In this document: piece by piece, positions 1-64,000 of the stretch
Layout of the letters: each line of letters starts with the position of its first letter
Position numbering within the stretch: the stretch's first letter is position 1
Assembly (NCBI GenBank): GCA_016795505.1
Contig: JAEUHH010000005.1
Location: forward strand, 91,979 to 155,978
Direction: 5' to 3'
Source of the DNA: Verrucomicrobiales bacterium
GTDB lineage: Bacteria > Verrucomicrobiota > Verrucomicrobiia > Verrucomicrobiales > DEV007
DNA: 64,000 nt
Notes under the pieces: model-generated
What the model was told of the DNA's origin: nothing
Database searches by the model: none
Seen by the model: only the letters and a program-made list of their open reading frames with translations
Program-made: the position numbers and the translations under genes

Positions 1-734
1 TAGACGAGGGAAATGTTCGGATGGCTGACGAGCGCCCGGGAGCGTGCCTCGTGGGCGAAGGTGCCGACCCAGGTGGGATCGGTGCGGTGCCGGCGGAAGA
101 GGGCCTTCAGCGCCACCTGCCGGCCGATGGAGATCTGCTCGGCCTCGTACATGGCGAGGTCGTCATCGTGCTGGATGATGCTCAGTAGCCGATAGTCGCC
201 CAGCTGTGTGCCCACCCGTAGCAAGCCATCGGGCAGGGAGTCGCCCGCGACCGGCGCCGTCTCGGCGGACGCGTCATAAGCCGGCTCGGACGGATAGGCG
301 GGCGCCTCGTAGGCCTCCGGCTCGGGCGCGGCGGCGGCACCGCCGGTCAGGGACAGGCCGGTGTTGCCCGAGAGCCAGTCGCGCATCACGTCGTCGTTGA
401 CGGGTTTGAAGAAAAGCATCTCGCCCTCGATGACCCGGTCGTAATACGGGCTCATGTCCTCCCGGCTGCAGAAGGCCGTGGCCACCGGGCCGAAGCGCTC
501 GACGAGCCGGTCGCGCAGGTCGAAGATGGCGGCGCCGTTTTCCTCCGGAATGCCGGCCACGATCGCTTCCAGATGATCCAGGGTGCTCGCGATCTCCCAG
601 GCTCCCTTCAGCGTGGCGGCCTGGTGGATGGCGCCGGCATCGGTGATGACGGACGACAGGATGCGGAACAACTGGTCGCGGTCGGTATCCGACTCGTCGA
701 TCAGCAGCAGATTCAGGTGGGAGGAGCCGCTCAT
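1..734 (-). CDS. Ser/Thr protein-kinase-like protein with N-terminal receiver-like domain (partial; C-terminus lies beyond the window start)
   Basis: Not in the ORF track because it runs off the edge. Reverse-strand translation from the ATG at 734-732 gives MSGSSHLNLLLIDESDTDRDQLF (CheY-like acidic pocket), then LGDYRLLSII...VALKAL...FAHEARSRALVSHPNI (kinase beta-3 Lys, alpha-C Glu, HPNI motif). The glycine loop is degenerate, so it may be a pseudokinase. The start overlaps the stop of the upstream gene (ATGA). Confidence 0.55.
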   Translation of the reverse strand, partial: MSGSSHLNLLLIDESDTDRDQLFRILSSVITDAGAIHQAATLKGAWEIASTLDHLEAIVAGIPEENGAAIFDLRDRLVERFGPVATAFCSREDMSPYYDRVIEGEMLFFKPVNDDVMRDWLSGNTGLSLTGGAAAAPEPEAYEAPAYPSEPAYDASAETAPVAGDSLPDGLLRVGTQLGDYRLLSIIQHDDDLAMYEAEQISIGRQVALKALFRRHRTDPTWVGTFAHEARSRALVSHPNISLV

Positions 735-2014
735 TCGGGTGCGTTCGGGACAGTGGGAAACAGGGAATTGTCAGGACCGAGAGGGGGCTCGCTCATCGGC
801 GTGGGGGTGGATCCGGGATTCAAATTTTTCAGGTCGGGGGGAAAGGCGGCGGTGTCCTGCAATTCGTCCCGATAGTAAAGCTCTACGATGTAACCATAGA
901 AGGCCCGTTCGCCAAGCTCGCGCTTCTGTTCGGGCGTAAAAACCGGCTGGTGATAGATCACTTCGATCCTTTCGGAGCCCTCCGAGGCCCAATCGTAGGG
1001 CTTCGAGACGAATTGCTGGGCGGTGTCGGCGGTGGACGCCTCGGTTTTCTCCCCGTTCACCAAATCGTAGAAATAGACCAGCATCGACATCTCCGAGGCG
1101 CTCGGCCGGGAGGCAGGATCGGCCAGGATGGAGACGCTGAGCACCACCCGCTCGCCCTGCCCCTCCCGGATGGCGGGGTCGTGGAGTGTCTCGATTTTGC
1201 CGAGTTTCAGCACGGGCGGCCGTTTGGCCCCGCCAGCGCGGTGACCGCTCAGTTCGCCGAGTGCGATGGGATGCCAGGCGCCGGCTTTGTCCGCCCCGAG
1301 ATCTCGCACCCGCTCCCAGTAGAGGGTGGATTTCCGGTCCAGACCGAGCTGATCGTAGGTGGCGGCGATCTCGGACAGCACCCGCGGGTGTTCGGGCAAC
1401 AGAGCCTCCGCCTGACGCAGGGAGTCGAGCGACCCTTGCATGTTTCCGCTGGATCGCAGCTCGGCTCCGGTGTCGACCATCGCGGCGACCTCTGGATCGG
1501 GAATGCCCAGCGCCGGCGGCGCGGCCAGGGCGGCTTCGGTCAGCAGCGTCGATAGCGGTGGCACCGTCTCCGCGCCGGCATAGCGCGGCCCCGGCAGTAG
1601 CGACTCACCCAGAGCCGGCGGCGCGGCCATCGGCGGCACTGCACCGGTCGTGACCGACGGGGAAAAGTCGGCCCCCAGCGGGGGATTCGGCGGCGCGGCC
1701 ACGCCGGGTGAGGGCGGCACGTCCACGGTCTGCGAAAGCGGCGCAGTCTGCGGCTCTGGCGCAGGTGGCGGCTCTGCGGAGGGCAGATAGGGTTTCGCCG
1801 GATACACCGTCGGCATCTGGATCTGGGCCGGCGGCGGCGGGACGGGCGGTCCGGCTGCGAGAGGCGCCGGTTCCGGAGCCGGCTGGCTCGGGCGGGTCAG
1901 GATCGCCCAGCCCGCCATCGCCACCTGCAGGACCGCCAGCGTCCCCAGCACCCAGAGTGCGGACGTGAAAGTCCTCCCAAAAACGGGACGGGTTGAAAAC
2001 AGATCCTGAGCCAT
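731..2014 (-). CDS. proline-rich membrane-anchored hypothetical protein
   Basis: The track ORF 731..2248 is trimmed to the ATG at 2014 (MAQDLFSTRPVF...). It has one N-terminal TM helix, a long P/A-rich low-complexity region and a conserved C-terminal domain. It is translationally coupled to the kinase-like gene (ATGA overlap at 731-734). Confidence 0.5.
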   Translation of the reverse strand: MAQDLFSTRPVFGRTFTSALWVLGTLAVLQVAMAGWAILTRPSQPAPEPAPLAAGPPVPPPPAQIQMPTVYPAKPYLPSAEPPPAPEPQTAPLSQTVDVPPSPGVAAPPNPPLGADFSPSVTTGAVPPMAAPPALGESLLPGPRYAGAETVPPLSTLLTEAALAAPPALGIPDPEVAAMVDTGAELRSSGNMQGSLDSLRQAEALLPEHPRVLSEIAATYDQLGLDRKSTLYWERVRDLGADKAGAWHPIALGELSGHRAGGAKRPPVLKLGKIETLHDPAIREGQGERVVLSVSILADPASRPSASEMSMLVYFYDLVNGEKTEASTADTAQQFVSKPYDWASEGSERIEVIYHQPVFTPEQKRELGERAFYGYIVELYYRDELQDTAAFPPDLKNLNPGSTPTPMSEPPLGPDNSLFPTVPNAPE

Positions 2015-2116
2015 GCGCGCACGCTTCGACCGCGCGCGCCATCGCCACGGATCGAAACCCGGAACGGTACGGACCCTTGCCCCGCCTGTCAATGCAGCGG
2101 GCGGCCCCTTGCGCCG

Positions 2117-3454
2117 ATGGCGAACTGCGTCAGATTGGCACTGCAACGAGATCGCCCCATGTCCTCTCCCCACATCGACACCGCGCCGACGCTGCGTCCC
2201 TGCGGGTTGGCCCTGACCCCGGTGGAGGCGGCCCGCGGCCTCGCGCATCTCCCCGGATTGGTCTTTCTCGACTCATCCACCGCCGAAGCCGAGCCCTATC
2301 GCACCGATTCCCGCTTTTCCCTCGTTGCCGCCCGGCCCGTCGAGGTGCTGGAAGGCGATTTCTTCCACGCTCCCGACCGCGAGCGTCTGCGCCAGCGCCT
2401 TGCCGCCACCGGTGGCCCCGGTGACACGCCCGACTGCGGCTATCCCGCTGGCGGTGCCATCGGATGGATCGAATACGAAGGCCGGTTCCGCTTCGGCCTG
2501 TATCCCGAGGTGCTCATCTACGATCACCGGCACGAAAGCTGGCTCGAGCGCGGCGACCTGAGCCGCGCCATCGATCCCGGTGCCCCGCCCGCCGGCCCCG
2601 CGCCGCTGCCCGGCCCGTTTTTGGCCAACCAGACGCCCGACCAGTTCCAGGCTGCCGTCCGCCGCGCCCAGGAATACATCGCCGCCGGCGATATCTATCA
2701 GGTGAATCTCTCCCGCCGCCTCCGTGCCGCCTGGCCGGGTGAAAAAATGCCCCTGTTCGCCCCTCTCGACCTCTACGAGCGGCTCCGCGACGCATCCCCG
2801 GCGCCCTTTGCCGCCTACCTTGCCCTCGGCGGCGACCGGCACGTGCTGTCGTCCTCTCCCGAGCTGTTTCTCGAGATCAGCGGCAGCGCCATCCGCACCC
2901 GGCCCATCAAGGGCACCCGGCCCCGCTTTCGCGATCCCGCTGAGGACGAGCAGTCCGCCTACGACCTGCTCACCTCGCCCAAGGAAATCGCCGAACTCAT
3001 CATGATCACCGACCTCGAGCGCAACGACCTCGGGCAGATCTGCGAGTATGGCAGCGTGCGCGCCACCGACCTGCTCAAGCTCGAGCGCTACGCCCAGGTC
3101 TTTCACCTCGTCTCCACCGTCGAAGGCCAGCTCCGGCCCGGCATCGACTCCATCGAGGCCCTCGCGGCCTGCTTTCCCGGCGGCTCCATCACCGGCGCAC
3201 CCAAGCGCCGCGCCCGCGAGATCATCGCCGAGCTGGAGCCCGAGCCCCGCGGACTCTACACCGGTGCCATCGGACTGTTCGGCTACAACGGCGAGAGCCG
3301 CTTCAGCATCGCCATCCGCACCGCCCTCATCGAGCGCGACGAGATCCATTTCCACACCGGCGCCGGCATCGTCGCCGATTCCGAGCCGGAAAAGGAATAC
3401 GCCGAGACCGGTCACAAGGCCGCCGGCATCCTGCGGGCCTGCGGGGTGGGTTGA
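2117..3454 (+). CDS. pabB: aminodeoxychorismate synthase component I (chorismate-binding enzyme, PabB/TrpE family)
   Basis: Chorismate-binding signature blocks are present: GDIYQVNLSRR, PELFLEISGSAIRTRPIKGTRPR, ITDLERNDLGQICEYGSV and GGSITGAPKRRA. At about 430-445 aa it has no TrpE-type N-terminal regulatory domain, which favours PabB. An alternative start lies at 2159 (MSSPHIDT). Confidence 0.8.
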   Translation: MANCVRLALQRDRPMSSPHIDTAPTLRPCGLALTPVEAARGLAHLPGLVFLDSSTAEAEPYRTDSRFSLVAARPVEVLEGDFFHAPDRERLRQRLAATGGPGDTPDCGYPAGGAIGWIEYEGRFRFGLYPEVLIYDHRHESWLERGDLSRAIDPGAPPAGPAPLPGPFLANQTPDQFQAAVRRAQEYIAAGDIYQVNLSRRLRAAWPGEKMPLFAPLDLYERLRDASPAPFAAYLALGGDRHVLSSSPELFLEISGSAIRTRPIKGTRPRFRDPAEDEQSAYDLLTSPKEIAELIMITDLERNDLGQICEYGSVRATDLLKLERYAQVFHLVSTVEGQLRPGIDSIEALAACFPGGSITGAPKRRAREIIAELEPEPRGLYTGAIGLFGYNGESRFSIAIRTALIERDEIHFHTGAGIVADSEPEKEYAETGHKAAGILRACGVG

Positions 3455-3476
3455 TGCCCCCGATGCGTCTGCCCGA

Positions 3477-3527
3477 TTCCGATCAGACCCTGTTGGATCG
3501 GAGATGATACCCTGTTTGATCGGAAAC
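3477..3527. repeat. dispersed GATC-rich palindromic element, copy 1 (intergenic between pabB-like and GT2 genes)
   Basis: The sequence is ttccgatcagaccctgttggatcggagatgataccctgtttgatcggaaac. It is built from copies of the module ACCCTGTTKGATCGGA and its reverse complement around a central GATCGGAGATG. Confidence 0.7.
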
Positions 3528-3636
3528 CCCGCCGCGCCGGGGCGGCAGGATTTCGGCCGGCCGGCTTCAATGTCGGGTGTATCGCGGGGATTTTGCGGTA
3601 TCATGGCCCCTCCCGCCCCTTTCGAAAAAAAACCGC

Positions 3637-4890
3637 ATGCCACGACTCGCTGCCGTCATCGCCTCCTACAATCACGCGCGCTACCTGCCCGCGGCGATCG
3701 AATCCGTGCTGCGGCAGACGCGGCGGCCGGACCGCTTTCTCATCATCGACGACGGGTCGAAGGATGACTCGGTCGAAGTGATCCGCCGCTACGAAAAGGA
3801 CGGCGTGGAGCTGATCGTGCAGCCGAATGCCGGCGCCCATGCCACCTGGAACCGTTGCATCGAAACGGTGGCGCGGGACTGCGAGCTGGTGTCGATCCTG
3901 AACTCCGACGACATCTACGCGGCGGAGCGCTTCGCGAAATGCCTGCCACTTTTTGATCAGCCGGGTGCCCGCTCGGTCGTCTGCACGGGCCTGCGCATGA
4001 TCGGTCCGGACGACTCGCCGCTGGCCGCGGACGAGCCCCGCGCGCGCTGGCTGCGGGCCGCCTGGGCGCTGGGCGGCGCGCCGGTTATCACGACCTGGGA
4101 GTGGATGGCGATGGCCAACTTCGCGGTCACCAGCAGCAACATCGTCGCCCGGGCGGACTATTTGTTGGCGAACCCGTTCCGCCCCTACCGGTTCAACCAC
4201 GACTACTTTTTTCTCTCCGGCGCCGCGCTCCGTGACGAGATCGCCCTGCTCGACGAGGTGCTGCTCGACTACCGGGTGCATCCGCAGAACAACATCAACA
4301 CCAATCCCGCGCCGCTGCTGAAGGAGATGCTGCGGATGCACGTGGATCTCTACCACCACTTCGCCGCCGAGCTGGAAGCCGATGGCGCGGTGCGGGCGCG
4401 TTTTTACGACTACATGCGCGCGACTGAGCACAGCATCTCCAGCTTCCATCCGGGACTGTTCCAACTCCTGCTCGCGCGGCTGGCCGCCGGTGCCAGCGAC
4501 GAAAGCCTGGAGCAGCTCGTCGCCAGTCTCGACGAGACCCGGCTGCCGGAGCTGCATGACTATCCCAACAAGGCCCTGGTGAATGCCTGGGACGGGCAAT
4601 CGCCGCCCCAACTGGCGGTGAATCTGGCGGGAAAGTACGAAGCCGCCCGCGAGGCCCGGCGCGAGGCCGAGGCCGATCGTCAGGCGCTGCGCGATCTGGC
4701 GCGGGCGCGACGGGAGCTGCTCGATTCGAAGTGGCTGGCGCTGGGCCGCCTGTTTGGAGCGGGCCGGGAACTGAATGCCGACACCGGCAAGACGCCGGCC
4801 GAGAAGCTGGATCACCTGCGCACGGCAGCGGGCCGGTCGGCCTGGCTGCGGATGGGCCGCCGTCTGGGGGCGGGACCGCATCTGGAGTGA
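3637..4890 (+). CDS. family 2 glycosyltransferase with C-terminal coiled-coil region
   Basis: MPRLAAVIASYNHARYLPAAIESVLRQT...FLIIDDGSKDDS is the GT-A fold signature (DxD-type, GT2). The track ORF starts at 3577; the first ATG is at 3637. Confidence 0.7.
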   Translation: MPRLAAVIASYNHARYLPAAIESVLRQTRRPDRFLIIDDGSKDDSVEVIRRYEKDGVELIVQPNAGAHATWNRCIETVARDCELVSILNSDDIYAAERFAKCLPLFDQPGARSVVCTGLRMIGPDDSPLAADEPRARWLRAAWALGGAPVITTWEWMAMANFAVTSSNIVARADYLLANPFRPYRFNHDYFFLSGAALRDEIALLDEVLLDYRVHPQNNINTNPAPLLKEMLRMHVDLYHHFAAELEADGAVRARFYDYMRATEHSISSFHPGLFQLLLARLAAGASDESLEQLVASLDETRLPELHDYPNKALVNAWDGQSPPQLAVNLAGKYEAAREARREAEADRQALRDLARARRELLDSKWLALGRLFGAGRELNADTGKTPAEKLDHLRTAAGRSAWLRMGRRLGAGPHLE

Positions 4891-4899
4891 CCGGCCGGC

Positions 4900-5652
4900 T
4901 CAGCCGCGCAGGGAGTGGAGCACGATGGCCGACGCCGAGGCGACATTGAGCGACTCGACGCGGTCGGAGAGCGGGATGGTGAGGCATTGCCCGCAGGCGG
5001 CCAGGATGGCGGGCGGGAGACCGTCGGCCTCACTGCCGAAAAGGACGGCGAGGGAATCCGGGGCGCTTTCGACAAACTCGTCGAGCGGAATCGCGCCCGG
5101 GACCAGCGCGGTGCCGACCCAGACGGTCCCGGGTGCGGCAGCGGCGAGGGCGGTGGGCCAGTCTTCCTCGACAAAGACGGGCAGGCGGAACAGCGCCGTG
5201 GCCGAGGCGCGGACGGCCTTGGCATGGTAGGGCGAGGCGCCGGCGCGGGAGCAGATCACGGCATCGAAGCCAAAGGCGGCGGCATTGCGGATCACGGTGC
5301 CGACATTGCCGGGATCGGCGAGCCGGTCCAGCACGCAAAGCCGGCGGACGGTGTTCGTTTTGGCCCAGTCGGAGAAGGAAATCCCCGGTTTCCGGGCGAT
5401 GGCGAGCACGCCGCGGTGAAAGTCGAAGCCGACCAGCCGCGAGAGGCGCCCGGGGTCGATCTCCCGGAACCAGCGGCCCGACCGGGGCGTCACGCCGACC
5501 GACTCGGTCGCGGTGTCGAAGCCGGCGATGATCTCCAGGTCCGATTCGAGCAGGGCCCGAACGGCGTGACGGCCCTCGACGCGGAAATGATCGTCGTCCG
5601 CGGCCGGCAGCAGCCAGGCGCGGAGCGTGTCGTCGTCGGGGAGCGGATCCAT
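4900..5652 (-). CDS. TrmH/SpoU-family RNA 2'-O-methyltransferase
   Basis: The SPOUT motifs LDRLADPGNVGTVIRNAAAFGFDAVI, LFGSEADGLP and ESLNVASASAIVLH are present. The start is trimmed to the ATG at 5652 (MDPLPDD). Confidence 0.75.
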   Translation of the reverse strand: MDPLPDDDTLRAWLLPAADDDHFRVEGRHAVRALLESDLEIIAGFDTATESVGVTPRSGRWFREIDPGRLSRLVGFDFHRGVLAIARKPGISFSDWAKTNTVRRLCVLDRLADPGNVGTVIRNAAAFGFDAVICSRAGASPYHAKAVRASATALFRLPVFVEEDWPTALAAAAPGTVWVGTALVPGAIPLDEFVESAPDSLAVLFGSEADGLPPAILAACGQCLTIPLSDRVESLNVASASAIVLHSLRG

Positions 5653-5665
5653 CGGCGCGGCGCGG

Positions 5666-6553
5666 TCAATGCCGCCGGGGTGCACAACACGCCGGGCAAC
5701 ACCAGCCCACCAGGAAAGCCAGAAAGGCCCCCAGCACGGCGCCACCGAGCCAGACGACAGGTCGCGGCGGGCCGACCGGCTCGGCCGGGACGCTGGCGGG
5801 CTCGGCGAGGCGCAGGGTCACGGCCGGACCGGGAAAGTCCGCCGGAGCGGGGGTAACCGGACCGGTGAGTTCGGCGAGCAGTCGCTGGACGGCCTCCGCG
5901 GGATCGGCGATCTCGGCGGCTGCGAGCCCGAAATCGCGGCGCCATGTAGCGACCTGATCGAGGATGCGGCTGCGCAGCCCGTCGAGCCGCTCGCGGGCGC
6001 CCACGACGGCGGGATGCGCGGCTTCGTTGCCGTAGCGGGCGGCGAGTTTTTCGAATTCGGCACGCTGGCTGGTCCAGGCGGCGGATAGGCTCTGGGGCGA
6101 GTCGGCGGCGGCAGCATCCGGCAGGGCGGCGGCGGGCCGGGGCCGGGTCGGTCCGGGCGAAACAGAGGCGAGAAAAACCTCCGCCAGTCGATCGGCCTCT
6201 GCGGCGGCTTGGGCGGGCTCAGAATGGCTGACGATCACCGCCATGAGCTGGCTGCCTCGCCGCACCCGGACGCGGGTGCGCTGGGCGAGATCGCGCGCGG
6301 CCTCGTCGGATTCCGCGGCGGCCCGGTAGAGTGAGGGGAAGCGGAGTTTTTCCTCCAGAGTTGGCAGGGCGGCGGCCGGAGCGGCCTCCAGATAGGCGGT
6401 GGCCTCGTAGGTCGGCCCCAGCAGCAGGGTCGCCACCGCGGCGGTGATGAGACCGGCGATGGCGCCCAGCACAAGGCGGCGCAGCGTCACGACCGCGGGA
6501 CAGCACGGGCCCGCGGCGTCGCCGGCGCGGGAGGCAGGGGGAGTTTCGGACAT
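5666..6553 (-). CDS. polysaccharide chain-length-determinant (Wzz-like) membrane protein
   Basis: The topology is an N-terminal TM helix (LVLGAIAGLITAAVATLLLGPTYEA), a periplasmic helical region and a C-terminal TM helix (VVWLGGAVLGAFLAFLVGW), which is typical of Wzz/GumC short forms. It lies 14 bp upstream of the trmH-like gene. The start is trimmed to the ATG at 6553. Confidence 0.45.
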   Translation of the reverse strand: MSETPPASRAGDAAGPCCPAVVTLRRLVLGAIAGLITAAVATLLLGPTYEATAYLEAAPAAALPTLEEKLRFPSLYRAAAESDEAARDLAQRTRVRVRRGSQLMAVIVSHSEPAQAAAEADRLAEVFLASVSPGPTRPRPAAALPDAAAADSPQSLSAAWTSQRAEFEKLAARYGNEAAHPAVVGARERLDGLRSRILDQVATWRRDFGLAAAEIADPAEAVQRLLAELTGPVTPAPADFPGPAVTLRLAEPASVPAEPVGPPRPVVWLGGAVLGAFLAFLVGWCCPACCAPRRH

Positions 6554-6623
6554 GGCGATCGATGAGTGGGAGTGCCACATGTTCGGCCCGGCACGCGCCG
6601 TTGCAAGTCGCCGTGGCTTTCCT

Positions 6624-7562
6624 ATGCTGGTCGGAGTGTCTCCCACCGAGTCCAGCCCGTCCGCGACGCCGGAGGTCCGCCTGCCGGACTTCCTGGCCAT
6701 TGGGGCCATGAAATGCGGCACCACCACGCTCTACCGCGACCTGCTGGGCCAGCCAGGCCTGTATCTGCCGGACAAGGAAAGCAATGCCCTGCTCGCCGCC
6801 GATCCCGCTGCCGCGCTGGCGCGATTGACCGACGGGGCGCCGGCAGATGGCCTGACCGGCGAGGTGTGCCCCGACTACACCAAGCCCGGTCTGGACCTCC
6901 GGGCGGCGGCCGCGGCGCGGCAGCTCTACGCGGGTCGCCGGGCGCCGCGGCTGATTTTCCTCGCCCGCGAGCCGATCGCGCGGTTGCTGAGCCACCATCA
7001 TTTCATCAGCACCCAGCAGGGTGCGGGCAATCCGGGCGGCATGACGCGGGATCTCGCCGCGAGCCTGCGCGATTTTCCCGAACTGATCGAGACGAGCCGC
7101 TACGCCGCGCGACTGGCACCGTGGGTCGAGGCCTTTGGCCGCGAGTCGCTGCTGGTGCTGCGGTTTGAGGATTACATCGCGGATCGGGCCGGGACGCTGG
7201 GGCGGATCGCCGCTTTCATCGGTCACCCCGGCTTTGCCGCTGCCCGCATCGAGGCCCGGCGCGTGTACAATGCCGGAGTGGCCCGGCCGGTGGCCACGCC
7301 GGGCTGGCGACGAATTCTGGGAAATTCGCTTTATCGCCGCTGGGTGCGTCCGCTGCTGCCCATCGGTCTGAGGGACCACCTGCGCGACCGGCTGCTGCCA
7401 AAAGCGCCGCCCCGGCCCTCGCCGCCCGATCGGGAAAGGCTGCGCGAGTTGGCGGAATCCCTGAAGCCCGATGTGGCGGCCCTGTCCTGCCTGCTGGGAC
7501 AGGATGAGCCGCTGTGGGATCTGGACCGGGCGGTGGAAACCCTGGCCGCGGGAGAACCATGA
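6624..7562 (+). CDS. sulfotransferase family protein
   Basis: PDFLAIGAMKCGTTTL is a 5'-PSB (PAPS-binding) loop, and RLIFLAREPIARLLSHHH is a 3'-PB-like region. The start is ambiguous (ATG at 6552, 6579 or 6624). 6624 is chosen so that the PSB loop sits about 20 aa from the N-terminus. Confidence 0.7.
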   Translation: MLVGVSPTESSPSATPEVRLPDFLAIGAMKCGTTTLYRDLLGQPGLYLPDKESNALLAADPAAALARLTDGAPADGLTGEVCPDYTKPGLDLRAAAAARQLYAGRRAPRLIFLAREPIARLLSHHHFISTQQGAGNPGGMTRDLAASLRDFPELIETSRYAARLAPWVEAFGRESLLVLRFEDYIADRAGTLGRIAAFIGHPGFAAARIEARRVYNAGVARPVATPGWRRILGNSLYRRWVRPLLPIGLRDHLRDRLLPKAPPRPSPPDRERLRELAESLKPDVAALSCLLGQDEPLWDLDRAVETLAAGEP

Positions 7563-9016
7563 GCGGCCATCTGTCCCAGCCCAGAGGTCCGTTCGCCCGC
7601 CCGGTGGGCGTTTTTGCCGTGGCGGCGGCCGCCCTCGCCGCTTCCCTGGCCACGGCAGCGATGCTGCGCGACGAGCGTTTCGTATTTCTCGCGACCGGCC
7701 TGTGGGCGCTGGCCCTGATGCTGGTGCCCTACGCGCGCGCCGAGCGGCCGGGACTGTTCTCGGTGTGGTCCTTCGTCGTACTCACCGTGGGCATCGGGGT
7801 GACGGCCCGCGGGGTCTGCCTCACGCTCGGCTATCCCGAGGCCGGGCGGCTCGATGAGTTGTATTTCCGCGGACGGGAGGCGGCGTTTTTCTTCGAGCCG
7901 GCGCTGGCCCTGCTGACGGGATTGGGAATGCTCGTGCTGGGGCACGAATGGCGTGTCCGTCGTCCGGGCCCGGTGGACCTGGCTCCGGTATGTCCGGATC
8001 GACTGCGTCTCGTCTGTGTGGCGGTGCTGGTAGTTTCGGCGGCAGCTACCTGGCTTTACGTGTCCCGCACTGGCGGCTGGCAGGGCGGCGACTGGTCGGG
8101 CAAACGCACGCCCATCCCCGGCCTCGACGTGGCGGGCACAGGCTACCAGAGCCACGGGGGACTGCGCTTTGCCGCTTCGCTGGCGGGCTTTGGCCATGTG
8201 CTGGCTGTGGCGGGATGGTTTGCCGCCCCGGCAGGAAGGCGGATCGGTTGGGCCGTGCTGGCGGCCGCCTTGCTGCTCGTGGCGGTGGCGGTGCCTTTCC
8301 ATGCCAGCCTGCGCACGCCGCTGGTGCTGTTGCTGGTCCTGCCGGCCGCGATGGTCCATCTGGCGGGCCGGCGCATCCGCCCCGCAGCCCTCGCGGCGAC
8401 GGTGGTGGCGGCGCTGCTGGCGATCCAGGTGATGACGGTCCTGCGAAACTCGGGTAGCGACCGCGACGCCGCCATTGACCCGCCGACGCCGGCGGCGCTG
8501 TTTGATGCGGCCGTGCTGAACCGCAATCAGATCGAGCTGCCGAAAACCGCGCACCTCTATCACGCGGTGCCGCGGGAGCTGCCCGTCGCCTGGGGCGCCA
8601 CGGTGGCCCGCTGGGTGCTGGCGCCGATCCCGCGCAGCCTCTGGCCCGACAAGCCGGTGATCCAACCCGGTCCCATCGTCGGACAGACCCTGTACGATCA
8701 GCCGATCGCCGGGGTGCCGCCGTCGCTGGTGGGCGAGCTTTTTTGGAATTTCCACTGGCCGGGTGTGATCATCGGCGCCTTCCTGATCGGACTGGCTCTG
8801 CGGATGGTGGAGGCGGTCTTCCAACCGATCCGGGGCGGCGATCCGATGCGGGCGGCGCTCTTCGTGGCCGGACCCATGACGATGGGTTTCGAAATGGTCG
8901 GCGGCAGCATCGGGTCGGGCCTGTTTCGCGGATGCCTTCAGACAGCCGTCATGCTGGGCCTGCTGTGGCTGGCCCAGGATCTAAGCCGCGTTCGCCATTC
9001 CTCTGTCCCGAGATGA
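7559..9016 (+). CDS. O-antigen/oligosaccharide repeat-unit polymerase-like (Wzy-type) polytopic membrane protein
   Basis: It has about 10-12 predicted TM helices with a large periplasmic loop and no other motif, and it sits between glycosyltransferases in a polysaccharide cluster. There is an ATGA overlap with the upstream sulfotransferase (7559-7562). Confidence 0.5.
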   Translation: MSGHLSQPRGPFARPVGVFAVAAAALAASLATAAMLRDERFVFLATGLWALALMLVPYARAERPGLFSVWSFVVLTVGIGVTARGVCLTLGYPEAGRLDELYFRGREAAFFFEPALALLTGLGMLVLGHEWRVRRPGPVDLAPVCPDRLRLVCVAVLVVSAAATWLYVSRTGGWQGGDWSGKRTPIPGLDVAGTGYQSHGGLRFAASLAGFGHVLAVAGWFAAPAGRRIGWAVLAAALLLVAVAVPFHASLRTPLVLLLVLPAAMVHLAGRRIRPAALAATVVAALLAIQVMTVLRNSGSDRDAAIDPPTPAALFDAAVLNRNQIELPKTAHLYHAVPRELPVAWGATVARWVLAPIPRSLWPDKPVIQPGPIVGQTLYDQPIAGVPPSLVGELFWNFHWPGVIIGAFLIGLALRMVEAVFQPIRGGDPMRAALFVAGPMTMGFEMVGGSIGSGLFRGCLQTAVMLGLLWLAQDLSRVRHSSVPR

Positions 9017-10113
9017 CGATCCTCCACGCCGTCGAATCGCTCTCCCGTCAGGCCGGCGGTCTGCCCGTCGCGGTGGCGGGCATCGCCGGGTCCGTGGTGG
9101 CGGAGGCCCGCTGCACGGTGCTCGCGGCGGAGCGGCCCAACGAATCGGACTTTCCCCTGCCTTCCGGCGTGGAACGACTGACCAACCGGCGATCGGCGAT
9201 CGATGGCTGCACCCTGGTGCATCAGCACGGCCTGTGGGCTCCGCTCCCGGTGTGGGCTGGCCGGGCCGCCCGGCGCCGGGGTGTGCCGCTGCTGATCTCG
9301 CCCCATGGCATGCTGGAACCCTGGGCGCTGAACCATCACGCCTGGCGGAAACGGCTCGCCTGGATGGCTTATCAGAAAGGAAATCTGGAATCCGCCGCCG
9401 CACTGCATGCCACTTCGGCGGGGGAAGCCGGTCATTTCCGGGATCTGGGCCTGACGCGGCCCATCGCCGTCATTCCCCTCGGGTTGGAGCCGATTCCCGC
9501 CGCCCCGCTTGATCCGGCGGCCGTTACGGCGCCTCGGGAACGGCGGCAGCTTCTGTTCCTGTCGCGGCTGCATCCGAAAAAGGGCCTCGACCATCTGCTC
9601 CCGGCTTGGGCCGCGGTGAAGGCGCCGGACTGGGAGTTGATCATCGCGGGCATGGACGAGGGCGGCCATCGTGCGGCCATGGAGGGGCTGACCGATCGGC
9701 TGGGCATCGCGGACCGGGTGCGGTTTGTCGGACCGCTGCACGGTGCGGCGAAGGACACCGCTTTTCGACGGGCGGATGTGTTCGTGTTGCCCTCGCATTC
9801 GGAAAACTTCGGCTTCGTCGTGGGCGAGGCCCTTCAGTATGGTTTGCCGGTGATCACGACGACCGGGACGCCCTGGCAAGGGCTCCTGGAGGAGGGTTGT
9901 GGCTGGCAGGTGGCGCCCGAGTCGGAGCCGATTGCCGGAGCCCTGCGCGCGGCGGTGGCGCTTTCTGACGAGCAGCGCCGGGCGATGGGGCGGCGCGGGG
10001 CGGCGTGGATGGAGCGCGAATACGGCTGGGCCGCTCTCGGGCCGCGCTATTTGGCCGTCTATCGCTGGCTGTCGGGTGAGGGCCGGCCTCCCGGTGACCT
10101 GCTGGCGCATTGA
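9013..10113 (+). CDS. family 4 (GT-B) glycosyltransferase
   Basis: The GT4 C-terminal signature is present: SHSENFGFVVGEALQYGLPVITT (EX7E-type). ATGA overlap with the upstream gene at 9013-9016. Confidence 0.8.
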   Translation: MTILHAVESLSRQAGGLPVAVAGIAGSVVAEARCTVLAAERPNESDFPLPSGVERLTNRRSAIDGCTLVHQHGLWAPLPVWAGRAARRRGVPLLISPHGMLEPWALNHHAWRKRLAWMAYQKGNLESAAALHATSAGEAGHFRDLGLTRPIAVIPLGLEPIPAAPLDPAAVTAPRERRQLLFLSRLHPKKGLDHLLPAWAAVKAPDWELIIAGMDEGGHRAAMEGLTDRLGIADRVRFVGPLHGAAKDTAFRRADVFVLPSHSENFGFVVGEALQYGLPVITTTGTPWQGLLEEGCGWQVAPESEPIAGALRAAVALSDEQRRAMGRRGAAWMEREYGWAALGPRYLAVYRWLSGEGRPPGDLLAH

Positions 10114-10171
10114 GCCCTCGCCAAGCCCGGGGTGGCGCGGGGGAGCGCTCCGTGGCATCGTTGCCGAATCC

Positions 10172-10732
10172 ATGACTGAGCCGGCTTCCGTCGATCTTTC
10201 CCAATACCAGCGCGGGTACTACGATCCCGGTCCTCCTGTATTGCGCGCCCTGTGGTATGTGGCGGGTCTGTTGTTCATCGAGTCGCCGATCCCCTGGCCG
10301 TATTCGATGAAGGCCGCGATCCTGAGATGGTTCGGCGCCTCGATCGGGGAGGGGGTGGTGCTCAAGCCGCGACTCAGGATCAAGTACCCCTGGTTCCTGA
10401 CGGTGGGCGATCACTGCTGGCTCGGTGAGGATCTGTGGATCGACAATCTGGCGGCCGTGCGAATCGGAAATCAGGTGTGCCTGTCCCAGGGGGCCTGTGT
10501 CCTGACGGGAAACCACGATCGGACCTCGCGGACTTTCGACCTGAGGCTGGCTCCGGTGGAAATCGGTGACGGTGCCTGGATCGGCGCCCGCGCTCTGTTG
10601 TGTCCGGGCACCCGCGTGGGCGGGCTCGCCGTGGTGCAGGCGGGAGCCGTGGCCCATGGCGACATCGAGCCGGCCGGTATCTATGCGGGCAATCCCGCCG
10701 TCCGGATCGGCACGCGGGAAATCCGGTCATGA
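10172..10732 (+). CDS. WcaF-like polysaccharide O-acetyltransferase (hexapeptide-repeat, left-handed beta-helix)
   Basis: YPWFLTVGDHCWLGEDLWIDNLAAVRIGNQVCLSQGACVLTGNHD...GAWIGARALLCPGTRVG shows hexapeptide repeats and resembles colanic-acid WcaF. The track ORF starts at 9899; the start is trimmed to the ATG at 10172. Confidence 0.75.
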   Translation: MTEPASVDLSQYQRGYYDPGPPVLRALWYVAGLLFIESPIPWPYSMKAAILRWFGASIGEGVVLKPRLRIKYPWFLTVGDHCWLGEDLWIDNLAAVRIGNQVCLSQGACVLTGNHDRTSRTFDLRLAPVEIGDGAWIGARALLCPGTRVGGLAVVQAGAVAHGDIEPAGIYAGNPAVRIGTREIRS

Positions 10733-11622
10733 GCGAGGCTGGCTTCCCAGACACCGGCCGCCGGGTGCGGGCGCCGATTCTTATCGTCGGCAGCCCGCGA
10801 TCGGGCACCACCTGGCTGGGCCAGCGACTCGGCTGCCATCCCCAGGTCGCCTACTGGGAGGAGCCCCGGCCCATCTGGTCGATCGGCCATGCCTGGCGTG
10901 ACGACGACACCCTCGATGCGGATGACCTGACGCCCGTGATCGCCCGACGGATCGACGCCCGCTTTGCTGAATTCCTCGCTGAATCGGGCAGGCAGCGGTT
11001 TGGAGAGAAAACGCCGAGCAACTGCCTGCGGCTGCGTTTCATCGCCGCGCTCTATCCGGATGCGCGCGTCATCCACCTGGTGCGGGACGGCCGTGCCGTG
11101 GTCGCCTCGATGCTGAAGATGCTGGACAGGGCGCCGGACCGCGGGCGCGTCGCGGCCCGCTGGCGGGAGACGCCCTGGCGGGACCTGCCGACGCTGGCTC
11201 CGCTGTTTTTTCGCGATGTGGTGGGGCGGGCGCTCCGTGGGTCCAAGTCCCACTGGGGGCCGCGGCCTCCGGGTTGGCGGGACTGGCTCGATCTGCCTCC
11301 GGCCACCCGGTTGGCGCGCCAGTGGCGGGTCCTGGTCGAGACCGCCCGTCGCGATCTGGGGGCGTTTCCCCCGGAAAACACGCTGACCATGCGCTATGAA
11401 GACCTCACCGCGTCTCCGGCGATCTGGCTGGAGCGAATCCTGGCCACAGCCGGTCTGGAACTTGATCGGGACTGGCTGGCCGGGGCCGTTGACAGCGCGC
11501 AGTCCGATCCCGCCGGGGCGTGGCGACAGCAATTGAGCTCCGATCAGGTCCGGGCGGTGGAGGCCGAGGCCGGTTCGCTGCTCAACGAACTAGGATATCA
11601 ACCGGACTTTCCCCAATCGTGA
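10729..11622 (+). CDS. sulfotransferase family protein (second copy)
   Basis: ILIVGSPRSGTTWLGQRL is a PSB loop and RVIHLVRDGRAVVASM is a 3'-PB motif. ATGA overlap with the WcaF-like gene at 10729-10732. Confidence 0.75.
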   Translation: MSEAGFPDTGRRVRAPILIVGSPRSGTTWLGQRLGCHPQVAYWEEPRPIWSIGHAWRDDDTLDADDLTPVIARRIDARFAEFLAESGRQRFGEKTPSNCLRLRFIAALYPDARVIHLVRDGRAVVASMLKMLDRAPDRGRVAARWRETPWRDLPTLAPLFFRDVVGRALRGSKSHWGPRPPGWRDWLDLPPATRLARQWRVLVETARRDLGAFPPENTLTMRYEDLTASPAIWLERILATAGLELDRDWLAGAVDSAQSDPAGAWRQQLSSDQVRAVEAEAGSLLNELGYQPDFPQS

Positions 11623-12410
11623 AAATCACCGTCATCACCGTCTGCCGAAACGCGGTGGACACCATCCGCGACTGCATCGAGTCGGTTTCGGCCCAGACCC
11701 ATCCGGAGGTGGAGCATTGGATCATCGACGGCGACTCCACCGACGGCACCCGCCAGTTGCTGGTGGCGATGCAGGCAGAACATGGCTTTCATCTGCTATC
11801 CGAGCCGGATCGGGGCCTCTATGACGCCATGAACAAGGGCCTGGCTCGTGCCACGGGCGACGTGATTGGCTTTCTGAATGCCGACGATTGGTATGCCACC
11901 GAAACGGTGCTGGCCGAAGTCGCGGCGGCGCTCACCGATCCCGCGCCCCAGGCTTGCTACGGCGACCTCAGATACGTGGACCGCTGGGACAGCGACCGCG
12001 TGGTGCGCGACTGGATCGCCGGAGCTTACCAGCCGGGTGCGTTTTTTCGCGGCTGGATGCCACCGCATCCCACCTTTTTCGCCAGGGGCACCGTCTACAC
12101 GCGCTGGGGTGGCTTTGACACCCGCTATCGTTTCGGAGCGGATTGGGAACTGCTTTTCCGACTGTTCGAAGTCGCGAAAATCGAAACCGTTTACGTGCCG
12201 CGTCACTGGGTGACGATGCGCCTCGGCGGAGAGACGAACCGCAGCCTGCGCAACATCCTCGCCAATCACCGCGAATGCCTCGCCGCCTTCCGCCACCACG
12301 GGTACCGGGCCGGATGGCTGTTTCCGATTCGGAAAGTGGCGCATCGACTGCGACAGTTTCGGTGGCGCCAGCCGGAAAATCGGGACACGAATGAGGCCGG
12401 CGTCGCGTGA
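11619..12410 (+). CDS. family 2 glycosyltransferase
   Basis: ITVITVCRNAVDTIRDCIESV...WIIDGDSTDGT...FLNADD are GT-A motifs. It has a GTG start whose last base overlaps the stop of the upstream gene (GTGA). Confidence 0.75.
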   Translation: MKITVITVCRNAVDTIRDCIESVSAQTHPEVEHWIIDGDSTDGTRQLLVAMQAEHGFHLLSEPDRGLYDAMNKGLARATGDVIGFLNADDWYATETVLAEVAAALTDPAPQACYGDLRYVDRWDSDRVVRDWIAGAYQPGAFFRGWMPPHPTFFARGTVYTRWGGFDTRYRFGADWELLFRLFEVAKIETVYVPRHWVTMRLGGETNRSLRNILANHRECLAAFRHHGYRAGWLFPIRKVAHRLRQFRWRQPENRDTNEAGVA

Positions 12411-13471
12411 CCGCGTGCGCCGTTCTGCCAGCCGGACCGATGACTCCCCTCGACAGCATCCTCCTCTTTGGTGCCGTGGCCATTCCCGCGTGGCTGGCGG
12501 GATTCCCCCTGCGCGGCTGGCTGGCCCGGCGGGGCATTCTGGACCTGCCGAAAGCCTATTCGAGCCACGACCGGCCGGTGCCGCGTGGCGGCGGGCTGCT
12601 GGTGGTGGTGGCTTTTTTCGGCTGGTTCTTTTTCGGCAGCCATGAAGACCTGCCCGCGATCGGCTGGGTGGGGCTGGGCACGCTGGCGGTGGCGGCGATT
12701 TCTTTCCGCGATGACATCCAGCACCAGTCGCGGCGGCTGCGATTCGCCATCTACACGGTGGCGGCGGCGATCTTCGTCTTTGCCCTGCGGCATCATCCGG
12801 CGTTTGGCGCGTGGGGGCCCTTCTGGCTTTTCGCCCCGTGGCTGTGGCTCTGGGTGGCGGGATATGCCAATGCCCTGAACTTCATCGACGGCATCGACGG
12901 TCTTGCCGGTTCGCAGGCGGTCGGGGCCCTGCTGTTCGGTGCGGTGATCTGCCTGTTCGCGGAGCCCACCGGCGCCGCGGGGGAATTGGCCGCACTCCAG
13001 CTCGTGCTCGCCGGGGCGATGGCGGGTTTCCTCGGCCACAACCTGCCGCGGGCGCGGCTCTTCCTCGGGGATGTGGGCAGCATCGCGACCGGTTTTTTGC
13101 TCGCGGCGGTCGCGGTCCTCGCGGCCCTCACTCTGGGCTGGCAGGTCGGACTGGCGATGGCGGCGCTGCACCTCGGACCGGTGCTCGACACCGGCATCAC
13201 GCTGCTCCGGCGGATGATCCAGGGGCAGCCGGTCTACGAGCGCCACCGGGAGTTTTTCTTTCACCGCGCCATCCGGTCGGGCCGATCACATCTCTCCGTG
13301 ACGCTCACCGAGGCCGCGATCCAGGCGGGCGGGGGCGGACTGCTGCTCGTCGCCTGCCAACAGCCGGTGCCCACGTTTTTCCTGGCCATCGGCGGACTCG
13401 CCGCTGTCTGGCTGATCTTTTTCGGCTGGTGCGAATGGCGTTTCCGCCGCAGTCGGGTTGCCGGAAAATAG
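12407..13471 (+). CDS. polyprenyl-phosphate sugar-1-phosphate transferase (WecA/MraY family, GT4 of PNPT superfamily), likely initiating enzyme
   Basis: NALNFIDGIDGLAGS and the LGDVGS motif are present with about 10 TM helices. The start is either GTG at 12407 (GTGA overlap) or ATG at 12440. Confidence 0.8.
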   Translation: MTACAVLPAGPMTPLDSILLFGAVAIPAWLAGFPLRGWLARRGILDLPKAYSSHDRPVPRGGGLLVVVAFFGWFFFGSHEDLPAIGWVGLGTLAVAAISFRDDIQHQSRRLRFAIYTVAAAIFVFALRHHPAFGAWGPFWLFAPWLWLWVAGYANALNFIDGIDGLAGSQAVGALLFGAVICLFAEPTGAAGELAALQLVLAGAMAGFLGHNLPRARLFLGDVGSIATGFLLAAVAVLAALTLGWQVGLAMAALHLGPVLDTGITLLRRMIQGQPVYERHREFFFHRAIRSGRSHLSVTLTEAAIQAGGGGLLLVACQQPVPTFFLAIGGLAAVWLIFFGWCEWRFRRSRVAGK

Positions 13472-13498
13472 CAGGAATGCCCGTGGGCAATTGCCGAC

Positions 13499-14998
13499 TC
13501 AGAGCTTCACATACGGTGCCAGACCGTGGAGCCCGCCCTCGCGGCCGAAACCGCTTTCCTTGTAGCCGCCGAAGGGACTGGTGGGATCGAACTGGTTGTA
13601 GGTGTTCGCCCAGATCACCCCGGCCTTGAGTTGATTGGCGAGTTTGAAAATCTTGCTCCCCTTGTCGGTCCAGATGCCGGCGCTGAGCCCGTAGCAGGTG
13701 TTGTTGGCGCGCTCCACCGCTTCCTCGGGCGTGCGGAAGGTCAGCACGCTGAGCACCGGGCCGAAAATCTCCTCGCGGGCGATGCGGTGGCTCGGGGTGA
13801 CGCCGGTGAAAAAGCTGGGGCGAAACCAAAGTCCATTTTCCGGCAGCGGGCACCGGGATTGGAACAGCTCCGCGCCTTCGGCCAGCCCCGAGTCCACCAG
13901 TTCCTGGATGCGCCCGAGCTGCTCGCCGGAATTGATGGCCCCGACATCGGTGTTCTTATCGAGCGGATCGCCCACTCGCAGGGTCTGGATGCGGTCGCGG
14001 AGCTTGCGCACCACGGCATCGTGCACGCCCTCCTGCACCAGCAGGCGGCTGCCGGCACAGCAGACGTGCCCCTGATTGAAGTAAATGCCGTTGACGATGC
14101 CCTCCACTGCCTGATCCAGCGGCGCATCCTCGAAGACAATGTTCGCCGCCTTGCCTCCCAACTCGAGAGTCAGACGCTTGCCCGTCCCGGCCACGGCGGC
14201 GGCGATTCTCTTGCCGACTTCGGTGGATCCGGTAAAGGCGACCTTGTCGATGCCAGGATGCCTCACCAGGGCGGCGCCGACATCGCCGGCACCGGTCACG
14301 ATGTTGACCACGCCCTCCGGCAGGCCGGCGTCCTGAAAAATCCGCGCCAGATGCATCGCGGTGATGGAGGTGGTCTCAGCCGGTTTCAGCACCACGGTGT
14401 TCCCACAGGCCAGGGCGGGAGCAATCTTCCATGCCGCCATCAGGAGGGGAAAGTTCCACGGGATCACCTGCCCCGCGACGCCGAGAGGCCGGGGTTTTCG
14501 ACCGGGAAAGGCATACTCCAGCTTGTCCGCCCAGCCGGCATAATGGAAAAAATGGGCCGCCACGAGCGGCAGATCGATGTCGCGGCTCTCCTTGATTGGT
14601 TTGCCGCCGTCCAGACTCTCGAGGATGGCCAGTTCGCGGGATTTCTCCTGAATCAGCCGGGCGATCCGGAACAGGTATTTTCCCCGCTCCGCCCCGGACA
14701 GGCGGCCCCAGACCCGGCCCTGAGCGGCACGGGCCGCCTGGACGGCGCGATCCACATCGGCTTCGCCGGCTTCCGCGAGACGGGCGAGCCGCTCCCCGGT
14801 GGCGGGATTGATCGACCAGAAGGATCGGCCGCTCTGCGCGGGCACGAATTTTCCGCCGATGAAGAGATCGTAGGACTTTTGCAGCGGTACCGGAGTCGTC
14901 TCCGGTGCCGGCGCGTACTCCCAGGCTGAGCCGAAAGTCAGCGCGGGAGAAGGCTGGGGAGCGGAAGGAGGTGATTTCGATTTGCGGGAGGTAGCCAT
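13499..14998 (-). CDS. NAD(P)+-dependent aldehyde dehydrogenase
   Basis: The family hallmarks are present: GQVIPWNFPLLMAAWKIAPALACGNTVVLKPAE, the ELGGK catalytic-Glu block and FNQGHVCCAGSR with the catalytic Cys. The start is trimmed to the ATG at 14998 (MATSRKSK). Confidence 0.85.
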   Translation of the reverse strand: MATSRKSKSPPSAPQPSPALTFGSAWEYAPAPETTPVPLQKSYDLFIGGKFVPAQSGRSFWSINPATGERLARLAEAGEADVDRAVQAARAAQGRVWGRLSGAERGKYLFRIARLIQEKSRELAILESLDGGKPIKESRDIDLPLVAAHFFHYAGWADKLEYAFPGRKPRPLGVAGQVIPWNFPLLMAAWKIAPALACGNTVVLKPAETTSITAMHLARIFQDAGLPEGVVNIVTGAGDVGAALVRHPGIDKVAFTGSTEVGKRIAAAVAGTGKRLTLELGGKAANIVFEDAPLDQAVEGIVNGIYFNQGHVCCAGSRLLVQEGVHDAVVRKLRDRIQTLRVGDPLDKNTDVGAINSGEQLGRIQELVDSGLAEGAELFQSRCPLPENGLWFRPSFFTGVTPSHRIAREEIFGPVLSVLTFRTPEEAVERANNTCYGLSAGIWTDKGSKIFKLANQLKAGVIWANTYNQFDPTSPFGGYKESGFGREGGLHGLAPYVKL

Positions 14999-15131
14999 GG
15001 CGATCGGTCGCCGCCATTTAGGACACAAATTTCCCTTTCGGGAAAGGAGTATTCTGGAGCCATCTGAAAAGCCGGTGGCGATTCTGCATTTGACACCTTT
15101 TAAGGCAAATGTTACATACCAACCGGTTTGT

Positions 15132-15791
15132 ATGTCCAAGAAAGCCGCCACTCGTTCCCGCGAGCGCGATCCCGCTGCCACCCGGCAGCGGCTGATCGAC
15201 GCGGCGGTGCGGCTGATGCTCAAGCAGGGCTTCGCCGGGACATCGGTGGATCAGATCTGTGCCGAAGCCGGGCTGACCAAGGGCAGCTTTTTCCACCATT
15301 TCGAAAGCAAGGAAGCCCTCGCCGAGGCGGCAGTGGCCTGGTGGGGACGGATGGGCAGCTCCCTCTACGCGGCGGCGTGGGAAAACACCTCGGCCGGTCC
15401 GCTGGAGCGGCTCCACCAGATGCTCGACATCATGAGTGGCTTCACCCGTCGCGAGGGTGAGGATTGCGTCTGCATGGTCGGCATGATGTCGCAGGAACTC
15501 GCGGCGACGCATCCGGCGATGCAGGCGGCCTGCGGCCGGGAGCTGCAACACTGGACCGACCAGGTCGCCCGGCTGCTGACGGAGGCCCGGGAACAGCTCC
15601 AGCCTGTCACCGACTTCGATCCGGAGGAAGTCGCCTGGTTTCTCAACAGCCTGTGGCAGGGATCAATGCTCGTCGGCAAGGCGAGCGGCTCGCAGGCTCT
15701 CATCCGCGCCAATCTCCAGCTCGCCCGCGATTTCGTGGACGGGCTGTTCGCCAATCCGCCGGTTCTTCCGGTCGTTCATCAACCCAGCTGA
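15132..15791 (+). CDS. TetR/AcrR-family transcriptional regulator
   Basis: The N-terminal HTH RQRLIDAAVRLMLKQGFAGTSVDQICAEAGLTKGSFFHHFESKEAL is present. It is divergent from the aldehyde dehydrogenase gene with a 133-bp shared intergenic region. Confidence 0.85.
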   Translation: MSKKAATRSRERDPAATRQRLIDAAVRLMLKQGFAGTSVDQICAEAGLTKGSFFHHFESKEALAEAAVAWWGRMGSSLYAAAWENTSAGPLERLHQMLDIMSGFTRREGEDCVCMVGMMSQELAATHPAMQAACGRELQHWTDQVARLLTEAREQLQPVTDFDPEEVAWFLNSLWQGSMLVGKASGSQALIRANLQLARDFVDGLFANPPVLPVVHQPS

Positions 15792-15795
15792 ATCC

Positions 15796-16335
15796 ATGAT
15801 CAAGAAAATCGCCCTCGGCCTTGCCGCCGCCATCGTCATCGTGCTCGTCGTCGCATCGTTCCAATCGGACAGGATGCAGGTCACCCGGTCCGCCGTCATT
15901 CCTGCACCCCCAGCGGCGGTTTTCGGGGTGGTGAACGATTTCTCCCGCTGGCTGGCCTGGTCGCCGTGGGCGGATGTCGATCCCGCCATGAAATCGCGCC
16001 TGGAAGGCCCGACGAAGGGAGTGGGAGCCCAATTTCACTGGGAAGGCAATGCCGCCTGTGGCGCCGGCGTCTCCCATCTCACCGAAAGCCGCGAAAACGA
16101 ACTCGTGGCCATGCGCATCGACATGACGCGCCCCATGGAGGGCAGCACCGAGGTGCGCTTCACTTTCGCTCCGGAAGCCAACGGTACGCGGGTGACCTGG
16201 TCGATGGAAGCGACGAAGCCGTTTCTCGGGAAGGTGATGAGCCTGTTCATGGATTGTGAAAAACAATGCGGCGACGACTTCGACAAGGGGCTCGCCAATC
16301 TCGCCAAAGTCGTCACCGAAACACCGAAATCCTAA
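15796..16335 (+). CDS. SRPBCC (polyketide-cyclase/Bet v1-like) ligand-binding protein with N-terminal membrane anchor
   Basis: It has a TM/signal segment and then a Polyketide_cyc2-like fold (VNDFSRWLAWSPW...TRVTW). It starts 5 bp after the TetR stop. Confidence 0.65.
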   Translation: MIKKIALGLAAAIVIVLVVASFQSDRMQVTRSAVIPAPPAAVFGVVNDFSRWLAWSPWADVDPAMKSRLEGPTKGVGAQFHWEGNAACGAGVSHLTESRENELVAMRIDMTRPMEGSTEVRFTFAPEANGTRVTWSMEATKPFLGKVMSLFMDCEKQCGDDFDKGLANLAKVVTETPKS

Positions 16336-16353
16336 GCTGAATCCCATCCCGCC

Positions 16354-16818
16354 ATGCTTTCCCCACTTTCCCTCGTCCGGACGGAGGCTGTGCCCGCGGC
16401 GGCGATCCGTCTCACCGTGTCACGCGATCAGATCCAGGAGGTGATGTGCCCCGCCATCACCGAAGTCATCGATGCCGTCCTCGCCCAAGGCATCGGGCCG
16501 GCCGGGCCGCTCTATACCCACCATTTCCGGGTGGATCCCGACCGTTTCGATTTCGAGGTGGCCGTTCCCATCTCAGGTCCTCTGCAAGCGGTAGGCCGGG
16601 TGGTGGCTACAGAGACGCCGGCTGCCGACCGGGTCGCTCGCGTCATCTACACCGGTCCCTACGAGGGGCTGGAGGCCGCCTGGGGCGACTTCATGGGGCT
16701 AATCGGGGAAGCTGGCCACCAGCCCGGTCCCAACGCCTGGGAAAGCTACCTCACCGATCCCGCCGACACGCCGAATCCGGCCGATCACCGCACCGAACTC
16801 AACCGTCCCATTCTCTGA
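16354..16818 (+). CDS. GyrI-like small-molecule-binding domain protein
   Basis: It is about 150 aa with the pattern ...YTHHFRVDPDRFDFEVAVPI...VIYTGPYEGLEAAWGDFMGLI...WESY, typical of the AraC effector-binding/GyrI-like fold. Confidence 0.55.
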   Translation: MLSPLSLVRTEAVPAAAIRLTVSRDQIQEVMCPAITEVIDAVLAQGIGPAGPLYTHHFRVDPDRFDFEVAVPISGPLQAVGRVVATETPAADRVARVIYTGPYEGLEAAWGDFMGLIGEAGHQPGPNAWESYLTDPADTPNPADHRTELNRPIL

Positions 16819-16821
16819 ACC

Positions 16822-17304
16822 ATGTCCACCGACCCTTCCTCCCATTCCCCGCTTTCCGACCGCGAACTCATCCTGGTGCGCGAGACCGATGTGCCCCGTG
16901 AAAAGCTCTACGCCGGCTGGACCGACCCGGAGGCTTATCCGAGGTGGTTTTGCCCCAGGCCCTGGGCCGTCTCCGATGTCGAACTCGACGTGCGACCCGG
17001 CGGAGCCAGCCGGATGACGATCTGCGGACCGGATGGCGAGCGGGTTCCCAATCAGGGCGTTTACCTCGAAGTCGTCCCGAACGAAAAACTCGTCTTCACC
17101 GACGCCTACTTCGCGAAATGGGAGCCGAACCCCGAGCCGTTCATCACAGGAATCATTACCTTCGAGGCCCTTCCCGGCGGCGGCACCCGCTACACGGCCC
17201 GCGCCCGCCACTGGACCCGGGAGGCCTGCGAGAGACATGCCGCCATGGGATTCCACGAGGGTTGGGCCAAGGCCTTTGACCAGTTGGTGGAAATCTGCCG
17301 CTGA
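16822..17304 (+). CDS. SRPBCC/AHSA1-like (activator of Hsp90 ATPase homolog) domain protein
   Basis: ELILVRETDVPREKLYAGWTDPEAYPRWF...GPDGE...VYLEVVPNEKLVFTD matches the AHSA1/START-like family. Confidence 0.7.
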   Translation: MSTDPSSHSPLSDRELILVRETDVPREKLYAGWTDPEAYPRWFCPRPWAVSDVELDVRPGGASRMTICGPDGERVPNQGVYLEVVPNEKLVFTDAYFAKWEPNPEPFITGIITFEALPGGGTRYTARARHWTREACERHAAMGFHEGWAKAFDQLVEICR

Positions 17305-17356
17305 ATCGGCTTTCCCGCGCCCAACCCCCTTTCACTCAAGCCAAACCAAACCAGCC

Positions 17357-17824
17357 ATGTCCCGCGTCAGCACCTATCTGAACTTCCCCGGCAACACCGA
17401 AGAGGCATTCGCCTTTTACCAGTCGGTTTTCCAGACCGATTACTCCTGCCACATCGCCCGATTCAAAGACGCGCCGCCGAATCCCGACTGCCCGCCGCTC
17501 TCAGAAGCCGATGCGAATTTGATCCTGCACATCGAGCTGCCCATCCTCGGCGGTCACATCCTGATGGGCACCGATGCGCCGGAGTCGATGGGCTTCCAGT
17601 GTCGGCCCGGCAACAACGTCCACCTCAATCTCGAACCAGACACGCGTGAGGAAGCGGAGCGGCTCTTCCACGCCCTCTCTGTCGGCGGGCAGGTCGAGAT
17701 GCCATTGCAGGACATGTTCTGGGGGGCCTATTTCGGCTCTTTCTCCGATCGTTTCGGCATCCACTGGATGGTGAATTGTGCGGCTCCTGCCGAAAATGAT
17801 GCCCCGGGCGAACGCAATGGGTGA
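17357..17824 (+). CDS. VOC-family (glyoxalase/PhnB-like) protein
   Basis: MSRVSTYLNFPGNTEEAFAFYQSVF...LHIELPILGGHILMGTD...EMPLQDMFWGAYFGSFSDRFGIHWMVN is a 3-demethylubiquinone-9 3-methyltransferase-like/PhnB fold. The start is trimmed to the ATG at 17357. Confidence 0.7.
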   Translation: MSRVSTYLNFPGNTEEAFAFYQSVFQTDYSCHIARFKDAPPNPDCPPLSEADANLILHIELPILGGHILMGTDAPESMGFQCRPGNNVHLNLEPDTREEAERLFHALSVGGQVEMPLQDMFWGAYFGSFSDRFGIHWMVNCAAPAENDAPGERNG

Positions 17825-17848
17825 CAGAAGCCCGATTCCCTCACCATC

Positions 17849-18280
17849 ATGCCGTTTTCCGTCAAAACCCCGCCATCTCCCATGAAATACGCCTCCCTCA
17901 TCGCCTCCATCCTGCTGGGTGGACTCTTCGTCATGTCCGCCGTCACCGTGCTGTTCGGCTTGGCGCCCACCCCGGAATTGCCGAAGGACACGCCCATGTG
18001 GCATTTCATGACCGCGTTCGCTCCGACCGGCTACCTCACTTTTGTCAAAGTGCTGGAACTGCTCGGAGGACTACTCGTCGTCATTCCCAGGACGCGAAAC
18101 CTCGGCCTGCTCGTGCTGGGGCCGATCATCGTGAACATCTTCGCCTTTCACCAGTTCGTCGCCGGCGATGGCATCTTCCAGCCCATGCTCATCGGCATCG
18201 CGGTGCTTTCACTGTTCCTCCTTTGGAGCGGACGACAGGCCTGGATGGGGCTGCTTGGCAGAGCGAGCCGACCCTCGTAA
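17849..18280 (+). CDS. DoxX-like small integral membrane protein
   Basis: It has four predicted TM helices and a DoxX-like pattern (GLLVVIPRTRNLGLLVLGPIIVNIFAFH). Confidence 0.55.
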   Translation: MPFSVKTPPSPMKYASLIASILLGGLFVMSAVTVLFGLAPTPELPKDTPMWHFMTAFAPTGYLTFVKVLELLGGLLVVIPRTRNLGLLVLGPIIVNIFAFHQFVAGDGIFQPMLIGIAVLSLFLLWSGRQAWMGLLGRASRPS

Positions 18281-18299
18281 CCCGAAACGCCTTTGGGTC

Positions 18300-18569
18300 A
18301 TGCCGACCGTCGAATTCACTGCCAATCTCGCCAGCCAGACTGCGGCGCCGAAGAGCCGGGTGGCCGGCGGCACGGTGCGGGAATGCCTCGACGCGGTCTT
18401 TGCCCTCCACCCGGCCCTGCGGGGCTATGTGCTCGACGATCAGGGCGCGCTCCGGCAACATGTCGTGGTCTTCCTCGATGGGGCTGCGGTGCGTGATCGC
18501 CGGGCCCAGTCCGATCCCGTCTCCGAGCAGTCAGAATTGATCGTCATGCAGGCACTCTCGGGCGGCTGA
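18300..18569 (+). CDS. MoaD/ThiS-family ubiquitin-like sulfur-carrier-like protein (C-terminal Gly-Gly)
   Basis: It is an 89-aa beta-grasp-like protein ending ...QSELIVMQALSGG. The start is trimmed to the ATG at 18300. Confidence 0.6.
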   Translation: MPTVEFTANLASQTAAPKSRVAGGTVRECLDAVFALHPALRGYVLDDQGALRQHVVVFLDGAAVRDRRAQSDPVSEQSELIVMQALSGG

Positions 18570-18597
18570 GACATTTCGGCGCAATTCCCTTACCACC

Positions 18598-19716
18598 ATG
18601 AAACCCACCCTCTATCTCGGCACCCGCAAGGGTCTCCTCTCCGTCGTTCGCGGCCCAGGCGGCTGGGAAATCGAACGAATGTCCTTTCTCGGCGTTCCTG
18701 TCCCCATGCTGCTGCCGGACGGGCGCGCTGGCACGCTCTACGCGGCGGTCGAGCACGGGCATTTCGGGTCGAAATTACACGCTTCGGTCGATGGCGGCGC
18801 GACGTGGGAGGAGCGGGCCTGCCCGGCTTTTCCTCCCAAGCCGGACGACTATCCGGACGTGTTGAATCCCATGAGTCAGATGCCGATTCCCTGGACGCTG
18901 AAGACCATCTGGTCTCTCGAAGCGGGTGCGGCGGATGGCGATCTCTGGTGCGGCACCATCCCTGGCGGATTGTTCCACTCGCGGGACCGCGGAGCCTCCT
19001 GGCGCCTGGTGGAGAGTCTTTGGGATCATCCCGGCCGGGGAAAATGGTTCGGCGGCGGCGCCGACTGGCCCGGCATTCACAGCATCCTCGTCGATCCGCG
19101 CGACCGGCGGCGGGTGCTGCTGGCGGTGAGTTGCGGCGGCGTGTGGGAATCGCGCGACGACGGCGCCACCTGGCACAACATCGGCGAGGGACTGCGGGCC
19201 GATTTCATGCCGCCCGACCAGGCGGGTGATCCGGGCATTCAGGACGCCCACCGCATCGCCTGGTCCCTCTCGGATCCCGACACGATCTGGATGCAGCACC
19301 ACAACGGCATTTTCGTCAGCCGCGATGGCGGCCGGCACTGGAGCGAGATCGAAAACGCCGCGCCTTCAGCCTTCGGCTTTGCCGTCGCGGTGCATCCCGG
19401 CGACCCGCAGACAGCGTGGTTCATCCCCGGCATCAAAGACGAATGCCGGGTCGCCTGCGATGGCGCGCTCTGCGTGACGCGGACCCGCGACGGCGGCGCC
19501 ACCTGGGAGGCGCTCCGCGAAGGTCTGCCCCAGCAGCACGCCTACCACTTGGTTTACCGTCACTGTCTCGATGTGACCGGCGACGGCCGGACTCTGGCCT
19601 TCGGCAGCACCACCGGCAGCGTTTGGATCAGCGAAGACGGCGGAGACTCCTGGCAACGCCTCAGCGCGGAACTGCCGCCGGTCTATTGCGTGCGATTCGG
19701 TCCGGAAAAGGCCTGA
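18598..19716 (+). CDS. BNR/Asp-box repeat beta-propeller protein (sialidase-like/glycosyl-hydrolase-like)
   Basis: Repeated S-x-D-x-G-x-T-W motifs are present (SVDGGATWEE, SRDRGASWRL, SRDDGATWHN, SRDGGRHWSE, TRDGGATWEA, SEDGGDSWQR). Confidence 0.65.
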   Translation: MKPTLYLGTRKGLLSVVRGPGGWEIERMSFLGVPVPMLLPDGRAGTLYAAVEHGHFGSKLHASVDGGATWEERACPAFPPKPDDYPDVLNPMSQMPIPWTLKTIWSLEAGAADGDLWCGTIPGGLFHSRDRGASWRLVESLWDHPGRGKWFGGGADWPGIHSILVDPRDRRRVLLAVSCGGVWESRDDGATWHNIGEGLRADFMPPDQAGDPGIQDAHRIAWSLSDPDTIWMQHHNGIFVSRDGGRHWSEIENAAPSAFGFAVAVHPGDPQTAWFIPGIKDECRVACDGALCVTRTRDGGATWEALREGLPQQHAYHLVYRHCLDVTGDGRTLAFGSTTGSVWISEDGGDSWQRLSAELPPVYCVRFGPEKA

Positions 19717-19729
19717 GCCAGACCGTGTC

Positions 19730-20605
19730 TCACTTGCCGTAGCCGGCGCTGGGCTTGCCGTCGGGCTCGATCTTGCCCGTCGCCCAGAGCAGACCGCGGG
19801 CGACGAGGTCTAGGTAGCGGTCGTCGGCCACCGTTTCGTTGTTGTGTCCGATCGTGGTGCTGAAGATGCGGGTCTTGCCGGGGCCGTATTCGTTGGTCCA
19901 CGCCACCACGGCTTCGACCGGCGCGGCCTTGGCGTTGGGATCGGCGGGCTCGCCTTTCTTCGGCCGGGGCTTGACCATCTGGAGTCCCTTGGCCAGCGGG
20001 CGGGCCGACGGATAGATCTCGATGTTGTTGTAGAGTTCCTCCTTGATGGTGGTCCAGTTCGCCAAACCTACCGTGATGGGATGCTGGCTGTCCACGTAGG
20101 TGATGTCGATCGGTTCCTGGGGGCCGTGACCGGTGGAGTGCAGGCCGAGCATCTCATACCAGCCGGCATTGTCGGCGCCGGGCTTGACCGGCTCGCGGAA
20201 ATTGCCCCAGCGGTAGCTGTGCATGCCACAATGGAGATTCACCGCCGGAACGCCGCCCCGGTGGGCGTCGAGGATGCGCTTCACATAGGCGGGGTCGGTC
20301 ACGTCGGCGGAGCATTCGTCGTGGATCACGACATCGTAGCCCTGGGCCCAGTCGGCCGATTGGTAACGGGCAAAAGTGGCCTTCGTGCTCTTGTCCTCGT
20401 TGAAATCAATATCCACCACCGCGTTGATTCGCGACTCGAGGCCGGCTTTCAGCAGCTTGGTCTGGGTGGCGTAGTCGTGGCAGCAGCCGCCGGCGACGAG
20501 CAGGACGCGCAGGGGCTTCGGAGCGGCCTTTTCGGCGGCGTTGACCAGCAGCCAGCCGCTCAGGGAGACGGCGGCGACGAGGAACAGGGGCAGAATGCGT
20601 TTCAT
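19730..20605 (-). CDS. ThuA-family (trehalose-utilisation, class-I glutamine-amidotransferase-like) secreted protein
   Basis: It has a signal peptide (MKRILPLFLVAAVSLSGWLLVNAA) followed by LRVLLVAGGCCHDY...DVVIHDECSA...HCGMHSYRW. The start is trimmed to the ATG at 20605. Confidence 0.75.
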   Translation of the reverse strand: MKRILPLFLVAAVSLSGWLLVNAAEKAAPKPLRVLLVAGGCCHDYATQTKLLKAGLESRINAVVDIDFNEDKSTKATFARYQSADWAQGYDVVIHDECSADVTDPAYVKRILDAHRGGVPAVNLHCGMHSYRWGNFREPVKPGADNAGWYEMLGLHSTGHGPQEPIDITYVDSQHPITVGLANWTTIKEELYNNIEIYPSARPLAKGLQMVKPRPKKGEPADPNAKAAPVEAVVAWTNEYGPGKTRIFSTTIGHNNETVADDRYLDLVARGLLWATGKIEPDGKPSAGYGK

Positions 20606-20796
20606 GGGGATGGGAATGACAGATGGGGGTCGATCGGAGGGTGGGAAAGCCCGATTAACGCACTTTTCGCCTCCGGCGTCGAGCCGGAAGCCAGCGCTCG
20701 ATCGCGTCCGGCCCGGTTGGCGCGCAATTTTTTTGGCCACGCGGAAAAAATAGCCTTGCCGTGTGCTAACGAACTGTCGCATCATTCCCTGACGAT

Positions 20797-21711
20797 ATGA
20801 AAAAGCAAACGCGATGCACCCCGGGCGGTAATCTGGCCGCGATCTTGATGATGATTGGGCTGGCTCTGCCAGTGATGGCCCAACAGGAGAGCCCTCCCGC
20901 GGATGGCGACGCCTCTGCCGCCTCCACCGAAGCCGAGATCGAAGCGGCTTTCGAAGCCATCGGCTGGCAGCGCGAAGGCGTGGGCGAACTCGACAAGTGG
21001 GCCGAACTCACCATTCCGGAGGGTTTTCGCTTCACCAAGAACGCCGGCGCCGTCCTCGAAATGACCGGCAACATCCCGAGCGGCGAGGAAAGCGGCGTCA
21101 TCGCCAAGGAGGACTTCAGCTGGTGGGTGCTGTTCCGATTCAACGACATCGGCTACGTGAAGGATGACGAAAAGGACAAGATCGATCCCGTGGGCTTGCT
21201 CAAGCAAAAGCAGGAAATGCAGGAACTAGGCAACGAGGAACGCCGCGACATGGGGCTCGATGAGTTGTTCGTCGAAGGCTGGGCGCGGGAGCCGTTTTAC
21301 AACGAACAATCCAACAATCTCGAGTGGGCGCTGACGCTGCGCGCCGGCGACGGCGGTCGCTCGGTCAACTACAACAGCAAGATCCTCGGGCGCAGCGGCT
21401 TCATGGACGCCGTGCTGGTGTGCGACCCCGAACAGCTCGATGCCGTGCTGCCGGAGTTTCAGAGCCTGATCCAGGGCTACCGCTTCAAGTCCGGCGAAAC
21501 CTATGCGGAATACACCAGCGGCGACCGGCTGGCGAAGGTCGGTCTCACCGCCCTGATCGTCGGCGGTGGAGCGGCAGCGGCGGCCAAGACGGGCCTTTTT
21601 GCCGGACTGTTCAAGTTCTTCGGCAAACTGGGCAAAGCCGCCATCCTTCTGGTGGCCGCGGTCGTGGCCGGGATCGTGAACGCCTTCAAACGGCTCTTCG
21701 GCCGCCATTGA
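20797..21711 (+). CDS. secreted/membrane-anchored hypothetical protein (DUF2167-like; C-terminal double TM)
   Basis: It has a signal peptide, an acidic N-terminal region, and a C-terminal hydrophobic hairpin (LTALIVGGGAAAAAKTGLFAGLFKFFGKLGKAAILLVAAVVAGIV). The family assignment is from memory only. Confidence 0.45.
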   Translation: MKKQTRCTPGGNLAAILMMIGLALPVMAQQESPPADGDASAASTEAEIEAAFEAIGWQREGVGELDKWAELTIPEGFRFTKNAGAVLEMTGNIPSGEESGVIAKEDFSWWVLFRFNDIGYVKDDEKDKIDPVGLLKQKQEMQELGNEERRDMGLDELFVEGWAREPFYNEQSNNLEWALTLRAGDGGRSVNYNSKILGRSGFMDAVLVCDPEQLDAVLPEFQSLIQGYRFKSGETYAEYTSGDRLAKVGLTALIVGGGAAAAAKTGLFAGLFKFFGKLGKAAILLVAAVVAGIVNAFKRLFGRH

Positions 21712-21748
21712 TGCCCCGCCGCGCCAGCCCGCCGAGGCCCGACTGGTC

Positions 21749-22909
21749 ATGACCGACGGCGAAGTCCTTCTGCTCGTCTTCGCGCTGATCTACCTGAGCG
21801 AATGCCTCGTCTGGCTCACGCCGACGAGCTATGCCCTGGTGGCCTGGTGGTCCCGCCGGCACACGGTGACGCGCGCGGCGATGCATTTCAGCGCCGTCGG
21901 CCGGGGCATCGCCCTCCTCCAGCCGCTGCCGCCCTTCGGATCTGTCTTCGTCGGTCAGGCCTGGCCGGTGTCGCCGCTACCCGATGGGCTCAGCCTTCTC
22001 TCCCGCGAGACGCCCAACCTCGGCCCCGCCCGCGAAGGCGCCCGTCGTCGCGACTCGGCCGCGTGGTTCACTTGGGAGACCATTCAGGGCTTTTGGGCCG
22101 ATGGCTCCAGCGTGCGCATCGAGACACCAGATCCGCCGCCTCCGGTGGCTTGTGCGACCGCCGCACACGCCGTGCAACTTGCCCGCGATCTGGAGGTCAT
22201 CCGCCGCGCCGATCCCGATGCCCGATCCCGAGTCATCGACCGGATCTTGCGGCGCTCGTTTCGGGCTCGCCGGGCCGGGCGGAAAGCCGCCTTTTTCCGC
22301 CGCGCCACCGCCCCGCTCCGGCTCAATCAATGCGTCCTCTTCGTGGCTGTGTTCGTCGGACTGCCGCTCTCCTATTGGCGCTTTCACGACGAACCCCGCT
22401 TCTTCATCGCCCTCGGCGGGACCTGGCTGATGATGGCACTGGTGGCGATCGATGGCTTTCTCCTGCATCGCCGGTTTTATCCGCGCCTCGCTTCGGACCG
22501 GTGGCAGCACCTCATTCTCTCGCTGATTTTTCCCCACTACACCCTGCGCACGCTCGATACCCTGTCGAAAGGCTTCCTCGCCGATTGCCATCCCACCGCC
22601 ATGGCGGCCGCTCTCGCCGATGAGCCCCTGGCCATGCGATTCCTTGCCGCCGTGGCGCGCGATGCGCATTGGCCCGTGCCGCTGGTTCATCCCGATGGGA
22701 CGGCAGTCTCGGCTGCGGACGCCTTCCGCCTGAGATCCTTCCAACCGGGCTTCCTTGCCGCCTTTGGTCCGCAGGATCGTTTTGCTGCCATCCGCCCGAG
22801 CGACGACAACTATCCCGCCCACTGCCCCCGCTGCGGCACGGCCTACCGCGCGGAGGGGCTTCCCTGCGATGATTGCGGCGGCATTCGCACTGTCGCAGCC
22901 CGCCTGTGA
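21749..22909 (+). CDS. hypothetical polytopic membrane protein with C-terminal zinc-ribbon-like CPRCG...CDDCGG motif
   Basis: It has a long ORF with good codon-periodicity-like composition, TM helices, and a terminal CxxC..CxxC. It lies 38 bp downstream of the previous gene. Confidence 0.45.
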   Translation: MTDGEVLLLVFALIYLSECLVWLTPTSYALVAWWSRRHTVTRAAMHFSAVGRGIALLQPLPPFGSVFVGQAWPVSPLPDGLSLLSRETPNLGPAREGARRRDSAAWFTWETIQGFWADGSSVRIETPDPPPPVACATAAHAVQLARDLEVIRRADPDARSRVIDRILRRSFRARRAGRKAAFFRRATAPLRLNQCVLFVAVFVGLPLSYWRFHDEPRFFIALGGTWLMMALVAIDGFLLHRRFYPRLASDRWQHLILSLIFPHYTLRTLDTLSKGFLADCHPTAMAAALADEPLAMRFLAAVARDAHWPVPLVHPDGTAVSAADAFRLRSFQPGFLAAFGPQDRFAAIRPSDDNYPAHCPRCGTAYRAEGLPCDDCGGIRTVAARL

Positions 22910-22956
22910 CGCCAAATCCGGGCCCTTTTTCGGCACTATCCGGGCGCCACCCGGCT

Positions 22957-23072
22957 CAAAAACAAAAATATATAAAAGTTATTAAAATTTGACTATCTAT
23001 GGTTTATCCTTACCTTTCGCCAAATCGGACCCTTGTGGACCGGCCAACAACCAATCGAACGAACCAACACCC
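22957..23072 (+). promoter_or_regulatory. AT-rich putative promoter/UP-element region upstream of outer-membrane protein gene
   Basis: The stretch caaaaacaaaaatatataaaagttattaaaatttgactatctatggtttatcc is about 60 bp of AT-rich sequence in a roughly 68% GC background. It contains a sigma70-like -35 hexamer TTGACT at 22989-22994. I could not fix the -10 hexamer. Confidence 0.35.
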
Positions 23073-23708
23073 ATGTACCAAGCAAAAAACCTGAACCGTG
23101 TCGCGGCCATTGCCGCCCTTGCCCTGATCGGGGCTGTCCCTGCCTTTGCCGGCTCTGGCGGCAAGGTGGTGTCCGTTCCGGCGGCTCCCAGTGAGTCCTG
23201 CCTCACCTACGATTTCTTCGATGTGCAATACATCTACACCGCCTTCGACCATCTCGACGACGGTCACGGCGCCGGTGCCAATCTCTCCAAGAGCCTCTTC
23301 GGCAATGTCTACCTGACCGCCTCCGGCTCCTGGACCTCCACCGGCACCGACTGGTCCGGAGACGCCGATCTCTACGGCGCGTCAGCCGGCCTCGGCTACT
23401 ACATCCCGCTGAGCGATCGCTTCCACCTCAATGTCGAGGCAGGCGGCCTCTACGGCGGTTCCGATGGCCTCGGTGACGACGACGAAAGCTGGGGCTTCTT
23501 CGCCGGCCCCGGATTCCGCTATTGCCTGAATCCCGGCCTCGAACTCTTCAGCAACGTCTACTACAACCGCTTCGAAGACGGCTTCGACCAGTGGAATGTG
23601 AACGTCGGCCTGATCGCCGACATTACCGACACCGTCGCCTTCAAGCTCGCCGGTCTGCTCAACGAAGACGACCAGTCCGTCCTCGTCGGCCTGCGTTTCT
23701 ACTATTGA
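23073..23708 (+). CDS. outer-membrane beta-barrel protein (OmpW/OmpA-like porin family), secreted
   Basis: It has a signal peptide (MYQAKNLNRVAAIAALALIGAVPAFA), alternating aromatic/Gly-rich amphipathic strands, and a C-terminal ...LVGLRFYY beta-signal-like end. The track ORF starts at 22989; the start is trimmed to 23073. Confidence 0.55.
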   Translation: MYQAKNLNRVAAIAALALIGAVPAFAGSGGKVVSVPAAPSESCLTYDFFDVQYIYTAFDHLDDGHGAGANLSKSLFGNVYLTASGSWTSTGTDWSGDADLYGASAGLGYYIPLSDRFHLNVEAGGLYGGSDGLGDDDESWGFFAGPGFRYCLNPGLELFSNVYYNRFEDGFDQWNVNVGLIADITDTVAFKLAGLLNEDDQSVLVGLRFYY

Positions 23709-23723
23709 TCCGCCCGGCGGAAA

Positions 23724-23753
23724 CCGGTCTTCGCGGACCGGTCCCCGTTTTTT
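23724..23753 (+). terminator. rho-independent terminator (hairpin ccggtct-tcgcg-gaccgg followed by T-tract)
   Basis: A GC-rich stem-loop at 23724-23741 is followed by tccccgtttttt. It lies immediately after the outer-membrane protein gene stop. Confidence 0.6.
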
Positions 23754-23760
23754 CCGAAAA

Positions 23761-23792
23761 GGCAGTCGCGCTCCGGCGGGACTGCCTTTTTC
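23761..23792 (+). terminator. second rho-independent terminator (hairpin ggcagtc-...-gactgcc followed by tttttcg)
   Basis: It is tandem to the first terminator. The stem ggcagtc/gactgcc has a 12-nt loop followed by a T-run. Confidence 0.5.
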
Positions 23793-23823
23793 GTATTCCT
23801 CCGCAGCCATTCGGATCGCCTGC

Positions 23824-24543
23824 ATGAGCAAATCCCCCGACCGACTCGTCATCCTCACCGGAGCCGGCATCTCCGCCGAGTCCGGACTGCCCACCTTTCG
23901 AGGGGCCGACGGTCTCTGGGAGGGCCACCGGGTGGAGGATGTCGCCAGCCCCGTGGCCTTCGCGCGGGATCCGGAGTTGGTGCATCGGTTCTACAACCTC
24001 CGCCGCGCCGCTCTCCGCACCGTGGAGCCGAATGCCGCCCATCTCGCCCTCGCCCGGCTCGAGGCCGCCTGGCGTGGTAGTTTTCTGCTCGTCACCCAGA
24101 ATGTCGACGACCTCCACGACCGCGCCGGCAGCCGCCGCCTCCTCCACATGCACGGCGAACTGATCCGGGCGCGCTGCAAGGCCTGCCGACACGGTTGGGA
24201 ATGGCGGGATGATCTGAGCCCCGACAGCATCTGCCCGTCCTGTGGCAAATCGGGGCGCGTCCGGCCCGACATCGTCTGGTTCGGCGAGGAACCGCTTCAC
24301 CTCGGCGAGATCTTCGATGCCCTGTCCCGCGCCAGCCTGTTCATCGCCATCGGCACCTCGGGCCATGTCTATCCCGCGGCCGGCTTCGTCGATGTGGCCA
24401 GGGGAGCCGGAGCCCGTGCCATCGAGATCAATCTCGCCGACACCGCCGCCTCCGCCGCCTTTGACGAACGCCGCACCGGTCCCGCCACGGACCTGGTGCC
24501 TGCGTTGGTGGAGGAATTGCTCGCCGCTCAATCCGTCGGCTGA
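23824..24543 (+). CDS. cobB: NAD-dependent protein deacylase (Sir2/CobB sirtuin)
   Basis: ILTGAGISAESGLPTFRG, TQNVDDLH and the zinc-ribbon pattern CxxC...CPSCG, plus FGE, are canonical sirtuin motifs. Confidence 0.9.
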   Translation: MSKSPDRLVILTGAGISAESGLPTFRGADGLWEGHRVEDVASPVAFARDPELVHRFYNLRRAALRTVEPNAAHLALARLEAAWRGSFLLVTQNVDDLHDRAGSRRLLHMHGELIRARCKACRHGWEWRDDLSPDSICPSCGKSGRVRPDIVWFGEEPLHLGEIFDALSRASLFIAIGTSGHVYPAAGFVDVARGAGARAIEINLADTAASAAFDERRTGPATDLVPALVEELLAAQSVG

Positions 24544-27500
24544 TCCACCCCGGATTCCACGTCCACCGGCAGCCCCTGCGGCTTGCCTTTTACCCGTTTC
24601 CTCTTTGGCGCGGTCGCCGCTTCCTCACCGGCCTCCTCCCCTTCGCGCACCGGCACCACCTTGATCTCTACATTCACCGGGACCGCGCGCAGGTCGGCGA
24701 TGATCCGCTCCAGTTTCTCCACCGTCACATCGGCCAGGGTTGCGGGCTTCTCACGATGCTGGGCCGCGCGCGTCAGCACCCCTTCGATCCGGCCCAGCCC
24801 TTCGGAAAAGCCCGCCAGCGTGCCGATCACCCGGCCCACCGGGTCATTCTCGCCGGCTTGCGCGCCCATCAGCAGGTTCCGGCTGAACTTGCGCTTGATC
24901 TCCTCCCACCGCTCTGACTCGGCTTCGGTCAGCACGCCCTCCAATTCGCGGAACTTCAGCAGATTCGCCTCCGCACCCTTGGTCAGCGTCTGTGCCTCGT
25001 TCTCGTAATGGGCAAAAATCGCCGCCTCCACCTCGGCATCCGTCATCAGGGGCACGATGCGTTCGGCGATGCGGTTCATGTTGCGATACGAACCCTGCAG
25101 ACGGAAGGCCGGCTCGGTCCGATAGGCATCCTCCATCGCCGCGGAGCGGATGTATTCCCGATTCACCCGCAGGATCGTGTCGCGCACCCGCATCAGCTTC
25201 TTCATCGCCGACACGTATTCCTCCATTTCTTCCAGGCTGTGACTGCCCTCCAGGTCGATCCCCTCGCGCGAGCCGGTCTGGGCGATGCGCATCACGGCCA
25301 TCAGGTCGGCCGGATGCCGCGCCACTAGTCGCGCCAGCACCGCGTTCGATGTGGCGGCATTCTCAATATAGCTCGCCTCAAAATCGCCCGAGTGATCGCC
25401 CGCGATGTCGCCGAGGTTGTAGGTGTCGGCCCGGTTGGCCAGCATGTCGGGTATCTGGAACTTGCCACCACTCTCGGTGTAGGGGTTGCCCGCCATCACC
25501 ACGCAGACCTTGCGACCGCGGAGGTCATAGGTGCGCGGGCGACCGTTCCACACGCCCTCGATCTTCCGCTGCGCATCGCAGAGCGAGATGAACTTCTGCA
25601 AAAATTCGGGATGCGTGTGCTGAATGTCATCGACATAGAGCATGATGTTGTCGCCCATCTCCAGCGCGAGGTTCAGCTTGTGGATCTCCTCGCGCGCCCC
25701 GGCATTCGGCGCGTCGGCGGGGTCGAGAGAGGTCACCTCGTGGCCCAGCGCCGGACCGTTGATTTTCATGAAAGCCAGGCCGAGCCGGTTCGCCACGTAT
25801 TCCATCAGCGTCGTCTTGCCATAACCGGGCGGCGAAATGAGCAGCAGCATCCCCATCCGGTCCGTGCGGGTGTCGGCCCCGGCCGTGCCCATTTGTTTCG
25901 CCAGATTGTCGCCGATCAGAGGCAGGTACACCCGATCCAGCAGCCGGTTGCGGACAAAAGCCGGCATCACCTTCGGCTTGAACTCCTCCAGCCGCATCGC
26001 CGCGCGGCGCGACTCGATCAGCGCGACCTTTCCCGCCTCATAAGCCTCGAAGCGCGGCACCGTGAGCGCGCAGAAGCCGCGCAGACGGCGGGTGAACTCG
26101 TGATAGTCGAAAGCCAGCCGTCCGCCGTCGATCCGCGGGTGATCCCCGGCCAAACCGGAAAGCTCGGCCGTGAGCGCGACGTCATTCACCGCCAGTTGGC
26201 CCGTCTCCCCACGAATCAGGTGCGCCGCGGCCTCCAGCAGGCAGGCGCGGTTTCCGATCAAAGAGGGTCTGATCTCCGATGCAACAGGGTCTGATTGGAA
26301 TTCGCCACCCAGGGCCCCGCCGATCCAGTCGCAGGCCACCTGGAAGCGGGCCACGGGGTCGGCGGCCAGCTCGGTCATCGCGGCGGCAAAGGTCTTGTCG
26401 AGCCGGCGCTCCGTGAGCGCATTCCGGAACTGTTCCATCAGCTCCGCTGCGCGTGGGGAAATCGTGAACGGCGTCGGGTCGATCGACTCGAAGAACAAAT
26501 ACTCGGCGGCGAGCGTGGCATCAACCTCCCCAAAGCCCGGGCACTCGCGCCGGAAAGCCTCCAGGCCGCGCGAGAGTTCCGCCACGTAGCTGCTTTGGAC
26601 TCCGGCCGCCTCGGGAAAGCCGCGGCGCATCTGCCCAAAGGCGGACAACTGGCGCGTCAGGCGAACCTTTTCCGGCGACGCCGGATCCCACGTGGCGTGC
26701 CACAGCAAAGCCAGCGCACGCTCGTCGGGTCCGTAGCGGAGCAGGCCGGCCTCGCGGTGGATGCGGCCCAGTACGCTGAGAATCGCCACCGCATCGCGGT
26801 CGTGAACGCCCTTGGTGTAGCCCTCGCGATACCGCGGCGCCATGAACTCGCGCACGGCTTCGAGTTTTCCTTCGTCATTCGCAGCGAGCCACGCGTCGAG
26901 CGTTTCGAGGTCGAGCAACAGTCGCCAGGCCAGATATTCCGCCCGATAGACGGTGCGATCCTCGGACACGACCTCCTGGCTCCACACCTCGCGGGTGGCG
27001 AGGAAGGCCTCGTCCGCGATCGGCTCGAAGAAATTGGTGCCGGCGAGATGCAGGCACAGCGTGTCGTCCTTCGGCACGATGGACAGCTCCAACTCCTGCC
27101 GGTTCACGGAGAAGCGGTGATTGCCGAGCTGGATCACGTCGCGTCCATCGACAAACAGTTCCTGCCGGTCCTTGAGTTGCCGCACGGCATCCTCCCGCAG
27201 CGTCTTGAGCCGGGTCTGGATCTCGTCGGCTTTCACCGGATCGCCCATCGCGGTGAGTTGGGCGATGGTGTCGCGCACCTTCTCGACCATCAGATCGCCG
27301 GCGAGGTAGCCGGCGATCCCGGCGGCGGAGTCAAAGCCGTCGAGTCGGTGTTTGATCGTCGTCAGGAGACGGTCGGCCGACTTCGCGAGCGAGGCCGTGC
27401 GGCGGTTGCGGGCCTCCACCAATTGGAGCTTGCGGGCTTCGAAGGCATTGTAAACCTCGTCGCGTTTCTCGACGAGCTGGGCCACGTACTCGTCGAACTC

Positions 27501-29687
27501 GGCGAAGCGACCCTCCAACTCTTCGAGCTGGACCATCGTCTTCGACAGGTATTCGTCGCACTTCGCGGGCGTGTCGCAGAGATCGAGGTAGTTGACGACC
27601 GCCTGATTGAGCAGCTTCAGTTGTGCGCCAAACTGCGCCACTCCCTCGGCCCGGGCGAGGTCTTTGCGCCGGTTTTTCAGGGCGGAACGCACCCGGTTCA
27701 GGATGGCGTAGATGCCGGAGATGTCCTCGATGATCTGGGTGCTCTGGGTGGCATCCGCGATCTTCAGGCCGCCGACGATGTCGATCAGCATTTCCAGTTC
27801 CGCCCCGCCGCGGCTGAGTTCCTCGTCGATGGCGTCGGCTTCGGCGACCTTGGCGACGGCAGGGATGCGCGCCTCCTGGTCGGTGATCTGGCTTCGGTAG
27901 GGATCGAGCGCCTCGGGCCGGAGGAGAAACTCCACGCAGCGCTGCGAGACGGCGCCGGTGGCGTCGATGACATCGTTTTCCATCGCCTCGATCGCCGCGG
28001 CGTCAGCGTAGCGGAGTTCGCGCAGGGCGATCACCTCGCCGCGCACCTCCCGGAGCCCGGCGAGGCTGTGAACAAAGCCAAGGATGTCGTCCGGCCGCGT
28101 GTTGCGGCCCGCGGTGGCCAGCTTGCGGGCCTTGTCGCCGACCCGCTTCATGTCTGACGCGGTGGACTGACGCAGGCGACGCACTTTGTCAAACTCGGCA
28201 ATGGCCGCCTGGGCGGCGCCACGGATCTCGCTGAGCGCGGCCCTCAGATCGAAGGTCTCCGCGTGGCCGATCCAGAAATAGGCGTCGCAGATGTCGCCGG
28301 CGCGCTTCGCGAGATCGACGTAGAGATCGGCGTAGGTGTCGTCTTTGCCCAGCAGGTTGAGCACCTCGTGGCACTCGGCCATGCAGCGGACGATGGCGGC
28401 GTTGCCGATCTTGTTGAGATGACTGTCGCTCCGGCCGGGGGCGCGGAATTCACCCTCCATGTAGGGCGTGCGCCAGATCTGGAGGGCGTGGTGCTTTTGC
28501 GGCTCGGCTTCGGCGCGGAAATGGATCAGCCCGCCGTCGGGGAACACGGTGTAGCCGTGGCAGACGATCGGTGTGTCCACGGACTGCTCGATGATGTGAT
28601 AGGGCATCAGGGCATTGACGCCGGTGACGCGGTTGTGGAAGGCGTATAGATAGTCCTCACCGTTCGGCGACGCGATGCGGCGCTCGAAGATCATGCCGGT
28701 GAGGCCGTTGTCGAAGCGCTTGGTTTCGCCGGTCTGGAGATGGTAGCCGTCGGCGAAGATGATGCCCTGGTCGCCCGGCAGCAGCACGCAGGAATCGGCG
28801 ATGGAATCGATGCGGGTGACGGAGCGAACCTTTTCGTTGAAGACAAGGTAACGAAATGCCTTTTCCTGATAGGGCTGGATCTTCAGCAGGATGAGGTTCC
28901 CGACGATGGCGTAGAAGATGGTGGCATCGTCCAGCTTCTGGTCGCGGTGCTCGACCGGCTCGGCGTGAATGCCCTCGCCGGTGGCGGTGTTGTCCTCGAC
29001 CTTGATCGTCAGGTCGCCGCCGACCGTCTCCACAAAGACGCGGTCCTCGATCGATATGTGCGGGTGCACCCCGTCGCGGTGCATCGACCGGTTCACGCGG
29101 GTCCACTCGAACTCGACCGGGGGAGGGAAGACGTATTCGTGGTCGAAACGATTGCCGAGATAGTCGATACCGGCATCAGTGTCGCGCCATTTGAAGCACT
29201 TGATGTCATCGACGGTCTTCCCAGCCCGGAAAGCCATGTAGAGATGCGGGCCGATGCGGCGGAACTTGAGGAACGACGCCTCGCGGTAGTACTTGTAGAG
29301 GTAGGCGAAATCCTCCGCGAAGCTGCCCTGGAGGAGAAAGTCCAGGCTGGTCTCTGAGAACGTGTGGTTTTCCGGATGATACTGGTAGGCGGCAAAGACG
29401 TCGGCCGGCGCCGTGGTAGTCTTCAGGCCGAACTGGACATTGAAGCCGAAGAGGAATCGATTTCCCCCGATGGCCACCAGGTCGCGTGGCGTGCAGGCGT
29501 GGGCGGTGGAGACCCGCTCGGTGGCGAGCAGAGTCGGCTCGACGGCGCCGAAAACGGCCTGCCGTTCGGCATTGAGCCTGGCGAGCCGGGCACGAAGGTC
29601 GGATCCGTGCGTGGCGAGCCGCGACCGGATGATCTCGTAGGCACCCGCTTCGAGTTGGGCGGCCGGTGCTGTGGGGTCAGTGGGCAT
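24528..29687 (-). CDS. very large (1719 aa) AAA+ ATPase-domain protein of unknown function (DUF3686-like architecture?)
   Basis: It is a single uninterrupted ORF. An AAA+ core lies near residues 1250-1400 (Walker A LLLISPPGYGKTTLM; Walker B IMLYVDDIQH; sensor VCVVMAGNPYTE). It has a long N-terminal region and an acidic C-terminal tail with a KRKRVKGK patch. It overlaps the cobB stop convergently by 16 bp. It contains an in-frame copy of the dispersed palindromic repeat (see findings). Confidence 0.75.
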   Translation of the reverse strand: MPTDPTAPAAQLEAGAYEIIRSRLATHGSDLRARLARLNAERQAVFGAVEPTLLATERVSTAHACTPRDLVAIGGNRFLFGFNVQFGLKTTTAPADVFAAYQYHPENHTFSETSLDFLLQGSFAEDFAYLYKYYREASFLKFRRIGPHLYMAFRAGKTVDDIKCFKWRDTDAGIDYLGNRFDHEYVFPPPVEFEWTRVNRSMHRDGVHPHISIEDRVFVETVGGDLTIKVEDNTATGEGIHAEPVEHRDQKLDDATIFYAIVGNLILLKIQPYQEKAFRYLVFNEKVRSVTRIDSIADSCVLLPGDQGIIFADGYHLQTGETKRFDNGLTGMIFERRIASPNGEDYLYAFHNRVTGVNALMPYHIIEQSVDTPIVCHGYTVFPDGGLIHFRAEAEPQKHHALQIWRTPYMEGEFRAPGRSDSHLNKIGNAAIVRCMAECHEVLNLLGKDDTYADLYVDLAKRAGDICDAYFWIGHAETFDLRAALSEIRGAAQAAIAEFDKVRRLRQSTASDMKRVGDKARKLATAGRNTRPDDILGFVHSLAGLREVRGEVIALRELRYADAAAIEAMENDVIDATGAVSQRCVEFLLRPEALDPYRSQITDQEARIPAVAKVAEADAIDEELSRGGAELEMLIDIVGGLKIADATQSTQIIEDISGIYAILNRVRSALKNRRKDLARAEGVAQFGAQLKLLNQAVVNYLDLCDTPAKCDEYLSKTMVQLEELEGRFAEFDEYVAQLVEKRDEVYNAFEARKLQLVEARNRRTASLAKSADRLLTTIKHRLDGFDSAAGIAGYLAGDLMVEKVRDTIAQLTAMGDPVKADEIQTRLKTLREDAVRQLKDRQELFVDGRDVIQLGNHRFSVNRQELELSIVPKDDTLCLHLAGTNFFEPIADEAFLATREVWSQEVVSEDRTVYRAEYLAWRLLLDLETLDAWLAANDEGKLEAVREFMAPRYREGYTKGVHDRDAVAILSVLGRIHREAGLLRYGPDERALALLWHATWDPASPEKVRLTRQLSAFGQMRRGFPEAAGVQSSYVAELSRGLEAFRRECPGFGEVDATLAAEYLFFESIDPTPFTISPRAAELMEQFRNALTERRLDKTFAAAMTELAADPVARFQVACDWIGGALGGEFQSDPVASEIRPSLIGNRACLLEAAAHLIRGETGQLAVNDVALTAELSGLAGDHPRIDGGRLAFDYHEFTRRLRGFCALTVPRFEAYEAGKVALIESRRAAMRLEEFKPKVMPAFVRNRLLDRVYLPLIGDNLAKQMGTAGADTRTDRMGMLLLISPPGYGKTTLMEYVANRLGLAFMKINGPALGHEVTSLDPADAPNAGAREEIHKLNLALEMGDNIMLYVDDIQHTHPEFLQKFISLCDAQRKIEGVWNGRPRTYDLRGRKVCVVMAGNPYTESGGKFQIPDMLANRADTYNLGDIAGDHSGDFEASYIENAATSNAVLARLVARHPADLMAVMRIAQTGSREGIDLEGSHSLEEMEEYVSAMKKLMRVRDTILRVNREYIRSAAMEDAYRTEPAFRLQGSYRNMNRIAERIVPLMTDAEVEAAIFAHYENEAQTLTKGAEANLLKFRELEGVLTEAESERWEEIKRKFSRNLLMGAQAGENDPVGRVIGTLAGFSEGLGRIEGVLTRAAQHREKPATLADVTVEKLERIIADLRAVPVNVEIKVVPVREGEEAGEEAATAPKRKRVKGKPQGLPVDVESGVDQPTD
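26252..26301 (-). repeat. dispersed GATC-rich palindromic element, copy 2 (intragenic, in-frame within the AAA+ ATPase ORF)
   Basis: The sequence is tttccgatcaaagagggtctgatctccgatgcaacagggtctgattgg. Its reverse complement has the same modular layout as copy 1. It is translated as ...SEIRPSLIGNRACL... inside the 1719-aa ORF without breaking the frame. Confidence 0.7.
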
Positions 29688-30588
29688 CTGATGAGAGGAG
29701 TGGCAGCGGCGGAGCCTCCCTATTCAGGGTGGGCGGGACGCCTGCGGTGCCAGTGAGTTTTCGGACCGGTATCTCAATCGGGCGAGGCGTAACACACTGG
29801 GACCGCAGGCGTCCCGCCTGCTCCATTTCGTCGGGTGTATTTCGGTGGGGATGCCCAATTTCGAAGCGATCGCGATCATTCTGGGCGGGCGGGACGCCCG
29901 CGGTCCCGGTGGGGTGTCGGACCGATGTCAATTCGGGTGGCTCCTGGAAAGTACCGTCCGGCATCACCACTTTCGATAATTCACGACGGCCTTTGCTGGC
30001 ACTGCTACACAGCCAGTCCTCGGGAGTTTCACACAAGCCAGCGGAAACAGGATTCCGATGAATGTATGCCACTACTGATTCGAAATGGGCAAAGTCGCGA
30101 ACGAAGCGATCCCTATAATCAGGCCACCAAAATGGCGGCTCAAAAGCCACCCATTTGGCCGCCTCGTGCGCGGTGTACGACTTCCAGCAGTGAACCAACT
30201 GTGTCAGCGTGAAGCCAGGGATTGTCTCGAAAACACAATGCACGTGGTTCGGCATAATCACCCAGGCCAACATACGGTAGCGGACACCATCAAAATGAAG
30301 CAGGGCATTTTCGACCATCTCGGCAACATCGGGATTTCGCAGGTGGCAGGCGCCAATGCCTTTGTCGAGCAGGGATTCCAGGCGTTTCGACTGGCGGGCT
30401 CGAATTGGTTCGTTCTCCAATTGTTCACGAAGGTTGGCCGGAATGGAGTCTCCCAATCGGAATGTAAGGCTTTGAACCAGATCAGCCCGGTCAAAGTGAG
30501 GCAGGTATCCACGTGAATACCAGCCTCGATGCGGTCCCTGACCCAAAGAGTCACCAACACCATTATTCTGTCGGTACTCTGGTCTCAT
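29677..30588 (-). CDS. REP-associated tyrosine transposase (RAYT; IS200/IS605-like Y1 HuH transposase)
   Basis: It begins with the RAYT N-terminal motif RGYLPHFD, then has the HuH motif MPNHVHCVF and the catalytic-Tyr block VAYIHRNPVSAGL. The catalytic domain ends near ...WLCSSASKGRRE. The remaining roughly 85 codons of the ORF are read-through of REP repeats (PTGTAGVPPAQN... twice). The ORF overlaps the start of the AAA+ gene by 11 bp. Confidence 0.75.
   Translation of the reverse strand: MRPEYRQNNGVGDSLGQGPHRGWYSRGYLPHFDRADLVQSLTFRLGDSIPANLREQLENEPIRARQSKRLESLLDKGIGACHLRNPDVAEMVENALLHFDGVRYRMLAWVIMPNHVHCVFETIPGFTLTQLVHCWKSYTAHEAAKWVAFEPPFWWPDYRDRFVRDFAHFESVVAYIHRNPVSAGLCETPEDWLCSSASKGRRELSKVVMPDGTFQEPPELTSVRHPTGTAGVPPAQNDRDRFEIGHPHRNTPDEMEQAGRLRSQCVTPRPIEIPVRKLTGTAGVPPTLNREAPPLPLLSSDAH
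29731..29912. repeat. REP cluster (family GGGACCGCAGGCGTCCCGCCTGC and its inverse) on the 3' side of the RAYT gene
   Basis: The cluster has three units: gggcgggacgcctgcggtgcc at 29731, gggaccgcaggcgtcccgcctgc at 29799-29821, and gcgggcgggacgcccgcggtcccggtgg at 29884-29911. They are arranged as inverted pairs (REPIN-like). Confidence 0.7.
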
Positions 30589-30622
30589 GAGGTGAATGCG
30601 TTCAATGAACTAGAAACATACT

Positions 30623-30890
30623 GGGACCGCAGGCGTCCCGCCTGCCCCGACATGCCGGGGTAGCAGAATCGCGTGCCGTCTCCGATACCGCCCTTGCCAT
30701 CCGTAGCGGGCGAGACGCCCGCGGTCCCGGTGGGTTTTCCGAACGTTGAGTGGGTTCGCAGAGGCGCAACAAACCGGGACCGCAGGCGTTCCGCCTGCCC
30801 CAACATGCCGGGGTAGCAGAATCGCGTGGCGACTCTGACACAGTCCTTGCCATCCGTAGCGGGCGAGACGCCCGCGGTCCCGGTGGGTCT
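30623..30890. repeat. tandem pair of REP doublets (about 153-bp period) immediately upstream of the RAYT gene
   Basis: Unit 1 runs about 30623-30733 (gggaccgcaggcgtcccgcctgc ... gcgggcgagacgcccgcggtcccggtgg). Unit 2 runs about 30776-30888 with the same sequence and a few substitutions. Each unit is a long imperfect palindrome. Confidence 0.75.
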
Positions 30891-30970
30891 ATGTGGCTCG
30901 GAGGTCACTTTATCTTTAAAGGACTGCGGCATCGACCGATTAGCCCGCGGGTGAATCCCATGCGACCAGC

Positions 30971-33031
30971 TCACGCCCCCAGCCGTTTCAGCACGCTGCC
31001 GGCGGGTTCGTCGCCCAGGCCGAAGCGCTTGGCGGCGCCGAGCAGGCTGCCCAGCTTGGCGCGGGTCGCCTCGTCGTCGCCGGTCTGGCCCATCAGGCGG
31101 GCGAGGAGGGCGGCGATGCTCAGGTTCTTGAGATCCTCGCTGGTGACGCCGAAGAGGTCGATCCATTCCTTCAACTGGGCCTTGAACTGCTCGGGGTCGC
31201 CGGTAAACAAGGTGTCGCGCACCGAACTCAGGGTGCGGCTGTTGTCCACCAGCCGGTCGAGTGCTTTGCCGGCGCCGATGGCGCGCGTGATCTGGTCGAA
31301 AAAGGCTGATTCGCCGCCCACGATGTCGATCTTGGCGCTGCGCAGGGCCTCGGCGAGGATCTCGGAGTGCTTCGCGGCGATGGCGCGGCGCACGTCGATC
31401 TCGGCGAGTTCGACGGCTTTCTCCTTTTCGAGTTCGAGCTTGAACTCCTCGTGATCCTTGCCGGCTTCGTTGAATTTCTTCATCGCCTCGGCCTTGGCAT
31501 CGATGCCGCCGGCTTCCGCTTCGGCTCTGGCGGCAATGCCAGCGGCCTCGGCCTGGGCCTTGGCGGCGATGACATCGGCTTCCGCCTTCCCGGGAGCGGC
31601 TGACTCGGCCATGATGCCCTCGGCGAGGACTTTCTTGGCCACGGACAGTTTCTCGGCGGCGGCCTGCTCGGCCTCGGCCTTGATCAGGATCTCCTTGGCG
31701 TGCAGTTCGGCAGCCTGCTTCTCGGCCTCTGCATGGCGGACGCGCTCGTAGAGGTCCTGATCGGCATGCAGCAGGGCGGCCTCCTTGGCGGCTTCGGCTT
31801 CCTTGATTTTCTTGATCAACTCGGACTGGGCGGCCTTTTCGGCCTGGGTCACGGCCACCTTTTTCTCGCGCTCGGCACCAGCGAAGGCCTCGGTGTCGAG
31901 GATCTTCTGCTGTTCCTCGACTACGGTCTTCTCCACCGCGACGCGCTCTTTGATCACGTCCTGGATCGCCTTCCTTTCGACCTCGACCGCCTTTTCCTTC
32001 TCGATTTCCTTCAATGTCGTGACGCGCTCGCGCTCGATCGCCTCCAGTTCGCGGTCGCGCACCACGCGCTCCTGCTCGACACCGTCGGTGCGCTCCTTGC
32101 CGCGCTGGGCCACCAGGACCTCGCGCTCCTTGTTTTGCAGGGCGACTTCGACTTCCTCCTCGGTGGCGATGCGGGCACGCTCGGCTTTCAGCTTTTCCTC
32201 GGCCTGCACCTTGGCAGCCTCGGCCTCCTCGCGGGCGCGCACAGCGGCGATCTCGCGGGCTTGTTTGGCTTCGGCCTCCGCCTGCTGGCGCTCCAGTTCG
32301 AGGATCGCCTCGCGGGTCTCGACATCCTGTTGCTTGATCACCTTTTCCTTGTCACGCTGGATCTGGTTCGCCAGCTTGGCCTGCGTGGCGGTGAGTTCGG
32401 TGATCTTCTTGATGCCCTCGGCATCGAGGATGTTGTCCGGGTCCATCGCCTCGATCTTCGTTTGCTCAAGGAAGTCGATGGCAGCGTCCTCCAGCGAAAA
32501 GCCGTTCAAGTCCGTGCCGATCAGCTTCAGGATCTCGTCGCGGAACGTGTCACGCTCCTCGTACAATTCGGTGAATTGGAATCGCTTGCCCACGGTCTTC
32601 AGCGCCTCGGAAAACTTCGCGTCAAAGAGCTGCTCGATCGCCTCCAGGCTGGAGGCGCGTTCGCAGCCGATCGAGTTGGCCACTCGGACGACATCCTCGT
32701 CGGTCGGATTCACCCGCACAAAGAAGGCCACCTTGATGTCGGCGCGGATGTTGTCCTTGCAGATCAGACCGTTGGCACCGGATCGGTCGATCTCGAGCCG
32801 TTTCACCGAGAGATCCATCTCTTCCACCCGGTGAAAAGCGGGAAAGACCCAGATGCCGTCCAGTCCGACGCGGGTTTTGCCCATACCGGTGCGGACGAGG
32901 GCGGAACCTTTGCGGACTTTCTTGAACAGCGAGGCGTACAGCATCGCGGTCAGAATAAGCACGCCGATGATCGCGCCGATCACGAGGGCGGCGACGAGGG
33001 CGAGGGGATTGAGGTCGAGTGCGAGTATCAT
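30971..33031 (-). CDS. flotillin-family protein (SPFH/band-7 domain plus long Glu/Ala/Lys-rich coiled-coil; YqiK-like)
   Basis: It has an N-terminal TM helix and an SPFH domain (VRTGMGKTRVGLDGIWVFPAFHRVEEMDLSVKRLEI), followed by EA-rich flotillin repeats and a C-terminal flotillin domain. Confidence 0.85.
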   Translation of the reverse strand: MILALDLNPLALVAALVIGAIIGVLILTAMLYASLFKKVRKGSALVRTGMGKTRVGLDGIWVFPAFHRVEEMDLSVKRLEIDRSGANGLICKDNIRADIKVAFFVRVNPTDEDVVRVANSIGCERASSLEAIEQLFDAKFSEALKTVGKRFQFTELYEERDTFRDEILKLIGTDLNGFSLEDAAIDFLEQTKIEAMDPDNILDAEGIKKITELTATQAKLANQIQRDKEKVIKQQDVETREAILELERQQAEAEAKQAREIAAVRAREEAEAAKVQAEEKLKAERARIATEEEVEVALQNKEREVLVAQRGKERTDGVEQERVVRDRELEAIERERVTTLKEIEKEKAVEVERKAIQDVIKERVAVEKTVVEEQQKILDTEAFAGAEREKKVAVTQAEKAAQSELIKKIKEAEAAKEAALLHADQDLYERVRHAEAEKQAAELHAKEILIKAEAEQAAAEKLSVAKKVLAEGIMAESAAPGKAEADVIAAKAQAEAAGIAARAEAEAGGIDAKAEAMKKFNEAGKDHEEFKLELEKEKAVELAEIDVRRAIAAKHSEILAEALRSAKIDIVGGESAFFDQITRAIGAGKALDRLVDNSRTLSSVRDTLFTGDPEQFKAQLKEWIDLFGVTSEDLKNLSIAALLARLMGQTGDDEATRAKLGSLLGAAKRFGLGDEPAGSVLKRLGA

Positions 33032-33062
33032 ACAGTTGGCAGGTTAGGTTGAAAGGATGGCT

Positions 33063-33752
33063 TTAGGAGGCGGACTCCCCGGCCAGGGCCAGGGGACGAA
33101 CCAGAAAGGTGCCGGGCCGGCTTTCGTCCTCCAGCACGACGAGGACTTCGGTGCCGCGGCTCAGCGGCTCCCGCCCCGGGGCGACGCGGGCTTGGAGCAG
33201 GATGGGCGCTCCATCCCGGAGCACCTCGATCTGCCCGCCGGCGTCGGTGACCGTGAGGGAGCGTACCGTGCCGGACAGGCCCACCAGGGGCACCCGGTTT
33301 TCGGTGTCGCGGATGAGCTTCATCAGCGGTCTCAGCGGGCGGACGAGCAAGCGCGTCATGATGAAGGCCACGGCGATCGATCCGCCGAAGATGCCGGTGG
33401 CCAGCGTCCCGGAGTCACCGGCATTCAGGTAGATATTCCCCAGCAGATTTGCGGCCCAGAGCAGCAGAGTGAAGAGCGTGATCACGAACATCACCGGTGC
33501 ATCGGTGGCGCCGAGCACCTTCATCAGGGAGCCGAAAAAGCCGGGGCTGTGGTCGTCTCCCTGATCGTGACCGTGGCCGTCGCCCTCTCCGACCGCGTCG
33601 GCGTGATGGCTGTCCGTCCCGATCGCGCCATCGAGGGCGTCAAAATCCATCAGGCCGATCAGCGAGAGCAGCCAGTAGATCCCGATCAAGCCCAACAGGA
33701 TCGTCAAAGGCAGGCTGTGCGCGCTGATGGCTTCCTGTAGGACAATTTCCAT
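33063..33752 (-). CDS. NfeD/YqiJ-like membrane protein (OB-fold; partner of flotillin)
   Basis: It has N-terminal TM helices and a His/Asp-rich loop (HHADAVGEGDGHGHDQGDDH), and a C-terminal NfeD-like beta-barrel (GTVRSLTVTDAGGQIEVLRDGAPILLQARV). It lies 31 bp upstream of the flotillin gene, the canonical yqiJK order. Confidence 0.6.
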   Translation of the reverse strand: MEIVLQEAISAHSLPLTILLGLIGIYWLLSLIGLMDFDALDGAIGTDSHHADAVGEGDGHGHDQGDDHSPGFFGSLMKVLGATDAPVMFVITLFTLLLWAANLLGNIYLNAGDSGTLATGIFGGSIAVAFIMTRLLVRPLRPLMKLIRDTENRVPLVGLSGTVRSLTVTDAGGQIEVLRDGAPILLQARVAPGREPLSRGTEVLVVLEDESRPGTFLVRPLALAGESAS

Positions 33753-33982
33753 GAAAATGATTCTCGGGTAGTTCGGGTTCCTCCCCCGATTGTGCAGAAT
33801 CCAGCGTCGGGGTCAAGACCGACGGTCTCGCGACCGACCGGTCTTTTCCCCTGCCCCTGGATGGGATGCACCGAGTTTAGCGATTTCGAATCGGAAAACG
33901 ATTATAAACGCCTCCGGGGATTGTAACGATTCCGCCCATCGGGCTTGTCAATCGGCCCGGATGTGTCCACACTGGCGCTGCC

Positions 33983-34477
33983 ATGGAATCCCACGAAATC
34001 CTGAAACGCGCCTTCGACAGCCCGCAGACCAGTCCGAAGCAGATCGCGGCTGAGATGGGCGTGTCCCTGTCTCTGGTGTACAAATGGGCTCAGCCCGACG
34101 GCGACGGCCCCGGGACGGGCTCGGGAAGCAAGAATCCCCTCGACCGGGTGGCGGAATTGCTCGACCTCACCCACGACACCGCCATCGTCGAGTGGCTCTG
34201 CCAACGGGCCAACGGGTATTTCGTGCGCAATCCCAAGAGTTCCTGCCAAAAGGGCTACGAAGTGGTGCCGGCGACGCACGAGATCGTGCAGCAGTTCGCC
34301 GGCCTGCTCTCGGTGATCAGCCAGGCGGCGATCGACAACTCCATCAGCGATGCCGAGTCCGCCCAGATCCGCAAAGTCTGGGACGGCCTGAAGTCGTTCT
34401 GCGAGGGTTTCGTGCGCTGCTGCGAAGAGGGCGACTTTCAACCCATCCAGAAGGAGCTGATCCGGAAGCGCGGATAG
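33983..34477 (+). CDS. helix-turn-helix regulatory protein (phage CII-like/YdaS-like N-terminal HTH), hypothetical
   Basis: SPKQIAAEMGVSLSLVYKWAQP is an HTH. The Cys-rich C-terminal half is of unknown function. It is preceded by a 230-bp intergenic region with several short inverted and direct repeats (gaccgacggtc..gaccgaccggtc; aacgatt x3). Confidence 0.5.
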   Translation: MESHEILKRAFDSPQTSPKQIAAEMGVSLSLVYKWAQPDGDGPGTGSGSKNPLDRVAELLDLTHDTAIVEWLCQRANGYFVRNPKSSCQKGYEVVPATHEIVQQFAGLLSVISQAAIDNSISDAESAQIRKVWDGLKSFCEGFVRCCEEGDFQPIQKELIRKRG

Positions 34478-34493
34478 CCGACCTGCCGGGGTG

Positions 34494-34545
34494 TTTCCGA
34501 TGCAACAGGGTCTGTCCGGCGATGCTACCCTGTTTGATCGGAAAC
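34494..34545. repeat. dispersed GATC-rich palindromic element, copy 3 (between convergent genes)
   Basis: The sequence is tttccgatgcaacagggtctgtccggcgatgctaccctgtttgatcggaaac, a near-perfect inverted repeat (TTTCCGAT..AACAGGGT / ACCCTGTTTGATCGGAAA). Confidence 0.7.
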
Positions 34546-34550
34546 TGAAA

Positions 34551-36074
34551 TCATGAGCCGGACGCCGCGGGGATGCGGTTCAGGGTGTAATAGGCGTCGG
34601 GATAGAGCAGAGGCTGGCTTTTCCGGCTGCGAATGCCGGCCGCTTTGAGCGAAAATACGTGGAGTTCGCGGAGTCCGGCCACTTTCAGCCGGACGCTGAG
34701 GCCGTCGGTAGAAACCGTGGCGGACTCGACGGCGTGATCGGCCGGATCGATCTCCTCGCTGCCGTAGGCGCCGGAATACAGGTAGGTGTGGCTGGAAATC
34801 GCATAACTGGCCGGATCAGTCGCGGCAGCGGCATCGACCGGCTCGGTGAAGACCAGTTCGAAGCCGTCGCTCTTTGCCCGCATCTCGCGGATGGCAAACG
34901 CCAGGTCACCGGCCCGCCGCACCCGGACCAGACCGTAGCTGCGGTTGCCCAGAGAGGACCAGCCGCGATTGGTCATGCCGACGAAAAGACTGCCGTCGGG
35001 GGCGAAGGCGAGCCGCACGACTGCCGCGGGGAAGCCGCTGAGGAAGGGGAAACAGGCGCCCTGGTATTCTCCGCCGACTTTTTCCAGAAAGACCCGGCTC
35101 ACAGCGGCGTTGGTGAACTCGCCGACGAGCAACTGGCCGTCGAAGGGGCCGAACTTCCCCGCCTGATCGATGACCTGGATGTCCGTGGCGCTGCGTCCCA
35201 TCTTGTTATAGGGCAGCCAGACCGCTGCGGGCGCCATCTCCGGCAGGGCGCGGACCGCCTCGGCATAGGTTTTGCCCTCGGGCACCGGAGCGGACAGGCG
35301 CAATGGCGATCCGGGGGCCTCCTGGGCGGCGATGCCCTCGGGATTGGTGTAGAAGACGCCCCGCCGCAGGTGGTGGATCGGCGTGGCGGCGACCCAGGTG
35401 CCCTGCTGGTCGGTGACGAACAGGTCGCCCGCCAGATTCGCCCCCATCCCGCAGGGCGAGCGCAGTCCCGCGGCCATTGGTGTGACGGTGCCGTCGGCAT
35501 TGGCCGTCAGCGCCCAGCCGTGCCAGGGAGCGGCGTTGTTGGCCCGGTCGCCCATGTCCACGTTGGTCGTGATCCAGAGCCGCCCCGAGCCGTCGCGCTC
35601 GGGACCGTAGGCGTAACCATGATAGTTCCCCGAGACATTCCAACCCCGTGCCGCGGTCAGGTATTCATCGGCGATGCCGTCGCCGTCCGTGTCGCGCAGA
35701 CGGGTCATCTCGGTGCGCTGGACGACGAGAAAGCCGTCGCCGTCGGGCAGCAATCCGAGCGGCTCGTGCAGGCCGCTGGCAAAGCGATGGTAGGTCATCT
35801 GCTTCGGATCCTCGCCGAGGACGCCGTCGATGAACCAGACTTCGCCCTTGCGCACCGCCACGGCGATGCGGTCGGGCCCGATCCAGGCGAGGCCGCTGAC
35901 TTCGAGTGTCACGCCATCGCCGGGCTTCCACGTGGTGTCGCGGGAACTGGAAGGCGACAAGGCGGTGTAGATGTCGAGCGCCTCGTAGCCGGGCTCGATC
36001 GCGGCGAGGGGACCGGCCGACAGCAGCAGGAGGACGACCGCGCCGAGGCGGGAGAAGGAACGGTGGGGAGTCAT
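34551..36074 (-). CDS. secreted glucose/sorbosone-dehydrogenase-like beta-propeller protein (PVC 'membrane-bound dehydrogenase' domain)
   Basis: It has a signal peptide (MTPHRSFSRLGAVVLLLLSAGPLAA), the DTDGDGIADE calcium-binding-like loop and propeller blades. The start is trimmed to the ATG at 36074, which overlaps the stop of the cytochrome gene (ATGA). Confidence 0.6.
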   Translation of the reverse strand: MTPHRSFSRLGAVVLLLLSAGPLAAIEPGYEALDIYTALSPSSSRDTTWKPGDGVTLEVSGLAWIGPDRIAVAVRKGEVWFIDGVLGEDPKQMTYHRFASGLHEPLGLLPDGDGFLVVQRTEMTRLRDTDGDGIADEYLTAARGWNVSGNYHGYAYGPERDGSGRLWITTNVDMGDRANNAAPWHGWALTANADGTVTPMAAGLRSPCGMGANLAGDLFVTDQQGTWVAATPIHHLRRGVFYTNPEGIAAQEAPGSPLRLSAPVPEGKTYAEAVRALPEMAPAAVWLPYNKMGRSATDIQVIDQAGKFGPFDGQLLVGEFTNAAVSRVFLEKVGGEYQGACFPFLSGFPAAVVRLAFAPDGSLFVGMTNRGWSSLGNRSYGLVRVRRAGDLAFAIREMRAKSDGFELVFTEPVDAAAATDPASYAISSHTYLYSGAYGSEEIDPADHAVESATVSTDGLSVRLKVAGLRELHVFSLKAAGIRSRKSQPLLYPDAYYTLNRIPAASGS

Positions 36075-38191
36075 TTCCACGAATAGATGAAGGTGCGTTG
36101 CCGGGGGCCAGCGGCTGGGCCGGCGTCGACGGTGAGGCCTTCGGGATGCTGCCAGGCCGGTTCGGCAGCCCCATCCGCCCAGGTCACGGTGCGAAAAAGC
36201 CGGCCCTCGCGGGCTTCGTAGCGATCCTCCACCGCGACGCCGTCGATGGTGGCGAGGAAGGTGGGCAGGCCGGCCGCATCGAGCCGGTAGCCGCGGAAGC
36301 CGCCGCTCTCGCTTTCGGAGGACCGGGGCCAGGCATGGACCTCGCTCTCCAGCGGATCCTCGAACGGCGCGGCCCGAACGAACCAAGTCGAGTAGGCATC
36401 GAAGAAGCGGCCCCGCCAGGCGAGCCGCGGGCGACCCTTCTCGCCATCATAAGCCAGATTCACCCCGCCGGGAAATCCCGCCAGGATGGCGTGGGTGCCC
36501 ACTTCATTGAGAAAGGCTCGCTGCACGATGGGTCGGTCCTTCGGCACCAGCTCGAAGGCACCGGTCACGTGGTCGGGGTAGCCCTCCGGCAGTCCCTCGC
36601 CGCGCTCGATGTAGGCCCACAATGCGGCGATCTGCCGCTCGCTGTCGCCGCCGAGGATGTCGCGGTTCAGCGACTGGCCGCCCGGCCAGAGAGGCGGCAT
36701 CAGGGTGCCGGGCCGGTAGCCGGCGGGATTGAGCAGGTAGTCGCGGAACCAATCCGGCCGCAGGCGCTGGTCGAGCTGGCTGATGTCGAGGGCCTGGATG
36801 CCGAGCGAGGGTCGGTCGCCCCAGACGTGGCAGGTGACGCAGTTCATTCCGCCAGCCACTCCGGCGAGGCGGCGGCCCGCTTCCAGGTCGTGGGGACCGC
36901 CCGCCAGCGGCGGCAGATCGCGGCGGTCGGCTTCGGTGAGTAGTTTGGTCAGAAAGTCGGCCTGGGCCGAATACTTCGGCATCTTGGTGTGGACGTAGGG
37001 CCGCACCCGCCCCTTGCCCTCGAAGACACCCTTCAGCCAGCCCGGCTGGAGCTTCCGCCCGATGCCGGTCAGAGGCGGCGCGAGGCGCCCGGCGTCGGCG
37101 ATGCCCTCGTCGCCGACGAAAAAGCGGTTCCGCGCCGCATCGGGTCCGCCGGTTCCGTCGCGGTCGTGGCAGGCGAGGCAGTTCATCGCCCGCAGCGAGA
37201 GATCGGCGGTTTCGGCGGCGGAAAAGGCCGGTCCAGATGAGTCTTTCAGATAGGCGATCAGGGCGGAGCGCTGGTCCGGACTCAGTTCGTAGTGGGGTCG
37301 CCCTGCGGCGGCCGTCTCGGACAGACAACCGGACGCGGGAGTCATCCCAGCGATCGGAAGCGGGGCGGGAGCGGCGATTTTTTCGAGGTGATGACAGGCT
37401 GCGCAGCTCATCCGGGTAGCAATTTCCCGGCCGCGCTTCGCTTTTTCCCCATCGACGACGAATCGCGGCAGCGCGGGCGCCTGGCGCGGATCGCTGTCGC
37501 GGTAGTCGAACAGGTGAGCGGCGATGTCGAGGGCGTCCTCGTCGGTGAGGCCGAGATCGGGCATCCGACCGTCGGGACGGACATGGCTCGAATTTCCCAG
37601 GAAGGCGGCCAGGCTGAGAAGGCTGTATTTTTCGCGCAGATCCGGAAAGGGCACCGGACGACTGGAAAAATCCTCCGGTTTCGGCGCTCCGGCGGAGGGA
37701 TGAAAGTCCGGCGTGGGCGCATGGCAGGCCACGCAGCCCACCTGATGATAGCGGGCGCTGCCGCGCTCGGCGTTCGCGTGGCGCGGCACCTTCGGCTTGG
37801 GCGCCTTTGGGTCGGGCTTCAGGGACATCAAATAATGCACCACGGCATCAATCTGGGCGGCCTTTTCTGCCTTCGGCAGGCCTTCGAACAGCGCGGGCAT
37901 CATCGTGCCGGCCTTGGCTTGCTGCGGTGAATCGAGAAAGGCCGCGATCCATTCCGCCGAGGCGCGTCCGGATAGGCCCGCCAGGACAGGCCCGCTCCGC
38001 GCCGGCAGGCCGGGGCTGTTGCCGTGGCAGGAGACACAGCCCAATTCGGAAAACAGCACCGCGCCATCGTGCCGGTCCGGCGAATCGGCGTGGAAGCGCT
38101 CATAGCCGGTGACCAGCGGCTGGGCTGAAGCCAAACCCGTTCCCAATAGGCCGGCCAGACAGGCCAGCGTCGTCCTGGTGCGGGTCTTCAC
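36071..38191 (-). CDS. multi-haem c-type cytochrome (five CxxCH sites), secreted
   Basis: Haem-binding motifs CVSCH, CVACH, CAACHH, CLACH and CVTCH are spread over 706 aa after a signal peptide. It has a GTG start at 38191 that overlaps the stop of the upstream isomerase gene. Confidence 0.75.
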   Translation of the reverse strand: MKTRTRTTLACLAGLLGTGLASAQPLVTGYERFHADSPDRHDGAVLFSELGCVSCHGNSPGLPARSGPVLAGLSGRASAEWIAAFLDSPQQAKAGTMMPALFEGLPKAEKAAQIDAVVHYLMSLKPDPKAPKPKVPRHANAERGSARYHQVGCVACHAPTPDFHPSAGAPKPEDFSSRPVPFPDLREKYSLLSLAAFLGNSSHVRPDGRMPDLGLTDEDALDIAAHLFDYRDSDPRQAPALPRFVVDGEKAKRGREIATRMSCAACHHLEKIAAPAPLPIAGMTPASGCLSETAAAGRPHYELSPDQRSALIAYLKDSSGPAFSAAETADLSLRAMNCLACHDRDGTGGPDAARNRFFVGDEGIADAGRLAPPLTGIGRKLQPGWLKGVFEGKGRVRPYVHTKMPKYSAQADFLTKLLTEADRRDLPPLAGGPHDLEAGRRLAGVAGGMNCVTCHVWGDRPSLGIQALDISQLDQRLRPDWFRDYLLNPAGYRPGTLMPPLWPGGQSLNRDILGGDSERQIAALWAYIERGEGLPEGYPDHVTGAFELVPKDRPIVQRAFLNEVGTHAILAGFPGGVNLAYDGEKGRPRLAWRGRFFDAYSTWFVRAAPFEDPLESEVHAWPRSSESESGGFRGYRLDAAGLPTFLATIDGVAVEDRYEAREGRLFRTVTWADGAAEPAWQHPEGLTVDAGPAAGPRQRTFIYSWK

Positions 38192-39099
38192 GCGTTCACC
38201 TCCCGGAGCAGCCCCTCGATGTGGTCGCGGGAGCGGTTGATGGCGGAAGTGATCTCACCCGGAGTCGGCAGCATCGGCAATCCGCGCGGAGTCGGGTGCA
38301 TGAAGATCTCGACATACCCGCCAAAACCCACCTCGCGCAGCGCTGCCAGGATCGGCCGGTAGTCGAGGGTGCCATAGCCGGGGAGCTGTTGCAGTTCGAT
38401 CTCCTTGGCGACGGTCTGCTTGCTGCCGATGCCGTATTCCTGAAAGTAGATGAAGGGCAGGTTCTTCGCGCCCAGTTCGCGGATCAGCTTCGGCATTTCG
38501 CCGACATGCTCGTGGAGATGGTGCGGGGCGAAAGCCACGCCGAGGGCGGGATGGGTGTTGAGTTCGGCCCAGTAGCGTATCGAGTCCGGTGTGTAAAGCA
38601 GGGCATTGGCATGATTCTCGATCGCGATGGTGAGGCCGTGTTCGGCGGCGGCATCGGCGTGGGGTTTCATCGCCTCGAGGAACTCCCGGATGCCGGCTTT
38701 GGCCTCGGCGCCGCTGACGTTTTTCGGCCCCTTGGAGGCGCAGACCAGCAGTTTGCCGCCGAGGCGCTTCAACAACGGCATCTCGGGCTGGAGGCCGAAG
38801 GGACCGAGCGGGTAACGCGTCGAGCAGACCAGTTGCACGGCATGCTTTTTCAACAGCGCCTCGAAGGCATCCACCCCGATCGCGTCCACCTCCTCGCGGT
38901 GGGTGGCGTGTTGTTTGCCCCACAGGTCGAGGCCCACGCAGCCGGCCGGCGCCACCTCGGGCAGCACCTGTTCCAGCTTCAGGTCGCCGTAGAGGGCCGA
39001 GGATAGGAGGTAGTTCAGCCGAAGCGGAGCGGGTGCTGCGGCGGCGAGCGCGGGAGCGGCGAAGATCGGCAGGGCGGCGAGGAGACGACGGCGTTTCAT
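38188..39099 (-). CDS. sugar-phosphate isomerase/epimerase (xylose-isomerase-like TIM barrel), Tat/Sec-exported
   Basis: It has an RR-type signal (MKRRRLLAALPIFAAPALAAA) followed by ...LTIAIENH...YVEIF, typical of AP-endonuclease-2/xylose-isomerase-like barrels. Confidence 0.8.
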   Translation of the reverse strand: MKRRRLLAALPIFAAPALAAAAPAPLRLNYLLSSALYGDLKLEQVLPEVAPAGCVGLDLWGKQHATHREEVDAIGVDAFEALLKKHAVQLVCSTRYPLGPFGLQPEMPLLKRLGGKLLVCASKGPKNVSGAEAKAGIREFLEAMKPHADAAAEHGLTIAIENHANALLYTPDSIRYWAELNTHPALGVAFAPHHLHEHVGEMPKLIRELGAKNLPFIYFQEYGIGSKQTVAKEIELQQLPGYGTLDYRPILAALREVGFGGYVEIFMHPTPRGLPMLPTPGEITSAINRSRDHIEGLLREVNA

Positions 39100-39138
39100 G
39101 GGGATCTGGAACGTGGGAAAGGGCTTTCCGATTGTCGA

Positions 39139-39720
39139 TCAGGACTGGGCAGCCAACCAGGCATCGAGCGCCGCGATCCAGGGGCCGACGAAGTGACCGC
39201 TGTCGTGATAGGTGCGCCCGCTGTACATGTGGCGGTCGATCACGCAGGGCTCGTTGACGTAGATGCCGCCGCAGACCTCCAGGTCGAACTGGCATTTTGC
39301 CACCGTAGCCATCCGCAGTCCCTTCACGATGCCGGCGCGCGCCGGGATTTCGACCCCGTGGCAGACGCTGGCCATGGGCCGCTCCTGCTCCCAGAACCAG
39401 CGCGTGATGCGGAGCAGGTCGGCGTCCTCGCGGATGTATTCCGGTGCCCGGCCGCCGCTGAAGAAGATGCCTGCGTAGTCCTCCGGTTGGATCTCGGAAA
39501 AGGCCACGTCGGCCATGATGCTGTAGCCTTCCCACTCTTTGGTGATCGTCCAGCCGGGCTTGATCTCGTGCAGCACCATCTGGTAGCGGCGCTTCTCCGG
39601 CGCGGCCACCACGGGTTGGTAACCACCCTCGATGAGACGGTAGTAGGGGTAGAGCGTATCGACGGTTTCGGTGGCGTCGCCGACGATGATGAGGACCTTG
39701 GCTTTGGGTTGGGAATTCAT
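39139..39720 (-). CDS. DJ-1/PfpI-family protein
   Basis: KVLIIVGDATETVDTLYPYYRL...MASVCHGVEIPARAGI carries the nucleophile-elbow Cys within the CHG motif. Confidence 0.85.
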   Translation of the reverse strand: MNSQPKAKVLIIVGDATETVDTLYPYYRLIEGGYQPVVAAPEKRRYQMVLHEIKPGWTITKEWEGYSIMADVAFSEIQPEDYAGIFFSGGRAPEYIREDADLLRITRWFWEQERPMASVCHGVEIPARAGIVKGLRMATVAKCQFDLEVCGGIYVNEPCVIDRHMYSGRTYHDSGHFVGPWIAALDAWLAAQS

Positions 39721-39921
39721 GAGTGCGTCAGCATAGACCCGGACCGGCCCGTGCGTCAGTGCGGGAATGAGGCGGAAAACCTGCGCTTTTCCGTCATGAT
39801 CGCGAAAGTCAAGCAGGCGCCCAAGTGGTCGGAAAACGGACTATTTAAGCCCAATTCGGCGCGGCGATTTCTGTGAAAGCCAGTTGACGGCCAGTCTACC
39901 TGCGGTTTTTCGTCACGTCGC

Positions 39922-41079
39922 ATGTCTGGCCGCAGTCCCGCCATTCCGCGGGTCGCCCTGCTCATCGAGACGACCCGCAGCTACACCCGCGACATCCTCG
40001 CCGGGGTGCGCCGCTACGTCGATGAGTTCGGCCCGTGGTCCACATACATCGAGCTGCGCGCACCCGATTCAGCACCGCCGCCCTGGCTGATGAACTGGGA
40101 CGGCGATGGCATCCTGACGCGGACCTTCACCCCGGAGATGAACCGCGCCGTGGCAGCCACCGGTCTGCCTGCCGTCGAACTGCGCTCCACCAGTCTGCCG
40201 CACGACCGGCCCTTCGTCGGCGTGGACAACGGTCTCATCGGCCAGTCCGTCGCCGAGCACTTTCTCAATCGCGGTTACCGGCAGTTTGCCGTCTATGGGC
40301 TGACCAGCGAGGCCTTCTTCATCGAGCGGATCGACAATTTCGTCAGCCGGCTGCGGCGCGGCGGCTTTCCCTGCGTCACCCTGCCGGCAAATGATTCCGA
40401 CCACCCCGCGGACTGGGAGCGGCATCAGGCCCGGCTCATCGCGGCTCTCCGCGGCCTGCCCAAACCCGTGGGAATCTTCGCGGCCAACGACCCCCTCGGC
40501 GTCCACCTGCTCGATGCCTGCCTGCGGGCCGGGCTCGCCGTGCCCGAGGAGATCGCCGTGGTCGGCTGCGAGGATGACGAGACTCTCTGCACGCTGGCTA
40601 CGCCTCCGCTGACCAGCGTGCGCCTCGATGGCCGGCGGGTCGGCTACGAGGCGGCGCGCCTGCTCGACGGGCTGATGCGGGGCGGTCAGCGTCCGGCGAC
40701 GCCGCTGTTGCTGCCGCCGCGCGGCATCGTGACCCGCCAGTCATCCGACGACCTGGTCATCACCGATCCGCTGGTGGCGCATTGCTGCCGCCTCATCCGG
40801 GAAAAATTTCCCAGCGGACTGGGTGTCGCCGATCTCTGTGCGGCGGTGAACGCCTCCCGCAGCACCCTCGAGCGCCGCATGAAGGCCGCCATCGGCCGCA
40901 CTCCGAAGGAGGAGATCCAGCGGCTCCGCTTCCGCGAGGTCGAGCGTCTGCTGCGCGAGTCGGACCTCACCCTCGAAGCCATCGCCGAAAAGACCGGCTT
41001 CGTCAGCGCCAGCCATTTCCAGAATGCGTTCCGGGAGCGCCACGGCATCACGCCCGGCCGGTTCCGTCGCGGCGGCTGA
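39922..41079 (+). CDS. XylR-like transcriptional regulator (periplasmic-binding-protein-like sensor domain + AraC-family HTH)
   Basis: The N-terminal LacI/PBP-like fold (RVALLIETTRSYTRDILAGVRRY...GVDNGLIGQ) is followed by a C-terminal AraC HTH (STLERRMKAAIGRTPKEEIQRLRFREVERLL...SHFQNAFRERHGITPGRFRR). It is divergent from the DJ-1/isomerase/cytochrome/dehydrogenase operon. Confidence 0.85.
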   Translation: MSGRSPAIPRVALLIETTRSYTRDILAGVRRYVDEFGPWSTYIELRAPDSAPPPWLMNWDGDGILTRTFTPEMNRAVAATGLPAVELRSTSLPHDRPFVGVDNGLIGQSVAEHFLNRGYRQFAVYGLTSEAFFIERIDNFVSRLRRGGFPCVTLPANDSDHPADWERHQARLIAALRGLPKPVGIFAANDPLGVHLLDACLRAGLAVPEEIAVVGCEDDETLCTLATPPLTSVRLDGRRVGYEAARLLDGLMRGGQRPATPLLLPPRGIVTRQSSDDLVITDPLVAHCCRLIREKFPSGLGVADLCAAVNASRSTLERRMKAAIGRTPKEEIQRLRFREVERLLRESDLTLEAIAEKTGFVSASHFQNAFRERHGITPGRFRRGG

Positions 41080-41123
41080 TCAAACAGGGTAGCATCTCCG
41101 ATCCAACCCTGTTTGATCGGAAA
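41078..41123. repeat. dispersed GATC-rich palindromic element, copy 4 (starts within the stop codon of the XylR/AraC-like gene; convergent gene pair)
   Basis: The sequence is gatcaaacagggtagcatctccgatccaaccctgtttgatcggaaa. The central part is in the opposite orientation to copy 5. Confidence 0.7.
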
Positions 41124-41131
41124 TTGGCCGG

Positions 41132-43708
41132 TCAGGCGCCCGGCTCCGCGGACAGGAAAGCCAGCAGGTCGCGCAGCTCGCGGTCGGTCAGCAGGGCGGG
41201 CAGGCCGGGTGGCATCAGCGAGGTCTTCAGCTCGGTGCGCTCGACGATTTCCTCCGGCTTGAAGGAGCGTTCCCGGCCAGTGATGTCGCGGAATACCTCG
41301 GTGCTGGAAGATCGCAGCAGGATGCCGAGAAATCCGGTGCCATCGGCGAGGGTCAGTTGGGTGGGGTAATACTGCGGGGCGACCTCGCGATGGGGCTCGA
41401 GGAGGGATCGGAGCAGGCCCTCGCGATCGCTCTGTCTGCCGATCAGGCTGAGATCGGGGCCGACCACGACGCCGCGGCCACTGTGCCGGTGACAGGTGCC
41501 GCACAGGGCGATCCGGGAGTGGAAAAAGAGGCGTCGGCCCGCGGCTAGATCGGCGGGGCCGGGCACGGCGTCGAGACGTCTCAGCCAGCCGGCGGTGTCG
41601 TCGAGGCCGGGCCGCCCGGCCTGGATGGACGAGGCGTCGGTGACGGCGGCAACGAGCGGGGTGGCTTCGGGATGGGCTTCGGCCACCGGTTGCAGCGCCG
41701 CCTTTGACGACTCGTCGAGTGGGACGAGCCGCAGGGCGCGCAGGGCTTCGTCCCGGAGGCCCGCGTCTGTGTCAGTCTTGGTGGCGAGGCGGATGAGCAG
41801 CGCCTGGTGCTCCGGCACAGTCGATCCGGCCAGTCCGACGACGGCTTCGGTGCGGGCGGCGGCGGGGCGCTGCGCATCGGAGGCCACCTCGGCCAGGACG
41901 GCCCGGGCGTCGTCGGCTTGGCGTGCCGCGAGGGTGCGGATGGCCTCCAGCGCGAGATCGGGGTCGCCCGCATTGAGCAGTTCGCGCAGCAGAGGCACGG
42001 TGATGCGGGCGTGGGTCGCCGGAGCCAGCCTCAGGGCATAGCCCCGGAGCCGGGCCGGGGTCTGCGGATCGGCGATGCGGTCGGCGAGCACCTCGGGATT
42101 CGTCACGCCGGCCCCGGGATCGCCCCGGAGGGTGTTCCACGCGGCGAGGCTGGCTTCGAACAGTCGGTAGTCGAGCGCGGGATCGCGGAGCAGGGCTTCG
42201 ACCTCTTTTTGAAAATCGGTCAGTACGGCGTCGGCGATCCAACGGAGGCATTCGAAGCGGATTTCGGGATCGGGATCGTCCCAGAGGGCGCGCACCCATC
42301 GGCCATTGGTCAAATCGACGCGTCGCAGGGCCACCAGGGCCCAGACCCGGTCGGCGGCGGGCAGGGCGCGGACGGATTCGGGCGTCCACGAGGCGCTGCG
42401 CTTTGCCAAGGCGGTTAGGGCGGCGTCGGCAAGATAGCGATCGTTGCCGCGGACGAGCGCAAAGAGCCGGGCCTCGTCGAGGTCGGCTTTTCCGCTCCGC
42501 AGATCGCGGGCGAGCCGGCTGGAATCGGTCTCGGGAGAGCGCTCCCGCTGGATCCATTCCGCCGCGGCCCGGTCGATCTCAAGCTTCCAGAGCCGGCCGC
42601 GGGCGTGAATGGGATAGGAACTGAATACCCAGTCCGTGAGGTAGAATGAGCCGTCCGGCCCTGCCGCCAGACCGACGGGACGGAAGTGGTCGCCGCCGCT
42701 GACGAGGGCGTGCCGCTCGGAGCGAAAGCCGGCGCCGTCGCGGGTGAGGGGGTAGTAATCGACCCGGTGATCGCTCCACGAGGGAATCAGCAGGCCGCCG
42801 CCGAGTTCCACCACCGCGCAGGGGCCCTCTCCGCTGGGATGGACCATGCCGAGCGTGCCGCGCAGTTCGCCGTTCCACGCCACGAAGGGATGCACCGCCG
42901 AGCTGCCATAGACCCACTGAAAGCCATAGTCGGCGCCTTCGACCACGTTAAGCAGGCGGCACGGCGGCCGGCTGCCGGGGTCGTTTTCGGCTGCGAAGAT
43001 CTCGCCATCGTCGCGGACGAAGAGGCCGAAGGGATTCCAGAACCCCTGGGCAATGCGGCGCATCTCCCGGCCGTCGGGGGTGCAGCGGAAGACGCCGCCT
43101 TCGCCGCGCCCCTTTTCCTCAGAGCCGTCGCGGGCGGAAAGCACCCAATCCTTCCCAAAATTCTCACCCAGCGAGAAGATGAGCGCCCCGTCGGGATGCC
43201 AGGCCATGCCGCTCAAGCCGTTGTGCGGGTAGTCGGCCACGGTGTCGAGGGCGGCGAGCGTCTCCTCGACATCGCCTTTCCCGTCGCCATCGCTGTCGCG
43301 GACGCGGAGGATGCGGTCGCGCTCGGCGAGGTAGACCCAGCCGTCGGGACCGAGGATGAGCTGCATGGTGGCCTCGGTCCGGTTGTAGAAAACGCGGCGG
43401 TTTTTGCCGTCCTTGTCAAAGACGAGGATCTCGTCGTGCTCGGGCCCCTGATAGCCCTCGGGACGGAAATGGGTGTGGCAGGCCACCAGCCAGACGTCGC
43501 CGCGGTCGTCGACATCGATGCCGGTGGGCGTGACGAGGTCGGGATGCTCGGCCAGGAGCGTCAGCTTTACGCCGGGCAGCCGCGTCTCGATCTTGGGCGA
43601 GAGGTCGTCGGGCACCACCGGTGCCTTGGGCGGCGGGGCGCCGGGAGGCGCGGCGATGGCGGCCAGCGGTAGGAGGAGAAAAAGCGGCAAAGATATGGCG
43701 ATTCTCAT
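41132..43708 (-). CDS. PVC-type haem-binding protein: sorbosone-dehydrogenase-like beta-propeller + HEAT repeats + C-terminal cytochrome c domain
   Basis: It has a signal peptide, DSDGDGKGD loops, HEAT-like Ala/Leu repeats and a C-terminal CGTCH haem-binding site. The start is trimmed to the ATG at 43708. Confidence 0.7.
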   Translation of the reverse strand: MRIAISLPLFLLLPLAAIAAPPGAPPPKAPVVPDDLSPKIETRLPGVKLTLLAEHPDLVTPTGIDVDDRGDVWLVACHTHFRPEGYQGPEHDEILVFDKDGKNRRVFYNRTEATMQLILGPDGWVYLAERDRILRVRDSDGDGKGDVEETLAALDTVADYPHNGLSGMAWHPDGALIFSLGENFGKDWVLSARDGSEEKGRGEGGVFRCTPDGREMRRIAQGFWNPFGLFVRDDGEIFAAENDPGSRPPCRLLNVVEGADYGFQWVYGSSAVHPFVAWNGELRGTLGMVHPSGEGPCAVVELGGGLLIPSWSDHRVDYYPLTRDGAGFRSERHALVSGGDHFRPVGLAAGPDGSFYLTDWVFSSYPIHARGRLWKLEIDRAAAEWIQRERSPETDSSRLARDLRSGKADLDEARLFALVRGNDRYLADAALTALAKRSASWTPESVRALPAADRVWALVALRRVDLTNGRWVRALWDDPDPEIRFECLRWIADAVLTDFQKEVEALLRDPALDYRLFEASLAAWNTLRGDPGAGVTNPEVLADRIADPQTPARLRGYALRLAPATHARITVPLLRELLNAGDPDLALEAIRTLAARQADDARAVLAEVASDAQRPAAARTEAVVGLAGSTVPEHQALLIRLATKTDTDAGLRDEALRALRLVPLDESSKAALQPVAEAHPEATPLVAAVTDASSIQAGRPGLDDTAGWLRRLDAVPGPADLAAGRRLFFHSRIALCGTCHRHSGRGVVVGPDLSLIGRQSDREGLLRSLLEPHREVAPQYYPTQLTLADGTGFLGILLRSSSTEVFRDITGRERSFKPEEIVERTELKTSLMPPGLPALLTDRELRDLLAFLSAEPGA

Positions 43709-43733
43709 CTCAATGGGAATGCTTCGGAATTGA

Positions 43734-44600
43734 TCAACTGGCTTTGGCTCTCTCCAGCGCGGCGGCAATTTCGCGCTCGATGACGTCGAGGGAGTTCAGC
43801 AGCGTGGTCGGATCGGGGACGGGGGTGACTTCATTGGTCACCGGATCCCAATTGACCGGGCCGTAGCGGCAGGGCTCGGGGTTGCCGGTGAGGATATGCG
43901 CGCCGGCATCGCCCTTGTTGAAGTGCCAGAACTCGAAGGGGAAGTGCATGAAGCCCCGCGCCTCCATGACGGCGGTGATGGCGAGGCGGTTTTCCAATTC
44001 CTCAGCCGTGATGTAGGGCGAGCGCATGGGGGTGCGCTCGCTCATCTCGAGATAGGGCACCCCGCGCCAGACTTCGCCGCCGCCATCCCGCCGGAAAACG
44101 GAGATGTCGATGGCCGATCCGGACATGTGGGTGCCGATTTTGGGCATGTTCGCCGTCAGGACGATGGCGCGGCGGAAGACGAACTCGGGCGTGGGGATCT
44201 CGCCACCGAGTTCCCAGAGACACTTCTTCAGCACATTGTCGAAGACGGAGGGCCGGCGAACGAGCTGGCGCTGCATCTCCAGGGTGCGAAAGCCGTCCTC
44301 GATTTTCAGCACCCAGCCGCGGGCATTCATGTCCCGGCCGGCTTCGACGACCTCGCGGGCGAGCGACTCGCGCATGAAAAAGACGCGGTCGAGATCGCCG
44401 GCGATCTTCGAGGTGGAGAAAAGCATCTCCACTCCGGCGGCGGCGGCGAGGTTGGGCAGCGAGGCGAATCCCTCGCCGCATTCGGCCACGGGGAAGGCGA
44501 TGAGTTGCTCGACCATGGCATAGCCCTGCTCCATCTGTTCAGTCCAGTAGGCGCGGCGGGCCGCCTGATCGGCGTGGTCCGGGGAAAGTTCGGTCGTCAT
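43734..44600 (-). CDS. M15-family D-Ala-D-Ala dipeptidase-like zinc peptidase (VanX-like)
   Basis: HMSGSAIDIS (SxHxxGxAxD zinc-ligand motif), the downstream EFWHF motif and an upstream ...R...E... region are present. The start is trimmed to the ATG at 44600. Confidence 0.65.
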   Translation of the reverse strand: MTTELSPDHADQAARRAYWTEQMEQGYAMVEQLIAFPVAECGEGFASLPNLAAAAGVEMLFSTSKIAGDLDRVFFMRESLAREVVEAGRDMNARGWVLKIEDGFRTLEMQRQLVRRPSVFDNVLKKCLWELGGEIPTPEFVFRRAIVLTANMPKIGTHMSGSAIDISVFRRDGGGEVWRGVPYLEMSERTPMRSPYITAEELENRLAITAVMEARGFMHFPFEFWHFNKGDAGAHILTGNPEPCRYGPVNWDPVTNEVTPVPDPTTLLNSLDVIEREIAAALERAKAS

Positions 44601-44729
44601 GATGGCCTCATTTTCCCGCCTTCCCCCCGTCTCTGGCAAGCCGCGGATGGGACCGAATCGCGCGGGGGAAGGCGGAATCCTCCGAACGGGACGTTGAATC
44701 CGGGGCCGAAATCAGGTAGGATCGACCTC

Positions 44730-45524
44730 ATGCCGCCGAAGAACAATCCGTTTCCGGGGATGAATCCCTTTTTCGAGCTGCGTTGGCCGGATGTCCATTC
44801 GCGCCTGATCGCCTATATCGGCGACGCGTTGTCGGATGATTTGCCATCGGACCTCTCCGTGCGGGCCGAGGAGCATGTCGTGGTGGCGGGCCCCGAGGGC
44901 GACTCGGCCTACCGATCCGATGTGGCCATCCGGGAAGGATGGCAAAATGGCTTCCCGCCCCTTTGGCAGCCGGAGACCGAAGGCGCCGCAGTGATCGCAG
45001 TGGCCGACCCCGAGATCGTTCTGGCAAGTCCTGTGATTGAGCGCTGGCTGGAGATCCGCGATCGCGATGGCCGTCTCATCACGGCGATCGAGGTGCTGAG
45101 TCCCCGGAACAAGGAGGGCAATGGCCGGGTCAGCTATCTGGAAAAGCAGGTCGATTACATTTCCTGCGGAGTGAATTTGGTGGAAATCGATCTCGTTCGC
45201 GCCGGACTCCCCACGGTGGCTGCCGCGCGCGCCATGGTGGGCGAGGTCCAGGGGACGGAGTCGATCATCTGCGTGACCCGCGCTTCGCGGTCGGACCGGC
45301 ATGAGGTATATCGGACGCCCCTGCGCGAGCCGCTGCCGGCGTTCCGGGTGCCCTTGCGGGAATGCGACCCCGATGTGCCTCTGGCTCTCCAGCCGCTGAT
45401 CGACCGTTGCTACCGCACCGGTCGCTACTGGCAGATCAGCCAACCCTTTGCCCTGCGCAACACGCTGTGGGTGGACGAGATCGAGTGGGTAGAGCAGCGA
45501 CTGGCTTCCGCCGGAGGGGAATGA
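44730..45524 (+). CDS. DUF4058-family protein
   Basis: The N-terminus MPPKNNPFPGMNPFFELRWPDVHSRLIAYI matches the characteristic MPSPFPGM(D/N)PYLE..W..H start of DUF4058 proteins. The track ORF 43896..45524 is trimmed to the ATG at 44730. Confidence 0.65.
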   Translation: MPPKNNPFPGMNPFFELRWPDVHSRLIAYIGDALSDDLPSDLSVRAEEHVVVAGPEGDSAYRSDVAIREGWQNGFPPLWQPETEGAAVIAVADPEIVLASPVIERWLEIRDRDGRLITAIEVLSPRNKEGNGRVSYLEKQVDYISCGVNLVEIDLVRAGLPTVAAARAMVGEVQGTESIICVTRASRSDRHEVYRTPLREPLPAFRVPLRECDPDVPLALQPLIDRCYRTGRYWQISQPFALRNTLWVDEIEWVEQRLASAGGE

Positions 45525-45571
45525 AACGGCGGTGAGTCCCTGCAGCCGAATTTTTTTGGCCAGGCGCCGGT

Positions 45572-45623
45572 TTTCCGATCAAACAGGGTTGGATCGGAGA
45601 TGAGACAGGGTCTGATCGGAAAG
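45572..45623. repeat. dispersed GATC-rich palindromic element, copy 5 (between convergent DUF4058 and DUF1501 genes)
   Basis: The sequence is tttccgatcaaacagggttggatcggagatgagacagggtctgatcggaaag. Confidence 0.7.
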
Positions 45624-45644
45624 GGCCGGGCAAAGCGGGATCGC

Positions 45645-47057
45645 TCAGACGACCAATTCCGGAATCGGCTTGCCGTGATCGACGATGGGCGTCGGGCGGC
45701 CGTTGAAGTCTTCGATGGTGATCTTTGAGGAATCGATGCCGAGGTGGTGGTAGATCGTGGCGAGGAAATCGCCGGGACCGCAGGGGCGCTCGACGACATC
45801 TTCGCCGCGTTTGTCGCTGGCGCCGATGATGCCGCCGGTTTCGATGCCGCCGCCGGCCCAGACGTTGGAAAAGGCACGGGGCCAGTGGTCGCGGCCGGGC
45901 TGGAGGGTGCCGGCGGGGGCGCTGGCATCGCCGGCTCCGGTGCTGCGGTCGAAGCTGATCTTCGGTGTGCGGCCGAACTCGCCGGTGACGACGACGAGGA
46001 CGCGCTTGTCGAGGCCGCGGGCATAGATGTCCTCGATGAGGGCGGAGACGGCGCGGTCGTAGTTCGGCATGCGGAAGCGCAGGGCTTCGAACTGGTGCTG
46101 GTTCACGGCGTGGTCGTCCCAGTTGCCGACGCGTCCGCAGAGGGGACCGCTGAGGCTGCTGGTGACGATCTCGACACCGGCCTCGACGAGGCGGCGGGCG
46201 AGGAGGAGCTGCTGGCCCCAGCGGTTGCGGCCATAACGGTCGCGGATGGCGGGATCTTCCTTGCTCAGGTCGAAAGCGTCGCGGGTCTGCGGATTGGTCA
46301 GCAGGGTCATGGCCTGGCTCTCGAATTCATCGAGCGCGCCGAGTTCGCCCTCCTTGTCGAAAGCGCGTTCGAGTTTGTCGAGGTTTTTGCGCAGCAGGAC
46401 ACGGTCGCTGAGGCGGCGGGTCTCGGCGGCGTCGGAGAGGCCGATGTTCGGCACGGTGAAATTGGGCCGGTTCGGGTCGTCGCTGACGGAGAAGGGCGCG
46501 AAGGCATCACCCAGGTAGGCGGGGCCGTTGTATTCGAGTGGGGGATTGACACCGATGTAGTTCGGGAGCGGATGGGAGCGCTTGCCATCCTTGGACCGCA
46601 GGTAGTGGGCGACGGACATCCAGTCGGGGAGGCGCGGCTTGGGCTTGTCGCGCTCGTCACTGTCGCCGGAGAGCATCTGCATCGAGCCCGCGGGATGGCC
46701 ACCGGCCTTTTGGTTCATCGAGCGGACGATGGTGAACTTGTCGGCGATCTTGGCATTCATCGGGAGCAACTCGGTGAGCTGCATGCCGGGCACGTTGGTG
46801 GAGATGGTCTTGAAGGGGCCGCGGTACTCGCTGCCGATCTCGGGCTTCGGATCGTAGGTGTCGACGTGGGACTGGCCGCCCGGCAACCACACCATGATGA
46901 TGGCTTTCCGCTCGCTGCTGGAGAGCAGGGCGTTCTCGGCCCGCAGGCGCATCAGGCTCGGCCACGACAGGGAAGCGAAGCCGGTGAGACCGATCTGCAT
47001 GAAACCGCGTCGGCTCAGCGGGCCGCTGCAGTGGAGGAGGGGCGAGGTGGCTTTCAT
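45645..47057 (-). CDS. DUF1501 domain protein (sulfatase-like, Tat signal)
   Basis: The Tat-like N-terminus RRGFMQIGLTGFA is followed by IIMVWLPGGQSHVDTYDPKP and VVVTGEFGRTP, hallmark DUF1501 blocks. Confidence 0.85.
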   Translation of the reverse strand: MKATSPLLHCSGPLSRRGFMQIGLTGFASLSWPSLMRLRAENALLSSSERKAIIMVWLPGGQSHVDTYDPKPEIGSEYRGPFKTISTNVPGMQLTELLPMNAKIADKFTIVRSMNQKAGGHPAGSMQMLSGDSDERDKPKPRLPDWMSVAHYLRSKDGKRSHPLPNYIGVNPPLEYNGPAYLGDAFAPFSVSDDPNRPNFTVPNIGLSDAAETRRLSDRVLLRKNLDKLERAFDKEGELGALDEFESQAMTLLTNPQTRDAFDLSKEDPAIRDRYGRNRWGQQLLLARRLVEAGVEIVTSSLSGPLCGRVGNWDDHAVNQHQFEALRFRMPNYDRAVSALIEDIYARGLDKRVLVVVTGEFGRTPKISFDRSTGAGDASAPAGTLQPGRDHWPRAFSNVWAGGGIETGGIIGASDKRGEDVVERPCGPGDFLATIYHHLGIDSSKITIEDFNGRPTPIVDHGKPIPELVV

Positions 47058-47222
47058 GGGCTAAAGATGAAGGGGTGGAACGCGATGATTCCCGGAGAGA
47101 TCGCACGATCCGCCCGTTTTTGTGCCTCAACCAGCCGCGTGATCCCGCTATCGGTCGGAGGGGGCTTCCGGGGCGGAAAAGTCCTCGCCGACCCGGTGTT
47201 CCGTGTGGCATGCTGCCGACCG

Positions 47223-47918
47223 ATGAAACCTGTCGCTTTATCGCTTTTCCTTCTCGTTTTCGCCACGCAGGGTGGTCTGTCCGCGGCTGAAGCGCTCCCC
47301 GACCGGCCTCTTGCGGAAAAGGGCGAGCCGCTGTTCTCCGATGACTTCGAGCGCACCGACCCCGGCGAATGGAAGGCGGTGGTGCCGAGTTTGGCGGTGG
47401 GCGGAGGGGTGTTGCGAGTTCACCAAACCCGCGATGACCACGGGGCGGTGGCGCGGGTGCACCGGCCGATGCGGGATGTGATCGTGTCCTTCCGCTACCG
47501 GCTGGACGGGTCCACGGGCTTCAATGCCGTATTCGACGACAAAAGCCACAAGGGCTCCCACGCCGGGCATATCTGCCGGGTCGCCTTTGCCCCGACCCAG
47601 ATCCGGCTGGGGGACGATCGTGAGGGGGTGATGCGGAACGACATTTTCGCGATGCGGAAGGACCCCTCCCGCAAAGCCGAGGCCGACGCTCTACTGAAAG
47701 GACGGGGCGCGGCGTTTCCCCACAAGCTCGATCCCGCAGCTTGGCACCAGGTTGTGATTGAGATCGTCGGCGACCGGATGCGGGTGAGTGTGGATGGCCA
47801 GTCCGCGGGCTTTCTGCAATCGCCCGGTCTGGCCCACGAGACCAAGGGCAGCTTCCACTTCACAGTGAACGGCGCCGGGGTCCTCTTTGACGAAGTTCGC
47901 GTCTGGGCGGCGCGTTGA
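47223..47918 (+). CDS. secreted hypothetical protein, probable concanavalin/LamG-like jelly-roll (DUF1080-like)
   Basis: It has a signal peptide (MKPVALSLFLLVFATQGGLSAAEA), a beta-rich composition and a GEWKAVV...FDEVRVW pattern. This is the real part of the long track ORF 45744..47918. Confidence 0.5.
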   Translation: MKPVALSLFLLVFATQGGLSAAEALPDRPLAEKGEPLFSDDFERTDPGEWKAVVPSLAVGGGVLRVHQTRDDHGAVARVHRPMRDVIVSFRYRLDGSTGFNAVFDDKSHKGSHAGHICRVAFAPTQIRLGDDREGVMRNDIFAMRKDPSRKAEADALLKGRGAAFPHKLDPAAWHQVVIEIVGDRMRVSVDGQSAGFLQSPGLAHETKGSFHFTVNGAGVLFDEVRVWAAR

Positions 47919-47957
47919 CGTCGTTTCACTCAGGCAGTCCTTCATTCACCGAAAGCG

Positions 47958-49244
47958 ATGCGTGGCCTTCACCTCTGTCTGCTGGTCCTATTCGGAATTC
48001 CCGTCCTGATGGGTGCCGACGGTGCTGGCGAGATCAGCTCGGCCGATTTTCCGTCGATCCAGGCCGCGATCGACGCGCATCCGGGCCGGATGGTTTTTGT
48101 TCCTGCGGGCGATCATCACATCACTGAAAAGATCCGGCTCAGGGGCGACCGCAGCGGTCTGTATGGTCCGGGTCGAATCATTCAGGAAAACCCCGGGCAA
48201 CCGATCATCGAAGTGGAGGACGCCAGTGGGGCCGTCATCCGCGATCTCACCCTCACCCGGCCGGAAAAGGCGGCCGAAACGGACTGCGAAGGGCTGCTTG
48301 CCATCCGGTGCCGCGATCTGGTGGTGGAAAATGTCACCGTCGTGGACAACCGCTCCCGCGCGGCCTCCATCTCCCTCCGCGAGTGCCAGGATGCACGGGT
48401 CAGCCGCTGCTTGGTGCGCAATTACATGCGGGTATCAATCGACGACCGGACCGGCAGCGCGGATTGGGGCTATGCCTTCCGCTGCACGGATGGAACGGGC
48501 ATCGGCCTGTCCTACAGCCGGGGTTCCCTGATTGAGGGCAACCGTGTCGTCGAGGAACGTCTCAAGCCCACGCCGGAAATCAAAAAGGCGCACGGCCTGG
48601 GAGACTTTACCCAGAAAAACGCCACCCGCGGAGGCATTGTCAACCCAGCCACCTGGGAGGCCGGCTACACGGACAACTGGCAGCAGGGGTCGGCGATCAT
48701 CGTGACGGCGCCAAAGACGGCCGATCTGACCCGCGTGCTGGGAAATCACATCGAAAATGCCGCCCAGGGCATCGATCTCCACGGTGACCATGTCATCGTC
48801 GCCCACAACATCGTGGCGAACGCCTTCATCGGCATGAAGGCCATGCATGGCTCCCGGAATGTGCTCATCACCGGCAACCAGTTCATCCGAAACAGCCTCT
48901 GGGCGATCGGTCTGATGCCCGGAGCCGGCGCTGACGGTGAAAACGTTGACGGTGGATCACTGATCGCCAACAACCTGATCTCCGACTTCGGCCATGGCGA
49001 TGCCCATTGGATCTGGGGCCGGGAACGCTCCCCGTTCAAATTTGACGAGGGCCAGCAGCCGGATGATCCGCCGCTATCAGACGTGCTCATTCAGGGAAAT
49101 CTCATCCATGTCCATGGGGAACCCCGCTATCGCTACGCGGTCGTCATCGCCGGTGGGCCGAAGGGACCCCGGGGGCTGCATTTCAGCCAAAATGTGTTCC
49201 CGCCGGGCTCCGGTGGCGTGTCGAACATCGATTTGCCACCGTAA
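47958..49244 (+). CDS. secreted right-handed parallel beta-helix repeat protein (pectate-lyase-fold)
   Basis: After the signal peptide there are repeated short beta-helix rungs (NxxIxxN, GIDLHGDHVIVAHNIV, ITGNQFIRN, IANNLISD, IQGNLIHVHG). Confidence 0.65.
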   Translation: MRGLHLCLLVLFGIPVLMGADGAGEISSADFPSIQAAIDAHPGRMVFVPAGDHHITEKIRLRGDRSGLYGPGRIIQENPGQPIIEVEDASGAVIRDLTLTRPEKAAETDCEGLLAIRCRDLVVENVTVVDNRSRAASISLRECQDARVSRCLVRNYMRVSIDDRTGSADWGYAFRCTDGTGIGLSYSRGSLIEGNRVVEERLKPTPEIKKAHGLGDFTQKNATRGGIVNPATWEAGYTDNWQQGSAIIVTAPKTADLTRVLGNHIENAAQGIDLHGDHVIVAHNIVANAFIGMKAMHGSRNVLITGNQFIRNSLWAIGLMPGAGADGENVDGGSLIANNLISDFGHGDAHWIWGRERSPFKFDEGQQPDDPPLSDVLIQGNLIHVHGEPRYRYAVVIAGGPKGPRGLHFSQNVFPPGSGGVSNIDLPP

Positions 49245-49311
49245 TTCCTGACCGATATGCGGGCCTTCGCCCGGGTGGCCATGTCGGCTATTCTTTATCC
49301 CGATTCGTTCC

Positions 49312-51957
49312 ATGAAAGCCCCGCTATCACTCCTCCTTCTCGCAGCCTGCCTCCCGGGCGTCCCCCTCGCCGCGGCTGATCTGACCCTGCTCGCCGACAA
49401 GCGCAGCGACTACGAGATCATCCTGCCCGATCCCCTCCCCGAAGGCACGCTCGGCGAATGCCTGCGCCAGACCGCCCGGCTACTGCAGACGGCGTTCCAG
49501 GCCAACGGTGCCGAAGTGCCCGTGGTCGCTGAAAGCGCGGATGATCCTGCCAAGCCGGCGCTGTATCTCGGCGACACCGCCTTTGCGCGTGCCCAGGGCA
49601 TTCAGACGACGGCGCTCCGCGACTGGAGCTATGTCCACCGAGTTGTGGGACGTGATCTCATCCTCGCTGGTCACGATCATCCGGCTCGCGGCGAGACCAC
49701 CAATGCCCGGAGGCCGAATTGGGACCGGGTCGGCACCGCCAAAGCCGCGGTCGACTTTGCCCGCGAGTATTTCGGGGTGCGCTTTTTGTTTCCCGAACTG
49801 CCGGCCTACCAGTCCGTCGCGGGAGCGGCCAAGATCGACTTGCTCGCCACGCCGGCGATTGAGTATCTGCCGCGGCCAGTCGTCTCCGTTCCCGCCGGTC
49901 TCGCGGTGGAAAAGACGCCTCTGCTGCGGCTCAATACCGCCCATCCCGCCGGAGGCAGTTTTTACGATCTCGCCCACAACCGCTTCCCGCGCGTTGATGA
50001 AGTCTTCGGTGGCCACACCTGGGAGCGCGCGGTGCCTCCCGAACAATACTGGGATTCGCATCCGGAATACTTTGCCCTCATCAGCGGCTCGCGGCTCAAG
50101 CCCGAAGGCGGCAAGGCCCAGTACTGCCTCTCGAATCCCGACGTGCAAGAGCTGATCTACCGCGATCTCGCCGGGTGGCTGGACCGCGGCTATCGCGCCG
50201 TCGATCTCGGTCAGCCGGACGGCTTTCGCGAATGCCAGTGTGCCGAATGCGACGCGCTCTACGGCACCGGCAAGGACTGGAGCGAGAAGATCTGGATTTT
50301 CCACCGGCAGGTCGCGGAGAAGCTCGAGAAATCGCATCCCGGTCGCGATGTGACGATGATGTCCTACATCCTCACGGCCCAGCCGCCGAAGACCTTCAAG
50401 AAGTTTCCGTCCAACACCTGCATCATGCTCACCGGCACGAACGAGGAGGACATCGCGCCCTGGCGTGATATCGAGGTGCCGCGGGGCTTCACCGGTTACG
50501 TCTACAACTGGTGCCCGAACCTCGGCACCCGCTACACTCCGATGCGAACGCCCGGCTTTATCGAAATCCAGGTGAAACGCCTCGCGGAAAATCGCATCCA
50601 GTCGCTCTATCGCGACGGATCTGGACAACTGTTTGGTTTGGAAGGACCCGTTTACTACACCATGGGACGGATGTTCGACGATCCGGAGGGGAATGCGGCC
50701 CACACCTTGCTGCCCGAGTATTGCGAGGCCGCCTTTGGCAATGCCAGCGCCGCCTTTTACATGCGGTCGTTCTACGATCAGCTCTATCATGCCATCGCGC
50801 TCTATTCAGACCGCATTGGGACGCGCTGCGACGCCTGGACCTATCAACCGTTGCCTGGCGAGGGACGCCCGCGCAAAACGGTGCAGGATCCTTTCCAACT
50901 CATCGCCTTTCTCTATCCGCCGAACGTGATCGCCGCGCTTGACGAAGCACTGAAGCTCGCAGAGAGGCAGGCCACCGGCGACAAGGCGAAAACCCGCCTC
51001 GCCCTCATTCGGACCGAGTTCGATTACCTCAGGCATTTCGCCACTGTGGTGCATCTCCACCAAGCCTATCAGATGGTGCCCGATGTCGCCCTGCGCGACC
51101 GGCTCCTCGACGCCATCGATTCCCGCAACGCCTTCATCGACGGTCTATTCGAAAAGCCGGCCCTCTCCGCGGTCGGCGAAAAATGGGGGCAGGTCTTTTT
51201 CCCGTTCCCGGGACACGATGCCAAGCACCTCCGACTCGCCCACGACGGCTATCAGGAGCCCTACGCGAGTACCTGTTTCAACTGGGATACCAAGGCCATG
51301 CGCCAGGCACCCGCACCGGGACGGAAACGGCTCACCGTCGGTCGCACCGGTGGCCCGGTCGGTCTCGATACTCCCGACTGGGAGAAGGCGGAAAGTCACG
51401 AACTCACCCACCTCACGCCGGTCCGCGGCCTGCCACGACGCACCGCCATCCGCCTGCTGCACGATGGCACCCACCTCTATCTTCGGGCCGAGTGCGAGCT
51501 GGCGCCCGATCATCCTGCCACCTATCCCGAGCTGCCCCGCGACCGCGATCTGACCGCGGTGGAGTCCATCGATCTCTCCCTCGCCGCCCGGCCCGGCCGC
51601 GAGGTGTATCATCGTTTCGGCGTCGCCCCGCAGGCCACGACCCGTTACGATGCCGTGGCCGGACTCATCGCTGATGCCATGGACCCCCGTCACGGTCGCG
51701 ACGATCCGACCTGGAACGGCGAATGGACTGCCACGACCCGGCTCGATGGCGAAGGGCATCGCTGGCTCGCCCTCATCGCCATTCCCTTTGCGACCCTCGA
51801 AGCCACACCGCCAGCCAAGGGTGATGTGTGGCGGGCCAATATCGCGCGTTACCACCAGATTCCCCGCAGCCAAGTCGACCGCGCCCTCTGGTCGAGTTCG
51901 CTCCAGGCCACCGGCATGGCGGACCGCAACCTGATGGGCGAGATCGTGTTCGAATGA
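49312..51957 (+). CDS. secreted large hypothetical glycoside-hydrolase-like protein (DUF4838-like; Cys cluster CQCAECD)
   Basis: It has a signal peptide and a TIM-barrel-like N-terminal half carrying the FRECQCAECDALYG motif. The family assignment is from memory and uncertain. Confidence 0.55.
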   Translation: MKAPLSLLLLAACLPGVPLAAADLTLLADKRSDYEIILPDPLPEGTLGECLRQTARLLQTAFQANGAEVPVVAESADDPAKPALYLGDTAFARAQGIQTTALRDWSYVHRVVGRDLILAGHDHPARGETTNARRPNWDRVGTAKAAVDFAREYFGVRFLFPELPAYQSVAGAAKIDLLATPAIEYLPRPVVSVPAGLAVEKTPLLRLNTAHPAGGSFYDLAHNRFPRVDEVFGGHTWERAVPPEQYWDSHPEYFALISGSRLKPEGGKAQYCLSNPDVQELIYRDLAGWLDRGYRAVDLGQPDGFRECQCAECDALYGTGKDWSEKIWIFHRQVAEKLEKSHPGRDVTMMSYILTAQPPKTFKKFPSNTCIMLTGTNEEDIAPWRDIEVPRGFTGYVYNWCPNLGTRYTPMRTPGFIEIQVKRLAENRIQSLYRDGSGQLFGLEGPVYYTMGRMFDDPEGNAAHTLLPEYCEAAFGNASAAFYMRSFYDQLYHAIALYSDRIGTRCDAWTYQPLPGEGRPRKTVQDPFQLIAFLYPPNVIAALDEALKLAERQATGDKAKTRLALIRTEFDYLRHFATVVHLHQAYQMVPDVALRDRLLDAIDSRNAFIDGLFEKPALSAVGEKWGQVFFPFPGHDAKHLRLAHDGYQEPYASTCFNWDTKAMRQAPAPGRKRLTVGRTGGPVGLDTPDWEKAESHELTHLTPVRGLPRRTAIRLLHDGTHLYLRAECELAPDHPATYPELPRDRDLTAVESIDLSLAARPGREVYHRFGVAPQATTRYDAVAGLIADAMDPRHGRDDPTWNGEWTATTRLDGEGHRWLALIAIPFATLEATPPAKGDVWRANIARYHQIPRSQVDRALWSSSLQATGMADRNLMGEIVFE

Positions 51958-51976
51958 TCGGCTGGGAGCCGGCCCT

Positions 51977-53332
51977 TCACGCCAGGATCTCGCGCACGAC
52001 ACGGCCCTTCACATCCGTGAGCCGGTAATCGCGACCACCGTGGCGGTAGGTGAGCCGCTCGTGATCGAGACCGAGCAGGTGAAGCATCGTGGCATGCAGG
52101 TCGTGGGTGTGAACCTTCCCATCCACCGCCTCGTAGCCCAGTTCGTCAGTCGCGCCGTGGATGTGGCCGGCCTTCACCCCGCCGCCGGCCATCCACATGG
52201 TGTAGCCTTTGTTGTTGTGCCCGCGTCCGTCGGTGGTGGCGTCATCCGGGGTGCGGCCGAACTCGCCGCCCCACACCACCAGAGTGTCCTGCAGCAGGCC
52301 GCGCTGGTCCAGATCCTCCAGCAGGCCGCCGATGGGTTTGTCGATCTGCGCGCAGTTGCGCGTCATGCCGCTCTGGAGTGAGCCGTGGAGATCCCATTCC
52401 AGATGACTGATCTCGATGAACCTCACACCCGCCTCGGCGAATCGGCGCGCCAGCAGGCACTGCTTGGCAAAACTCTCGCCACCCGCCCGGTCCGCTCCGT
52501 AGAGCTTCAGCGTCGCATCGCTCTCGCCGGCCAGATCCATCACCCGCGGCATTTCGCCCTGCATGCGGAAGGCCAGTTCCGCGCTCTCAATCATGCCCTC
52601 CACCCGGGGATCGGCCGTCTGGGCGAGTAGATCGCGGTTCATGCCTTGGAGCAGATCGAGTTGGTCCCGCTGCGCCGCCGCGGTGATGCGCGGGTTGGAT
52701 ACGTTGCCGAGCGTGAGTTTCGCGCCGGGAAAATTGGCGTTGCCGAGCATCGTCGCCGAACACGCCGCCGGCAGAAAGGCGCTGGAGTAGTAGCGCGCCC
52801 CACCCAGCGCCGTCAGCGGATTGATGGAAATGAAGCCCGGCAGGCTCGCATTTTCCGAACCGAGGCCGTACACCGTCCACGCGCCCATGGAGGGCCTGAC
52901 GAACTGAAAGCTGCCCGTGTGGAGTTGTTCCAGCGCCTGGGGATGGTTCTCGTTGTCCGTGTGCATGCCGCGCAGCACGCAGAGCTTGTCGGCGTGCTTG
53001 GCCGTCTCGGGCAGCAGTTCCACGATGTCGATGCCGCTCTGGCCATGCTGGTTGAACTTCCACCGCGAGCCGAGCAGCTTGGCCGCCGGATTGCTCCGGC
53101 CCGGCTGGCCCGTGCGGGCGGTGAGCTCCGGCTTGGGATCGAATGTCTCCATGTGCGAGGGACCGCCCCGCATGCAGAGAAAGATCACCCGTTTGGCTTT
53201 GGCAGGAAAATGTGGCGCCTTGACCGCGAGCGGACCGGCCTCGCGGGCGGCGCTTTCCGTGGCGAGCCCGGCAAAGGCGAGATATCCGAAGCCGGCAGAG
53301 GCTTGTTGGAGGAGTTGGCGGCGGGAGTGCAT
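51977..53332 (-). CDS. DUF1501 domain protein (Tat signal)
   Basis: The Tat-like N-terminus RRQLLQQASAGFGYLAFAG is followed by VIFLCMRGGPSHMETFDPKP and VVWGGEFGRTP. Confidence 0.85.
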   Translation of the reverse strand: MHSRRQLLQQASAGFGYLAFAGLATESAAREAGPLAVKAPHFPAKAKRVIFLCMRGGPSHMETFDPKPELTARTGQPGRSNPAAKLLGSRWKFNQHGQSGIDIVELLPETAKHADKLCVLRGMHTDNENHPQALEQLHTGSFQFVRPSMGAWTVYGLGSENASLPGFISINPLTALGGARYYSSAFLPAACSATMLGNANFPGAKLTLGNVSNPRITAAAQRDQLDLLQGMNRDLLAQTADPRVEGMIESAELAFRMQGEMPRVMDLAGESDATLKLYGADRAGGESFAKQCLLARRFAEAGVRFIEISHLEWDLHGSLQSGMTRNCAQIDKPIGGLLEDLDQRGLLQDTLVVWGGEFGRTPDDATTDGRGHNNKGYTMWMAGGGVKAGHIHGATDELGYEAVDGKVHTHDLHATMLHLLGLDHERLTYRHGGRDYRLTDVKGRVVREILA

Positions 53333-53375
53333 GGCGGAGAAATGGTAACCCCGTATCCCAGTCCCGTGAATGGCG

Positions 53376-53786
53376 CTATGGCGGCGGAAACGCCCCGGCG
53401 TGGATAAACCAAGTCCGCTCGACGACTCGCTCCGGGGTATTGAATTTCAGCAGCCGCACCGTTACCCGGCCGGTGGCTGTCAGTGGAACAATGATCGCAT
53501 TTCGCAGTTGGAAGTGATCGCTCCAACGATCCCGCCGGGGATGGAAAAGCATGCTGACTTGGTCGGTCTGCCAGTCAATCGATGCAAAGTCGCTGCCTTT
53601 GTGTTGGTTGCAGATGATGCAGCTCAAAGCCAGATTCGCTTCGATCGATTGCCCACCATGTTTGATCGCGACGATATGATCAACTTGATGGGGCTGAAAG
53701 CATAACCTCGCCGGAGCCTGGCAGTACTCGCACCGATCGCCCGCACGGCTCCAATCTCCGCAATAATGCAGGGATGTAGTCCGCGC
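53376..53786 (-). CDS. HNH endonuclease (intact catalytic motif) lacking a canonical start codon; possible pseudogene or fused/readthrough partner of the upstream small ORF
   Basis: Manual reverse-strand translation upstream of the track ORF 53376..53627 (which starts at a TTG) continues in-frame: ARTTSLHYCGDWSRAGDRCEYCQAPARLCFQPHQVDHIVAIKHGGQSIEANLALSCIICNQHKGSDF... This is a CxxC...CxxC zinc finger plus HNH (DH...N...H). There is no ATG or GTG between the in-frame TGA at 53787-53789 and the motif, and the only TTG lies inside the motif. Confidence 0.5.
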   Translation of the reverse strand, partial: ARTTSLHYCGDWSRAGDRCEYCQAPARLCFQPHQVDHIVAIKHGGQSIEANLALSCIICNQHKGSDFASIDWQTDQVSMLFHPRRDRWSDHFQLRNAIIVPLTATGRVTVRLLKFNTPERVVERTWFIHAGAFPPP

Positions 53787-54155
53787 TCATGCCGCGGCAT
53801 GATCCGCGTTGAGCTTGGCCAGGGCTTTTGCCTTGGCGATTCGAACCACATGTTCGATCCGGAGTATGCCATCCCATTCCACCTGTTCAGAGGCACTCAA
53901 TCCCCCGCTTGCTTTGCTCTTCTCCAGGAGAAAGGCCGAGCGGGTCGACAGGGCCTCGGATGGATGAATGGCGAGGATCTCCTGAGGAGACGGCATGCCA
54001 GCCAGCATCTCAGCGATGTCCAAAAAGTCACTGATCTCTCCAGATTCCGCTCTCCGCAGGTGGCGCAGGCCCGCCGTTAGGACTGCCGCGATGCCCGCCT
54101 CATCTTGGGGCAGGTAGTCGGCGCATTCGTCAGGCAGGGTAACGGTCAGCTTCAT
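53787..54155 (-). CDS. small hypothetical protein (122 aa)
   Basis: The ORF reads MKLTVTLPDECADYLPQDEAGIAAV... Its TGA stop is immediately followed, in the same frame, by the HNH endonuclease reading frame. Confidence 0.4.
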   Translation of the reverse strand: MKLTVTLPDECADYLPQDEAGIAAVLTAGLRHLRRAESGEISDFLDIAEMLAGMPSPQEILAIHPSEALSTRSAFLLEKSKASGGLSASEQVEWDGILRIEHVVRIAKAKALAKLNADHAAA

Positions 54156-54212
54156 GTTGGCACTTTTCCGCTAAATTCCCGCCGCCGCAAGGTTCCAAAA
54201 TCCCATCGTCTC

Positions 54213-56768
54213 TCACCGCACCACGCGAAACTCCGCGCTGGCGATGAGCATCTGGCAAAAGCTGGTCCAGCGCGCCTCGCGAAGCGCCTCGGGCGTGGCC
54301 GGCTCTTTCGATCCGGGGGTGGTGAGGGTCTCCTCGGGCCGGCTCACATAGGCGACGCCCCGTTGCAATTCGGCTGCCGAGGGTTCGCGGCTGTAGGCGA
54401 GCGCGTAAAGATGCCGCACCCGGGCTTCGTCGCTGGCGAAGCGGGTCTCGTCCAACACGCGCCGCGCCGCATGGGCGGCCTGCTCCATCACCCAGGGGCT
54501 GTTCATCAAAAAGAGCGCCTGTGCCGGCACGATGCTTTCCTCGCGCCGGGCCACGGTCCGGTCCGGCGGGGCAAAGTCGAACAGACTGAACATCTCCGGC
54601 AGGGTGCCGCGCACCACGGGCAGATACACGCTGCGATGGGTATCCACGATCATGTCCACCGTCAGGAATGGCTTGAAGGAATGCAGCTCCGCGTCGCGTT
54701 GCGGGTGAAACCGGCTCAGGAACGGCTCCCGCGGCGGGTAGGGATCGAGCTGTCCGCTGAAGTCGAGGATGGCATCGCGCAACACCTCGACCTCGACCGG
54801 GCGCGGCGTCATGCGCCAGAAATGGGTGTTGTCCGGATCGCGCTCCAAGTTCGCGGCATTCCCATCCGTGCTCATCCGATAGGCGCGGCTCAGCGCGATC
54901 TCGCGGATGAGCTTTTTCACCGACCAGCCTTCCTCCATGAAGCGCACCGCCAGATAGTCGAGCAGTTCGGGATGCGTCGGCGCGGCGCCCGTGACGCCGA
55001 AATCGTCCGGCGTCATCACCAGCGCGCGTCCCATCAGATGCTGCCATACCCGGTTCACCATCACGCGGGCGGTGAGGGGATGGCTGCGATGGGTGAGCCA
55101 CTGGGCCAGTTCCAACCGGCCACTCTGGTTTTTCGAAGGCGGCGACGCACCGGGAAGGTTGACGACCTGGAGAAAGCCGCGCGGGACGGGATCGCCGAGG
55201 TTCGTGGGATCGCCCCGCACATGGATGCGGCTGTCGATGATCGTTTCGCGGTCGCGGGCGCCCATGGTCCAGCCCGGCTGGGGAGGTGCCGCATCCTGCA
55301 GATCGGCCACGCCTTTTTCAAGCACGGTGATTTTCCGGTTCCAGTCCTCGATGTCGGCGAGCAACTTGTCCCTCTCGGCCTCGGCGGCGGCCTTTTCCTC
55401 CGGGGTTTTTGCGTTGTCGATCTTCAGCTTGGCGTCAGGCTGGCGACGCTGGAGGCGATAGCGGTCGCTGCGAGCCGTGTGCATCGTCAGCGTGTCGGCG
55501 TCGAGCTTTTTGTAGTAAGCCAGAGCGGCCGGTGCCAGGGTCGAGGCTTCCGGCCCGATGGCATGCCATTCGGTGTGGTGAAACATCGTTGCCTTGATGC
55601 CCCGCGGCCCGTAGCCATAGAGCGGCAACGTGCTGCGCAGGATGCCGGCCAGGGCGTAGTAGTCCGCCGTCGGGATCGGGTCGAATTTGTGGTCGTGGCA
55701 GCGCGCGCAGGCGACCGACAGCCCCATCACGCCGCGGCCGATGGTCTCGATCTGCTCGTCCACGACATCCATCCAGTAGAGGTCTTGCTTTTGTTCCTCG
55801 TAGGCCTTCGCTCCGAGGGCGAGGAAGGCCGTGGCCGTGAGCCGCTCGTCGCGCTGGGCCGCATCGCGAGCCGGCATCAGGTCGCCGGCGATCTGCTCGC
55901 GCAAAAATTCGTCGTAGGGCTTGTCGGCATTGAACGATGCGATCACGTAGTCCCGGTAGCGCCACGCGTGGTAGAAAATCACGTTCCGATCACGACCGTT
56001 GCTGTCCGCATAACGCGCCACATCCAGCCAATGCCGTCCCCAGCGCTCACCAAAGTGGGGAGACTCCAGCAGGCGGTCGATAGCCTCGTCGAGAGCGTCT
56101 GCCGTCGATCCCGCGGCCAGAAAAGCGGCCCGATCTTCCGGCGTCGGAGGCAGGCCGGTCAAATCGAGGTGCAGCCGGCGGAGCAGCGCCTCGGGATCGG
56201 CTTCGGTATTGGGCGCCAGCCCGGCGGCCTCGAGTTTCGCGAGGACGAAGCGATCAATCGCTCCGGCCGGCCACGCGGCATCCCGCACCGCCGGCTCGGC
56301 GGGCAACCGGGGCGGGATGAGGGACCAGAATTGCCGGCCCGCCTCGAGGCTCATGCCTGGCTTTTTCGCCGCCGGAGTGGGGCTTCCGTCGCGCGGATCG
56401 GCCGCCCCGTCCCGAATCCATCGCTCAAAGTCGGCGATCACGGCCGCAGCGAGTTTTTCCTCCTTCGGCGGCATGGCGAGGTCCTTTGCGTCATGTCGCA
56501 GGGCCCGCAGCAGCAGGCTCTTTGCAGGATCGCCCGGCACGATGGCCGGACCGGAGTCGCCGCCCCGCAGCAGTCCGTCGCGCGAGTCGAGCAGCAGGCC
56601 GGCTTTGAGCTTCCCCTGTTGTTGTGCCTCAGTGGAGTGGCAGGACTGGCATTTTCCGACCAGCACCGGCCGGATCTTGGATTCAAAAAAGGCGATCTGC
56701 TCCGGGGCCGATGCGGACACGGCGGAGGCTCCGGCGAAAAAGCCGATCAGCAGCAGGGGACGAATCAT
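54213..56768 (-). CDS. PSCyt1/PSCyt2/PSD1 (DUF1549/DUF1553) domain protein with N-terminal cytochrome-c-like CxxCH
   Basis: After the signal peptide come VGKCQSCHS (PSCyt1), the DUF1549 block RRLHLDLTGLPPTPED...FL, and a C-terminal DUF1553 region. The start is trimmed to the ATG at 56768. Confidence 0.85.
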   Translation of the reverse strand: MIRPLLLIGFFAGASAVSASAPEQIAFFESKIRPVLVGKCQSCHSTEAQQQGKLKAGLLLDSRDGLLRGGDSGPAIVPGDPAKSLLLRALRHDAKDLAMPPKEEKLAAAVIADFERWIRDGAADPRDGSPTPAAKKPGMSLEAGRQFWSLIPPRLPAEPAVRDAAWPAGAIDRFVLAKLEAAGLAPNTEADPEALLRRLHLDLTGLPPTPEDRAAFLAAGSTADALDEAIDRLLESPHFGERWGRHWLDVARYADSNGRDRNVIFYHAWRYRDYVIASFNADKPYDEFLREQIAGDLMPARDAAQRDERLTATAFLALGAKAYEEQKQDLYWMDVVDEQIETIGRGVMGLSVACARCHDHKFDPIPTADYYALAGILRSTLPLYGYGPRGIKATMFHHTEWHAIGPEASTLAPAALAYYKKLDADTLTMHTARSDRYRLQRRQPDAKLKIDNAKTPEEKAAAEAERDKLLADIEDWNRKITVLEKGVADLQDAAPPQPGWTMGARDRETIIDSRIHVRGDPTNLGDPVPRGFLQVVNLPGASPPSKNQSGRLELAQWLTHRSHPLTARVMVNRVWQHLMGRALVMTPDDFGVTGAAPTHPELLDYLAVRFMEEGWSVKKLIREIALSRAYRMSTDGNAANLERDPDNTHFWRMTPRPVEVEVLRDAILDFSGQLDPYPPREPFLSRFHPQRDAELHSFKPFLTVDMIVDTHRSVYLPVVRGTLPEMFSLFDFAPPDRTVARREESIVPAQALFLMNSPWVMEQAAHAARRVLDETRFASDEARVRHLYALAYSREPSAAELQRGVAYVSRPEETLTTPGSKEPATPEALREARWTSFCQMLIASAEFRVVR

Positions 56769-56851
56769 AAGCGGCTGGAAATGCCGCCAGAATACCCGAA
56801 TCCGATCGCAAACCAATCCCGCAACCGCGGAGGACCTCCCGGGCCGGACGG

Positions 56852-56903
56852 TTTCCGATCAAACAGGGTTGCATCGGCGATCATACCCTGTTTGATCGGA
56901 AAC
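56852..56903. repeat. dispersed GATC-rich palindromic element, copy 6 (between the UbiA-like gene stop and the PSD1-family gene start)
   Basis: The sequence is tttccgatcaaacagggttgcatcggcgatcataccctgtttgatcggaaac. Confidence 0.7.
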
Positions 56904-56933
56904 CGCGCGTCCGGCTCGACCATAGATCGCGGC

Positions 56934-57893
56934 TCAGGGCACTTGGTAGTCCGATGGCGAGTCCAGAAAGCTCCGGGCATTGAAGGTGCCCGACTTGTGC
57001 GCCCACAGCAGGCCTGCCGCGGCCACCGCTGTCACCATGGTGGAAAGGATGATCCACTTGTTTTGCAGCAGTTGCTCCGGCTCCAGCCGGGCGCCGATCT
57101 CGCTCATGGCGTGGCGGAAATACAGGGCCACGGCCACGATGATGAGCGGAAAGACAAAGACGAGATTGTTCAGCGGCGGATAGCTGCAGATCGCCCAGCC
57201 GGCACAGAAGCAAAAGAGGTTCGCATAGACGATCATGGCGATGATCAGGGAGCGCTCCGTGTAGATTTGAAACGACTTCCGATACTGCCCGCTCAGGTCC
57301 TTGTCGCCAATGAAGCGGAACTCCGAGTAGCGCTTGCCGGTCATGAGCAGTCCGCCGAAGCACCACCAGGCCAGCATGATGGACAGGGGTGGAAAGCGGT
57401 GCGTCTCCACCAGGGCGAACCAGCCGAGCCAGAGGCGGATGGGATTGTTGAACGACTCGGCGATGACGTCGAGGAAGGCGCGGTCTTTCAGTCGCACCGG
57501 CTGGATGTTGTAAACCAGGCCGCTGAGCAACAAAAGGCCCAGAGCCACCCAGTAGCCCGGATTCCGGAACCACCAGACCGCGAGTGCAAAGCCGACCACG
57601 ATGCAGACGCCCATCAGGCCCCAGAGAATCGGCACACTGACCCGTCCGGCCGGGATGGGCCGCATCTGTTTACGCGGATGCAGCTTGTCGAACGGGGCGT
57701 CGAGGATTTCGTTCAGGATGTAGTTGGCCGATGCGATGAGGCAGGCCGGCACCAGGGACAGGGCGGCCTGGAGGAGGGTGGAGCTGCCGATTTCCATGTC
57801 GAGCACCAGCACGACCGCCACCGCGTGGCCGAAGACGATGAAGATGTTCTTCAACCAGTGGTCGACGCGGGCGACTTTCAGGTAATCGATCAT
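56934..57893 (-). CDS. UbiA-family prenyltransferase (decaprenyl-phosphate phosphoribosyltransferase-like)
   Basis: MIDYLKVARVDHWLKNIFIVFG matches the N-terminus of DPPR-synthase-type UbiA enzymes. It has the aspartate-rich NEILDAPFD motif and about 8-9 TM helices. Confidence 0.7.
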   Translation of the reverse strand: MIDYLKVARVDHWLKNIFIVFGHAVAVVLVLDMEIGSSTLLQAALSLVPACLIASANYILNEILDAPFDKLHPRKQMRPIPAGRVSVPILWGLMGVCIVVGFALAVWWFRNPGYWVALGLLLLSGLVYNIQPVRLKDRAFLDVIAESFNNPIRLWLGWFALVETHRFPPLSIMLAWWCFGGLLMTGKRYSEFRFIGDKDLSGQYRKSFQIYTERSLIIAMIVYANLFCFCAGWAICSYPPLNNLVFVFPLIIVAVALYFRHAMSEIGARLEPEQLLQNKWIILSTMVTAVAAAGLLWAHKSGTFNARSFLDSPSDYQVP

Positions 57894-58026
57894 GGGCGGA
57901 TGGGGCGGGGGGCTTCACTAGCGCAGCCACCGGGGGTTCTCAACGCAATTTGTCCCGTCCCGGTGAGCCTGAGCTTGAGGACCGGGCTGCTGGATGCTAT
58001 CGATACGGGCCGTGGATGGCTTTTCT

Positions 58027-58098
58027 GTCCCCGTAGTTCAACGGATAGAACGAGAGTTTCCTAAACTTTAAATCTGGGTTCGATTCCCGGCGGGGACA
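58027..58098 (+). tRNA. tRNA-Arg (anticodon CCT)
   Basis: I folded it by hand. The acceptor stem is GTCCCCG/CGGGGAC (7 bp). The D-arm is GTTC-AACGGATA-GAAC. The anticodon arm is AGAGT-TTCCTAA-ACTTT (U33, anticodon CCT, A37). The T-arm is CTGGG-TTCGATT-CCCGG. The discriminator is A and there is no encoded CCA. Confidence 0.85.
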
Positions 58099-58180
58099 TA
58101 GGTCAGGCGGTGCGGGTTGCGCGTGTGCGCCCGTGATTCGGTCTGGTCAAATGCGGGCGGCCTGATAGGGTGGCGACACC

Positions 58181-58714
58181 ATGAAGTCCCTCCTCCTCCG
58201 CCTCCTCCCGCTGGCTGCTGCAGCCGGCCTGCCGCTGTCGGCCGTCGCCCAGGATGCCGCGGCCGCCCTGCCCATCCTCGCCGCGACCGAAACGGCCGCG
58301 CTGAAGGGAAAGGATGGCCAGAAAATCGTCGTCTATGGCGAGACCGCCCGGTCGGGCAAATCGCAGAGTGGGATGAATTTCGTCAATTTCGCGGGCGCGG
58401 AGTTCTATCTGGTGGCTTTCAAGTCCGACCTCGGTGTTTTCAAGGACGGGGAGCCGGCGGATGTCTATGAAGGAAAACGGCTGGTCGTGACCGGCGTGGT
58501 GACGATCTACAAGGACAAGCCGCAGATCAAATTGACGAGCCCCGATCAGGTTCGCGTGCTCGCAGCCGACGAGGCCTGGCCGCAGGCTGCTGCGCCCGAC
58601 CAGTCCGCCGCTCCCGCCCCGACGCCTCAGGCAAATCCCGCGCCAGCAGCGGCGAAATCGGCGGAAGAGCCCAAGAAAAAGCCGCCGGTCGATCCGAAAC
58701 TCTATTTCAAATGA
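58181..58714 (+). CDS. secreted hypothetical protein with Pro/Ala-rich C-terminal tail
   Basis: It has a signal peptide (MKSLLLRLLPLAAAAGLPLSAVA), a small beta-rich domain and a PA-rich tail ending KKKPPVDPKLYFK. Confidence 0.55.
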   Translation: MKSLLLRLLPLAAAAGLPLSAVAQDAAAALPILAATETAALKGKDGQKIVVYGETARSGKSQSGMNFVNFAGAEFYLVAFKSDLGVFKDGEPADVYEGKRLVVTGVVTIYKDKPQIKLTSPDQVRVLAADEAWPQAAAPDQSAAPAPTPQANPAPAAAKSAEEPKKKPPVDPKLYFK

Positions 58715-58742
58715 AGCGGAGCCTCCCGCCCCCGAGCCACCC

Positions 58743-59696
58743 ATGAAAGCCGCCCTCTTCGGAGCCTCCGGAAAAATCGGTCGCCGCGCCCTCGCCCTGC
58801 TGAAGGATCGCGGTGCCACCGTCCGGGCGCTCATCCACCACACGCCGTTGCCCGAAGACCTCGCTGCGGGCGTCGAGATCGTCACCGGATCTGTCACCGA
58901 TCCCGCTGCGGTGGACGCCACGGTGGCGGGAGCCGACATCGTGCTCCAGATGGCCACGACGAAGGAGGATCCCGAGACTTTTTTCGATGTGTCGATCAAG
59001 GGCACCTTTCACCTCCTCGAGGCCTGCCGGCGTCACCGGCCGCGGCAGTTCCTGCTGCTTGGCGGGGATGCGGCGATGGGGATCTGGTTCTACCCGCATC
59101 CGCGCCCGATCGCCGAGACCGAACCGAAGATCGCCTACCCGGGCTATTACGCCTTTTCCAAGGTGATCGAGGAAACGATGACGGAGCAGTACCGGCACCA
59201 GTACGGCCTCGCGACCACGATCCTCCGGTCGAGTTGGGTGTTTGATAATGACGACCTGCTGAACCATTTTTCGCTGCTGAAGAACGTGAATCCCGCCGAA
59301 AAAGGCCACGGTTTTGGCCAGCCCTCGGAGGCGACGCTCGACTTGGTGCGCGAGGGTCGCGAACATCTGCCCATCCTGCTCGACCGCGATGGCCGGCCGC
59401 TGCGTCGCCACATCGTCCACATCGAGGATGTCATCCACGCTCTGGACCGCATGATCGACCAGCCAGTCGCCTTGAACGAGGATTTCAACATCGCGGGACC
59501 GGCCGCCTTCGACTACCGCAGTGCGGCGGCCTGTCTGGCGGAAAAGACCGGCCTGCCCACCGTGGAGATTCCGTGCCCGGACTATCACAGCTTCGAGATC
59601 GACATCTCCAAGGCCCGCGAGCGCCTGGGATACGCGCCGCGGAACGACTTCGCCACGATGGCCGACCGGGCGATCGCCTGGCGTGCCCAGTCGTGA
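58743..59696 (+). CDS. NAD(P)-binding NmrA-like/atypical SDR epimerase-dehydratase family protein
   Basis: MKAALFGASGKIGRRAL is a Rossmann GxxGxxG, and the gene is about 317 aa. Confidence 0.8.
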   Translation: MKAALFGASGKIGRRALALLKDRGATVRALIHHTPLPEDLAAGVEIVTGSVTDPAAVDATVAGADIVLQMATTKEDPETFFDVSIKGTFHLLEACRRHRPRQFLLLGGDAAMGIWFYPHPRPIAETEPKIAYPGYYAFSKVIEETMTEQYRHQYGLATTILRSSWVFDNDDLLNHFSLLKNVNPAEKGHGFGQPSEATLDLVREGREHLPILLDRDGRPLRRHIVHIEDVIHALDRMIDQPVALNEDFNIAGPAAFDYRSAAACLAEKTGLPTVEIPCPDYHSFEIDISKARERLGYAPRNDFATMADRAIAWRAQS

Positions 59697-59745
59697 TGGG
59701 TTGCCGAGTAATTCCTCCCTTTTTCAGCCCTTTCCCTCCCCAAAA

Positions 59746-60105
59746 ATGATCAAGCACTTCCACCACATCGGCCTGCCCACGGACGATCCGCAAACGGGCG
59801 AAACGTATGTCTCTGAAACCAAGGTCTGGGTCACCCGGCCGGAGAATCACGCCTATCGCGTCGAATTTCTCCGCTTCGAGCCCGACTCGCCGGTCACCGG
59901 TCCGGTTCGCGACCTGCCGCACATCGCCTACCGACTCGAAGGCATCGACATTCACGAGGCCCTGCGCGGCGAGGAGGTCATCATCGAGCCCTTTGCCCCC
60001 ATGGACGGGCTGCTGGTGGCGTTCTTCCTGAAGGATGGCGCGGTGGTCGAGTACATGCAGTTCCGCGAGGGAGCCACCGAATTCCGCGACCTGCAGGATG
60101 CCTGA
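59746..60105 (+). CDS. small VOC/glyoxalase-like hypothetical protein
   Basis: MIKHFHHIGLPTDD is a typical VOC N-terminal beta-alpha-beta-beta-beta start. The track ORF 59521..60105 is trimmed to the ATG at 59746. Confidence 0.5.
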   Translation: MIKHFHHIGLPTDDPQTGETYVSETKVWVTRPENHAYRVEFLRFEPDSPVTGPVRDLPHIAYRLEGIDIHEALRGEEVIIEPFAPMDGLLVAFFLKDGAVVEYMQFREGATEFRDLQDA

Positions 60106-60133
60106 TTCACAGCCTGATTTCCCCATCTCCGAC

Positions 60134-60901
60134 ATGAAAGACAAAGTCATCATCGTCACGGGCGGCACTTCCGGCATTGGAGCGGCTTGCGTGCGTCATT
60201 TTGCCCGGCTCGGCGCCCGCGTGGTGGCCGCCTCCATCCAGGAAGCCGAAGGCGCCGCTCTCACGGCTGAAATCCGCGCGGCCGGCGGCGTGGCCGATTT
60301 CGTGGCCTGCGACGTGTCGCGCGAAGACAGCGTGCGCGATCTCGTCGCCGCGACACTGGACCTCCATGGCCGGCTCGATGCGGTGCATGCGAATGCCGGC
60401 GTCTGGGGGAAAGGCCGGGTGACCACTTTTGCCGATGCGGATTGGGAAAAGGTGATGGGCGTGAATGTGAAGGGAGCTTTCTGGACCGCCAAGCACTGCA
60501 TCCCGGCGATGGAGCGCAACGAGGCTGGCGGCGTCTTCCTGATCACCACCAGTGTGGCCGCCCACGTTGGCTTTCCCGCCCATGCCCTCTATTGCGCCTC
60601 CAAGGCGGCTCTCGAGGCGATGGTTCGGTGCCTCGCCGTCGATCACGCCGGCAAGATCCGGGCGGTCGGCATCTCCCCCGGCACCATCGACACCCCCATG
60701 CTGGCCGCCACCTGCGAGGGCTGGGATGCTCCGGTCGAGGAACTCTATGCCCAGGTCGAGCAGAAAATTCCCGTCCGCCGCCTGGGGCAGCCCGATGACA
60801 TTGCCCGGGCCGCCGCCTTCCTGATCAGCGACGATGCGGCCTACGTGAATGGCACCATCCTGACCCTCGACGGTGGGACGATGGCCTTGCCGCCGTGGTG
60901 A
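60134..60901 (+). CDS. short-chain dehydrogenase/reductase (classical SDR)
   Basis: The coenzyme-binding motif VIIVTGGTSGIGAA, the central NAGV block, and the catalytic triad S...YCASKAA are present. The start is trimmed to the ATG at 60134. Confidence 0.85.
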   Translation: MKDKVIIVTGGTSGIGAACVRHFARLGARVVAASIQEAEGAALTAEIRAAGGVADFVACDVSREDSVRDLVAATLDLHGRLDAVHANAGVWGKGRVTTFADADWEKVMGVNVKGAFWTAKHCIPAMERNEAGGVFLITTSVAAHVGFPAHALYCASKAALEAMVRCLAVDHAGKIRAVGISPGTIDTPMLAATCEGWDAPVEELYAQVEQKIPVRRLGQPDDIARAAAFLISDDAAYVNGTILTLDGGTMALPPW

Positions 60902-60943
60902 GGGACGGGCTCAAGCCTGTCCGGCTCCCGACCACGCAAATCC

Positions 60944-61834
60944 GTGCCTCGATCCCCGCGGCAAACGGGCGGAAATTCGCCGCCCTGCACCGTGACTGCC
61001 CATCTTTGCCATCACCTGAAATACCTGCCGCTGTGTGCCGCCATCGCGGGGCTCTCCGTGTGGCTCGGCGGCTTGTCGGCTCAGGATCTTGCCTCATCCA
61101 CCGGTCCAAAAGGAGTGACCGTCCCCGCGCCGCCGATGCCGGGTGATTTGGAGCCGGTGCCCGTGGCTGTCCCGGGACTCCCGGAGCGGTTGACCGACGG
61201 CCATTTCGAGGCATTGCGGACGCATTCGCCTTTTTTGCGAACACTGGATCTCTCGCGCTCACTGATCATCACCGGTGTCGCCCGGATCGACAACGAGCCG
61301 GTCGCCACCCTGCTCGATCTGGAGACGAGCAAGACTTCGATCGTGACTCGCCACGGGGAAAGCCCGGAGGGCTGGCAACTGGTCGAGGTGAGCGGCAATC
61401 CGGCCGACATCGAGAGCCTGACCGCAAAAATCCGGATGGCGGGCGGGACGGAGACCTTTTCCATCCGCTACGAAAAGGCGCCCCCGCAGACCCGGGGACC
61501 GGGCGGTGTGGTGGTGTCGAGCCGGGTCGGCAATGGCACGGCTGGCGGCGGCACAGGGCCGCACGGTGGACCGGACCCGCGGGTGCTGACCCCGGACCAG
61601 ATGAACGACGCGCGCAATGCGGCGCGGAACATCAATCAGGGCTTCAAAGCCGACGGCTATGGCGACGGCCAGACCATCCCGCCCGAGGTGGTTTCCAAAA
61701 TCTCCCGCCTCAGCGTGCAGCAACGGGAAAGCATCAACGTGAAGATGTACGAATACCGCAACCGCGGCTTGGGCATGCAGGAGCGGCAGCAGATTTACAA
61801 CCGGATGCTGGATCAGGCGGTGCAGCAGCGCTGA
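60944..61834 (+). CDS. hypothetical secreted protein
   Basis: It is a long ORF with a hydrophobic signal-like segment (LPLCAAIAGLSVWLGGLSAQ) and a Gly-rich region. The start codon is uncertain and it resembles no known family. Confidence 0.4.
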   Translation: MPRSPRQTGGNSPPCTVTAHLCHHLKYLPLCAAIAGLSVWLGGLSAQDLASSTGPKGVTVPAPPMPGDLEPVPVAVPGLPERLTDGHFEALRTHSPFLRTLDLSRSLIITGVARIDNEPVATLLDLETSKTSIVTRHGESPEGWQLVEVSGNPADIESLTAKIRMAGGTETFSIRYEKAPPQTRGPGGVVVSSRVGNGTAGGGTGPHGGPDPRVLTPDQMNDARNAARNINQGFKADGYGDGQTIPPEVVSKISRLSVQQRESINVKMYEYRNRGLGMQERQQIYNRMLDQAVQQR

Positions 61835-61887
61835 TTTTTCCACTCTGACCTGGGCCCGCGCTGGCTTTGGCCCTCCGGGGCCACCGC

Positions 61888-62859
61888 TCAGATGACGAGC
61901 GCGCGGGCGAGGTCGCGGTTGTCGCGGTACCAGCCGATGGTGCGGTCCAAGCCTTCCTCGAGAGGGATTTCGGGCTCCCAGCCGAGGAGGCGCTTGGCTT
62001 TGGAGATGTCGGCCCAGGTCTCCATCATGTCGGCCTTGTTGAAGGGCTTGTGATCGATGACGGCCTTCCTCCCGAGGCGCTCCTCCATGGCGGCGATCAG
62101 TTCCATCAGGGTGGTGGGTCGCTGTCCGCCACCGAGATTGATGATTTCGTAGCCGAGCGGCTTGGCGGCGAGGATGGTGCCGCGGGCGATGTCGTCCACA
62201 TAGGTGAAATCGCGGGCTTGGGAGCCGTCGCCGAACATCTCGATGGTGGTGCCTTCGTCGATCCAGCGAATGAAGCGGAAGGGCGCCATGTCGGGCCGTC
62301 CTGCCGGGCCATAGACCGTGAAAAAGCGCAGGATCGACACATCCAGGCCAAAGAGGTGGTGGTAGGTGTAGGCGAGGACCTCGGCGGCCTTTTTCGAGGC
62401 GGCATAGGGAGAGAGCGGACGGTCCACCGGGGTCTCCTCGTTGAACGGCATCGGTGTGCCGGCATAGAGCGAGGAAGTCGAGGCGAGGAGGAATTTCTTC
62501 ACGCCGTGGAAGCGCATGGCCTGGAGCAGGTGGCGGGTGCCGTCGACGTTGGTGGAAAAGTAAACGTCGGGATTTTCGATGCTGTAACGCACCCCGGCGC
62601 GGGCCGCGAGATTGAAGACGGTGTCGAATCGGTGTTCGGCGAAAACCTGGTCCACCAGGGCCTTGGACTCGATGTCGCCCTCGATGAAGGTGAGGCCGGC
62701 ACGGCCGCGGAGCGCCTCCATGCGGTGGTGCTTCAGCCTCACATCGTAGGCGTCGTTGAAATTGTCGATCGCCACGACTTCCACGCCCTGGTCGAGCAAT
62801 TGCGCGGCGACGCGGGAGGCGATGAATCCGGCGGCGCCGGTGAGGAGGACTTTCTCCAT
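61888..62859 (-). CDS. NAD-dependent nucleotide-sugar epimerase/dehydratase (extended SDR, UDP-glucuronate/UDP-glucose 4-epimerase-like)
   Basis: The Rossmann motif VLLTGAAGFIASRV, the catalytic motif SPYAASKKAAE (YxxxK) and an NLGGG block are present. Confidence 0.85.
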   Translation of the reverse strand: MEKVLLTGAAGFIASRVAAQLLDQGVEVVAIDNFNDAYDVRLKHHRMEALRGRAGLTFIEGDIESKALVDQVFAEHRFDTVFNLAARAGVRYSIENPDVYFSTNVDGTRHLLQAMRFHGVKKFLLASTSSLYAGTPMPFNEETPVDRPLSPYAASKKAAEVLAYTYHHLFGLDVSILRFFTVYGPAGRPDMAPFRFIRWIDEGTTIEMFGDGSQARDFTYVDDIARGTILAAKPLGYEIINLGGGQRPTTLMELIAAMEERLGRKAVIDHKPFNKADMMETWADISKAKRLLGWEPEIPLEEGLDRTIGWYRDNRDLARALVI

Positions 62860-63099
62860 GATCTCGGAGGACAGGGGCTGGTGTTTCGGGTGGGAGGGGC
62901 CGGCCGCTTCTGAGCGATCGGGGGGGCGAATCTAGCGCGATTCGGTCGGGGGGAAAGCCGGAAATCGCCCCGCCAAGCCGTCGGCGGCGGGACGGATTTC
63001 GAGTCGGCCGGGACTTGGCGGTCGGTGAAAAGACGCGTAACTTTTCCCCCGGTGCCGGGTTTTTACTGGCTCCGACCCGATCTGCATCGCATCCTCCGC

Positions 63100-64000
63100 A
63101 TGAAAGCCGCTTTTTCCGCTCTTCTGGCCGTCTCGGCCCTTTTCGTGATTGCCTCTGCCGGGGCCGCTCCGGACGCCAAATCCGCCAAGGCACGGGGCAA
63201 TTCCCAGACCGGCGACAAGCCGAAGGTCTCCGCCAGCCAGCGGATCGACCAGATGATCGAGAAAAATCTCGCCGCTCAGGGCTTGCAGCCGAATGCTCCG
63301 GCGAGCGACGCGGTTTTTGTCCGCCGCATCTATCTCGACATCGTCGGCCGCATCCCGAGCCGGGCGGAGACGGTGCGCTTTCTGGAGTCGAAGGAGCCGA
63401 ACAAGCGCACCCGACTCGTCGATGAGTTGCTGGCCAGCGACGGCTATGTGTCCCACTTTTTTCACTACTGGGCGGACCTGCTGCGGGCAAAAACGGAGCT
63501 GAATGGCAATGGCCAGAGCGCCCCCGCCGGCCTGGCCTATGGCGCGTGGATCAAGGAGTCGCTGCGCCAAAACAAGCCCTACGATGAGTTTGTCCGCGAG
63601 ATGCTGGTCGCCAGCGGTTCGAGTTGGGACAACGGAGCCGTCGGCTATTACATCCGCGATTTCGGCATGCCGCTCGACAATCTGGCCATCACCACCCAGG
63701 TCTTCCTCGGCACCCAGATCGTCTGCGCCCAGTGCCACAATCACCCCTTCGATGCGTGGACGCAGATGGACTACTACCACCTCGCGGCTTTCACCTACGG
63801 AATGAATGGCTCGAATGTGACGCCGAACCAGCGCGCGGCGACGGATGGCCTGCCGAAGGGCCGGAAAAGCGGCATTCCGGTCGAGGAGCGGCAGGATCTC
63901 CAGCGGGCTTTTTCCGAAATCCTGAAGCCGGTGCGCTTCAACAATGTCTATGAAACCAAGCGCGCCCTGAGGCTGCCCGACGACTATCAATACACCGATG
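63100..64000 (+). CDS. PSCyt2/PSD1-family (DUF1549) protein, N-terminal part (runs off window end)
   Basis: It is not in the ORF track because there is no stop within the window. It has a signal peptide (MKAAFSALLAVSALFVIASAGA) and then RRIYLDIVGRIPSRAETVRFLES...DELL, the DUF1549 signature. Confidence 0.75.
   Translation, partial: MKAAFSALLAVSALFVIASAGAAPDAKSAKARGNSQTGDKPKVSASQRIDQMIEKNLAAQGLQPNAPASDAVFVRRIYLDIVGRIPSRAETVRFLESKEPNKRTRLVDELLASDGYVSHFFHYWADLLRAKTELNGNGQSAPAGLAYGAWIKESLRQNKPYDEFVREMLVASGSSWDNGAVGYYIRDFGMPLDNLAITTQVFLGTQIVCAQCHNHPFDAWTQMDYYHLAAFTYGMNGSNVTPNQRAATDGLPKGRKSGIPVEERQDLQRAFSEILKPVRFNNVYETKRALRLPDDYQYTD

Follow-up and report, generated by a model that had tools for sequence, protein, structure and literature searches.

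The HNH nuclease PtuB, known from Septu and from the type I-A retrons Ec78/Eco7, combines an HNH core with CxxC...CxxC zinc ligands and a C-terminal extension, and in Septu it is accompanied by the PtuA ATPase. PtuAB of retron-Eco7 has been reported to degrade tRNA-Tyr (PMC12673091). [quoted passage not shown] In colicins E7 and E9, an HNH (His-Me finger) DNase stands beside a small all-helical immunity protein, Im7 or Im9. We know of no free-standing homing endonuclease with a tightly coupled, conserved upstream partner. We are confident in the following overall reading: a two-gene cassette has been inserted between a PSD1-family gene and its DUF1501 neighbour, its HNH gene has been frameshifted after codon 12, and its role, as inferred from the architecture of the pair, would be one of toxin-immunity or abortive defence.

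The locus lies in a 64,000-nt stretch of DNA from a Verrucomicrobiales bacterium (hereafter the window). Four genes, all on the minus strand and separated by short spacers, follow one another: the PSD1 gene, a 122-aa ORF (the partner), the HNH frame and the DUF1501 gene. Their features are as follows.

54213..56816, minus strand: PSCyt1/PSCyt2/PSD1 (DUF1549/DUF1553) gene, the 5' neighbour, with its TGA stop at 54215-54213.
54156..54212, minus strand: spacer of 57 nt from the PSD1 stop to the partner start, the left edge of the cassette (from the sequence).
53787..54155, minus strand: partner gene, 122 aa, intact; its TGA at 53789-53787 overlaps the HNH start (ORF list).
53755..53790, minus strand: ancestral start and codons 1-12 of the HNH gene (MSADYIPALLRR), from the ATG at 53790-53788 (translation, DNA alignment).
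53769..53771, minus strand: CTG start of the public 131-aa model P0001 (MHYCGDW...); 53771..53379 amounts to 131 codons.
53753..53755, minus strand: site of the 5-nt deletion; codons F13 and V14 are gone and the frame is shifted by +1 (DNA alignments).
53680..53754, minus strand: out-of-frame run from the real ATG, reading MSADYIPALLRRLEPCGRSVRVLPGSGEVMLSAPSS*, with a premature TGA at 53682-53680 (ORF 53680..53877).
53376..53753, minus strand: the other 125 codons of HNH, read in the shifted frame (WSRAGDRCEYC...AFPPP), with its stop at 53378-53376.
53333..53375, minus strand: spacer of 43 nt from the HNH stop to the DUF1501 start, the right edge of the cassette.
51977..53332, minus strand: DUF1501 gene, 451 aa, the 3' neighbour (Pfam DUF1501, 3.5e-144; ORF list).

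Pfam agreed with the original prediction on the identity of both flanking genes, the upstream protein matching PSD1 (1.5e-82), PSCyt2 (1.3e-79) and PSCyt1 (2.2e-15). Near the N-terminus of the DUF1501 protein, an RRQLL sequence resembles a putative twin-arginine signal. A second copy of the cassette was not found by tblastn across the window. No promoter-like site was predicted in the cassette and no terminator-like site in its spacers; the one terminator-like match falls within the partner gene, at a frequency no higher than in shuffled sequence. Since the genes are co-oriented and separated by short spacers in which no such sites were predicted, DUF1501 is probably transcribed through the cassette.

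The HNH-bearing frame is open from the TGA at 53789-53787 down to the stop at 53378-53376. Its first ATG, GTG or TTG is the TTG at 53627-53625, which lies within the HNH motif. The sequence and its ORFs confirmed these positions, including the absence of any ATG or GTG ahead of the motif, as they had been given in the original prediction. Both other codons named there, a CTG at 53771-53769 and an ATG at 53790-53788 in the +1 frame, are present as well. That ATG had been set aside for its frame; it is the true start of the gene.

The evidence for this start comes from relatives of the HNH sequence, of which 525 of 130-175 aa were retrieved. The closest intact homologues are P0002 (81% identical) and P0003 (76%). 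Intact homologues are 139-147 aa long and begin with the N-terminus MSAD(Y/H)IPAKLRRFVWSRA..CEYC, from an ATG that overlaps the upstream stop (ATGA). P0002, P0003 and distant homologues open with MSAD(Y/H)(V/I)xAK(M/L)R(K/R)FVW(A/S)RA..RCEYC, and over close and distant homologues together the pattern is M-x-x-x-(Y/H)-(I/V)-P-x-x-L-R-R-x-V-x-x-R-A-x-x-x-C-E-Y-C. Codons 1-12 of the window gene match the N-termini of P0002 and P0003 (MSADYVTAKMRK and MSADHIPAKLRR, respectively), and the HNH frame of the window matches homologues only from W15 onward (WSRAGDRCEYC...). DNA alignments with two related loci, L008 (TTG CGG AGG TTC GTT TGG AGC) and L013 (ATG CGG AAA TTT GTT TGG GCT), showed that the window reads TTG CGG AGA T-- --- TGG AGC at this site. 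The gap is exactly 5 nt long, falls in a T-rich stretch and removes codons 13-14.

Because the 5-nt deletion after codon 12 shifted the frame, the HNH frame is left without a start codon and appears to continue in frame from the 122-aa ORF. The gene no longer has an uninterrupted coding sequence: translation from the real ATG ends after 36 codons and gives a 36-aa peptide. The HNH gene is a genuine frameshift pseudogene, fixed and of recent origin in evolutionary terms, whose start is the ATG overlapping the partner stop. The earlier idea of a recent pseudogene was right, in that the gene was indeed broken recently; it is not the remnant of a fusion, as had been considered, and is instead a stand-alone gene frameshifted by 5 nt. 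Reinitiation in the HNH frame, coupled to the upstream ORF, had also been proposed and does not apply, since the start codon is the ATG in the +1 frame and the deletion follows it. As for a genuine CTG start, homologues begin at the ATGA-overlapping ATG, and the 131-aa CTG-start 'HNH endonuclease' of the public annotation (P0001) serves to get round the frameshift. The locus is an ordinary frameshift pseudogene to which annotation has given a non-canonical start, and shows the usual picture of a 5' indel followed by a long intact frame that has no start.

What remains of the nuclease is well preserved. Pfam HNH (PF01844) matched at E 5.2e-11, with 42.9 bits against a cut-off of 21.4. The catalytic residues DH, N and CNQHK and the zinc ligands CEYC and CIIC are all present in the shifted frame, and the same catalytic and zinc columns are invariant in 64 homologues, in which R11 is also invariant and V14 nearly so. 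The module had been described as complete with a 'CGDW' knuckle; CGDW proved to be out-of-frame translation, and the real ligands are CEYC and CIIC. The downstream frame and its conserved catalytic residues would also fit expression by some unrecognised route. In an AF2 model of an intact homologue (pLDDT 93), the lesion falls within the N-terminal helix 8-17 (pLDDT ~97).

Among described systems, this nuclease most resembles PtuB. PADLOC PtuB models matched residues 5-117 with a best E of 1.9e-12, and the best whole-length fold matches were the PtuB chains 9vhl_F, 9nnh_K, 8eea_G and 9n6b_F (TMq 0.60-0.63, with weak E-values of 2e-3 to 2e-2). The HNH core, the CxxC...CxxC ligands and the C-terminal extension are shared. 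However, the matched PtuB chains are ~206-234 aa long, whereas the cassette HNH has ~140 aa and is about 70-90 aa shorter. Neither a Septu PtuA ATPase nor a retron RT adjoins the cassette here or in the related loci examined (9 HNH loci), and in place of the PtuA ATPase the cassette HNH has a helical partner of ~120 aa. The cassette is not a Septu system.

Pfam, NCBIfam, PADLOC and PHROGs gave no match for the 122-aa partner. With a profile derived from seven family members, at least 3,173 proteins (about 117-122 aa) were recovered; they are 'hypothetical' or unnamed save for two evidently automatic labels (rubrerythrin and DUF342), and none has a Pfam family. RHH_5 matched weakly in 3 of 64 members of the family (E 0.033), the window protein itself not being one of them. 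The AF2 model of the partner (pLDDT 83) is a helical bundle, and the partner is a putative all-helical, immunity- or antitoxin-like protein.

The pair is widespread. We examined 80 partner-family loci from GTDB species-representative genomes, belonging to Cyanobacteria, Planctomycetota, Verrucomicrobiota, Acidobacteriota, Desulfobacterota, Chloroflexota and other phyla. An HNH gene directly downstream of the partner was intact-looking at 52 of the 80 loci and fragmentary at 16, figures that are biased with respect to broken HNH genes because the loci were picked for an intact partner. Nine loci had no HNH downstream, and three were cut by a contig end, which leaves 77 assessable. The partner was directly upstream of a member of the HNH family in 68 of these 77, most often with a 4-nt ATGA overlap at the junction, and in the reverse look-up it was directly upstream in 9 of the 9 HNH loci examined.

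The 16 broken copies have lost their reading frame in different places, through nonsense codons, frameshifts or truncations; one copy (L027), for instance, carries a nonsense TAA at codon 15 and a later frameshift. At one of the nine HNH loci (L021) it is the partner that is broken, into three frames, beside an intact HNH gene, a state that may reflect long-read assembly errors. Two of the 80 partner loci, the contigs L056 and L075, come from a single MAG, so that at least one genome has two copies. Elsewhere the cassette is flanked by aminotransferase and LysM genes, by PP2C and succinyl-CoA ligase, by an inositol-phosphatase-like gene and an FGGY kinase, by an RND pump or by GlnE. As the flanking genes are wholly different between loci, the pair is a mobile cassette. 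In a scan of 2.9 million viral contigs there were no more than six matches, all weak and confined to the HNH core motif; a phage origin was rejected, since the family is practically absent from these contigs. A full-text literature search did not find a description of the partner and HNH pair, which is evidently a common gene pair that has yet to be characterised.

In the window, the cassette interrupts a conserved arrangement. Among 80 related DUF1501 loci from metagenomes, a PSD1-family gene lies directly upstream of DUF1501 in about 70, and the cassette is missing from all of them. The closest empty-site loci (DUF1501 77-84% identical) have a spacer between PSD1 and DUF1501 that mostly measures 12-41 nt, and the cassette is missing from the other related loci as well. 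The GC content of the cassette is 0.56-0.59, against about 0.65-0.67 in the flanks. The proposal that the 780-bp pair had been inserted between two normally adjacent genes therefore holds, given the short spacers of the orthologous empty loci, and the comparison of such loci, suggested as a check on it, came out in its favour.

A relative (L008-L012, at about 75-78% nucleotide identity) has the PSD1 gene, the 122-aa gene, an intact 139-aa HNH gene with a 4-nt overlap, and DUF1501, and the 1.8-kb contig of L013 shows this gene order over the part that it spans. Since a ~78%-identical relative has the cassette, with an intact HNH gene, at the same site, the insertion itself is no recent event. 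No convincing target-site duplication or terminal inverted repeat was found at its edges; the candidates were GC-rich matches of 10-14 nt and were not conserved in L008. Other genes have entered the same spacer: a 384-aa ORF in L107, which from its sequence is a candidate DUF1016/YhcG-like PD-(D/E)xK nuclease and of which L114 has a frameshifted copy, and a 197-aa Cys-rich ORF in L108. In this verrucomicrobial clade, different small nuclease genes have repeatedly entered the PSD1-DUF1501 spacer.

Four features of the cassette would fit a module of the toxin-immunity (type II TA-like) or abortive-defence kind: the coupled small-gene architecture, the mobility, the multi-copy genome and the frequent state in which the nuclease is broken and the partner intact. 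As in type II TA modules, two small, adjacent, co-directional genes overlap at an ATGA with the putative neutraliser first. The distribution is similarly patchy, over many phyla, differing flanks and empty-site orthologues, with unrelated contexts and two copies in one genome. A further trait in common with these modules is that the nuclease is often broken beside an intact partner. No recognised DNA-binding domain of type II antitoxins was found in the window partner, and in the family RHH_5 matched weakly in a few members. A TA family with this pair was not found described in the literature, and PADLOC holds no model for the partner.

In such a module, synthesis of the helical partner would precede that of the nuclease, which the partner would then restrain; colicins E7/E9 and their immunity proteins Im7/Im9 offer a plausible analogy for this. 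The harmful part, or effector, would be the nuclease, which would explain why the HNH gene is repeatedly found broken beside an intact partner. The window would then represent a first step of decay, the nuclease having been lost and the immunity gene retained. We find the balance even on the broader proposal that the partner and the mini-HNH form an undescribed, widespread toxin-immunity or abortive-defence module, in which a PtuB-like HNH is held by a ~120-aa helical protein and of which the window shows a typical decay state.

We consider it unlikely that the cassette is instead a free-standing, homing-endonuclease-like selfish element, which cuts the empty spacer, is copied into it by repair and decays after fixation. 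Such an element would account for a nuclease gene that lies between conserved genes and is absent from the corresponding site of relatives, and for its precise insertion into a spacer of about 15-40 nt between two conserved genes of like orientation, with neither a target-site duplication nor terminal repeats. The other nuclease-type genes found in the same spacer of sister lineages (L107/L114 and L108) point the same way, and frequent HNH pseudogenes would fit a homing-degeneration cycle. However, distant copies of the cassette have unrelated genes on either side and occupy many sites, which is hard to square with a single homing site. The near absence of the family from viral contigs also speaks against homing, as do the conserved, tightly coupled upstream partner and a nuclease that has no added DNA-recognition domain beyond its PtuB-like C-terminal extension.

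The pattern of substitution bears on the age of the lesion. The dN/dS of HNH between the window and L013 was 0.10, and that of the partner gene was similar (0.12). In a three-sequence comparison, private residue changes in HNH numbered 3 for the window, 12 for L013 and 19 for L008. There is no sign of relaxed constraint in the window HNH, whose catalytic and zinc residues are all intact. From the low dN/dS and the three lineage-specific changes it follows that the deletion is recent relative to the divergence of the window, L013 and L008 lineages.

The same numbers could be taken to mean that the gene still works, by +1 frameshifting at AGA-T-TGG (137 aa) or by starting at CTG 53771 to give a truncated nuclease of 131 aa. 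The intact downstream frame, the dN/dS of 0.10, the small number of window-specific changes and the use of the CTG start in the public annotation all favour a functional gene, but a low dN/dS is equally expected of a very recent lesion, and the probability that we assign to this explanation is very small. No homologue has a frameshift at the same position, and intact relatives read straight through. The mechanism of +1 slippage can be judged by prfB- and Ty1-type +1 sites. With AGA-U, the P-site tRNA could not re-pair in the +1 frame, and a known slippery motif is absent. Both products would moreover be impaired in conserved segments: the CTG product exchanges the invariant R11 segment and most of helix 8-17 for out-of-frame residues, and the recoded 137-aa product keeps R11 but loses F13 and the nearly invariant V14.

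Programmed recoding was rejected, as neither the site nor the two-frame architecture is conserved and close relatives have an uninterrupted 139-aa gene. A programmed frameshift was likewise rejected, the 16 fragmentary homologues having no common break point and only scattered, different nonsense and frameshift lesions.

The frameshift is highly unlikely to be an assembly or sequencing artefact in an organism with an intact 139-aa HNH gene. A base-call error had been raised as an explanation, and it would suit the flawless downstream HNH frame and the origin of the window DNA from a MAG (P0001 and P0121 are labelled 'MAG: ... Verrucomicrobiales bacterium'). However, contigs from seven sequencing runs, assembled independently (SRR19577258/60/62, SRR31850038, SRR12425358, SRR35280564 and SRR10547830; Logan assemblies), encode an identical 122-aa protein and are 100% identical over the 780 bp, deletion included. 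Since the same frameshift is found in seven independent assemblies, it is not an assembly error. One of these contigs (L002) differs from the window by three SNPs elsewhere in its 2,551 bp, at 54857, 54848 and 52928, and therefore represents a distinct strain that carries the same lesion. The deletion site, besides, is no long homopolymer.

That the 122-aa ORF and the HNH frame are a single protein cut by a TGA, whether through a nonsense mutation or as programmed readthrough, rests on their sharing one frame with only the TGA between them, and can be dismissed almost entirely: that frame arose as a side effect of the 5-nt deletion, the TGA is the stop of the partner, the apparent linker ARTTSLHYCGD is what the conserved N-terminus gives when read out of frame, every related locus has the partner and HNH as separate genes, usually in different frames with a 4-nt overlap, and the proposed search for fused homologues gave none of ~260 aa among the matches listed (120 for HNH and 120 for the partner).

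With the frameshifted pseudogene in a mobile cassette of putative toxin-immunity or abortive-defence function as the preferred reading, the annotation of the locus is corrected: the true start is the ATG overlapping the partner stop at the ATGA, and the anomaly itself is an ordinary one. The wider interest lies in the family, a large and as yet uncharacterised gene pair that links a PtuB-like nuclease to a new family of small partners. The frequency with which the nuclease is broken and the partner intact is a hint as to which of the two components would be harmful.

In the public annotation of this metagenome-assembled genome, the HNH gene of the window is given as a 131-aa HNH endonuclease, P0001 (MHYCGDW...), read from a CTG start at 53769-53771 on the minus strand. 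This start model hides the frameshift of the gene, and a pseudogene flag on the P0001 record is probably warranted. A second open reading frame of the region was rejected as a gene:

54105-58064, plus strand: 1,319-aa ORF, lying antisense to PSD1 and adjacent genes

At a GC content of about 65%, long shadow ORFs like this one are expected.

The opposite decay state, with a split partner and a whole HNH gene, was found in the related locus L021 (2534-3091). There, the partner is broken over three reading frames, with fragments corresponding to profile positions 1-33, 37-81 and 78-116, one per frame, upstream of an intact 147-aa HNH protein (P0042). The name of the contig suggests a long-read assembly, so that the breaks may be indel errors rather than true lesions.

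Comparison of the partner proteins with Pfam (alignment A2) gave weak matches to DUF896 in 27 of the 64 (best E-value 8.9e-05) and to RHH_5 in three of the 64. The matches may reflect a distant relationship in the C-terminal helical hairpin of the partner (LS..E..EW..Y..LEH(L/V)VR(I/L)AKAKA).

Of the contigs that bear the cassette, L098 is labelled "MAG: Klebsiella pneumoniae" and L030 "MAG: Akkermansia muciniphila". The occurrence of the family otherwise, and the clustering of the L030 copy with Verrucomicrobiaceae copies, suggest that the Klebsiella label, at least, stems from wrong binning or labelling.

Inspection of the PSD1-DUF1501 spacer in orthologous loci without the HNH cassette revealed different insertions in three of them:

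L107, 506-1660: 384-aa ORF
L114, 1600-2902: frameshift-split copy of the L107 gene
L108, 3411-4004: 197-aa Cys-rich ORF

From its sequence, the 384-aa product reads as a DUF1016/YhcG-like PD-(D/E)xK nuclease. The spacer looks like a repeatedly used landing site for small nuclease-type genes.

Small gene pairs were also observed beside the cassette or its partner gene elsewhere. In four Gemmataceae loci (L015-L018), a pair is located some 1 kb away from the cassette of partner and HNH gene; in L057, a pair adjoins an orphan partner gene, which is not followed downstream by an HNH gene:

L015, 5316-6208 (also in L016-L018), strand opposite to the cassette: 103-aa protein without a Pfam family, its gene overlapping that of a 194-aa Uma2 (PF05685) putative endonuclease
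L057, 3392-3834, strand opposite to the orphan partner gene: 73-aa and 74-aa ORF pair

The Gemmataceae pair is a further module of a small partner and a putative nuclease. The L057 pair, judged by sequence, would be a HicA/HicB-like toxin-antitoxin pair. If this reading is true, the cassette would be located in an islet rich in toxin-antitoxin genes.
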